Source of the DNA: a virus
Lineage: Duplodnaviria > Heunggongvirae > Uroviricota > Caudoviricetes
Length of the DNA: 5,200 bases
Virus record (IMG/VR): IMGVR_UViG_3300000357_000284
Span: 1 to 5,200 of that record
Strand: one strand, 5' to 3'
Within the stretch, counting starts at the first letter, position 1; each line of letters opens with the position of its first letter. The notes under the pieces are model-generated. The model searched no databases. It saw nothing but the letters and a program-made list of their open reading frames with translations, and was not told the origin of the DNA. The translations under genes were made by a program, and so were the position numbers. Below, one piece after another: positions 1 to 5,200 of this stretch.

Positions 1-1248
1 ATGGCACTGAATATTCCATTCAGAAATGCGTACTATCGTTTTGCATCCAGTTACTCATTTCTCTTTTTTATTTCCTGGTCGCTGTGGTGGTCGTTATACG
101 CTATTTGGCTGAAAGGACATCTAGGATTAACAGGGACGGAATTAGGTACACTTTATTCGGTCAACCAGTTTACCAGCATTCTATTTATGATGTTCTACGG
201 CATCGTTCAGGATAAACTCGGTCTGAAGAAACCGCTCATCTGGTGTATGAGTTTCATTCTGGTCTTGACCGGACCGTTTATGATTTACGTTTATGAACCG
301 TTACTGCAAAGCAATTTTTCTGTAGGTCTAATTCTGGGGGCGCTCTTTTTTGGCCTGGGGTATCTGGCGGGATGCGGTTTGCTTGACAGCTTCACCGAAA
401 AAATGGCGCGAAATTTTCATTTCGAATATGGAACAGCGCGCGCCTGGGGATCTTTTGGCTATGCTATTGGCGCGTTCTTTGCCGGTATATTTTTTAGTAT
501 CAGTCCCCATATCAACTTCTGGTTGGTCTCGCTATTTGGCGCTGTATTTATGATGATCAACATGCGTTTTAAAGATAAGGATCACCAGTGCATAGCGGCG
601 GATGCGGGAGGGGTAAAAAAAGAGGATTTTATCGCAGTTTTCAAGGATCGAAACTTCTGGGTTTTCGTCATATTTATTGTGGGGACGTGGTCTTTCTATA
701 ACATTTTTGATCAACAACTCTTTCCTGTCTTTTATGCAGGTTTATTCGAATCACACGATGTAGGAACGCGCCTGTATGGTTATCTCAACTCATTCCAGGT
801 GGTACTCGAAGCGCTGTGCATGGCGATTATTCCTTTCTTTGTGAATCGGGTAGGGCCAAAAAATGCATTACTTATCGGTGTTGTGATTATGGCGTTGCGT
901 ATCCTTTCTTGCGCGCTGTTCGTTAACCCCTGGATTATTTCATTAGTGAAGCTGTTACATGCCATTGAGGTTCCACTTTGTGTCATATCCGTCTTCAAAT
1001 ACAGCGTGGCAAACTTTGATAAGCGCCTGTCGTCGACGATCTTTCTGATTGGTTTTCAAATTGCCAGTTCGCTTGGGATTGTGCTGCTTTCAACGCCGAC
1101 TGGGATACTCTTTGACCACGCAGGCTACCAGACAGTTTTCTTCGCAATTTCGGGTATTGTCTGCCTGATGTTGCTATTTGGCATTTTCTTCCTGAGTAAA
1201 AAACGCGAGCAAATAGTTATGGAAACGCCTGTACCTTCAGCAATATAG
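1..1248 (+). CDS. cscB: Sucrose:H+ symporter (MFS, LacY-type oligosaccharide/H+ symporter family), complete, 415 aa
   Basis: Full ORF from ATG 1-3 to TAG 1246-1248. Translation is strongly hydrophobic with about 12 membrane segments and LacY-family-like stretches (EYGTARAWGSFGY, FDQQLFPVF, GPKNALL, VFKY). N-terminus MALNIPFRNAYYRF and length match my recollection of E. coli CscB. The four ORFs in the track inside this span are out-of-frame or antisense artefacts. Confidence 0.9.
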   Translation: MALNIPFRNAYYRFASSYSFLFFISWSLWWSLYAIWLKGHLGLTGTELGTLYSVNQFTSILFMMFYGIVQDKLGLKKPLIWCMSFILVLTGPFMIYVYEPLLQSNFSVGLILGALFFGLGYLAGCGLLDSFTEKMARNFHFEYGTARAWGSFGYAIGAFFAGIFFSISPHINFWLVSLFGAVFMMINMRFKDKDHQCIAADAGGVKKEDFIAVFKDRNFWVFVIFIVGTWSFYNIFDQQLFPVFYAGLFESHDVGTRLYGYLNSFQVVLEALCMAIIPFFVNRVGPKNALLIGVVIMALRILSCALFVNPWIISLVKLLHAIEVPLCVISVFKYSVANFDKRLSSTIFLIGFQIASSLGIVLLSTPTGILFDHAGYQTVFFAISGIVCLMLLFGIFFLSKKREQIVMETPVPSAI

Positions 1249-1258
1249 ACGTAAACTT

Positions 1259-1300
1259 TTTCCGGTTGTTGTCGATATCTCCATATCCCTCAACCGGAAA
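1259..1300. repeat. Perfect 10-bp inverted repeat (TTTCCGGTTG ... CAACCGGAAA) with a 22-nt loop, 11 nt after the cscB stop; possible 3' stem-loop or protein-binding palindrome, not a canonical intrinsic terminator
   Basis: Arms at 1259-1268 and 1291-1300 are exact reverse complements. The flank is A-rich downstream and T-rich upstream on the + strand, so there is no U-tract after the stem on either strand. Confidence 0.4.
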
Positions 1301-1327
1301 ATAATAATACAAAAATGCTTAGCCCAA

Positions 1328-1564
1328 CTAATAATCACCTAATCCAAACGCCTCATTCATGTTCTGGTACAGTCGCTCAAATGTACTCCGGATACGCGGT
1401 TCGCTGATTTCCAGGACATTGTCGTCATTCAGCGACCTGTCCCGAGTATCACGGGCCTGCGAATTCATCAAGGAATGCATTGCAGAGTGAAGTATCGAGT
1501 CACGCCATATTTCGCTATCAGGATTCTGTATGATGGTTACATCGCCCAGCCCAGGGCTGTTTAG
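1328..1564 (-). pseudogene. 3'-terminal gene remnant: open frame of 78 codons ending ...ERLYQNMNEAFGLGDY, TAG at 1330-1328, no start codon or RBS at the 5' end; identity unknown
   Basis: Manual translation of the minus strand gives an uninterrupted frame from 1564 to 1331, bounded upstream by an in-frame TGA at 1567-1565. The first ATG is internal (1480-1478, giving only 50 aa) and has no Shine-Dalgarno. No tyrosine-recombinase motifs are visible. Confidence 0.3.
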
Positions 1565-1689
1565 TCATCAGCGCTTTCTGACAGTGCTGAGATTTCAACC
1601 TGTTGCAGTAAAAATGAGTAGATATAGGGCAAGTGTGCTGCCAAACCCATCTTTTACGGGGTGAAGGTAGATTTGGTTTGAAGGGTATC

Positions 1690-1704
1690 TGGTGTCCCCT
1701 GCAG
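1690..1704 (-). other. Prophage attachment-site core: 15-nt exact copy of the 3' end of tRNA-Arg argW (CTGCAGGGGACACCA on the minus strand), attR-type junction
   Basis: Minus-strand 1704-1690 reads CTGCAGGGGACACCA, identical to the acceptor 3' half plus CCA of argW as I remember it. The sequence diverges from the tRNA immediately upstream, so this is a partial copy and not a tRNA gene. An excisionase gene lies 74 bp away. Confidence 0.6.
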
Positions 1705-1761
1705 ACATCTACTTGACGCGGCAGGGGATTGATTGGAATGGTGTTTTTTAGATGTGAAAAA

Positions 1762-1783
1762 TATTTTACCCGCTATTTTACCC
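1762..1783. repeat. Tandem direct repeat TATTTTACCC x2 (1762-1771 and 1774-1783) overlapping the torI stop codon; candidate arm-type or excisionase binding sites
   Basis: Two exact 10-bp copies separated by 2 nt, 58-79 bp from the att core. A 7-bp inverted repeat ACATCTA/TAGATGT (1705-1711 and 1750-1756) lies in the same arm. Confidence 0.35.
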
Positions 1784-1978
1784 ATTGGCGCGGCTTAAGA
1801 GCTTATTTTTGAATTCACAATGGTCACGATATAACCATCTTGCTCGCCCGTGGATAACTTTGGCTTTTGGCAGGTCGCCGGACTTAATCCGGTCATAGAT
1901 GAAGGTTTTACCGAAGCCAGTATCGGCCATGATGAATTTCAAATCAACCAGTGAATCAGGTTGTAGTTCGTGTTGCAT
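1778..1978 (-). CDS. torI: AlpA/Xis-family winged-helix excisionase (recombination directionality factor), 66 aa; matches my recollection of TorI of the KplE1/CPS-53 prophage
   Basis: ATG 1978-1976 preceded by GGAG (1991-1988, 9-nt spacer); TAA at 1780-1778. The 66-aa product contains the AlpA-like core ADTGFGKTFIYDRIKSGDLPKAKVIHGRARWLYRD. It sits next to the argW-derived att core with no integrase nearby, which is the known KplE1 layout (int at attL, RDF at attR). Confidence 0.7.
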   Translation of the reverse strand: MQHELQPDSLVDLKFIMADTGFGKTFIYDRIKSGDLPKAKVIHGRARWLYRDHCEFKNKLLSRANG

Positions 1979-1983
1979 GAGTG

Positions 1984-2202
1984 CTATCTCCGAATAGGGA
2001 ATCGAACCTGCAAATCAGGCAATAAAAAACCGCCATCAGGCGGCTTGGTGTTTTTCAGTTCTTCAATTCGAATATTGGTTACGTCTGCATGTGCTATCTG
2101 CGCCCACAGCATCCAGTGGTCATAGCAGTCATTGATGTTCTCTGCTTCGATAACTCTGTTGAATGGCTCTCCATTCCATTCACCTGTAACTCGGAAGTGC
2201 AT
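1984..2202 (-). CDS. Doubtful 72-aa ORF (MHFRVTGEWNGEPFNRVIEAENINDCYDHW...), possibly a gene remnant; reads through the terminator hairpin and the tRNA-like block
   Basis: ATG 2202-2200 with GGAG at 2213-2210 (7-nt spacer), but the start lies inside the U-tail of an upstream terminator and the last ~25 codons are encoded by the 2030-2043 hairpin and the argW T-arm-like block. TAG at 1986-1984. Confidence 0.3.
   Translation of the reverse strand: MHFRVTGEWNGEPFNRVIEAENINDCYDHWMLWAQIAHADVTNIRIEELKNTKPPDGGFLLPDLQVRFPIRR
1998..2013 (-). other. 16-nt block identical to the argW T-arm region (TTGCAGGTTCGATTCC on the minus strand), separated from the 15-nt core by 293 bp that contain torI
   Basis: Minus-strand 2013-1998 reads TTGCAGGTTCGATTCC. 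In argW this sequence is directly followed by TGCAGGGGACACCA, but here it is followed by CTATTCGG, so no cloverleaf can form. It overlaps the torI RBS region. Confidence 0.4.
2024..2055 (-). terminator. Intrinsic terminator: GC hairpin CCGCC-ATCA-GGCGG (2030-2043) followed on the minus strand by TTTTTTATT; weaker in the + direction
   Basis: 5-bp GC stem with 4-nt loop; A-run 2024-2029 gives a U6 tract right after the stem on the minus transcript. On the + strand the T-run (2051-2055) is 7 nt from the stem. Confidence 0.55.
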
Positions 2203-2213
2203 TTATCATCTCC

Positions 2214-2240
2214 ATAAAACAAAACTCGCCGTAGCGAGTT
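2214..2240 (-). terminator. Intrinsic terminator: 7-bp stem AACTCGC / GCGAGTT (2223-2229 and 2234-2240) with 4-nt loop, followed on the minus strand by TTTTGTTTTAT
   Basis: Perfect 7-bp inverted repeat with tetraloop; T-rich tail on the minus strand (plus 2212-2222); about 70 nt downstream of the stop of the 2310-2570 gene. Confidence 0.5.
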
Positions 2241-2309
2241 CAGATAAAAGAAATCCCCGCGAGTGCGAGGATTGTTATTCACCTTTGACGGCAAGTTGCA
2301 GGTTAGCCA

Positions 2310-2570
2310 TTACCGCACCTCCAGTCTCCATACCGCCTGACCAATCCGGCTGGCATAGGTATCTTTGGATACTGCTCCGTCTTTAGCCAGCTCCATAAGA
2401 ATTTTGCGCAAATCTGCCGAACGCCATTCTTCATCAGGAAATTCCTTCTCCATTGCCAAGCGCAGATTCCAGGTTGCCATCCTGAATGGATATTCCCCGC
2501 CGAGAGCTTTATCTTGCAGGGCAGCCCGGGAACGCATCACCTGCAAAACCTTCTCTTTTACATCCATCAT
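2310..2570 (-). CDS. Hypothetical phage protein, about 86 aa (MMDVKEKVLQVMRSRAALQDKALGGEYPFRMATWNLRLAMEKEFPDEEWRSADLRKILMELAKDGAVSKDTYASRIGQAVWRLEVR)
   Basis: AGGAGG at 2580-2575 followed by ATGATG (2570-2565); the first ATG overlaps the TGA of the upstream gene (ATGA coupling). TAA at 2312-2310. The track ORF begins 18 codons earlier, inside the upstream gene, which I treat as an over-extension. Confidence 0.6.
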   Translation of the reverse strand: MMDVKEKVLQVMRSRAALQDKALGGEYPFRMATWNLRLAMEKEFPDEEWRSADLRKILMELAKDGAVSKDTYASRIGQAVWRLEVR

Positions 2571-3130
2571 TTCGCCTCCTGCGGCGGCTCTGGTAGCGGC
2601 ATCCAGTGGGTTACTCCATGCCATATACCAGTTAAGGTTTCAAACCTTGGCTCTCTGCCTTTCTGTGTCTTGGCATATTCATTCCTTGTATATACGCATT
2701 GTCTAACTGCATATCCATTCCATCCAATAACTGTTTGTCTAATTTCAGGCATTCGCTCACTACAGCTTATCCAACCATCCGGAGTTACCGGAGTTGGTCC
2801 ATCGAATTCTGGCATGTCAGGACCTTTTCTGATAGCTTTAGCCAGCTCCAGCGGGTCATCGTAAAGCCAGTCGCCAGTTTGTGGGTGATTTGCTTCTGCA
2901 AGCTGCGCAGCCCATTCAAGACCATCTTTTTGACCTTGGAGATAATCAAGCGGCAACTCTTCATGATTACTTGCAGGTTCTGCACTATCAGCTTCGCGCC
3001 GCTTCTGTAGCTCTGCTGCCATCGCTCTCACGACTTCAACTGGTGCCCTTGCAGCAAACTCTATGTTGGTGATCAGCTCATTAAGATATTGCTCGCTGGG
3101 ATACTGTTTCTTATTGGTAATAGTGGTCAT
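2567..3130 (-). CDS. Phage protein with C-terminal DUF551-like domain (GWISCSERMPE ... THWMPLPEPP), 187 aa
   Basis: ATG 3130-3128 overlaps the TGA (3129-3127) of the upstream gene. The C-terminal ~70 aa carry the W-I-S...LPE and HWMPLPEPP pattern I associate with DUF551 proteins of enterobacterial prophages. The N-terminal ~110 aa are acidic and unassigned. Confidence 0.75.
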   Translation of the reverse strand: MTTITNKKQYPSEQYLNELITNIEFAARAPVEVVRAMAAELQKRREADSAEPASNHEELPLDYLQGQKDGLEWAAQLAEANHPQTGDWLYDDPLELAKAIRKGPDMPEFDGPTPVTPDGWISCSERMPEIRQTVIGWNGYAVRQCVYTRNEYAKTQKGREPRFETLTGIWHGVTHWMPLPEPPQEAK

Positions 3131-3642
3131 GCCGCGTTTCCTTCTTTCTTATTAACAATTACACCGTCATATATTTCATTAAGGTGCCCTCTCAACTCCA
3201 TGCGCCTTAATGCAGATAACATGTAATCGCATTCAACCTGCTTATTTCCAGTAAATGGCTTATCGTCAGGATTACCCCAACAGCAATTACCCTTGGGCCA
3301 TCCATGTACTTTCCGTACTCTTCCGTTAACAACGTGAAGTAATCCCCAGCCGGGTGGTAAATCCTCAACTGAAATAATTCCCGGCTCACTAATAAAGAAT
3401 CGCCAGTCGCCCATTCCAAGAGACGGATTTTTACGAAAACGCTTTTTTCTATCTGCCAACAAGTCAGCACGAGAACATTTCGCCTCTATCAGGCATGATG
3501 CTGAATTTCTGAATCCCATAGCATCTGGCTGTTCTCCGGTACTGGTTACAGCTATAAAGCGGTCATGAAAACAAACCTTGAACTCGTTGCGCTTAAGGAA
3601 CTTATACGCAATCTGACAGAGTTCGCGGTGTGTTAACGCCAT
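3127..3642 (-). CDS. PD-(D/E)XK-fold nuclease-like protein, 171 aa from ATG 3642 (MALTHRELCQIAYKFLKRN...)
   Basis: Start ATG 3642-3640 is preceded by AAAGGAGAGTGAT. The track ORF starts 6 codons earlier and would translate through the RBS itself (MGKESD-MALT). Motif order fits the PD-(D/E)XK core: helix with E (HRELCQIAYKFLK), strand ending in PD (GEQPDAMGF), then E-x-K (CLIEAK). Family (VRR-NUC-like or MmcB-like) not resolved. Confidence 0.65.
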   Translation of the reverse strand: MALTHRELCQIAYKFLKRNEFKVCFHDRFIAVTSTGEQPDAMGFRNSASCLIEAKCSRADLLADRKKRFRKNPSLGMGDWRFFISEPGIISVEDLPPGWGLLHVVNGRVRKVHGWPKGNCCWGNPDDKPFTGNKQVECDYMLSALRRMELRGHLNEIYDGVIVNKKEGNAA

Positions 3643-3655
3643 ATCACTCTCCTTT
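3638..3655 (-). promoter_or_regulatory. Conserved translation-initiation module, copy 1 (minus strand AAAGGAGAGTGATATGGC), start of the nuclease-like gene
   Basis: 18-nt exact identity with copy 3 (4375-4392); contains SD GGAGAG, an in-module TGA and the ATG. Confidence 0.6.
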
Positions 3656-3678
3656 CCCATGTTGTCATGTGTTAGTCC

Positions 3679-3942
3679 TTATCCTGCTGTGCTTTCAACT
3701 GATGAGGGGAATAAAATCTTTTCATCAAATCCGGCATTCATATCATGGACAGCAACACACCAATCCATCGACGAACGATTATCAAGAGCCTCCATGATTT
3801 CATCCATGCGGCGCAGGTCATACAGGTAAATGTTTTTATCGCCAATGGTGTAAAAACCAATTTTTTTCGGTGATGGGCAGCGATCAAGAACTTCCTGTAA
3901 TTCGTTCAACCATGCCTGTTCTTTTTTTGTCAAAGTTGCCAT
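3679..3942 (-). CDS. Hypothetical small protein, 87 aa (MATLTKKEQAWLNELQEVLDRCPSPKKIGFYTIGDKNIYLYDLRRMDEIMEALDNRSSMDWCVAVHDMNAGFDEKILFPSSVESTAG)
   Basis: ATG 3942-3940 is 1 nt after the TGA (3946-3944) of the upstream gene and is preceded by AAGGAAAG. TAA at 3681-3679. The track ORF starts 30 codons further upstream without an RBS. Confidence 0.55.
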   Translation of the reverse strand: MATLTKKEQAWLNELQEVLDRCPSPKKIGFYTIGDKNIYLYDLRRMDEIMEALDNRSSMDWCVAVHDMNAGFDEKILFPSSVESTAG

Positions 3943-3943
3943 A

Positions 3944-4162
3944 TCAGCTTTCCTTATACGGATTAATTTTATTGTGCAGTGTGTTGAACGACGCCCATAC
4001 CACGTCGTTATACAATTCAATAACTGGCTCAATTACTTTTCCGATTATCCAGGCCAGTAATAGCGGGGATATCGGTATCATCAACACGATAAACAGAATG
4101 AGAAACAAAAATTCTATCGCTCTACTTTTTCGCGGATATTCTTTTCTGAATAATGTAGGCAC
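3944..4162 (-). CDS. Small single-pass membrane protein, 72 aa, GTG start (MPTLFRKEYPRKSRAIEFLFLILFIVLMIPISPLLLAWIIGKVIEPVIELYNDVVWASFNTLHNKINPYKES)
   Basis: GTG 4162-4160 preceded by AAAGGAGAGTGAT and 1 nt after the TGA (4166-4164) of the upstream gene. One 25-residue hydrophobic helix after a basic N-terminus (positive-inside). The ATG in another frame at 4164-4162 gives only 16 codons. Confidence 0.5.
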   Translation of the reverse strand: MPTLFRKEYPRKSRAIEFLFLILFIVLMIPISPLLLAWIIGKVIEPVIELYNDVVWASFNTLHNKINPYKES

Positions 4163-4175
4163 ATCACTCTCCTTT
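4160..4175 (-). promoter_or_regulatory. Conserved translation-initiation module, copy 2 (minus strand AAAGGAGAGTGATGTG), stop of the Cys-rich gene and GTG start of the membrane-protein gene
   Basis: 15 of 16 positions identical to copies 1 and 3; the single change converts ATG to GTG. Confidence 0.55.
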
Positions 4176-4379
4176 GTTGCTCCTCAAAATTTTATGCCCT
4201 GGCGCAAAAGCACGCGTTTTGTCGGCGCTTATTCGCCACCCATCTTTACGTGCCTCTTTTGCACAGCCAGCCCATGACGTACCGATATACTCACCGAAGT
4301 CTGGCACTGGATATACACCTTCCGTACACTGGCGGCAGTCACAATAGAGATGCATGGTGTAACTTGCGGCAATAGCCAT
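4164..4379 (-). CDS. Cys-rich small protein, 71 aa, putative zinc-binding (HLYCDCRQC ... GC); family unknown
   Basis: ATG 4379-4377 preceded by AAAGGAGAGTGAT and 1 nt after the TGA (4383-4381) of the upstream gene. C-x-C-x2-C cluster plus a fourth Cys 22 residues later. The track ORF starts 24 codons upstream, inside the preceding gene. Confidence 0.55.
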   Translation of the reverse strand: MAIAASYTMHLYCDCRQCTEGVYPVPDFGEYIGTSWAGCAKEARKDGWRISADKTRAFAPGHKILRSNKGE

Positions 4380-4392
4380 ATCACTCTCCTTT
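4375..4392 (-). promoter_or_regulatory. Conserved translation-initiation module, copy 3 (minus strand AAAGGAGAGTGATATGGC), stop of the basic-protein gene and start of the Cys-rich gene
   Basis: 18-nt exact identity with copy 1; the TGA inside the module is the real stop of the upstream gene here. Confidence 0.6.
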
Positions 4393-4569
4393 AGTACGCA
4401 AGTGGTTTTTCCAGCGGTTTTGCGCCGCGCTGGGCTTTTTGCAAAAACCACAATCCATCATCCCGTAATGTTTCATTAACCCCATCCGTCGGTTGCTGAG
4501 TCTCACCCACTGCCATACGCCTGGATCGTTTCTGCGAACTAACAGAATCTTTGCTTTACGGTTTTTCAT
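4381..4569 (-). CDS. Small basic protein, 62 aa (MKNRKAKILLVRRNDPGVWQWVRLSNRRMGLMKHYGMMDCGFCKKPSAAQNRWKNHLRTKGE)
   Basis: ATG 4569-4567 preceded by GGAGAG (7-nt spacer); overlaps the 3' end of the Ea22-like gene by 14 nt. The track start at 4662 is a TTG without RBS. Net charge is strongly positive, suggesting nucleic-acid binding. Confidence 0.45.
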   Translation of the reverse strand: MKNRKAKILLVRRNDPGVWQWVRLSNRRMGLMKHYGMMDCGFCKKPSAAQNRWKNHLRTKGE

Positions 4570-5200
4570 CGCTTTGCTCTCCTGCGTCTCCTTTGATGCG
4601 AATGCCAGGGGCGCGTGGCACATTAACTTCCACGATGCGCACAGTTGGTTTGTACATCTCAATCGCTGTCAGCCAGTCAGCTCCTGTCATGCGCTTTTCC
4701 GCATCGCCATTAGTCCACTGAACCGGTACACCAATAGCCTTCATCGCGATTTCTATTTCCCCGGCAATGGCGCTTTTTCCGCAACCAGTAAAACCAGATA
4801 CAACGACAAGAACTTCGCCTTTGGCTGGTTTTATTTCCCGTGCTTCCAGTTCTGCTATGCGCTTCTCTGCGGATTCCAGCGCCGCAACCAATTCGTCTAC
4901 AGTTCCGGCAGCTTGCAGTGCGTAATCGGTAATAGCCATCTCATGATCAATTTCAGTACCGTTCTCATTCGTTGAGGTGATAGCAAAATAATCAGAGTCG
5001 ATTTCGTTATCAGCTAAGTGGCGTAGCGTATCGGCAACAAGCCGGCCGTTTTCGATTAGCAGCTTCCCAACCGTAAGAGCAATTTCCTCGTTCTCCTGGT
5101 CGCGGGATTTGATGTACTGCTGGTTTCTTTCCCGTTCATCCAGAAGCGCCAGCACAGTAGCCGGATTGGCTGCGGCGATGAATTCAGCATTGGCCTGCTG
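4556..5200 (-). CDS. Ea22-like early-region phage protein, 5'-truncated by the window edge (at least 214 codons); C-terminal part contains a Walker-A-like GFTGCGKS
   Basis: The frame is open from 5200 down to TAA 4558-4556; the track start at 5155 is an internal GTG. The N-terminal stretch FIAAANPATVLALLDERERN followed by a coiled-coil-like region resembles Ead/Ea22-like proteins as I remember them. Codons for G-F-T-G-C-G-K-S map to 4795-4772 after a hydrophobic strand VLVVVS. Confidence 0.6.
   Translation of the reverse strand, partial: QQANAEFIAAANPATVLALLDERERNQQYIKSRDQENEEIALTVGKLLIENGRLVADTLRHLADNEIDSDYFAITSTNENGTEIDHEMAITDYALQAAGTVDELVAALESAEKRIAELEAREIKPAKGEVLVVVSGFTGCGKSAIAGEIEIAMKAIGVPVQWTNGDAEKRMTGADWLTAIEMYKPTVRIVEVNVPRAPGIRIKGDAGEQSDEKP

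Follow-up and report, generated by a model that had tools for sequence, protein, structure and literature searches.

The excisionase gene of a P22-like prophage is preceded, four nucleotides upstream of its Shine-Dalgarno (SD) sequence, by a second, independent copy of the T-stem/T-loop of argW, the tRNA gene that houses the prophage. This 16-nt sequence (the T block) is a fixed component of the left edge of the integration-excision module and part of the phage attP region, and crossover does not take place in it. The window, that is, the whole stretch of 5,200 nucleotides that was analysed, holds the attR junction of a prophage with the IntS-TorI module of HK620, Sf6 and KplE1, inserted in argW beside a csc-type permease gene. 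The locus is thus an ordinary and already known right-hand prophage junction of the HK620/Sf6/KplE1 type, a classification that the findings on the block leave unchanged. We tentatively read the block as a mimic of the left arm of attB; the complete explanation, composed of the attR junction, the second T-loop copy and this mimic role, has in our judgement about an even chance of being right.

The attR junction in argW

The crossover region of the prophage is the 15-nt core at the 3′ end of argW, as the original prediction had it: matches of the prophage type begin at its first position and matches of empty-site genomes stop at its last. The comparison with an empty argW site that had been called for gives the same answer, in that empty-site genomes match the window over 1250–1704 and then run into tRNA-Arg. 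The annotation of one such site (L001) runs from an MFS transporter through tRNA-Arg to yfdC, and its intact argW (1941–2015, minus strand, ending in GGGCTAATTGCAGGTTCGATTCCTGCAGGGGACACCA) agrees with the tRNA sequence on which the original prediction was built, with the two blocks contiguous. The HK620 and Sf6 records give this same 15-nt sequence as their attP core, and KplE1 has been described as bordered by the 16-nt core CTGCAGGGGACACCAT (PMC2951348). The heptamer TGCAGGG within it, the probable overlap, is unchanged in nearly all family members looked at (TGTAGGG in the distant relative L314) and lies inside a perfect inverted repeat, GGTGTC / GACACC, in EhrS_49 and g341c. On its phage side, homologues of the C arm in relatives (RTTCGATGTA, ATTAGGTGTC and others) keep a T-loop-like TTCGAT in at least eight lineages.

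ARAGORN found no tRNA gene in the window, and Pfam found no integrase among its open reading frames. The lack of an integrase at this end had been pointed out before and holds as an observation, but not as an oddity: attP lies between xis and int in phages of the HK620/Sf6/KplE1 type (10.1101/2021.11.03.467220; PMC2951348), so intS is expected at the far end of the prophage, beyond the 5.2 kb of the window, which is the norm in the family. The same xis-attP-int order is seen in the HK620 and Sf6 records, where the core runs on into the P′ arm and int, and in the relatives CUS-3 (L006) and HK620 (L008) intS adjoins argW and the core at the other end.

The gene next to the junction is of the TorI type of recombination directionality factors (RDFs), reads toward the core and is annotated as ‘response regulator inhibitor TorI’ in the matching RefSeq sequence. 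Between it and the core, the two direct GGGTAAAAT repeats, the second of which overlaps the torI stop codon, are probably arm-type integrase sites: the motif recurs in the P arm of HK620 and, inverted copies included, in its P′ arm before int, and it becomes GGGCATAA in other Xis/Int clades. Arm-type sites of KplE1 have been described (PMC2951348). Nearer the core, the P-arm element is near-invariant in the alignment of relatives (ATCAATCCCCTGC) and resembles the first half of the IHF consensus, which makes it a candidate IHF site. At the opposite edge of the module, the intrinsic terminator closes the early-left (‘ea’) module, and in alignments with lambda-like prophages (L003, L004) the mosaic boundary coincides with it. 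Among 62 distinct IMG/VR sequences, similarity of the module reaches leftward to between −50 and −80 relative to the ATG. The mosaic boundary lies 20–40 nt upstream of the T block. In the window, one nucleotide is deleted from a small open reading frame that lies upstream of the terminator.

Table 1. Features of the attR junction and its surroundings, with positions in the window.
Feature	Position	Strand	Basis or remark
cscB-type MFS permease gene	1–1248	plus	neighbour of host flank
Host DNA, right flank of attB	1249–1689		downstream of argW at the empty site
attR core CTGCAGGGGACACCA	1690–1704	minus	exact match (0 mismatches, single); argW 3′ end
TGCAGGG, probable 7-bp overlap	1697–1703	minus	
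Phage-side core arm (C arm) AGTAGATGTC	1704–1713	minus	
P-arm element AATCAATCCCCTGC	1721–1734	minus	family-conserved; candidate IHF site
Two direct GGGTAAAAT repeats, probable IntS arm-type sites of the P arm	1763–1771 and 1775–1783	minus	
torI (xis/RDF), 66 aa	1778–1978	minus	open reading frame list; 100% identical to TorI/HkaC
torI Shine-Dalgarno region CGGAGATA	1985–1992	minus	conserved along with the T block
T block (T-arm block) TTGCAGGTTCGATTCC	1998–2013	minus	exact, 0 mismatches
Family-wide core of the block, GTTCGATTCC	1998–2007	minus	equals the 10 nt of argW/attB directly 5′ of the overlap
TTGCCTGATTTGC, annotated cII-binding site of a ‘phage integration’ promoter	2010–2022	minus	HK620 record; HK620 and Sf6 feature tables
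Intrinsic terminator AAGCCGCCTGATGGCGGTTTTTT	2024–2046	minus	terminator scan

A second T-loop copy at the left edge of the module

The earlier observation that a 15-nt and a 16-nt block identical to argW lie on the minus strand in the order of the tRNA is borne out by exact matches at both places. The two are collinear with argW, where they are contiguous, and are separated in the window by 293 nt (1705–1997) that contain torI and its SD sequence, which confirms that the excisionase lies between them. The match to the T block stays single even when three mismatches are allowed, and shuffled sequences gave a mean of 0.07 matches at up to three mismatches. The expectation for an exact 16-mer in the window is 10,400/4^16 = 2.4e-6, or about 1.5e-4 for any tRNA 16-mer; the 16-nt match is therefore not a chance event. 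The nearest other tRNAs of E. coli, which we take to be the lysT and argU types, have GAATCC in place of GATTCC and different 5′ flanks.

A contiguous tRNA fragment split by the excisionase, as the original prediction supposed, does not fit these data. In many relatives the core has a T-loop-like left arm of its own (TTCGATGTA directly before TGCAGGG, versus TTCGATTCC before TGCAGGG in the tRNA). No half is thus missing at the core, and the upstream block is a second copy. The order terminator, T block, SD sequence, torI, P arm and core is found base for base in KplE1 of K-12, in HK620 and in Sf6. The arrangement is thus already present in free phages and belongs to the phage attP region instead of being a scar of this lysogen, which speaks against the idea that repeated integrations, or an inserted excisionase module, rearranged the att region. 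Nor is there support for derivation from an element that targets another tRNA: no second integrase or att system is associated with the block. Simple schemes of tandem integration or aberrant excision for the origin of the block were drawn up on paper and rejected: all of them put the T-arm next to int, not xis.

The block is identical in CUS-3 and in KplE1 (L002), HK620 and Sf6; in the last three it precedes the xis ATG by about 29 nt, as it does in the window. Its core GTTCGATTCC was recovered at −28/−29 from the xis ATG, with at most one mismatch, for 37 of 55 distinct Xis proteins whose identity ranges down to about 40%; the hosts or phages concerned include Escherichia, Citrobacter, Serratia, Pantoea, Erwinia and Edwardsiella as well as Salmonella phages. 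Some of the Xis clades that retain this core have no more than about 40–50% identity to one another. phiEt88, whose Xis is 39% identical, likewise has GTTCGATTCC at −29. Across the block-bearing relatives the flanks diverge and the sequence upstream of GTTCGATTCC is unalignable, while GTTCGATT is invariant in 20 of 20 aligned leaders that carry the block. Conservation of this kind points to purifying selection on the block. Tandem copies occur in Midgardsormr38-like phages. The block has also been lost repeatedly (Chronis, EhrS_49, Tatumella), including by microhomology deletions in Dryocola and in L294, L299 and L303, and it is therefore dispensable for recombination. E. coli leaders retain the tRNA-identical flank TTGCAGG, and those of Serratia and Pantoea retain CCTG. 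An ancient tRNA origin of the block is likely. The leader of an AlpA-type homologue from Pseudomonas, a very distant one, has no T-loop-like motif.

Crossover and the CUS-3 record

One published record appears to assign the block a role in integration. In CUS-3 (GenBank CP000711) the right end consists, as in the window, of the same terminator and block, and the annotated 16-bp core, labelled as both attL core and attR core, is exactly the T-block 16-mer; the left end carries the argW T-arm, the core, an HK620-type P′ arm and int. Since the block and its argW copy bracket most of the prophage as a perfect 16-bp direct repeat, the block might be a genuine att core or have been left behind by another integration event, whether of CUS-3 type, by tandem integration or through a strain-specific rearrangement. 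We give this reading almost no credence. UTI89 matches the right end of CUS-3 with 100% identity, and its sequence continues past the block into torI, the P arm, the (mutated) true core and then dsdC, so that the CUS-3 record is evidently truncated at the repeat; unlike chromosomes with the same prophage end, it omits about 300 bp that include the excisionase. Among 5,426 E. coli genomes, chimeric junction queries found none in which the block links argW to the torI leader. Nor did any of the ten best phage records contain a contiguous run of terminator, T block, core and P′ arm; the reciprocal junction was split in every case by about 290 nt with torI. The sequence that follows the block has nothing in common with the overlap TGCAGGG, int and the P′ arm of CUS-3 are of the HK620 type, and free phages have the identical arrangement of block, torI and core.

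For CUS-3 itself, the attP junction is predicted at CTGCAGGG(G)ACACCAT, outside the T block. Strains of the RS218/UTI89 type have a 1-nt deletion in the attR core, and excision may be blocked in them. The 16-bp direct repeat formed by block and argW can pass for an att site, as happened in the CUS-3 reference record, which consequently is without the excisionase and the true attR; many IMG/VR prophage calls end inside attR.

Alternative readings of the block

The position of the block in the torI leader suggests several other functions, or none. It could act in the 5′ leader RNA and tune translation or stability, whether through weak occlusion of the SD sequence (UUCG:CGGA or UUCC:GGAG), an RNase E-type site or a T-loop-like motif for a host RNA-binding enzyme. 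The strictly kept distance to the SD sequence and ATG (−28/−29) speaks for such a role, as does the independence of the block from phage DNA-binding specificities, which is what an RNA element read by the host would show, and when leaders are folded singly the block often pairs with the SD region. Despite these suggestive folds, RNAalifold on 20 diverse leaders returned no consensus structure (0 pairs), and a conserved hairpin or SD occlusion was rejected on this result. Moreover, the sequence between the SD and ATG (GCACTC, AAAACC, CACTT and others) varies freely without compensating change in the block, a T-arm-like stem is found in a few lineages only (Serratia, Edwardsiella, P. stewartii), and 8 to 11 invariant nucleotides exceed what SD occlusion needs; we regard an RNA-level role as unlikely. 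An antisense sRNA was rejected because the weak, full-length Rfam STnc130 match at 1928–2055 (plus strand) reached 25.2 bits versus a gathering score of 55, the terminator carries the alignment and no promoter was found. We hold a similarly low opinion of the possibility that the block is a functionless, frozen relic of a longer tRNA-identical attP, or an old tRNA fragment, kept at a boundary where modules are swapped. The Sf6 record labels this stretch boundary sequence bsq2, near-identical leaders precede Xis proteins that are only 48% identical (L218, L231), as exchange at this point would produce, the module has survived several losses of the block, and the lineage-specific flanks TTGCAGG and CCTG look as if they came from a real T-arm copy. 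A neutral 10-mer, however, would not survive such divergence, and here 10 of 10 positions are kept where xis and the surrounding non-coding DNA have diverged beyond alignment; the tandem duplication in some phages also suggests use.

Two readings invoke known phage regulators. TorI represses PintS and binds 8-mers built on GTTCG, GATCG or GTCCG, five of which are mapped on attL (PMC2951348). Autoregulation through an operator in the block would rest on its GTTCG pentamer: the block holds GGTTCG, as site I4 does, a second TorI-like pentamer often follows 12 nt downstream, repression of PintS offers a precedent, and on attL the T-loop pentamer of the tRNA is in helical phase with I1–I5 (spacings of 31, 20, 43, 10 and 10 nt). 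With a weight matrix from 33 P′-arm sites, though, the block scores 3.3–6.8 bits against a median of 9.8, and position 8, which is C or T in all real sites, is always A in the block. The decisive case is the Xis clade with the recognition helix GFT[AS]KYFYSQI, whose P′-arm repeats are [AGT]T[TA]ACC with no GTTCG; in its members L289, L292, L296 and phiEt88 the leader block is still GTTCGATTCC, and an operator for TorI is accordingly very unlikely. The covariation of recognition helix and P′-arm repeat predicts the RDF sites of this unstudied Xis clade. Just as improbable, or slightly more so, is that the block forms part of a CII-activated ‘pI’ promoter for the integrase, a reading that rests on the promoter and cII protein_bind features which the depositors of HK620 and Sf6 placed at TTGCCTGATTTGC, overlapping the first 4 nt of the block, and on the lambda pI CII box TTGCGTGTAATTGC at the homologous position directly after a shared terminator. 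The spacing in HK620 and the window is TTGC-N5-TTGC, whereas known CII boxes have repeats spaced by N6. The TTGC repeats are missing from Erwinia, Edwardsiella, Serratia and g341c-type leaders that keep the block, and the part that is conserved falls in the would-be spacer. A consensus scan of both strands over 1600–2350 gave no promoter resembling the sigma-70 type. Transcription that started here would include the excisionase gene, the wrong product for integration, and the annotation is older than the finding that hkaC encodes the RDF.

A possible attB-arm mimic in the excisionase leader

The reading that we favour starts from what the block does and does not follow. Its conserved 10-mer GTTCGATTCC is the exact 10 nt 5′ of TGCAGGG in argW and ends where the overlap of attB would start. 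It is constant across the C arms AGTAGATGTC, ATTAGGTGTC, ATTCGATGTA and others, being far steadier than the C arm itself, and constant whether the P′-arm repeats are of the GTTCG or the WTTACC type and whether the arm-type sites are GGGTAAAA or GGGCATAA. As a test of a shared integrase site, block and phage C arm were compared for covariation, and none was found. What does stay the same is the target: all Xis relatives retrieved, whose identity goes down to about 39% and among which are the Proteus, Pantoea, Arsenophonus and phiEt88 clades, insert at an argW orthologue, with TGCAGGG and GAC(A/G)CC in nearly all and minor variants such as that of L314, and the Edwardsiella-type argW has another acceptor stem and the same T-arm. 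The block remains tRNA-identical while RDF, arm-type and C-arm motifs change and appears to track only the invariant argW target, which suggests a mimic of an attB arm for the core-binding domain of the integrase or for a host factor.

In this proposal, the factor that recognizes the left arm of attB would also read the block, the simplest candidate being the core-binding/catalytic domain of IntS. IntS might be delivered to the block from the arm-type sites 200 bp away, and once bound it could loop out or roadblock torI, whereby a constitutively made integrase would help to silence the excisionase in the lysogen. IntS is indeed made constitutively and represses through its binding sites, and excision control has been proposed to act on torI (PMC2951348). 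Judged from sequence comparison, that the block mimics the left arm (B site) of attB, is read by IntS and silences torI is possible but well short of probable. The broader form of the claim, in which either integrase or some other reader of T-loop DNA binds the mimic and target recognition is thereby coupled to RDF control, we consider doubtful.

Several observations weigh against the mimic. The block is a single half-site without overlap or partner arm, and isolated core-type sites usually bind integrase weakly. The gap that separates it from the next conserved element ranges over 5–8 nt. The invariant GTTCGATT is distal to the would-be crossover and position −2 varies (C/T/A), which is not obviously what a core-type site would predict; the block also resembles the B arm, not the consensus of phage C arms (G.TGTM). 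The fixed distance to the SD sequence would fit a role at the RNA level equally well. If the attB-arm mimic is real, it would represent regulation of a kind that is not known from tyrosine-integrase modules and would explain why the block stays tRNA-identical while the other protein-binding sites of the module drift. Leaders of xis in modules that target other tRNAs would then be expected to contain whichever T-loop variant their own target has (GTTCGAATCC, GTTCGAGTCC and others); CAAGCTAAGG is a mutated control form of GTTCGATTCC.

Comparison with known systems

A full-text literature search for the T-block 16-mer found it in no paper. The module to which it belongs, that of KplE1/HK620, is the best-studied non-lambda intasome. 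Strongly conserved and only 4 nt away from the ribosome-binding site of torI, the block readily suggests itself as a candidate for excision control. KplE1 (CPS-53), HK620 and Sf6 share with the window the 15–16-nt core, a 100% identical TorI, the GGGTAAAAT repeats, the T block, the SD sequence and the left edge of the module, the region being 97–99% identical in DNA. The host flank of the window is the csc-type permease side and not dsdC, and its early-left genes upstream of the terminator form a different mosaic from ypdJ-yfdT of K-12.

The pI/CII box of lambda occupies the same place, in that it immediately precedes xis and directly follows the terminator which lambda-like prophages share, and it was by analogy to lambda that the depositors of HK620 and Sf6 annotated the block region. 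Unlike in the lambda box, the conserved element here is a T-loop copy, and TTGC-N5-TTGC is not conserved in the family beyond the E. coli clade. The tRNA-fragment scars of integrative elements are likewise short, exact tRNA fragments in or at an element and collinear with the tRNA. Such scars are 3′ fragments that reach the end of the tRNA and lie at the element boundary, whereas the T block is an internal T-stem/T-loop piece without the 3′ end, located inside the phage genome and present there before integration.

The attR junction at argW

Both argW-derived pieces are exact and unique in the window, at the coordinates and on the strand first reported, and the argW sequence used in the original prediction proved right: at an empty site it reads ...AATTGCAGGTTCGATTCCTGCAGGGGACACCA, with the two blocks adjoining in the tRNA. 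A gap of 293 nt separates them in the window and holds the excisionase gene torI and its SD. By our own arithmetic, an exact 16-mer would be expected about 2e-6 times by chance in DNA of this size. Megablast of window 1250-2300 against 5,426 complete E. coli genomes gave matches falling cleanly into two classes: prophage-free genomes match 1250-1704 and then continue into tRNA-Arg, and in prophage carriers the match begins at 1690, with torI annotated there. The 15 nt common to both classes are therefore the att core and mark the host/prophage junction. The permease on the host side is presumably CscB, the sucrose transporter encoded at csc; in some E. coli this locus takes the place of dsdC beside argW. 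Such a replacement has been described (PMC9659370). The other ORFs, as far as position 5200, belong to the usual early-left 'ea' set (DUF551, DUF4014, Ead/Ea22). Pfam identified no integrase among the ORFs of the 5,200-nt window, and ARAGORN found no tRNA gene in it.

The locus is the already known attR of the HK620/Sf6/KplE1 family. KplE1 has the 16-nt core CTGCAGGGGACACCAT at its borders and shares the module with HK620, Sf6, CUS-3 and UTI89 (PMC2951348). Since attP lies between int and xis, the two genes come to stand at opposite prophage ends (Kapi1 preprint 10.1101/2021.11.03.467220), so that the lack of an integrase at this end, correctly predicted, is the family rule. The accompanying idea of a tRNA split by rearrangement in the lysogen is not supported, because the same order is found in K-12 and in free phages: a single unbroken stretch of the HK620 and Sf6 genomes reads terminator, block, SD, hkaC/gene 18 (torI), P arm, core, P' arm and int, and KplE1/CPS-53 of K-12 has the identical block ahead of torI. 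Enterobacterial torI modules with terminator, block and argW-type core also occur in MAG contigs assigned to 'Actinomycetes' (L017) and 'Parachlamydiaceae' (L034), which are very likely mis-binned or contaminant. Many predicted prophage contigs in IMG/VR (L042, L043, L046 and many others) stop 3 nt past the torI stop codon; these automated boundaries cut within attR, leaving out the P arm and core.

Features of the attR region and of tandem leader blocks in related loci
Feature	Location	Strand	Remarks
MFS sugar permease ORF	1-1248	+	identical gene at empty site is 'MFS transporter' in RefSeq
hkaB/gene-17-like small ORF	1654-1785	minus	annotated in HK620 and Sf6; overlaps torI stop; spans att core, so its C-terminus in the prophage is encoded by host DNA
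att core	1690-1704	minus	host/prophage junction
torI	1778-1978	minus	excisionase
Weak full-length Rfam match, STnc130	1928-2055	+	driven by the terminator, where the match ends
Small ORF upstream of torI	1984-2202	minus	72 aa; reads across terminator, T-arm block and SD
T-arm block	1998-2013	minus	16 nt
Intrinsic terminator	2024-2046		terminator-like on both strands: 2030-2043 (+), 2027-2046 (minus)
Tandem leader block, CAGGTTCGATTCCC twice	L009 2485-2514; L139; L140		period 16; Midgardsormr38-like
Tandem leader block	L136		period 13

The annotated att cores of CUS-3

The CUS-3 record (CP000711) annotates exactly TTGCAGGTTCGATTCC as attL core and attR core; it begins with argW T-arm, core, HK620-type P' arm and int, and ends at the block. 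UTI89, which matches the right end of CUS-3 at 100% identity, goes on with torI, the P arm, a core minus one G (CTGCAGGGACACCAT; L120, about 3046-3060) and then dsdC. Evidently the perfect 16-bp T repeat was chosen over the imperfect true core, which left the record without torI; the lost G is the probable reason for this preference. The same loss may lock the CUS-3-type prophage of UTI89 in.

Conservation and origin of the block

In many relatives the phage arm directly left of the overlap reads ..(A/G)TTCGATGTA before TGCAGGG, compared with ..GTTCGATTCC in the tRNA. The tRNA-like attP segment thus already extends into the T-loop by itself, and the upstream block is a second copy and not half of a split tRNA. 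In EhrS_49 and g341c, TGCAGGG lies between the perfect inverted repeat GGTGTC/GACACC, which suggests that it is the 7-bp overlap.

Sampling of one genome per species plus IMG/VR, with four diverged homologues queried alongside TorI, yielded 250 loci encoding 55 distinct Xis proteins. GTTCGATTCC (<=1 mismatch) stands 28-29 nt ahead of the ATG for 37 of the 55, including clades whose identity to TorI is just 44-48%, and phiEt88, where it is 39%. GTTCGATT does not vary in 20 diverse leaders that carry the block; the DNA upstream is unalignable between lineages and consists of terminator plus ATTGCCTG, of a ypdJ-like remnant or of other sequence. Midgardsormr38-like phages and L136 carry two tandem copies. 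Other phages have lost the block, twice via a CCTGG...CYGG microhomology deletion (Dryocola, L020; L294/L299/L303), and these independent, deletion-like losses leave ...TTTTTTATTGCCTGGAG...ATG. The tRNA-identical flanks differ by lineage (TTGCAGG in E. coli; CCTG in Serratia and Pantoea), which speaks for the block's origin in a genuine copy of the T-arm.

Possible functions of the block

Five functional ideas were examined: crossover site, RDF operator, CII promoter, RNA structure and attB-arm mimic. Use of the block for crossover is rejected by two junction tests: a chimeric query joining argW to the torI leader through the block matched 0 of 5,426 E. coli genomes, and none of the ten best phage records has terminator, block and core contiguous. 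TorI sites are 8-mers built on GTTCG, GATCG or GTCCG (PMC2951348), and GGTTCG is present in the block. As an RDF operator it nevertheless fails, scoring well below real sites with a matrix from 33 P'-arm sites and, more weightily, staying GTTCGATTCC in both Xis-helix classes when the P'-arm repeats switch. Those repeats and the recognition helix of Xis vary together (GTTCG-type repeats accompany GKTFIY, and [AGT]T[TA]ACC accompanies [AS]KYFY), a pattern that predicts where RDF binds in an Xis clade not yet studied; L289, L292, L296, L298 and L307 pair GFT[AS]KYFYSQI with [AGT]T[TA]ACC, versus GFGKTFIY or GMGKTFIY with GTTCG-type P' arms in L007-L012, and between these sets the arm-type sites change from GGGTAAAA to GGGCATAA. 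The HK620 and Sf6 records annotate the block region as a CII-activated 'integration' promoter, and that of Sf6 additionally as boundary sequence bsq2. Against a CII promoter, the TTGC repeats have N5 spacing and occur in the E. coli clade only, and a sigma-70 consensus scan of 1600-2350 on both strands found no promoter-like site in the torI leader region. An STnc130 antisense RNA was likewise rejected. Action of the block at the RNA level is unlikely; RNAalifold found no conserved structure in 20 diverse leaders.

The block covaries with no phage-specific site (RDF repeats, arm-type GGGTAAAA versus GGGCATAA, C arm). Its sequence is that of the 10 argW nucleotides abutting the overlap, and it ends exactly at the overlap boundary, and the only constants among its carriers are the argW target and integrase core specificity. 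We therefore favour, tentatively, an attB-arm mimic: the core-binding domain of IntS, or some other factor that reads the T-loop of the tRNA gene, might recognize the block and so gate torI. That the block is a functionless recombination linker seems improbable to us. At attL the T-loop pentamer of the tRNA and the five TorI sites that have been mapped share a helical phase (spacings 31, 20, 43, 10 and 10 nt), and these six are the only G[TA][TC]CG pentamers on that strand (L006 1-130, CUS-3 attL; same in K-12); given this phasing, TorI in GTTCG-type modules could use the argW T-loop as a sixth contact. The interest lies in a small, strongly conserved, unexplained T-loop copy in an excisionase leader, which has already misled one reference annotation (CUS-3) and is an inexpensive experimental target for control of prophage excision.

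The left edge of the module

In 62 distinct IMG/VR sequences whose TorI is identical, resemblance to the window stops between -57 and -80 from the ATG; the block, at -34 to -19, is therefore the first conserved element inside the module's left edge. The usual homologue of the ORF upstream of torI has 55 aa and its stop within the terminator loop, and the read-through to 72 aa here is due to a 1-nt deletion (GAAAAACACC versus GAAAGAACACC in HK620, CUS-3 and UTI89). In K-12 (L013/L002), L012 (about 2440-2500), L262, L268 and L269, the DNA directly upstream of the block encodes the first ~17 codons of an HTH-type, ypdJ-like excisionase-like gene (..SHSLTLDEAC.FLKIS), a remnant that suggests replacement of an older xis by the torI module at this edge. 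Lambda-type prophages match the window up to the intrinsic terminator and diverge beyond; in lambda itself, the pI CII box and the start of xis are found at the corresponding position past the shared terminator.

Follow-up and report, generated by a model that had tools for sequence, protein, structure and literature searches.

Tandem repeats at the torI stop codon as probable arm-type integrase sites in the attR P arm of a KplE1/HK620/Sf6-type prophage

From the evidence assembled in this study, the two exact copies of TATTTTACCC in the phage arm of an attR site are very probably arm-type sites for the N-terminal arm-binding domain of the integrase IntS, placed in a P arm of the KplE1/HK620/Sf6 type. 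The element itself is already known, as the attR P-arm IntS sites of the KplE1/HK620/Sf6 module. In the window, by which we mean the whole stretch of 5,200 nucleotides that was analysed, the copies occupy 1762-1771 and 1774-1783, 12 bp from start to start, and are located 58-79 bp away from the att core at 1690-1704. The first-pass annotation, made from the letters of the DNA, had described two exact 10-bp direct repeats of just this spacing and core distance, and its coordinates are confirmed in the sequence. On the torI-sense (minus) strand, the direct repeat reads GGGTAAAATA. The distal copy (1774-1783, minus strand), for which the exact repeat, its conservation and its motif identity all point to an arm-type IntS site, covers the torI stop codon TAA (1778-1780) together with the GGG codon of Gly66 (1781-1783); the overlap with the end of the excisionase gene, likewise described in the first-pass annotation, is thus real. 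The proximal copy (1762-1771, minus strand), 12 bp from the distal one and non-coding, is assigned as a putative arm-type site from the exact repeat and from conservation.

The setting is that of a prophage boundary. A gene for a cscB-type sucrose/oligosaccharide permease of the MFS type (1-1248; named from the annotation in related genomes) is followed by a spacer from cscB to attR (1249-1689) that contains a DUF4942 gene fragment of 50 aa on the minus strand (1328-1480). Next comes the attR core at 1690-1704, the duplicated 3' end of argW (a tRNA-Arg gene), CTGCAGGGGACACCA, identified on the minus strand from the published core and from alignment to the K-12 attR; as written in the window it is the reverse complement of CTGCAGGGGACACCA, and it comprises 15 of the 16 published nucleotides. 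The duplicated core of KplE1 has 16 nt (PMC2951348), whereas the duplication here has 15 nt and ends in ...ACACCAg, because the bacterial flank differs from that of K-12; the bacterial side of the core is ...ACACCAgatacc here as compared to ...ACACCATCCTTG in K-12. The DNA is prophage from 1705 rightwards, and the direct repeats sit in the phage arm of attR. The torI gene (1778-1978, minus strand) encodes the recombination directionality factor (RDF) of 66 aa; the open reading frame matches the torI annotation in RefSeq E. coli, the TorI amino-acid sequence is that of the K-12 copy, and the coding sequences differ by four synonymous nucleotides. Early genes resembling those of P22/HK620, with DUF551 and Ead/Ea22 domains, come after torI. 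Another genome that shares this arrangement has the prophage end about 12 kb further on, made up of intS, attL and argW; the intS of the present prophage is located outside the window. A tRNA scan of the window returned no tRNA gene, as expected for attR, and a search of 1250-2300 against the Rfam families gave two sub-threshold chance matches only. The flank on the csc side is often met in prophage contigs of E. coli, and the spacer at 1249-1689 may be the remnant of an earlier element at argW. Separately, a strong hairpin resembling an intrinsic terminator was noticed on the minus strand at 2027-2046 (AAGCCGCC TGAT GGCGGTTT, then TTTATTGCC), about 50 nt upstream of the torI start codon, where it would insulate torI from transcription of the upstream early genes; two further terminator-like hairpins lie at 2222-2241 and 2252-2273.

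Taken alone, the direct repeat is only modestly unusual: shuffling the local 400 nt yields a close exact 10-mer direct repeat in 0.8% of cases, and shuffling the whole 5.2-kb window does so in roughly 11%. Elsewhere in the window, the exact 10-mer is represented just by weak matches with 1-2 mismatches, at chance level. The 8-mer GGGTAAAA occurs three times in the window, with 0.17 occurrences expected, and six times in the K-12 prophage locus, with 0.36 expected; five of these six are inside the att arms.

The identity of the repeats is supported chiefly by comparison with att sites that are already understood. The attR of the window is nearly identical to the attR of K-12 KplE1 and to the attP of HK620 and Sf6, with both 10-mers unchanged; together with the core, this near-identity bears out the earlier reading of the region as an att arm. 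In the GenBank record of HK620 (AF335538), these very 23 bp are entered as a repeat_region with the label attP. Both att arms contain a short motif that is different from the core, with two copies in attR and four related copies in the attL of K-12 and of the csc-context prophage. In K-12, the attL just upstream of intS carries GGGTAAAAAG and GGATAAAATA 12 bp apart, plus inverted GGGTAAAATT and GGGTAAAAAT, and the same four sites are found in the csc-context prophage. The published arm-type P' sites for IntS on attL all contain TAAA, and P'1 overlaps the -10 box of intS (PMC2951348); GGGTAAAAAG of the K-12 attL overlaps the intS -10 box TAAAAA, 18 bp after TTGACA. The two attR copies have the same motif as these four published P' sites, all with TAAA, and because the motif is shared they can be considered to carry the arm-type motif of IntS. 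The suggestion that the repeats are of the arm type and bind protein, made in the first-pass annotation, is thereby substantiated at the level of sequence, and one check it had named, a search for the repeat at the other prophage end, finds the same motif in attL in the form of four variants. As regards arrangement, the P' arm of the K-12 attL (701-747 of the retrieved locus) shows the tandem pair 12 bp apart first, then the two inverted copies 15 bp apart; the 12-bp tandem pair looks like a recurring IntS binding unit on both arms.

Functional data on the module place the repeats within a recombination-competent site. In-vitro excision reactions with a 135-bp attR substrate, which is bounded by the primer attR-IHF2, have reached about 80% efficiency (PMC3509656, PMC2951348). 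The primer (CTCTTAAGCCGCGCCAATGG), which defines the phage-side end of that substrate, was matched by eye as an exact reverse complement to 1782-1801 (minus strand), so both repeats fall inside the functional 135-bp attR, almost at its edge; little else of the phage arm is comprised in it. The IntS of a related prophage in csc/argW context (L002) has a PF13356 domain, Arm-DNA-bind_3, at residues 2-86 (E = 9e-26), in addition to the central and catalytic domains. Panis et al. are said to have mapped the attR arm sites in J Biol Chem 2007 (282:21798) and Virology 2010 (404:41), and both studies reportedly described binding of IntS to the attR arm sites as well as loss of recombination on mutation of the sites. 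For the DNA considered here, we infer the physical binding of IntS to both copies, and the looping geometry set out below, from sequence and by analogy.

Conservation across genera shows which part of the repeat matters. A protein-based search for relatives of TorI, with one genome taken per species, gave 21 loci, 18 of which have a full-length RDF, and this set is free of motif selection. The 18 loci, from more than 10 enterobacterial genera, include Escherichia, Serratia, Citrobacter, Dryocola, Pantoea, Tatumella, Rouxiella, Edwardsiella and one metagenome-assembled genome (labelled Actinomycetes), and in 18/18 the sequence GGGTAAA-N5-GGGTAAA is positioned exactly at the RDF stop codon. In Klebsiella and Erwinia phages, GGGTAAA-N5-G(G/A)GTAAA is found at the RDF stop, with GAGTAAA as the second site of Klebsiella phage Chronis. 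Chronis and the Erwinia phages Midgardsormr38 and EhrS_49 have 75-80% identity in this region and the same layout, and on their other arm the four P' motifs and the GTTCG repeats are kept. Among 20 diverse arms, GGGTAAA of the distal site is invariant, and no lineage lacks G(G/A)GTAAAA at the proximal site, whereas the flanks and the 5-nt spacer are variable; the information content is 2.0 bits per column in both site cores, compared to 0.8 in the 5-nt spacer and 0.6-0.8 in longer spacers. The conserved unit is therefore GGGTAAA(A) and not the full 10-mer, the last three bases of which are variable between lineages. The core motif TGCAGGG follows the start of the distal site at a distance of exactly 80 bp in 24 out of 25 loci, with 81 bp in one of the 18 full-length RDF loci, and the same 80-bp offset recurs in 40/40 RDF-linked viral contigs whose arm reaches the core. 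Only RDF-linked matches were used for the viral contigs, as 80 of the 121 matches of the motif-only scan were to unrelated sequences that lack a TorI-like gene; by itself, the 15-base pattern is hence not diagnostic. The repeats are thus present in every related att region examined, their absence from such regions having been named beforehand as a refuting result, and they are present there as the GGGTAAA-type motif, with the exact 10-bp repeat restricted to Escherichia-type arms. A TorI homologue of Proteus hauseri (74% identity over residues 5-62) was seen to have a different C-terminus and no GGGTAAA pair downstream; presumably, it belongs to a different att/integrase arrangement.

The same conservation extends into the coding sequence of torI, where it is more readily understood as a property of DNA than of protein. 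The terminal RDF codon GGG and the stop codon TAA are found in 22/22 distinct RDF genes, though the preceding residues vary; this 22-gene codon set was partly motif-selected, the unbiased set being the 18 full-length RDF loci. The internal invariant glycines Gly21 and Gly34 are encoded by GGC, GGT or GGA and never by GGG. Since the Gly66 codon and the stop codon are frozen, unlike the other glycine codons, the constraint appears to act on DNA and not on protein. In a degraded related prophage (L002, strain LH10-b-1), the distal site is GAGTAAAATA and the codon is GAG (Glu), hence persistence in a genome does not strictly depend on the first G triplet. The overlap of the distal site with the last codon and the stop of torI follows from the placement of attP directly between the RDF and integrase genes, an order given in the literature (PMC8787464) with which the HK620 annotation agrees.

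Alternative explanations for the repeats must be weighed against these findings. The first-pass annotation had offered a mixed reading, with excisionases and integrases both as binders of such repeats, and binding of TorI, or of TorI and IntS both, might seem attractive given that tandem direct repeats spaced by roughly a helical turn are the target of many RDFs and that the repeats are directly beside the RDF gene. The published TorI sites, however, are five pentamers of the series GTTCG/GATCG/GTCCG, all located on attL (PMC2951348; PMC3509656); both strands of 1705-1801 are free of these pentamers, and the GTTCG repeats of divergent attPs are conserved on the P' arm only. The excisionase assignment is therefore not upheld, and TorI sites here are considered highly improbable. 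A coding origin, in which the direct repeat would be a by-product of the torI C-terminus or of a small open reading frame across attP (hkaB in HK620, gene 17 in Sf6), is the least credible of the readings, practically to be dismissed. An open reading frame does exist on the minus strand at 1654-1785, its product would begin with MGKIAGKI, and the annotations of HK620, Sf6 and Erwinia phage Midgardsormr38 include homologous frames. Against it, 8 of 20 lineages have stop codons within the hkaB-like frame, conservation does not extend to its start codon, and the frame spans the crossover point and would thus be broken on integration. The torI coding sequence, for its part, covers just 6 nt of the distal copy, the proximal copy being downstream of the stop, and the frozen choice of codon for Gly66 and for the stop, unlike that of the other glycines, is indicative of a DNA constraint.

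Occupancy of arm-type sites by IntS could, in addition, serve regulation. IntS on both sites might affect transcription at the torI end, either by blocking read-through from torI to intS in the excised phage or by influencing completion of the torI transcript. There is precedent in attL, where IntS on the P' sites and TorI repress the overlapping intS promoter (PMC2951348); moreover, the gene order torI-attP-intS in the circular phage has a single orientation, and none of the 18 full-length RDF loci from the protein search lacks the stop-codon overlap. A consensus scan of 1690-1800, in contrast, shows no promoter-like or terminator-like signal, and TorI translation cannot be influenced by sites that lie downstream of the stop. 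The proposal of the first-pass annotation, that occupancy of the sites is coupled to the RDF gene's end, is left unsupported; the compact torI-attP-intS module and the constraint on the arm site explain the conserved overlap, and a regulatory role at the torI end is regarded as unlikely.

The first-pass annotation had also drawn attention to an inverted repeat, ACATCTA at 1705-1711 and TAGATGT at 1749-1755 (plus strand), and this must be separated from the direct repeats. Its exact presence, with 37 nt between the two parts, stands; its significance does not. A functional role as protein-binding palindrome or hairpin could be argued from the perfect 7-bp match and from its occurrence in K-12, HK620 and Sf6. 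Yet when the 116-nt arm is shuffled, 13% of the shuffles contain one or more 7-nt inverted repeats, and outside the Escherichia-type arms just 1-5 of the 7 positions match. Pairing is not above that of shuffles (63.6% compared to 63.8% paired), and the E. coli variants ACACCTA and TAGATGC break the inverted repeat without compensation. The distal part, TAGATGT, is neither conserved nor compensated and is without functional support. The ACATCTA part is conserved because it overlaps a candidate core-type half-site, GATGT. On comparison of the sequences, then, the inverted repeat is a chance match, and a function for it is very unlikely.

With the direct repeats read as arm-type IntS sites, a mechanism for their involvement in recombination may be proposed by analogy with lambda-type intasomes and from the layout of the arm. 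Two IntS protomers would dock on the tandem sites 12 bp apart, and the DNA would be bent by IHF at a site between the arm sites and the core. The bend would fold the arm back on itself, enabling the catalytic domains of the arm-bound IntS to reach core-type sites some 70-80 bp away and so helping to build the intasome; excision would also require TorI, acting from its own attL sites. Such looped geometry would fit the rigid 80-bp offset. A candidate for the bending site is the IHF-like sequence AATCAATCCCCTG at 1722-1734 (minus strand), a match to WATCAANNNNTTR with one mismatch that is conserved across genera, with an A6 tract (1744-1749) upstream of it. The match at 1722-1734 alone is not significant, as the window has five one-mismatch matches to WATCAANNNNTTR and 7.2 are expected; the IHF-like block has 1.39 bits per column across genera, compared to about 0.7 in the spacers. 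The name of the primer attR-IHF2 implies that IHF sites were mapped on attR, and the abstract of the Virology 2010 study reportedly mentions one functional IHF site on attR. For the core, TGCAGGG is flanked by GATGT (1705-1709, minus strand; 1.59 bits per column) and ACACC (1691-1695), which together make an imperfect inverted repeat. The two partners change together, as in the GGCGT/ACGCC pair of Edwardsiella, and they match perfectly in Erwinia phage EhrS_49 (GGTGT/ACACC); they are candidate IntS core-type half-sites, flanking an overlap region of 7-9 bp.

A second inverted repeat, found on the minus strand within 1695-1728, deserves separate mention. It consists of TCCCCTGC (1695-1702) and GCAGGGGA (1721-1728), has 8 bp and an 18-nt spacer, and links the tRNA-derived core to the phage arm, with one arm overlapping the IHF-like site and the other within the core. 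Conservation and compensatory changes mark it out: it is 93% paired across the 20 diverse arms and kept in most lineages, and it is lost in one Pantoea clade. RNAalifold selects the TCCCCTGC/GCAGGGGA helix minus its outermost pair (7/8 pairs), and the same helix is the centroid RNA fold of the region. Compensatory changes are seen in Rouxiella (CCCCTAC/GTAGGGG), in Edwardsiella (ATCCCTGC/GCAGGGAA) and in one viral contig (GTTCCCTGC/GCAGGGAAC). The covariation score exceeds that of all 500 shuffles, with modest z-scores and from two or three events. Most of the one-sided changes are C-to-T and would stay G-U pairs in the torI-sense RNA. The repeat could be coincidental, falling within a candidate IHF site, or it could provide an additional contact for the integrase or form a hairpin in RNA. 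In a more specific form of the last, held to be doubtful, a tRNA-minihelix-like hairpin (stem, then CACCA) at the 3' end of the torI transcript would set stability or processing of the RDF mRNA, or read-through into intS; if true, the hairpin and the arm site frozen into the torI stop would tie RDF expression to the att site.

Regarding known systems, the closest relation is to the KplE1 (CPS-53)/HK620/Sf6 module, which comprises IntS, TorI and attL/attR at the tRNA gene argW (Panis, Mejean and Ansaldi 2007; PMC2951348; Clark et al. 2001, AF335538). The 10-mers, their 12-bp spacing, the core distance of 58-79 bp and the overlap with the torI stop are all identical, the distal site being the same in K-12 KplE1, HK620 and Sf6, and from 1705 to the torI end the phage arm differs from that of K-12 KplE1 by a few bases only. 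Unlike in KplE1, the flank is the csc sucrose island (cscB, DUF4942 fragment) where K-12 has dsdC, and the prophage body is a P22/HK620-like early region where KplE1 is a 10-kb remnant. The P' arm of lambda attP has the C' core site, the H' IHF site and the tandem arm-type sites P'1-P'3. The present arm resembles it in having tandem direct arm-type repeats about 55-85 bp from the core and an A-tract in the interval, where lambda has its IHF site and the present arm a candidate one; with such a layout, a fold induced by IHF would bring arm-bound integrase to the core. It differs in its motif, GGGTAAAA, which is unlike the arm-type motif of lambda, and in having two sites where lambda has three. 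Further differences from lambda are a P4-type integrase with PF13356 arm domain, an attP between the RDF and integrase genes, RDF sites on the arm at the side of the integrase gene, and one arm site embedded in the RDF stop codon.

The wider family is that of TorI-type RDF/P4-type integrase modules at tRNA-Arg genes of Enterobacterales, represented by Chronis, Midgardsormr38, EhrS_49 and prophages of Serratia, Citrobacter, Pantoea, Edwardsiella and others. Its members have in common the GGGTAAA-N5-G(G/A)GTAAA at the RDF stop, the 80-bp offset to TGCAGGG and the IHF-like block, and on the other arm the GTTCG repeats and four arm motifs; they differ by lineage in the last three bases of each 10-mer, in the spacers and in parts of the core.

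Lastly, the study shows that real recombination sites were spotted from raw sequence, in a module that is among the better-characterised ones outside lambda. What is added to the existing knowledge is modest: a cross-genus GGGTAAA(A) footprint, the rigid 12-bp phasing together with the 80-bp offset, and an arm site that fixes the end of the RDF gene as GGG TAA. The GGGTAAA(A) footprint and its phasing could aid the automatic annotation of att sites in a widespread family of argW prophages.

Follow-up and report, generated by a model that had tools for sequence, protein, structure and literature searches.

A 72-codon reading frame running through a terminator upstream of torI, read as a rare one-base-deletion allele of the lambda orf55 gene

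How should an open reading frame (ORF) be understood when it runs through a terminator hairpin and ends a few nucleotides before the start of the next gene? The question is raised by a stretch of viral DNA of 5,200 nucleotides (IMGVR_UViG_3300000357_000284:1-5200, here called the window), whose minus strand does hold, as the initial annotation had reported, an ORF of 72 codons that passes through such a hairpin and its U-tract, and whose last third is encoded by this hairpin and by a block resembling the T-arm of a tRNA. That annotation, which was made from the sequence alone, proposed a decayed gene, a terminator-regulated leader governing read-through into torI, or a small RNA locus. The comparisons described below point to the first of these. 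Judged by its alignment with related copies, the ORF is a frameshifted allele of the lambda orf55 / phrog_676 gene, a rare form that has lost one base, and it is very probable that the arrangement as a whole is a known and already described lambdoid architecture that carries a rare heritable one-base deletion. The term "decayed gene" was therefore essentially right, the allele differing by a 1-nt deletion and being labelled "frameshifted" by PGAP, but the decay is minimal and leaves the core residues 1-50 untouched.

The prophage in the window is of the HK620/Sf6 lambdoid type and is integrated at argW, beside the csc sucrose genes. Every gene in the prophage part of the window lies on the minus strand, where ea-region genes (Ead/Ea22, DUF551 and others) are followed by the orf55-family ORF, torI and the attR core (Table 1). 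The locus is the standard end of the lambdoid early-left (exo-xis / ea) region, and the orf55-family ORF takes the position of the last gene of that region, directly upstream of the excisionase gene. Read along the minus strand, the order comprises an upstream ea gene, two tandem intrinsic terminators, a Shine-Dalgarno sequence, the orf55-family gene, the terminator t'I, a pI-like block, torI and attR. The torI module is common to KplE1, HK620, Sf6 and CUS-3 (PMC3509656, PMC2951348).

Table 1. Features of the window around the orf55-family ORF, by position.
Feature	Position	Strand	Remarks
cscB, sucrose permease gene	1-1248	+	left part of the window, adjoining the right end of the prophage
attR core, CTGCAGGGGACACCA	1690-1704	-	copy of the argW 3' end; named pawZ in K-12
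torI, excisionase gene	1778-1978	-	identical to HK620 hkaC and Sf6 gene 18 (PMC3509656)
ORF, frameshifted lambda orf55 / phrog_676 allele	1984-2202	-	72 codons + TAG
torI Shine-Dalgarno sequence, GGAG	1991-1988	-	precedes the TAG (1986-1984) of the extended ORF
argW T-arm copy, TTGCAGGTTCGATTCC ("tRNA-like block" of the initial annotation)	1998-2013	-	exact, 16/16 nt, against K-12 argW
TTGC-N5-TTGC block (TTGC-CTGAT-TTGC)	2010-2022	-	just after the U-tract; placed where lambda pI has its cII site
t'I-equivalent hairpin	2027-2046	-	inside the ORF, codons 53-59; -13.0 kcal/mol, z -2.9
1-nt deletion site	2052-2053	-	G absent: CTGAAA[G]AACACC; alignment column 264
ORF Shine-Dalgarno sequence, GGAG	2210-2213	-	7 nt before the ATG (2202-2200); read from the sequence
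Proximal hairpin, UUUUGUUUU tail to ~2216	2222-2241	-	-11.9 kcal/mol, z -3.4
Distal hairpin, U-rich tail	2252-2273	-	9 pairs, 5 G-C; -13.1 kcal/mol, z -4.5

The first 50 codons of the ORF are homologous to a family of 55-aa proteins, to which residues 1-50 are 87-100% identical, and codons 51-72 are an out-of-frame read-through of the hairpin and of the region upstream of torI. The ORF matches the phrog_676 profile with an E value of 2e-37, residues 1-52 falling on profile positions 1-52 of 55, and no family matching it was found in Pfam. When the window is aligned with HK140, Sf6 and HK620, it reads CTGAAA-AACACC where the others read CTGAAAGAACACC, one G being absent five codons ahead of the ancestral stop. 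The stop of the normal frame is the TGA at 2038-2036, which is located in the loop of the hairpin (CCGCC-TGAT-GGCGG). Because one G has been deleted, the frame of the window misses this loop TGA and runs on across the hairpin and the DNA ahead of torI as far as a TAG that lies between the Shine-Dalgarno sequence and the ATG of torI, 5 nt before the latter. The normal arrangement is illustrated by HK140, in which a 55-aa "lambdap35-like" gene is annotated with its 3' end overlapping an annotated rho-independent terminator; its product, MHFRVTGEWNGEPFNRVIEAENINDCYDHWMIWAQIAHADVTNIRIEELKEHQAA followed by the stop, has the C-terminus EELKEHQAA. The window ORF departs from the hallmark of the family (55 aa, an end in EELKEHQAA and a stop in the terminator loop) in being 72 aa long through the 1-nt deletion. 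An intact conserved homologue with the same C-terminus as the 72-aa product had been named as something that would refute the initial reading, and on this point the comparison favours that reading: the conserved homologues stop 17 residues short of this C-terminus, within the hairpin loop. The K-12 gene ypdJ was considered as a homologue of the ORF and discarded; it is unrelated and overlaps the 3' end of yfdT, and K-12 holds no copy of orf55.

Codons 1-50 of orf55 are a real gene under strong purifying selection, evolving as a folded protein. Over the first 150 nt, 38 distinct alleles were compared; their variable sites are distributed 3/1/15 by codon position, and the variant codons are 18 synonymous to 5 nonsynonymous in the ORF frame versus 2:21 in each control frame. 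A beta-beta-alpha-beta core, with strands at residues 2-9, 12-19 and 41-49 and a helix at 23-36, is predicted by AlphaFold2 from 27 sequences, with pLDDT values of ~88-90 for residues 1-50 and below 50 for the tail, residues 53-72; the extra tail is predicted to be disordered. Since the deletion falls beyond the last strand, the predicted fold of orf55 is left intact, and the model of the window ORF agrees with the compact beta-beta-alpha-beta fold that has been published for lambda Orf55 (PMC8614690). The best PDB match returned by Foldseek, with a probability of 0.98, 23% identity and E 0.05, is to T7 Gp2 in its complex with RNA polymerase (4lk0_M), no PDB structure matching at E 0.001. A likeness of lambda Orf55 to T7 Gp2 has been published as a speculative suggestion (PMC8614690), and in both cases it is a weak top structural match. 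As for the tail, it bears no sign of being a selected peptide, since the same DNA is conserved in Sf6, HK620 and K-12, where it is unread by any ORF.

The window as a whole contains 14 terminator-like sites versus 6.2 +/- 2.5 in shuffled sequences. The upstream hairpin with a U-rich tail that the initial annotation had described does exist, but it is not alone, a second one standing in tandem with it. The distal hairpin is the putative terminator of the ea-region gene cassette that comes before; it is also found in lambda, between ea8.5 and orf55, and other phages have different GC-rich hairpins in its place, each going with the gene upstream of it. The proximal hairpin, the second putative terminator of the tandem pair, marks the 5' edge of the orf55 cassette. 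In ~78 of the 84 copies compared (the reference phages and 80 IMG/VR loci) it accompanies the ORF, and its variants are mostly structure-preserving, as when an A to G change gives a U.G wobble. The start codon of the ORF does not lie in the U-tail, as had been supposed: the U-run ends at ~2216 and is followed by the GGAG (2213-2210) and then by the ATG (2202-2200), so that only an out-of-frame ATG at 2215-2213 touches the tail. The Shine-Dalgarno sequence itself is also kept in lambda, in HK140 and in the IMG/VR loci. Nor is the ORF bracketed by two terminators, given that the pair stands upstream of it and the other terminator lies inside it.

This internal hairpin is formed by AAGCCGCC-UGAU-GGCGGUUU and then UUUAUU, with an 8-bp stem and a 4-nt loop, then UUUUUUAUU. 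It is nearly invariant, being exact in 73 of the 84 copies, and the segment that holds it is 96% identical to lambda 29098-29178. The P22 record L06296.1 labels the hairpin t'I and describes it as "identical to 29106..29165 in bacteriophage lambda", the HK140 record annotates the same hairpin as a rho-independent terminator, and the copy of the lambda record J02459 that was examined carries no terminator features. From its sequence and from the annotations of the depositors, the hairpin appears to be an intrinsic terminator equivalent to lambda t'I, the name and the function resting on the GenBank note in L06296.1, since a search for papers on lambda terminators gave nothing on t'I. On the plus strand, too, the hairpin scores as terminator-like, and there it could stop transcription entering the prophage from cscB; the plus-strand U-tract is poor.

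Several known systems share parts of this arrangement. The same layout is found in lambda, in which orf55 (lambdap35, NP_597778), t'I, pI and xis are found at 29,078-29,370 with the order and spacing of the window: tandem hairpins after ea8.5, a Shine-Dalgarno sequence, an orf55 of 55 codons, the TGA in the hairpin loop, the U-tract, TTGCGTGTAATTGC and the ATG of xis. Lambda differs in having 55 codons against the 72 that result from the deleted G, and in having xis with TTGC-N6-TTGC rather than torI with the N5 repeat. HK620 and Sf6, on the other hand, have torI (hkaC and gene 18, respectively) and the 45 nt upstream of it essentially identical to the window, but they carry hkaD or gene 19 in the slot of orf55, of which the last ~45 nt are kept together with the hairpin as non-coding DNA; the window has the full orf55 gene, in its frameshifted form. 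The K-12 element KplE1 / CPS-53 (yfdT - torI) shares torI, the upstream TTGC / argW-like block and the attR core, but is without orf55, and its hairpin is decayed. P22 shares the hairpin block of ~60 nt, annotated there as a terminator in both directions, but the block follows eaG and precedes eaC, and the antisense promoter paI lies within eaC, which is absent from the window. A diverged Klebsiella phage, whose homologue has 78% aa identity, has the same TGA in the loop, the U-tract, TTGC-N6-TTGC, Exc and Int.

The junction between the two halves of the locus is sharp. BLAST searches of E. coli genomes and phages place a mosaic breakpoint at ~2010-2028, K-12 and HK620 having only the torI side in common with the window, and HK022, HK140, lambda, the Stx phages and CUS-3 only the ORF side. 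The U-tract of the t'I hairpin (2029-2024) is the mosaic junction: the homology of K-12 to the window begins only there, and at least five unrelated modules start at this tract, namely lambda xis, torI and three others. In yfdT-type contexts (the IMG/VR loci L014, L024, L078 and L087) a different hairpin stands directly upstream of the torI block, consisting of CCGCATCAATGCGG followed by TTTTTTA, at -8.3 kcal/mol, and the K-12 hairpin (L004/L010) is a mutated version of it, at -2.9 kcal/mol. Since different hairpins recur before torI whatever the upstream gene, the succession of terminator, TTGC block and torI is a conserved architecture. The proposal that excisionase expression is insulated from the upstream operon is supported by this comparison, through the recurrence of a terminator before torI and through the t'I label. 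In K-12, the silencing of torI reportedly depends on Rho, as attributed to Menouni et al. in 2013, and the decay of the K-12 hairpin may be a reason for this dependence. Inhibition of Rho raises the copy number of the CPS-53 region (PMC11551753).

Between the hairpin and torI lies the TTGC-N5-TTGC block. HK620 features 1664-1702 and 1689-1701 correspond, with the window coordinate equal to the HK620 coordinate + 321, to window positions 1985-2023, annotated as the "phage integration" promoter pI, and 2010-2022, annotated as its cII-binding site. Sf6 also annotates pI here, inside the boundary sequence bsq2 (window-equivalent 1781-2021), and in lambda TTGCGTGTAATTGC, the cII site of pI, is found at the same offset from the hairpin. 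The identification of 2010-2022 as a pI / cII site is a prediction made by the HK620 and Sf6 authors; the spacer in the window is N5, against the N6 of the canonical TTGC-N6-TTGC that is seen in lambda pI, in HK620 pRE and in the Klebsiella site. K-12 and eight other loci read TTAC at the first half-site, and the cII gene of the prophage is located beyond the window.

Overlapping this block is the sequence that had been described as tRNA-like. The description has a basis, for the sequence is an exact 16-nt copy of the argW T-arm, which explains the impression, but it is not a tRNA: ARAGORN reports 0 genes, and the 3' half of the T-stem is not complementary. In the tRNA, the stretch that is copied runs exactly up to the start of the att core, and by an arithmetic estimate the chance of a 16-mer match to argW in the window is ~1e-4. 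The T-arm copy and the attR core are contiguous in argW and have the same orientation in the phage, where they are ~300 nt apart and are separated by torI and its flanks. This pair could derive from a longer ancestral attP identity block that was split by the torI module, or could reflect an extra integrase core-type site at the torI promoter.

The deletion allele is rare. A length of 55 aa is found in 82 of the 84 orf55 copies, and 72 aa only in the window and in E. coli HKUOPY1. Among protein clusters, those of 55 aa are large (1,501, 204, 48 and 34 members, one of them seen on 346 contigs) and those of 72 aa are tiny. Of 2,485 matching complete E. coli records, 3 contain exactly the 80 nt of segment 2016-2095, as do none of 168 phage records, the others spanning 81 nt; the deletion allele thus amounts to ~0.1% of the E. 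coli records that carry the segment. In HKUOPY1 and in the ST131 strain 4993 it is labelled by PGAP as "hypothetical protein; frameshifted" and treated as a pseudogene. Sequencing error can be dismissed as its source, since three complete genomes, as well as contigs from many independent samples, carry the exact protein. In an assembly collection this 72-aa product has index entries in 26 blocks, from which 23 contigs, coming from several independent samples, were read; one contig has the attP order (torI, integrase, tailspike), and several differ in their flanking mosaics. The allele represents one haplotype; over 540 nt, most copies show 0-1 mismatches, and they are set in differing flanks. 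A second, independent frameshift, located two codons later in the copy P0001, leads to the same tail, a recurrence that fits either recurrent decay or recurrent selection. Since the deletion allele persists across assemblies, it could be neutral or even useful.

In the related locus from strain 4993 (L100, NZ_CP103557.1 1584262-1587341) and in one other locus (L097), an integrase gene, in place of host DNA, directly follows torI. This attP-like order suggests tandem or circular phage copies, or some other integration arrangement, with the same frameshift allele.

A mechanism can be outlined for both alleles. In the repressed prophage, the hairpins would stop stray leftward transcription that is not antiterminated ahead of the excisionase gene, and the prophage would thus be kept stable; after induction, N-modified transcripts from pL would read through t'I. 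Both N and nutL are encoded by HK620. With its TGA located in the loop, the normal allele would have the stop included in terminated transcripts. In the deletion allele, ribosomes would miss this TGA, read the hairpin and the pI block, and stop at the TAG between the Shine-Dalgarno sequence and the ATG of torI. The earlier claim of a missing stop codon in an mRNA that ends at the hairpin accordingly applies to the deletion allele only. Such transcripts, ending at t'I before any in-frame stop, would be non-stop mRNAs, the product of which would presumably be tagged by tmRNA and degraded, while transcripts that read through would give the 72-aa protein with its disordered tail. The frameshift itself would be neutral or mildly deleterious, a mutation rather than a feature by design.

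A frameshift at this place might also have re-wired the junction. Translation of the extended ORF would then melt t'I and deliver ribosomes to the start of torI, so that the output of excisionase would be coupled to the translation of orf55; a constitutive insulator would be turned into a translation-dependent gate, with more excision from read-through or leaky transcripts and an altered rate of spontaneous excision. The coupling itself is suggested by geometry only, namely by a hairpin that coincides with codons 53-59 and by a TAG that lies just past the torI GGAG and 5 nt before the ATG; the persistence of the allele, seen in many samples and also in what looks like a complete phage genome, would be in keeping with it, as would the fact that the same tail arose twice. 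It is nevertheless improbable. The allele is rare both in E. coli records and among phages, ribosomes on the normal allele already reach the loop, so that the difference in hairpin melting may be small, and the tail is not seen as a selected peptide, the same DNA being conserved in phages and in K-12 as non-ORF sequence.

The leader-peptide reading, in which translation of the ORF would govern the formation of the 2027-2046 terminator and thereby the read-through into torI, is very unlikely indeed. Such an attenuator would look like this, with a short ORF ending in a terminator just ahead of a regulated gene, but constrained folding yields no competing antiterminator: opening the 3' side of the stem costs 9-13 kcal/mol, and the freed 5' side finds no partner, or only a distant one of 4 bp. 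Moreover, the body of the ORF evolves as a folded protein under strong purifying selection, and the same gene and hairpin stand upstream of at least five unrelated downstream modules.

Least probable of all is a small RNA locus, whether as a minus-strand RNA of ~150-250 nt between the terminators or as a plus-strand antisense RNA ending at the hairpin in the manner of P22 aI: in the curated P22 record the C1-activated antisense aI RNA is indeed annotated as terminating at the same hairpin, read the other way, the hairpin does score on the plus strand, and a weak STnc130-like match is present on that strand at 1928-2055, but this match reaches 25.2 bits against a gathering score of 55 and is driven by a generic hairpin, the plus-strand tail CUUGGUGUUUUU is a poor U-tract, the paI promoter of P22 lies in eaC, and no promoter-like site is found nearby on either strand, the only one in the window being at 3719-3746. 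The search of Rfam gave nothing at the gathering score, the matches to STnc130, Leu_leader and rsmX being at chance level and coming from generic hairpins. The possibility that the ORF has its own promoter or is a "moron" was likewise set aside, no sigma-70-like site being found near the ORF on either strand.

Read as a frameshifted orf55 allele, an odd-looking ORF is explained by a single missing base in a known lambdoid gene, and the gain is mainly one of annotation hygiene. A caution for ORF scans follows, in that an ORF running through a strong, conserved terminator is most likely to be a frameshift or to have lost its stop. The succession of a stop in a terminator loop, a promoter block and an excisionase gene is a conserved and heavily recombined lambdoid junction, and mosaic joints are formed by the terminators that border cassettes, in line with what the HK620 and Sf6 authors put forward under the name of "boundary sequences". 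If the rare allele does alter excisionase expression, it would provide a small natural experiment on translation versus intrinsic termination and on prophage stability.

Two further observations concern the ends of the region. The stretch of ~440 nt from the stop of cscB to the attR core (1250-1690) contains short ORFs only, and in a related locus (L096) a DUF4942 fragment is called in the DNA that matches it; the stretch is probably a remnant of an earlier island at the argW/csc junction. On the minus strand at 2275-2310, just before the distal hairpin, a mini-ORF of 11 codons (MANLQLAVKGE and a stop) has its start in a TAATG that overlaps the stop codon of the 86/104-aa gene upstream. Sf6 keeps the mini-ORF (MANLQLDVKGE), and so, with a GTG start, does HK140; it is probably the retained 3' end of another gene, acting as a boundary sequence.

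Follow-up and report, generated by a model that had tools for sequence, protein, structure and literature searches.

Genome organization

The window, by which we mean the whole stretch of 5,200 nucleotides that was analysed (positions 1 to 5,200 of IMG/VR record IMGVR_UViG_3300000357_000284), takes in genes of the early-left (exo-xis) operon of a KplE1/P22-like Escherichia coli prophage adjoining cscB. From about 1780 to 5155 the minus strand carries a tightly packed run of genes which, in order of transcription, are an Ead/Ea22-like gene, three small PHROGs of unknown function, the gene described here, a DUF551 gene, phrog_2814, phrog_676 and torI (Table 1). Upstream of the matching region of a related E. 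coli prophage (L001) lie recT, kil and the cI/cro switch, and the gene was therefore assigned to the early-left exo-xis region. The prophage end must fall between about 1250 and 1780; RefSeq labels a 50-amino acid minus-strand ORF in this interval (1328-1480) a DUF4942 fragment. None of the complete E. coli genomes carries ≥80% of the window in one place, as is expected for a mosaic region, and no tRNA or other RNA feature was found in the window.

Table 1. Features of the nuclease-fold gene and of its surroundings, in window coordinates
Feature	Position	Strand	Basis
cscB, sucrose permease	1-1248	+	
torI, KplE1-type excisionase (xis)	1778-1978	-	
DUF551 gene, 187 aa, downstream neighbour (context)	2567..3130	-	PF04448 E 6e-16 at aa 119-184
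ATGA junction, nuclease TGA stop / DUF551 ATG	3127..3130	-	plus strand reads tcat
MmcB-like PD-(D/E)XK nuclease-fold CDS, 171 aa	3127..3642	-	ORF call, PHROG phrog_9263 / phrog_631
C-terminal helix, aa 134-148, SALRR, conserved E137 and R146-R147	3199..3243	-	conservation, hhalign with MmcB
Variable loop GWPKGNCCWGNPDDKPF, aa 114-130	3253..3303	-	indels across the family; lowest-confidence internal stretch of the model
Catalytic core, D27 to D64	3451..3564	-	conservation in 123 representatives and MmcB alignment
Core codons D27, E37, D40, E53, K55	3562-3564, 3532-3534, 3523-3525, 3484-3486, 3478-3480	-	
Shine-Dalgarno AAGGAG	3649..3654	-	6-nt spacer to ATG at 3642; read from sequence
Ead/Ea22-like gene	4556-5155	-	PF13935 E 3.8e-8

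From 1200 to 5200 the minus strand shows no promoter-like site. Minus-strand terminator-like hairpins occur only downstream of the nuclease gene, at 2273-2222 and 2046-2027. Three such hairpins were noted between phrog_2814, phrog_676 and torI, the region having 7 sites against 3.4 expected, and they may act as antitermination-dependent checkpoints ahead of xis. The Ead/Ea22-like ORF contains a Walker-A-like sequence, GFTGCGKS, around residues 111-118, and weak matches to APS kinase and AAA (E 0.004-0.09) are obtained with its C-terminal part; the protein may thus combine an N-terminus of the Ea22 type with a small P-loop module.

The mechanical ORF list gives the gene as 3127..3660 on the minus strand, with a product of 177 amino acids. 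The start at 3642 (MALTH..., 171 aa) is better than the in-frame ATG at 3660, since it is preceded at 6 nt by AAGGAG and since homologues are most often 171 aa long. The window protein is identical to one sequence in a public cluster of 1363 members, nearly all of them 171 aa long. That a real gene lies at 3127-3642, as originally predicted, is thus upheld by the ORF itself, by a Shine-Dalgarno sequence at the right spacing and by homologues with E values down to 1e-118. The overlap of its stop with the start of the next gene is likewise real, the downstream ORF being a PF04448 (DUF551) protein. There is a second ATGA on the minus strand at 2567-2570, where the DUF551 stop meets the start of phrog_2814, with AGGAGG 5 nt upstream; the 104-aa ORF called mechanically at 2310-2624 is probably an 86-aa gene starting at 2570.

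Distribution of the family

A single-sequence phmmer search against the PDB returned a chance match only, and neither Pfam nor NCBIfam gave a match to the window protein above threshold. Direct single-sequence searches being empty, profiles were needed. In PHROGs the protein belongs with phrog_9263 (E 9e-123) and phrog_631 (E 1e-94), both listed as "unknown function". A profile search of 1.84 billion representatives gathered 3200 clusters (50% identity) at E ≤ 1e-3, of which 2386 were retained at E ≤ 1e-10. The family is common to temperate and virulent phages: its hosts include lambdoid and Stx phages, the phiV10-like phage TL-2011b, Klebsiella and Vibrio phages, and the large virulent Ackermannviridae. 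A closer alignment was used to scan contigs of bacterial genomes, and prophage-like loci carrying the family occur beyond the enterobacteria in Alphaproteobacteria, Bacteroidota, Bacillota, Desulfobacterota, Spirochaetes and others.

Among 5426 complete E. coli genomes 1090 contain the gene, in up to six copies per genome and always annotated as "hypothetical protein". Of the 1484 places at which it occurs 263 are on plasmids; these measure about 58-92 kb (e.g. NZ_CP085058.1, NZ_CP122506.1) and are possibly phage-plasmids.

Predicted catalytic residues and fold

Enzymes of the PD-(D/E)XK kind bind their metal through an aspartate of strand 2 and a glutamate of strand 3, while a lysine activates the water or stabilizes the transition state. 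In the window protein the elements follow one another as a helix (residues 5-18) containing E7, GEQPD with D40 just before a strand at 41-45, and IEAK with E53 and K55 at a strand at 48-54; the core continues after K55 as S57-R58-x-D60-x-x-x-D64. Conservation was scored in 123 near-full-length representatives sharing ≤50% mutual identity. D40 is present in 123/123, and E53 and K55 each in 122/123. D60, G78 and R81 are also 100% conserved, D64, K67, R70 and L101 reach 99%, as does an acidic residue at position 27 (D/E27), E37, P39, W99 and E137 reach 98%, H5 97%, and R146 and R147 about 90%. To judge from this alignment, the conservation of the PD and E-x-K motif is far beyond chance.

The original prediction had read the catalytic elements in the order helix E, PD, E-x-K. 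The last two hold good among homologues, D40 being 100% and E53 and K55 99% conserved, but the helix glutamate does not: E7 is acidic in only 69% of the representatives, and the extra conserved acidic positions are D/E27 and E37. Nor was the significance given to the Trp/Cys-rich segment borne out. GWPKGNCCWGNPDDKPF is a variable loop with indels, and neither C120 nor C121 is conserved in the representatives. A zinc or metal module, or a separate domain, is ruled out at this place by the lack of cysteine conservation and the poor conservation of the loop as a whole.

When AF2 was given 25 close homologues, a single confident model resulted (pLDDT 83.5) and the remaining four lay at about 61; with 46 diverse homologues the best model reached pLDDT 94.0 and all five fell between 92.6 and 94.0. 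Both models have the same alpha-beta-beta-beta-alpha-beta core, made up of a helix (5-18), strands at 23-26, 41-45 and 48-54, a helix (58-64) and a strand (80-85), followed by a hairpin (100-113) and a helix (134-150). D40 opens strand 2 while E53 and K55 close strand 3, as is canonical for PD-(D/E)XK enzymes. The restriction-endonuclease-like fold that had been anticipated is therefore present in the predicted structure, and both hallmarks of the superfamily, the fold and the strand-2 D with a strand-3 (D/E)-x-K, are found together.

The fold searches were run with the first and weaker of the two models (pLDDT 83.5, one confident run in five). With it, Foldseek found a sole significant match in the PDB, 3dnx (E 5.5e-5, TM 0.57/0.65), a protein of the MmcB family, and among the matches in the BFVD viral library were phage proteins annotated as "MmcB-like DNA repair protein".

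Relationship to MmcB and to Holliday junction resolvases

The structure 3dnx is that of SPO1766 of Ruegeria pomeroyi, a member of PF06319 (MmcB-like, formerly DUF1052), and a fragment of its sequence retrieves only PF06319 entries named "MmcB family DNA repair protein". A profile made from the diverse family alignment finds 3dnx with an E value of 1.3e-4. Alignment of the two families by hhalign gave a probability of 98.1% (E 8.8e-14, 96 columns) against an MmcB set of low diversity, its sequences, all from Rhodobacteraceae, being 74-86% identical to the first. Under permissive settings the two are collinear over 140 columns, including the SALRR helix, which aligns with the AARRL helix of MmcB.

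D27, D40, E53, K55, D60 and D64 align with residues invariant in MmcB. The two families have in common the acidic residue of strand 1, D40, E53-x-K55, S57-R58-x-D60-F-x-x-D64, R81 and G100-L101, whereas H5, E37-x-P39, K67-x-F-R70, G76-M-G78, W99 and E137 are specific to the phage family and absent from MmcB. The window protein itself has no match to PF06319 at E ≤ 0.1 and falls short of its gathering threshold; among 46 relatives 11 gave sub-threshold matches (best E 2.9e-4), none exceeding the curated threshold. Profile homology to MmcB coupled with sub-threshold PF06319 scores points to a homologue in a sister family, one which to judge from these comparisons lies outside PF06319 as now defined, rather than to a member of PF06319. 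Of the two types that had been suggested for this protein, MmcB is thus supported by hhalign and by 3dnx, and VRR-NUC is not. The latter (PF08774; e.g. 4qbn) resembles it in the generic PD-(D/E)XK core and in its frequent location in phages; membership is ruled out, there being no sequence or profile match to PF08774.

MmcB has been described as a PD-(D/E)XK endonuclease which shields Caulobacter from mitomycin C and cisplatin, and is a proposed partner of translesion polymerases in cross-link repair (PMC9578287). The literature searched contained no report of an in vitro nuclease assay for MmcB, and a functional study of the phage MmcB-like family did not come up in searches covering nucleases of the MmcB-like, DUF551 or exo-xis kind. 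Caulobacter crescentus mmcB is described as SOS-regulated (PMC9578287), whereas the phage family is borne by phages and prophages and lies in an early operon. Since the gene described here sits in the early operon of a prophage, its link to SOS would be only indirect, by way of prophage induction.

The next resemblance is to Hjc (PF01870; 1hh1, 4tkd). Hjc is an archaeal, dimeric enzyme which resolves four-way junctions, and is likewise a small single-domain PD-(D/E)XK protein. Its motif block is near-identical ("PDaiGf...liEcK-SR-D" against "PDIIALKNGVIILIEMKSRKD"), and the spacing from D to E is 13 residues in both. The resemblance is weaker than that to MmcB: sub-threshold Hjc matches were obtained in 29/46 relatives (best E 1.3e-4), with none above the curated threshold, the family profile scored Hjc chains in the PDB at E 0.13-0.4, and the window protein itself gave no PF01870 match.

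Gene neighbourhood

The neighbourhood counts come from 82 viral and 36 bacterial loci in which ORFs were called by a simple procedure. In the 82 viral loci, 4-bp or similar overlaps are seen on either side of the gene, irrespective of which gene lies there. Besides DUF551 the neighbours include NinB, NinG, SSB, dATP/dGTP pyrophosphohydrolase, Ead/Ea22, NinE, SNF2/ResIII helicases and C5 methylases; among 133 ORFs near the gene in distant bacterial loci, 10 encode DNA methyltransferases, of several classes. In Salmonella phage Vi01, one of the Ackermannviridae (L083, 3980-5661), the homolog Vi01_091c (205 aa) shares a single base with the beginning of the DNA primase gene; it resembles the query only over an N-terminal core of about 110 aa, beyond which the two proteins differ.

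The domain is also found joined to other proteins. Homologs are fused to an Ead/Ea22-like N-terminus (P0087 and P0098), to DUF550 (P0207) and to a TniB-like AAA+ ATPase (P0136), and the distant homolog P0213 ends in a DUF551-like tail, at a sub-threshold E value of 8.4e-4. Because of these fusions we conclude that the nuclease domain behaves as a shuffled module.

The nuclease-then-DUF551 order seen in the window is found in close relatives, namely TL-2011b, Lys12581Vzw, L001, L002, L007, L011 and L017. Pfam scans of the immediate neighbours in related viral loci placed DUF551 downstream in 6/81 and upstream in 3/74. A conserved nuclease-DUF551 operon is ruled out as a feature of the family. 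We conclude that the ATGA overlap reflects generic operon packing and that the adjacency of DUF551 is local mosaicism; a functional link between the two is conceivable but unsupported.

Predicted function

It is rather likely that the protein is a small, single-domain, metal-dependent PD-(D/E)XK DNA endonuclease, sister to MmcB, which serves in phage replication, recombination or repair. In such an enzyme D40, the first residue of the strand-2 region, and E53 of strand 3 would bind Mg2+, probably aided by D/E27 and E37; K55 would position the attacking water; and the basic residues R58, K67, R70, R81 and R146/R147 would hold the DNA backbone. The gene would be transcribed within the pL-type early-left (exo-xis) operon once a cell is infected or the prophage is induced, and its product, alone or as a homo-oligomer, would select its DNA target by structure, not by sequence, and cut branched or damaged DNA, stalled forks or junctions. 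The near-total conservation of the catalytic residues argues for an active enzyme, in so far as an alignment can. A structure-selective role is suggested by MmcB as the nearest characterised relative and by Holliday junction resolvases as the next in resemblance, and also by the early expression, the spread over temperate and virulent phages, and neighbours concerned with replication and recombination. The neighbourhood is highly variable, and guilt by association with DNA metabolism is therefore weak; the richness of the exo-xis region in accessory and regulatory genes counts against such a role.

Several other roles have to be weighed. From the overlapping stop and start codons the original prediction had deduced stoichiometric co-expression with DUF551, which would make of the two proteins an obligate unit held at a fixed ratio by translational coupling. 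The overlap is real, the same order with a 4-bp overlap recurs in Lys12581Vzw and in loci L001, L002, L007, L011 and L017, and the tail of P0213 could be read in the same sense. Such a unit is nevertheless quite improbable, because the order is not fixed, DUF551 being found so rarely on either side, and because 4-bp overlaps are generic, recurring with many unrelated neighbours and at the next junction in the window; furthermore the N-terminal parts attached to the adjacent DUF551 proteins vary (186-317 aa), and DUF551 is a promiscuous, portable domain of the exo-xis region (PMC10834534). One can also imagine an exo-xis effector of modular build, with no housekeeping task in repair, which portable partner modules (DUF551 tails, N-terminal Ead/Ea22 coiled coils and DUF550, each of them seen fused to the domain or beside it) would recruit to cut a specific structure in host or phage DNA, in this way biasing the lysis-lysogeny decision, triggering or modulating SOS, or disarming a host defence. 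We hold this reading, taken together with its outcomes, to be quite improbable as well; if true, it would open DUF551 and Ea22-type modules to biochemistry for the first time.

The protein had also been thought of as a defence or anti-defence effector; it might then be, for example, an accessory nuclease of the exo-xis region which destroys a nucleic-acid component or trigger of host immunity. The mosaic, accessory nature of the region, the variable copy number in E. coli genomes, and neighbours such as Ead/Ea22, DUF551 and a dATP/dGTP pyrophosphohydrolase of a type reported to inhibit host restriction are what one would look for in such an effector. Known defence models are unmatched, however: PADLOC-DB 2.0 at E ≤ 0.1 gave no family match for the protein or for seven neighbouring ORFs, the one match being a chance-level hit to the Ea22-like ORF. 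No literature link of the family to defence was found, the family also occurs beside the primase in large virulent phages, and its conservation across many phyla suggests a core role in DNA metabolism; a defence function is unlikely. The methylases found near some members might point instead to a nuclease acting against host or competitor DNA in the manner of restriction, host shutoff or superinfection exclusion, sometimes paired with a phage DNA methyltransferase which would shield the phage's own genome. This too is unlikely, to a similar degree, given that the family matches nothing in PADLOC and is well conserved across many phyla, unlike restriction enzymes. The methylases found near the family are of unrelated classes, which is what mere co-residence in early regions would give, and there is none in the window or in the whole early arm of prophage L001; pairing of the restriction-modification kind was judged unlikely on these same grounds. 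Some proteins with the PD-(D/E)XK fold are non-catalytic, and several small regulators are encoded in the exo-xis region, so that an inactive DNA-binding or regulatory protein which keeps the nuclease fold might be considered. With the full catalytic set 98-100% conserved in 123 divergent representatives, which is unexpected for an inactive protein, this is very improbable indeed.

Significance and annotation

As a DNA endonuclease related to MmcB the protein would be one of a sister family which is in effect new and has so far no model of its own, within a kind of enzyme already known. The advance is incremental and introduces no new kind of biology, yet it places many "hypothetical proteins" in a known enzyme family: roughly one complete E. 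coli genome in five carries the gene, Shiga-toxin phages included, as do thousands of phage lineages from many phyla, and all the databases consulted list it as "hypothetical". The little-studied MmcB family gains a far larger set of relatives, genetically tractable in E. coli phages, for which D27, E37, D40, E53 and K55 are the residues to mutate, and in lambdoid and Stx phages the exo-xis region, as yet poorly understood, gains one defined, predicted enzymatic activity. For curators, the placement as MmcB-like PD-(D/E)XK proteins supplies an annotation as well as material for a family model beside PF06319. In prophage L001 (E. coli W46, NZ_CP163115.1) an intact homolog at 9633-10166 (E 2e-119) is unannotated as a gene, and RefSeq has at 9970-10148 only a "frameshifted" pseudo-CDS, a gap probably caused by the absence of a family model.

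Follow-up and report, generated by a model that had tools for sequence, protein, structure and literature searches.

A recurrent stop, Shine-Dalgarno and start module between accessory genes of lambdoid prophages, and its probable role in single-gene exchange

A repeated gene junction in a prophage operon

A module of 16–18 nt, which holds the last codons of one gene, a Shine-Dalgarno sequence, a stop codon and the start codon of the next gene, recurs among the small accessory genes of a lambdoid prophage, and hundreds of related phages and prophages have it between genes too, with variable flanks on both sides. We interpret it as a composite element, with a probability of roughly 65%, in which a translation junction would also act as a short-homology linker for single-gene swaps in lambdoid prophages. 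An earlier, sequence-only reading had proposed either a junction at which genes are exchanged or a shared translation signal; these readings are not mutually exclusive. Comparative data support the first through reticulate pairing of the flanking genes, breakpoints in the module, permuted gene order and a cassette indel bounded by the module, and the second is consistent with the sequence of the junction itself.

The window analysed here comprises 5,200 nt (positions 1 to 5,200 of IMG/VR record IMGVR_UViG_3300000357_000284); it carries cscB, which encodes the sucrose permease of the host, and then the early-left "ea / exo-xis" accessory genes of a lambdoid prophage. The genes considered all lie on the minus strand. 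They begin with an Ead/Ea22-like gene (4556..5200, with its 5′ end outside the window), whose family is the commonest upstream partner of the module, followed by a 62-aa gene (p62, phrog_1380; 4381..4569), a cassette with its own ribosome-binding site at the start and the module at the end, and a 71-aa gene (p71, phrog_926; 4164..4379), a cassette flanked by the module at both ends. A DUF4014 gene of 72 aa with a GTG start (3944..4162) and an 87-aa gene (p87, phrog_1714; 3679..3942) come next, and a 171-aa gene (p171, phrog_631/9263, a homologue of P7 upf89.0; 3127..3642) starts at a module copy and ends in an ATGA overlap with a DUF551 gene. Proteins encoded in the neighbourhood are a TorI excisionase, DUF551, DUF4014, Ead/Ea22 and proteins without an assigned function. 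Neither a promoter nor a terminator was found at any module copy or on the minus strand between approximately 2300 and 5200, so the genes form one operon. A structured RNA, a tRNA and an attachment-site fragment were ruled out as candidates, given 0 Rfam matches at gathering thresholds across the whole window and no tRNA or tmRNA found in it by ARAGORN.

The core of the module, AAAGGAGAGTGAT, occurs three times as an exact 13-mer, always on the minus strand (3655-3643, 4175-4163 and 4392-4380), as had been noticed before. Two copies, at 4375..4392 and 3638..3655, are indeed identical over 18 nt (AAAGGAGAGTGATATGGC); the third (AAAGGAGAGTGATGTGCC, 4158..4175) departs only by ATG to GTG across 4160-4175, and over the full 18 nt in the second codon too (CC, not GC). 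That chance could not account for such a family is borne out by dinucleotide-preserving shuffles (n = 200, allowing up to 2 mismatches), which yielded a mean of 0.15 matches, none reaching the 4 observed. Nor do the copies lie within one larger duplication, a possibility that the earlier reading had raised against itself, because their flanks are unrelated and do not align, and a repeat search recovered the 18-nt family only. The proposed unit of 16–18 nt does recur, but the conserved stretch often continues upstream, to approximately 37 nt, and encodes ...AGIRIKGE*.

Two further pieces had been missed by the earlier reading, a partial copy (CCTGGCATTCGCATCAAAGGAGA, 4609-4587, minus strand) and a degenerate one (AAGGAAAGCTGATATG, 3955-3940, minus strand). 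The partial copy (4587..4609) combines a ...PGIRIKG tail with the module's 5′ half, and is situated within the 3′ end of the Ead/Ea22-like gene. At the degenerate copy (3940..3955), the DUF4014 stop TGA (3946-3944) is followed by T and then by the ATG (3942-3940) of the 87-aa gene. In most relatives, DUF4014 and p87 remain a pair of genes held together by this degenerate junction; the DUF4014 neighbour and this junction type were found for 74 of the 79 p87 homologues.

The anatomy of the exact copies is that of a translation signal. At 4375..4392 the module supplies the K-G-E codons and the TGA (4383-4381) of the 62-aa gene, the Shine-Dalgarno sequence and the ATG (4379-4377) of the 71-aa gene; at 4158..4175 it likewise supplies the K-G-E codons and the TGA (4166-4164) of the 71-aa gene, the Shine-Dalgarno sequence and the GTG (4162-4160) of the DUF4014 gene. 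Both copies read K-G-E-stop(TGA)-T-ATG/GTG, with stop and start 1 nt apart as claimed. The copy at 3638..3655 carries the Shine-Dalgarno sequence and the ATG (3642-3640) of the 171-aa gene, but its TGA is not the stop of the gene upstream; the module is therefore present at three gene starts, as the earlier reading held, but forms a true stop/start junction at only two of them. Here the 87-aa gene stops at a TAA (3681-3679), 23 nt ahead of the module, and the TGA of the module closes a 6-codon relic (TGA CAA CAT GGG AAA GGA GAG TGA). The interval between the two (3656..3678, minus strand) is a probable deletion scar: when set beside the usual p87 end junction TAAGGAGTAACACATGACC and ...ATGCTTCATGGG-module tails, it probably represents an eaA/DUF551-type start (GGACTAACACATGAC) fused to the final codons, CAT GGG, of a ...HGKGE gene.

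The Shine-Dalgarno sequence, AAGGAG, is complementary to the 3′ end of 16S rRNA and lies within the 5–9 nt expected before the start codon, with a 6-nt spacer and a predicted anti-SD pairing energy of −9.1 kcal/mol; this is the strongest pairing in the window, in which the other annotated starts range from −2.8 to −7.4 kcal/mol. Folding and a repeat search of the window revealed no inverted repeat or notable local structure at the module. A hairpin hiding the ribosome-binding site was considered and judged unlikely, as the local minimum free energies at the module (−11 to −14 kcal/mol) fall inside the range of the window's other starts. The module therefore has the features of a working translation junction, at which translation of the downstream gene may be coupled to that of the gene before it.

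Assortment of genes on either side of the module

A scan of IMG/VR for the 16-mer returned 130 occurrences including the window, with 45 upstream and 38 downstream flank clusters in 76 pairings, although this first set of loci was picked by module presence and the database holds many near-identical prophages. The main connected network joins 23 upstream and 16 downstream clusters through 54 pairings, and for many upstream and downstream cluster pairs all four combinations are present. The module is thus a sequence conserved between unrelated flanks that assort independently, and it is located at the gene border, where it covers the stop codon of the upstream gene and the start codon of the downstream one. 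At the protein level, the upstream partners belong to at least five unrelated families (Ead/Ea22 alleles, MTTIT...AAMLHGKGE proteins, p62, p71 and a Mom/XF1762-like protein) and the downstream partners to at least ten; Pfam searches with further partner proteins gave almost no matches.

Most upstream partners are alleles of a single mosaic family, Ead/Ea22, with a tail that is conserved at the peptide level. These alleles carry their own conserved 3′ end, so that some of the diversity seen upstream reflects different alleles of a single gene.

The positions at which similarity is lost are concentrated on the module. When loci share the upstream gene and differ in the downstream gene, similarity stops 0–2 nt past the start codon in 64 of 70 comparisons; when they share the downstream gene and differ upstream, it stops 0–21 nt before AAAGGAG in 137 of 143, and at 0 nt in 58. 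Ends of local alignments along the window cluster at 3650-60, 3950, 4170, 4370-90 and 4550-90. Four-gamete tests on two sets of loci were at most suggestive of exchange at the module: incompatible site pairs amounted to 48% across the module versus 17–18% within genes in one set, and to 63% across the module versus 31% and 62% within genes in the other.

A ranking of 16-mers by the diversity of their contexts was biased, given that its loci had been picked by the module, and it was replaced by sets in which loci were chosen by protein homology, irrespective of module presence. In these unbiased sets, 71 of 80 p171 loci have the exact 16-mer at the gene start, preceded by 14 different neighbours; for p71 starts the figure is 43 of 79, the remainder being variants of 1–3 nt, and 15 upstream neighbours were recorded. 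Starts that lack the module (p62 and p87) have only 5–6 neighbour types, a comparison that sets two module-bearing junctions against two module-free ones. At gene ends, the exact 16-mer is present in all 79 of 79 p62 homologues. The three p87 genes that have an Ead/Ea22-type tail upstream all carry the exact module as well.

Gene order is also permuted among relatives, with p171>p87 in some and p87>p171 in others, and p62>p171>p71 as opposed to the window's p62>p71>...>p171. In E. coli strain 631, at the same chromosomal locus, the same Ea22 allele is joined straight to p171 via the module. Compared with this strain the window is longer by 932 nt, a four-gene block (3656-4586) whose two borders both carry AAAGGAGA, and the partial copy described above (4587..4609) forms the left border of the block.

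A search among related prophages had been suggested as a check by the sequence-only reading. The long form of the module is present in 1,664 of 5,426 complete E. coli genomes and in 396 phage records, and its carriers include lambda, HK620, HK022, Stx phages and P1-like plasmids. In lambda, HK620 and P7 the module is placed exactly at the end of the Ead/Ea22 gene; HK620 has one copy, with 1 mismatch, at the hkaG(Ead)/hkaF junction. P22 keeps the tail as AGIKVKGE at the peptide level with different codons, and its counterpart (AAGGGGGAATGA) retains K-G-E, a Shine-Dalgarno-like sequence and the stop with synonymous codons, such that nucleotide identity is broken. Other variants (AAAGGAGGGTGA, AAAGGAGACTGA and AAGGAAAACTGA) change the peptide and keep a purine-rich Shine-Dalgarno sequence and the TGA.

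Exchange linker, translation signal or conserved gene end

One alternative is that the module is a translation signal only, kept by selection for efficient coupled expression, while shuffling takes place in the flanking homologous genes. Its Shine-Dalgarno sequence, the strongest in the window, is ideally spaced, and only 1 nt separates stop and start; all this fits such a role, as do the tolerated variants with another peptide and the different codons of P22. The breakpoints, however, fall within or at the edge of the module on both sides and not in the neighbouring genes, unrelated genes are identical in the spacer AGTGAT and in the codon that follows ATG as well, and permuted gene order is not a product of exchange via flanking homologous genes. 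A convergent optimum is also difficult to reconcile with the rarity of the sequence elsewhere. The 18-mer occurs 58 times in 596 Gb of genomes from 185,579 species, nearly always in unrelated taxa, as against a chance expectation of approximately 17 (arithmetic, under uniform base composition), and since these are mostly chance matches in unrelated metagenome-assembled genomes the count is usable as a background rate only. On this evidence, bacterial genomes essentially lack the exact 18-mer except within these prophages, and bacterial genes at large make essentially no use of it, which argues that it is not a generally favoured ribosome-binding site. We therefore consider a purely translational role unlikely.

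A second alternative follows the Hendrix model, in which illegitimate recombination is followed by selection that filters random joints until just those at gene borders remain, and the module would be a hitch-hiker, namely the conserved 3′ end of the Ead/Ea22 family together with a downstream start. Illegitimate recombination is the field's default explanation for mosaic joints (PMC3029335; PMC2327257), Ead/Ea22 alleles with a ...GIRIKGE end make up many of the upstream partners, and the placement of the module in lambda, HK620 and P7 is what this scenario would predict. Nevertheless, the 16-mer also ends p62 (...RTKGE), p71 (...SNKGE), Mom/XF1762-like and MTTIT...HGKGE proteins; the 54 pairings share one identical joint sequence, whereas independent events would give heterogeneous joints; and the module sequence stands at both borders of the 932-nt indel. 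Hitch-hiking thus seems a doubtful account of the junction. A dedicated recognition site, whether for site-specific or homing-type recombination or for an RNA-binding regulator or small RNA that coordinates translation of accessory genes, is very improbable: all that speaks for it is how unusually exact the 16-mer is across many contexts, and against it are the lack of an inverted repeat, hairpin or Rfam match at the module, the lack of a site-specific recombinase or nuclease among the neighbouring genes other than the TorI excisionase, and breakpoints that spread over 0–21 nt upstream and are not fixed at one phosphodiester bond.

The composite reading, in which translation junction and exchange linker coincide, would operate as follows. 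In the polycistronic early-left (pL, "ea"/exo-xis) operon of a lambdoid prophage, AAA GGA GAG encodes the last residues of the upstream protein, K-G-E, and at once provides a strong Shine-Dalgarno sequence; the TGA then ends the upstream gene, and one base further on ATG or GTG opens the next. With stop and start adjoining and a Shine-Dalgarno sequence in place, ribosomes that finish one small accessory gene would be positioned to begin the next. Given that the same 16–18 nt close many unrelated genes and open many others, and that the common ...GGCATTCGCATC tail extends the shared stretch to approximately 37 nt, any pair of phages or prophages in the same cell would have a patch of perfect identity exactly at a gene border. 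A crossover in this patch could exchange, insert, delete or reorder whole genes and leave frames and translation signal intact, and direct repeats of the module within one genome could allow cassettes to be looped out.

An identity of 16–18 nt is short for efficient homologous recombination, including that by RecA. The crossover would most plausibly proceed by single-strand annealing, carried out by a recombinase of the Red-beta, RecT, Erf or Rad52 type whose gene lies further upstream in the operon. Recombinases of the Rad52/Rad22 family or RecT are encoded in the same operon of related prophages at this locus, and lambda has exo/bet and an ea22 that ends in the module. Homologous recombination at the module, the enzyme responsible and translational coupling are all three points that we infer from sequence comparison.

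A more far-reaching version of the composite reading, which we put forward tentatively and regard as rather improbable, is that the module is an evolved, dedicated adaptor for cassette exchange, its exact sequence maintained through use by the phage's own single-strand annealing recombinase from the same operon, and hence a counterpart of the integron based on homologous recombination. Single accessory genes, possibly with functions in host takeover or anti-defence, could then be gained, lost and reordered in any order with their expression preserved.

Relation to known junctions and implications

The idea that phage mosaicism is focused by boundary sequences was put forward by Susskind and Botstein (1978) and taken up for HK620, with seven sequences, by Clark et al. 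(2001), as cited in PMC3029335 and PMC2327257. Both articles also remark that a search for linker sequences at mosaic boundaries usually finds none. Lambdoid boundary sequences resemble the module in that they are short, conserved between unrelated segments and placed where modules meet, and the homologous recombination that assorts modules has been proposed to focus on them. The module differs in that it separates single accessory genes, recurs as a direct repeat several times per genome and is itself a stop, Shine-Dalgarno sequence and start. The seven HK620 sequences reportedly fall roughly where one functional multi-gene module meets another. The boundary-sequence idea is established and this junction is probably a new member of that kind, although one of the seven may overlap it; the junction was not found in the literature searched, including searches for the module sequence and the IRIKGE tail.

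Several other systems bear comparison. The promoter-early stem-loop (PeSL) cassettes of T4-type phages (Arbiol et al. 2010, PMC2839356) are likewise short expression signals repeated between non-essential genes in hyperplastic regions, where recombination inserts, deletes and replaces genes, and mini-circles have been shown for them. PeSLs, however, consist of a sigma-70 promoter and a terminator hairpin and belong to lytic myoviruses, whereas the module is translational, lacks both elements and is found in temperate lambdoid phages. A PeSL-like promoter/terminator cassette was accordingly rejected as an identity for the module, neither element being found at any copy. Translational coupling junctions in general also have a Shine-Dalgarno sequence in the last codons of the upstream gene and may have a stop 1 nt before the start, but ordinary ones are specific to a gene pair, while here the same 16–18 nt serve many unrelated pairs. 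Integron cassettes are similar in forming arrays of promoter-less single genes whose gain, loss and reordering take place at an element repeated in the junctions; the module, by contrast, has no attC-like inverted repeats and no integron integrase, and its exchange is presumed to be homologous.

All Ea22 proteins have been reported to end in K/R-G-E, a feature whose significance was given as unknown (Dydecka et al. 2020, PMC7093339). This "+GE" tripeptide corresponds to the module at the protein level, and we trace it here to AAA GGA GAG TGA, which is common to unrelated proteins. The module explains the "+GE" C-terminus of Ea22 proteins.

These observations touch on an old dispute over phage mosaicism, in which homologous exchange at conserved linkers is set against illegitimate recombination followed by selection. 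The module represents an unusually clean and abundant case of a linker, and its abundance makes the question directly testable. Annotation of small ea-region genes, and of fusions such as phrog_9263, is affected as well. If the module were in truth a dedicated adaptor, hypervariability of the exo-xis/ea region in lambda-like phages would be programmed. More broadly, the junction bears on how early accessory genes diversify in Stx and other prophages.

Copies of the module and their anatomy

The sequence-only reading had proposed that a start-site module is reused at three gene starts, either as a junction for gene swapping or as a signal for coupled translation. On the minus strand of the whole window, AAAGGAGAGTGAT occurs exactly three times (3655-3643, 4175-4163 and 4392-4380); allowing up to 2 mismatches yields 4 matches, whereas 200 dinucleotide-preserving shuffles averaged 0.15 and never (0/200) reached 4. 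The exact 18-mer has only 58 occurrences in 596 Gb of sequence from 185,579 bacterial and archaeal species; almost all of these lie in unrelated taxa, and their number is roughly of the order of magnitude expected from chance. Together, the shuffles and this background count rule out a chance origin of three copies in 750 bp, as had been claimed. A repeat search found one 18-nt family in the window, whose members at 3638-3655 and 4375-4392 are identical and whose third member (4158-4175) shares 89% identity; the earlier description of the latter as carrying GTG for ATG holds over 4160-4175, and across the 18 nt the following codon differs as well. Alignment of ~100-nt segments around the copies, with other junctions as controls, found no similarity outside the module, so the copies are independent rather than parts of one larger duplicated segment. 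A degenerate copy, AAGGAAAGCTGATATG (3955-3940, minus strand), lies at the junction of the DUF4014 gene and the 87-aa gene p87, and a partial copy, CCTGGCATTCGCATCAAAGGAGA (4609-4587, minus strand), within the end of the Ead/Ea22 gene.

The sucrose permease gene cscB occupies 1-1248 on the plus strand, and the rest of the window is a lambdoid prophage early-left accessory region on the minus strand, termed 'ea' in P22 and 'exo-xis' in lambda. First in transcription order is the Ead/Ea22-like gene (from beyond 5200 to 4556), followed by the 62-aa gene p62 (4569-4381), the 71-aa gene p71 (4379-4164), the DUF4014 gene with a GTG start (4162-3944), p87 (3942-3679), the 171-aa gene p171 (3642-3127), the DUF551 gene (3130-2567), two small genes and the excisionase gene torI (1978-1778). 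No promoter-like or terminator-like site was found on the minus strand from ~2300 to 5200, so these genes make up a single polycistronic unit; the window contains no Rfam family, tRNA or tmRNA. On the minus strand, the interval between torI and the 104-aa gene holds three terminator-like hairpins (2273-2252, 2241-2222 and 2046-2027); since the last falls inside the 3' part of a 72-aa ORF whose PHROG family has only 55 positions, this ORF may be over-extended. For the 104-aa ORF, the probable start is the ATG at position 2570 (GGAGGCGAAATGATGG), not 2624; this ATG has a Shine-Dalgarno pairing of -10.3 kcal/mol and an ATGA overlap with the DUF551 stop, and the PHROG 2814 alignment begins at residue 19. 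Between cscB and torI (1249-1778) there is no integrase, only short ORF fragments annotated in relatives as a DUF4942 fragment or hypothetical protein, and relative to HK620 (int-attP-torI) this end of the prophage looks degraded or rearranged.

The copies at 4392 and 4175 read AAA GGA GAG TGA T ATG/GTG, in which the first four codons are the final K-G-E codons and stop of the upstream gene, followed after one base by the start of the next. The AAGGAG stands 6 nt ahead of the start codon, and its pairing energy with the 16S rRNA 3' end is -9.1 kcal/mol, compared with only -2.8 to -7.4 kcal/mol at the remaining annotated starts of the window. The earlier statement that in two cases the upstream stop and the downstream start lie 1 nt apart proved correct, the two being 4392 and 4175. 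The third copy, 3655, starts p171, and there the upstream gene, p87, stops 23 nt earlier. The intervening stretch, 3656-3678, resembles a scar in which the junction commonly found at the end of p87 and the first part of an eaA/DUF551-type gene (TAAGGACTAACACATGAC) are combined with the final codons of a ...HGKGE gene (CAT GGG AAA GGA GAG TGA). Considered together with the comparative pattern, this anatomy suggests that, in a long operon of small genes, the module acts as a strong junction for coupled translation.

Variable gene pairings around the module

The window matched 576 of 50,697 phage records and 4,783 of 5,426 complete E. coli genomes, in each case piecewise. At least 80% of it was found in one place in none of either collection (0/50,697 and 0/5,426), the best coverage being 73% in 8 pieces; the region is therefore extremely mosaic, and the window's gene arrangement is unique among these records and genomes. 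A scan of IMG/VR with the 16-mer returned at least 120 loci, and 130 oriented occurrences, including the window, formed the basis of flank clusters. Among the matches listed, far flanks fell into 45 upstream and 38 downstream groups in 76 pairings, with a main connected network of 23 upstream and 16 downstream groups in 54 pairings; some 15-20 singleton matches on contigs of unusual GC content are probably due to chance. This network bears out the expectation that the module would sit at gene boundaries of related phages and prophages while the flanks vary. When the upstream gene was shared and the downstream gene differed, 64 of 70 comparisons among these matches had similarity stopping 0-2 nt past the start codon; with the downstream gene shared and the upstream gene different, it stopped 0-21 nt before AAAGGAG in 137 of 143 (at 0 nt in 58). 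Conservation in the matches listed is asymmetric, extending upstream through GC(C/T)GGCATTCGCATC (...AGIRI; 70-88% identity) and downstream only through GC. Upstream partner proteins belong to at least five unrelated families (many Ead/Ea22 alleles, MTTIT...AAMLHGKGE proteins, p62, p71 and a Mom/XF1762-like protein) and downstream partners to at least ten, and alignment endpoints of all IMG/VR loci cluster at the junctions (3650-60, 3950, 4170, 4370-90 and 4550-90).

Loci were also fetched by protein similarity (80 per query), which removes selection for the module. The p171 start was the exact 16-mer in 71/80 loci, behind 14 different upstream neighbours, with the other 9 off by 1-2 nt; the p71 start was exact in 43/79, with 15 neighbours and 1-3-nt variants in the remainder; and the p62 end was the exact module in 79/79, with six different downstream neighbours. 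Module-free starts had 5 (p62) and 6 (p87) neighbour types. p87 was mostly paired with DUF4014 via the degenerate junction, and the three p87 genes behind an Ead/Ea22-type tail all had the exact module. Gene order is permuted among phages, with both p171>p87 and p87>p171 observed, and with p62>p171>p71 elsewhere compared with p62>p71>DUF4014>p87>p171 in the window. A four-gamete test on two gene-pair sets gave incompatible site pairs of 48% across the module versus 17-18% within genes for p62/p171 and a less clear-cut 63% versus 31% and 62% for p62/p71; the test is taken as suggestive only.

In E. coli strain 631, the same site next to cscB is occupied by a prophage that shares the window's Ea22 allele, here joined directly to p171 via ...GGCATTCGCATC-AAAGGAGAGTGATATG-GCG. 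In local BLAST, window 3116-3655 matches 6035-6574 of that prophage record at 98.1%, and 4587-4867 matches 6567-6847 at 95.7%; the two matches share an 8-nt overlap, AAAGGAGA, so the window's extra 932-nt four-gene block (3656-4586) is bordered on both sides by module sequence.

Distribution and a possible mechanism

The 39-nt long form, which adds the upstream ...AGIRI-coding tail, occurs in 396 phage records and at 2,703 places in 1,664 of the 5,426 complete E. coli genomes; carriers include Stx1 and Stx2 phages, HK022, HK633, BP-4795, the P1-like P7 and SJ46, and some Salmonella and Shigella phages. In lambda (NC_001416, 29840-29860), ea22 ends in the long module (...GACGCTGGCATTCGCATCAAAGGAGAGTGAgatc) with the downstream ATG lost (TGAGATC), followed by the remnant of a short ORF (...GGTTTTGTAAAAGATAACG) that is intact in other phages. 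HK620 carries a single copy, with one mismatch, at hkaG(Ead)/hkaF. No copy is present in P22, whose EaD C-terminus AGIKVKGE is encoded by different codons (GCTGGCATCAAGGTTAAGGGGGAATGA). Phages of Enterobacter and Cronobacter have a sister form whose tail is ...AAAAGKGE. In P7 (AF503408, 88982-89020) the exact 39-nt long module joins an Ead-like gene to a p171 homologue, and the same cassettes occur in SJ46 and several 'Punavirus P1' records; lambdoid ea cassettes have thus moved into an unrelated phage type, the P1-like plasmid prophages.

We suggest that crossovers at the module produced the comparative pattern. As many genes end and begin with this one sequence, it would offer perfect identity exactly at gene borders, and crossovers within it would allow whole genes to be exchanged, inserted, deleted and reordered with both frames and the expression signal intact. 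Catalysis is likely to fall to the single-strand-annealing recombinases that the operon itself encodes further upstream (exo/bet in lambda; Rad52/Rad22-family or RecT in relatives at the window's locus); Red recombines short, diverged homologies, and about half of lambdoid mosaics bear traces of flanking homology (PMC2327257; PMC3945230). The flank pairings, breakpoints, permuted order and 932-nt block lend support to a swap junction as first proposed. One may postulate instead that illegitimate recombination followed by selection created these joints, the module being simply the conserved Ead/Ea22 end; this explains part of the data, namely some of the diversity on the upstream side and the conservation of the peptide in P22, but leaves unaccounted for the identical joint behind unrelated genes and the presence of module sequence on either side of the 932-nt block. 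A translation signal only does not explain the pattern, given that breakpoints coincide with the module, spacer and following codon are identical across unrelated genes, and gene order is permuted. A site-specific recombination or regulator-binding site finds no support, as inverted repeat and cognate enzyme are absent and breakpoints spread over ~20 nt.

Other joints occur nearby. Inside the DUF551 gene (2745-2792, minus strand), CCGGTAACTCCGGATGGTTGGATAAGCTGTAGTGAGC encodes ...PVTPDGWISCSE where the DUF551 domain begins and is the second most context-diverse conserved sequence among the fetched, module-selected loci (~15 contexts on either side); more than 100 alignment endpoints fall at 2740-2790, and the site resembles a mosaic joint within the gene, at the edge of a domain. 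At a second conserved junction type (3127-3145 and relatives), p171 or p71 often ends in an ATGA overlap followed by ATGACCACTATTAC (M-T-T-I-T), the 5' end common to eaA/DUF551-family genes, after which the sequence varies (5-7 downstream neighbour clusters). In phrog_9263 (230 positions), p62 matches 1-61 and p171 matches 62-230 (window 4381-4569 and 3127-3642), so some phages carry, or have annotated, a p62-p171 fusion across the module, which a 1-nt change in the AAAGGAGAG run would yield.

Relation to known linkers and to the Ea22 C-terminus

Boundary or linker sequences are a concept from modular theory (Susskind & Botstein 1978; Clark et al. 2001; as cited in PMC3029335 and PMC2327257), and reviews report seeing none at most mosaic borders. 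The closest functional analogue is found in T4-type phages, whose PeSL cassette, a transcriptional signal, recurs between accessory genes and mediates modular shuffling (PMC2839356); the module, in contrast, is translational, and the promoter and hairpin that define PeSL were not found at it. Neither the literal module sequence nor the peptide tail was found in the searchable literature, and a prior description, for example in Clark et al. 2001, is possible. All Ea22 proteins end in K/R-G-E, the significance of which was stated to be unknown (Dydecka et al. 2020, PMC7093339). The K-G-E ending is common to Ea22 and unrelated proteins, and the module's anatomy accounts for it: we read the tripeptide as the translated ribosome-binding site and linker of the next gene. 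On the comparative evidence, we regard the module as a real and unusually clear conserved junction linker of mosaic phage genomes, of a kind already known, that would double as a translational coupling signal.
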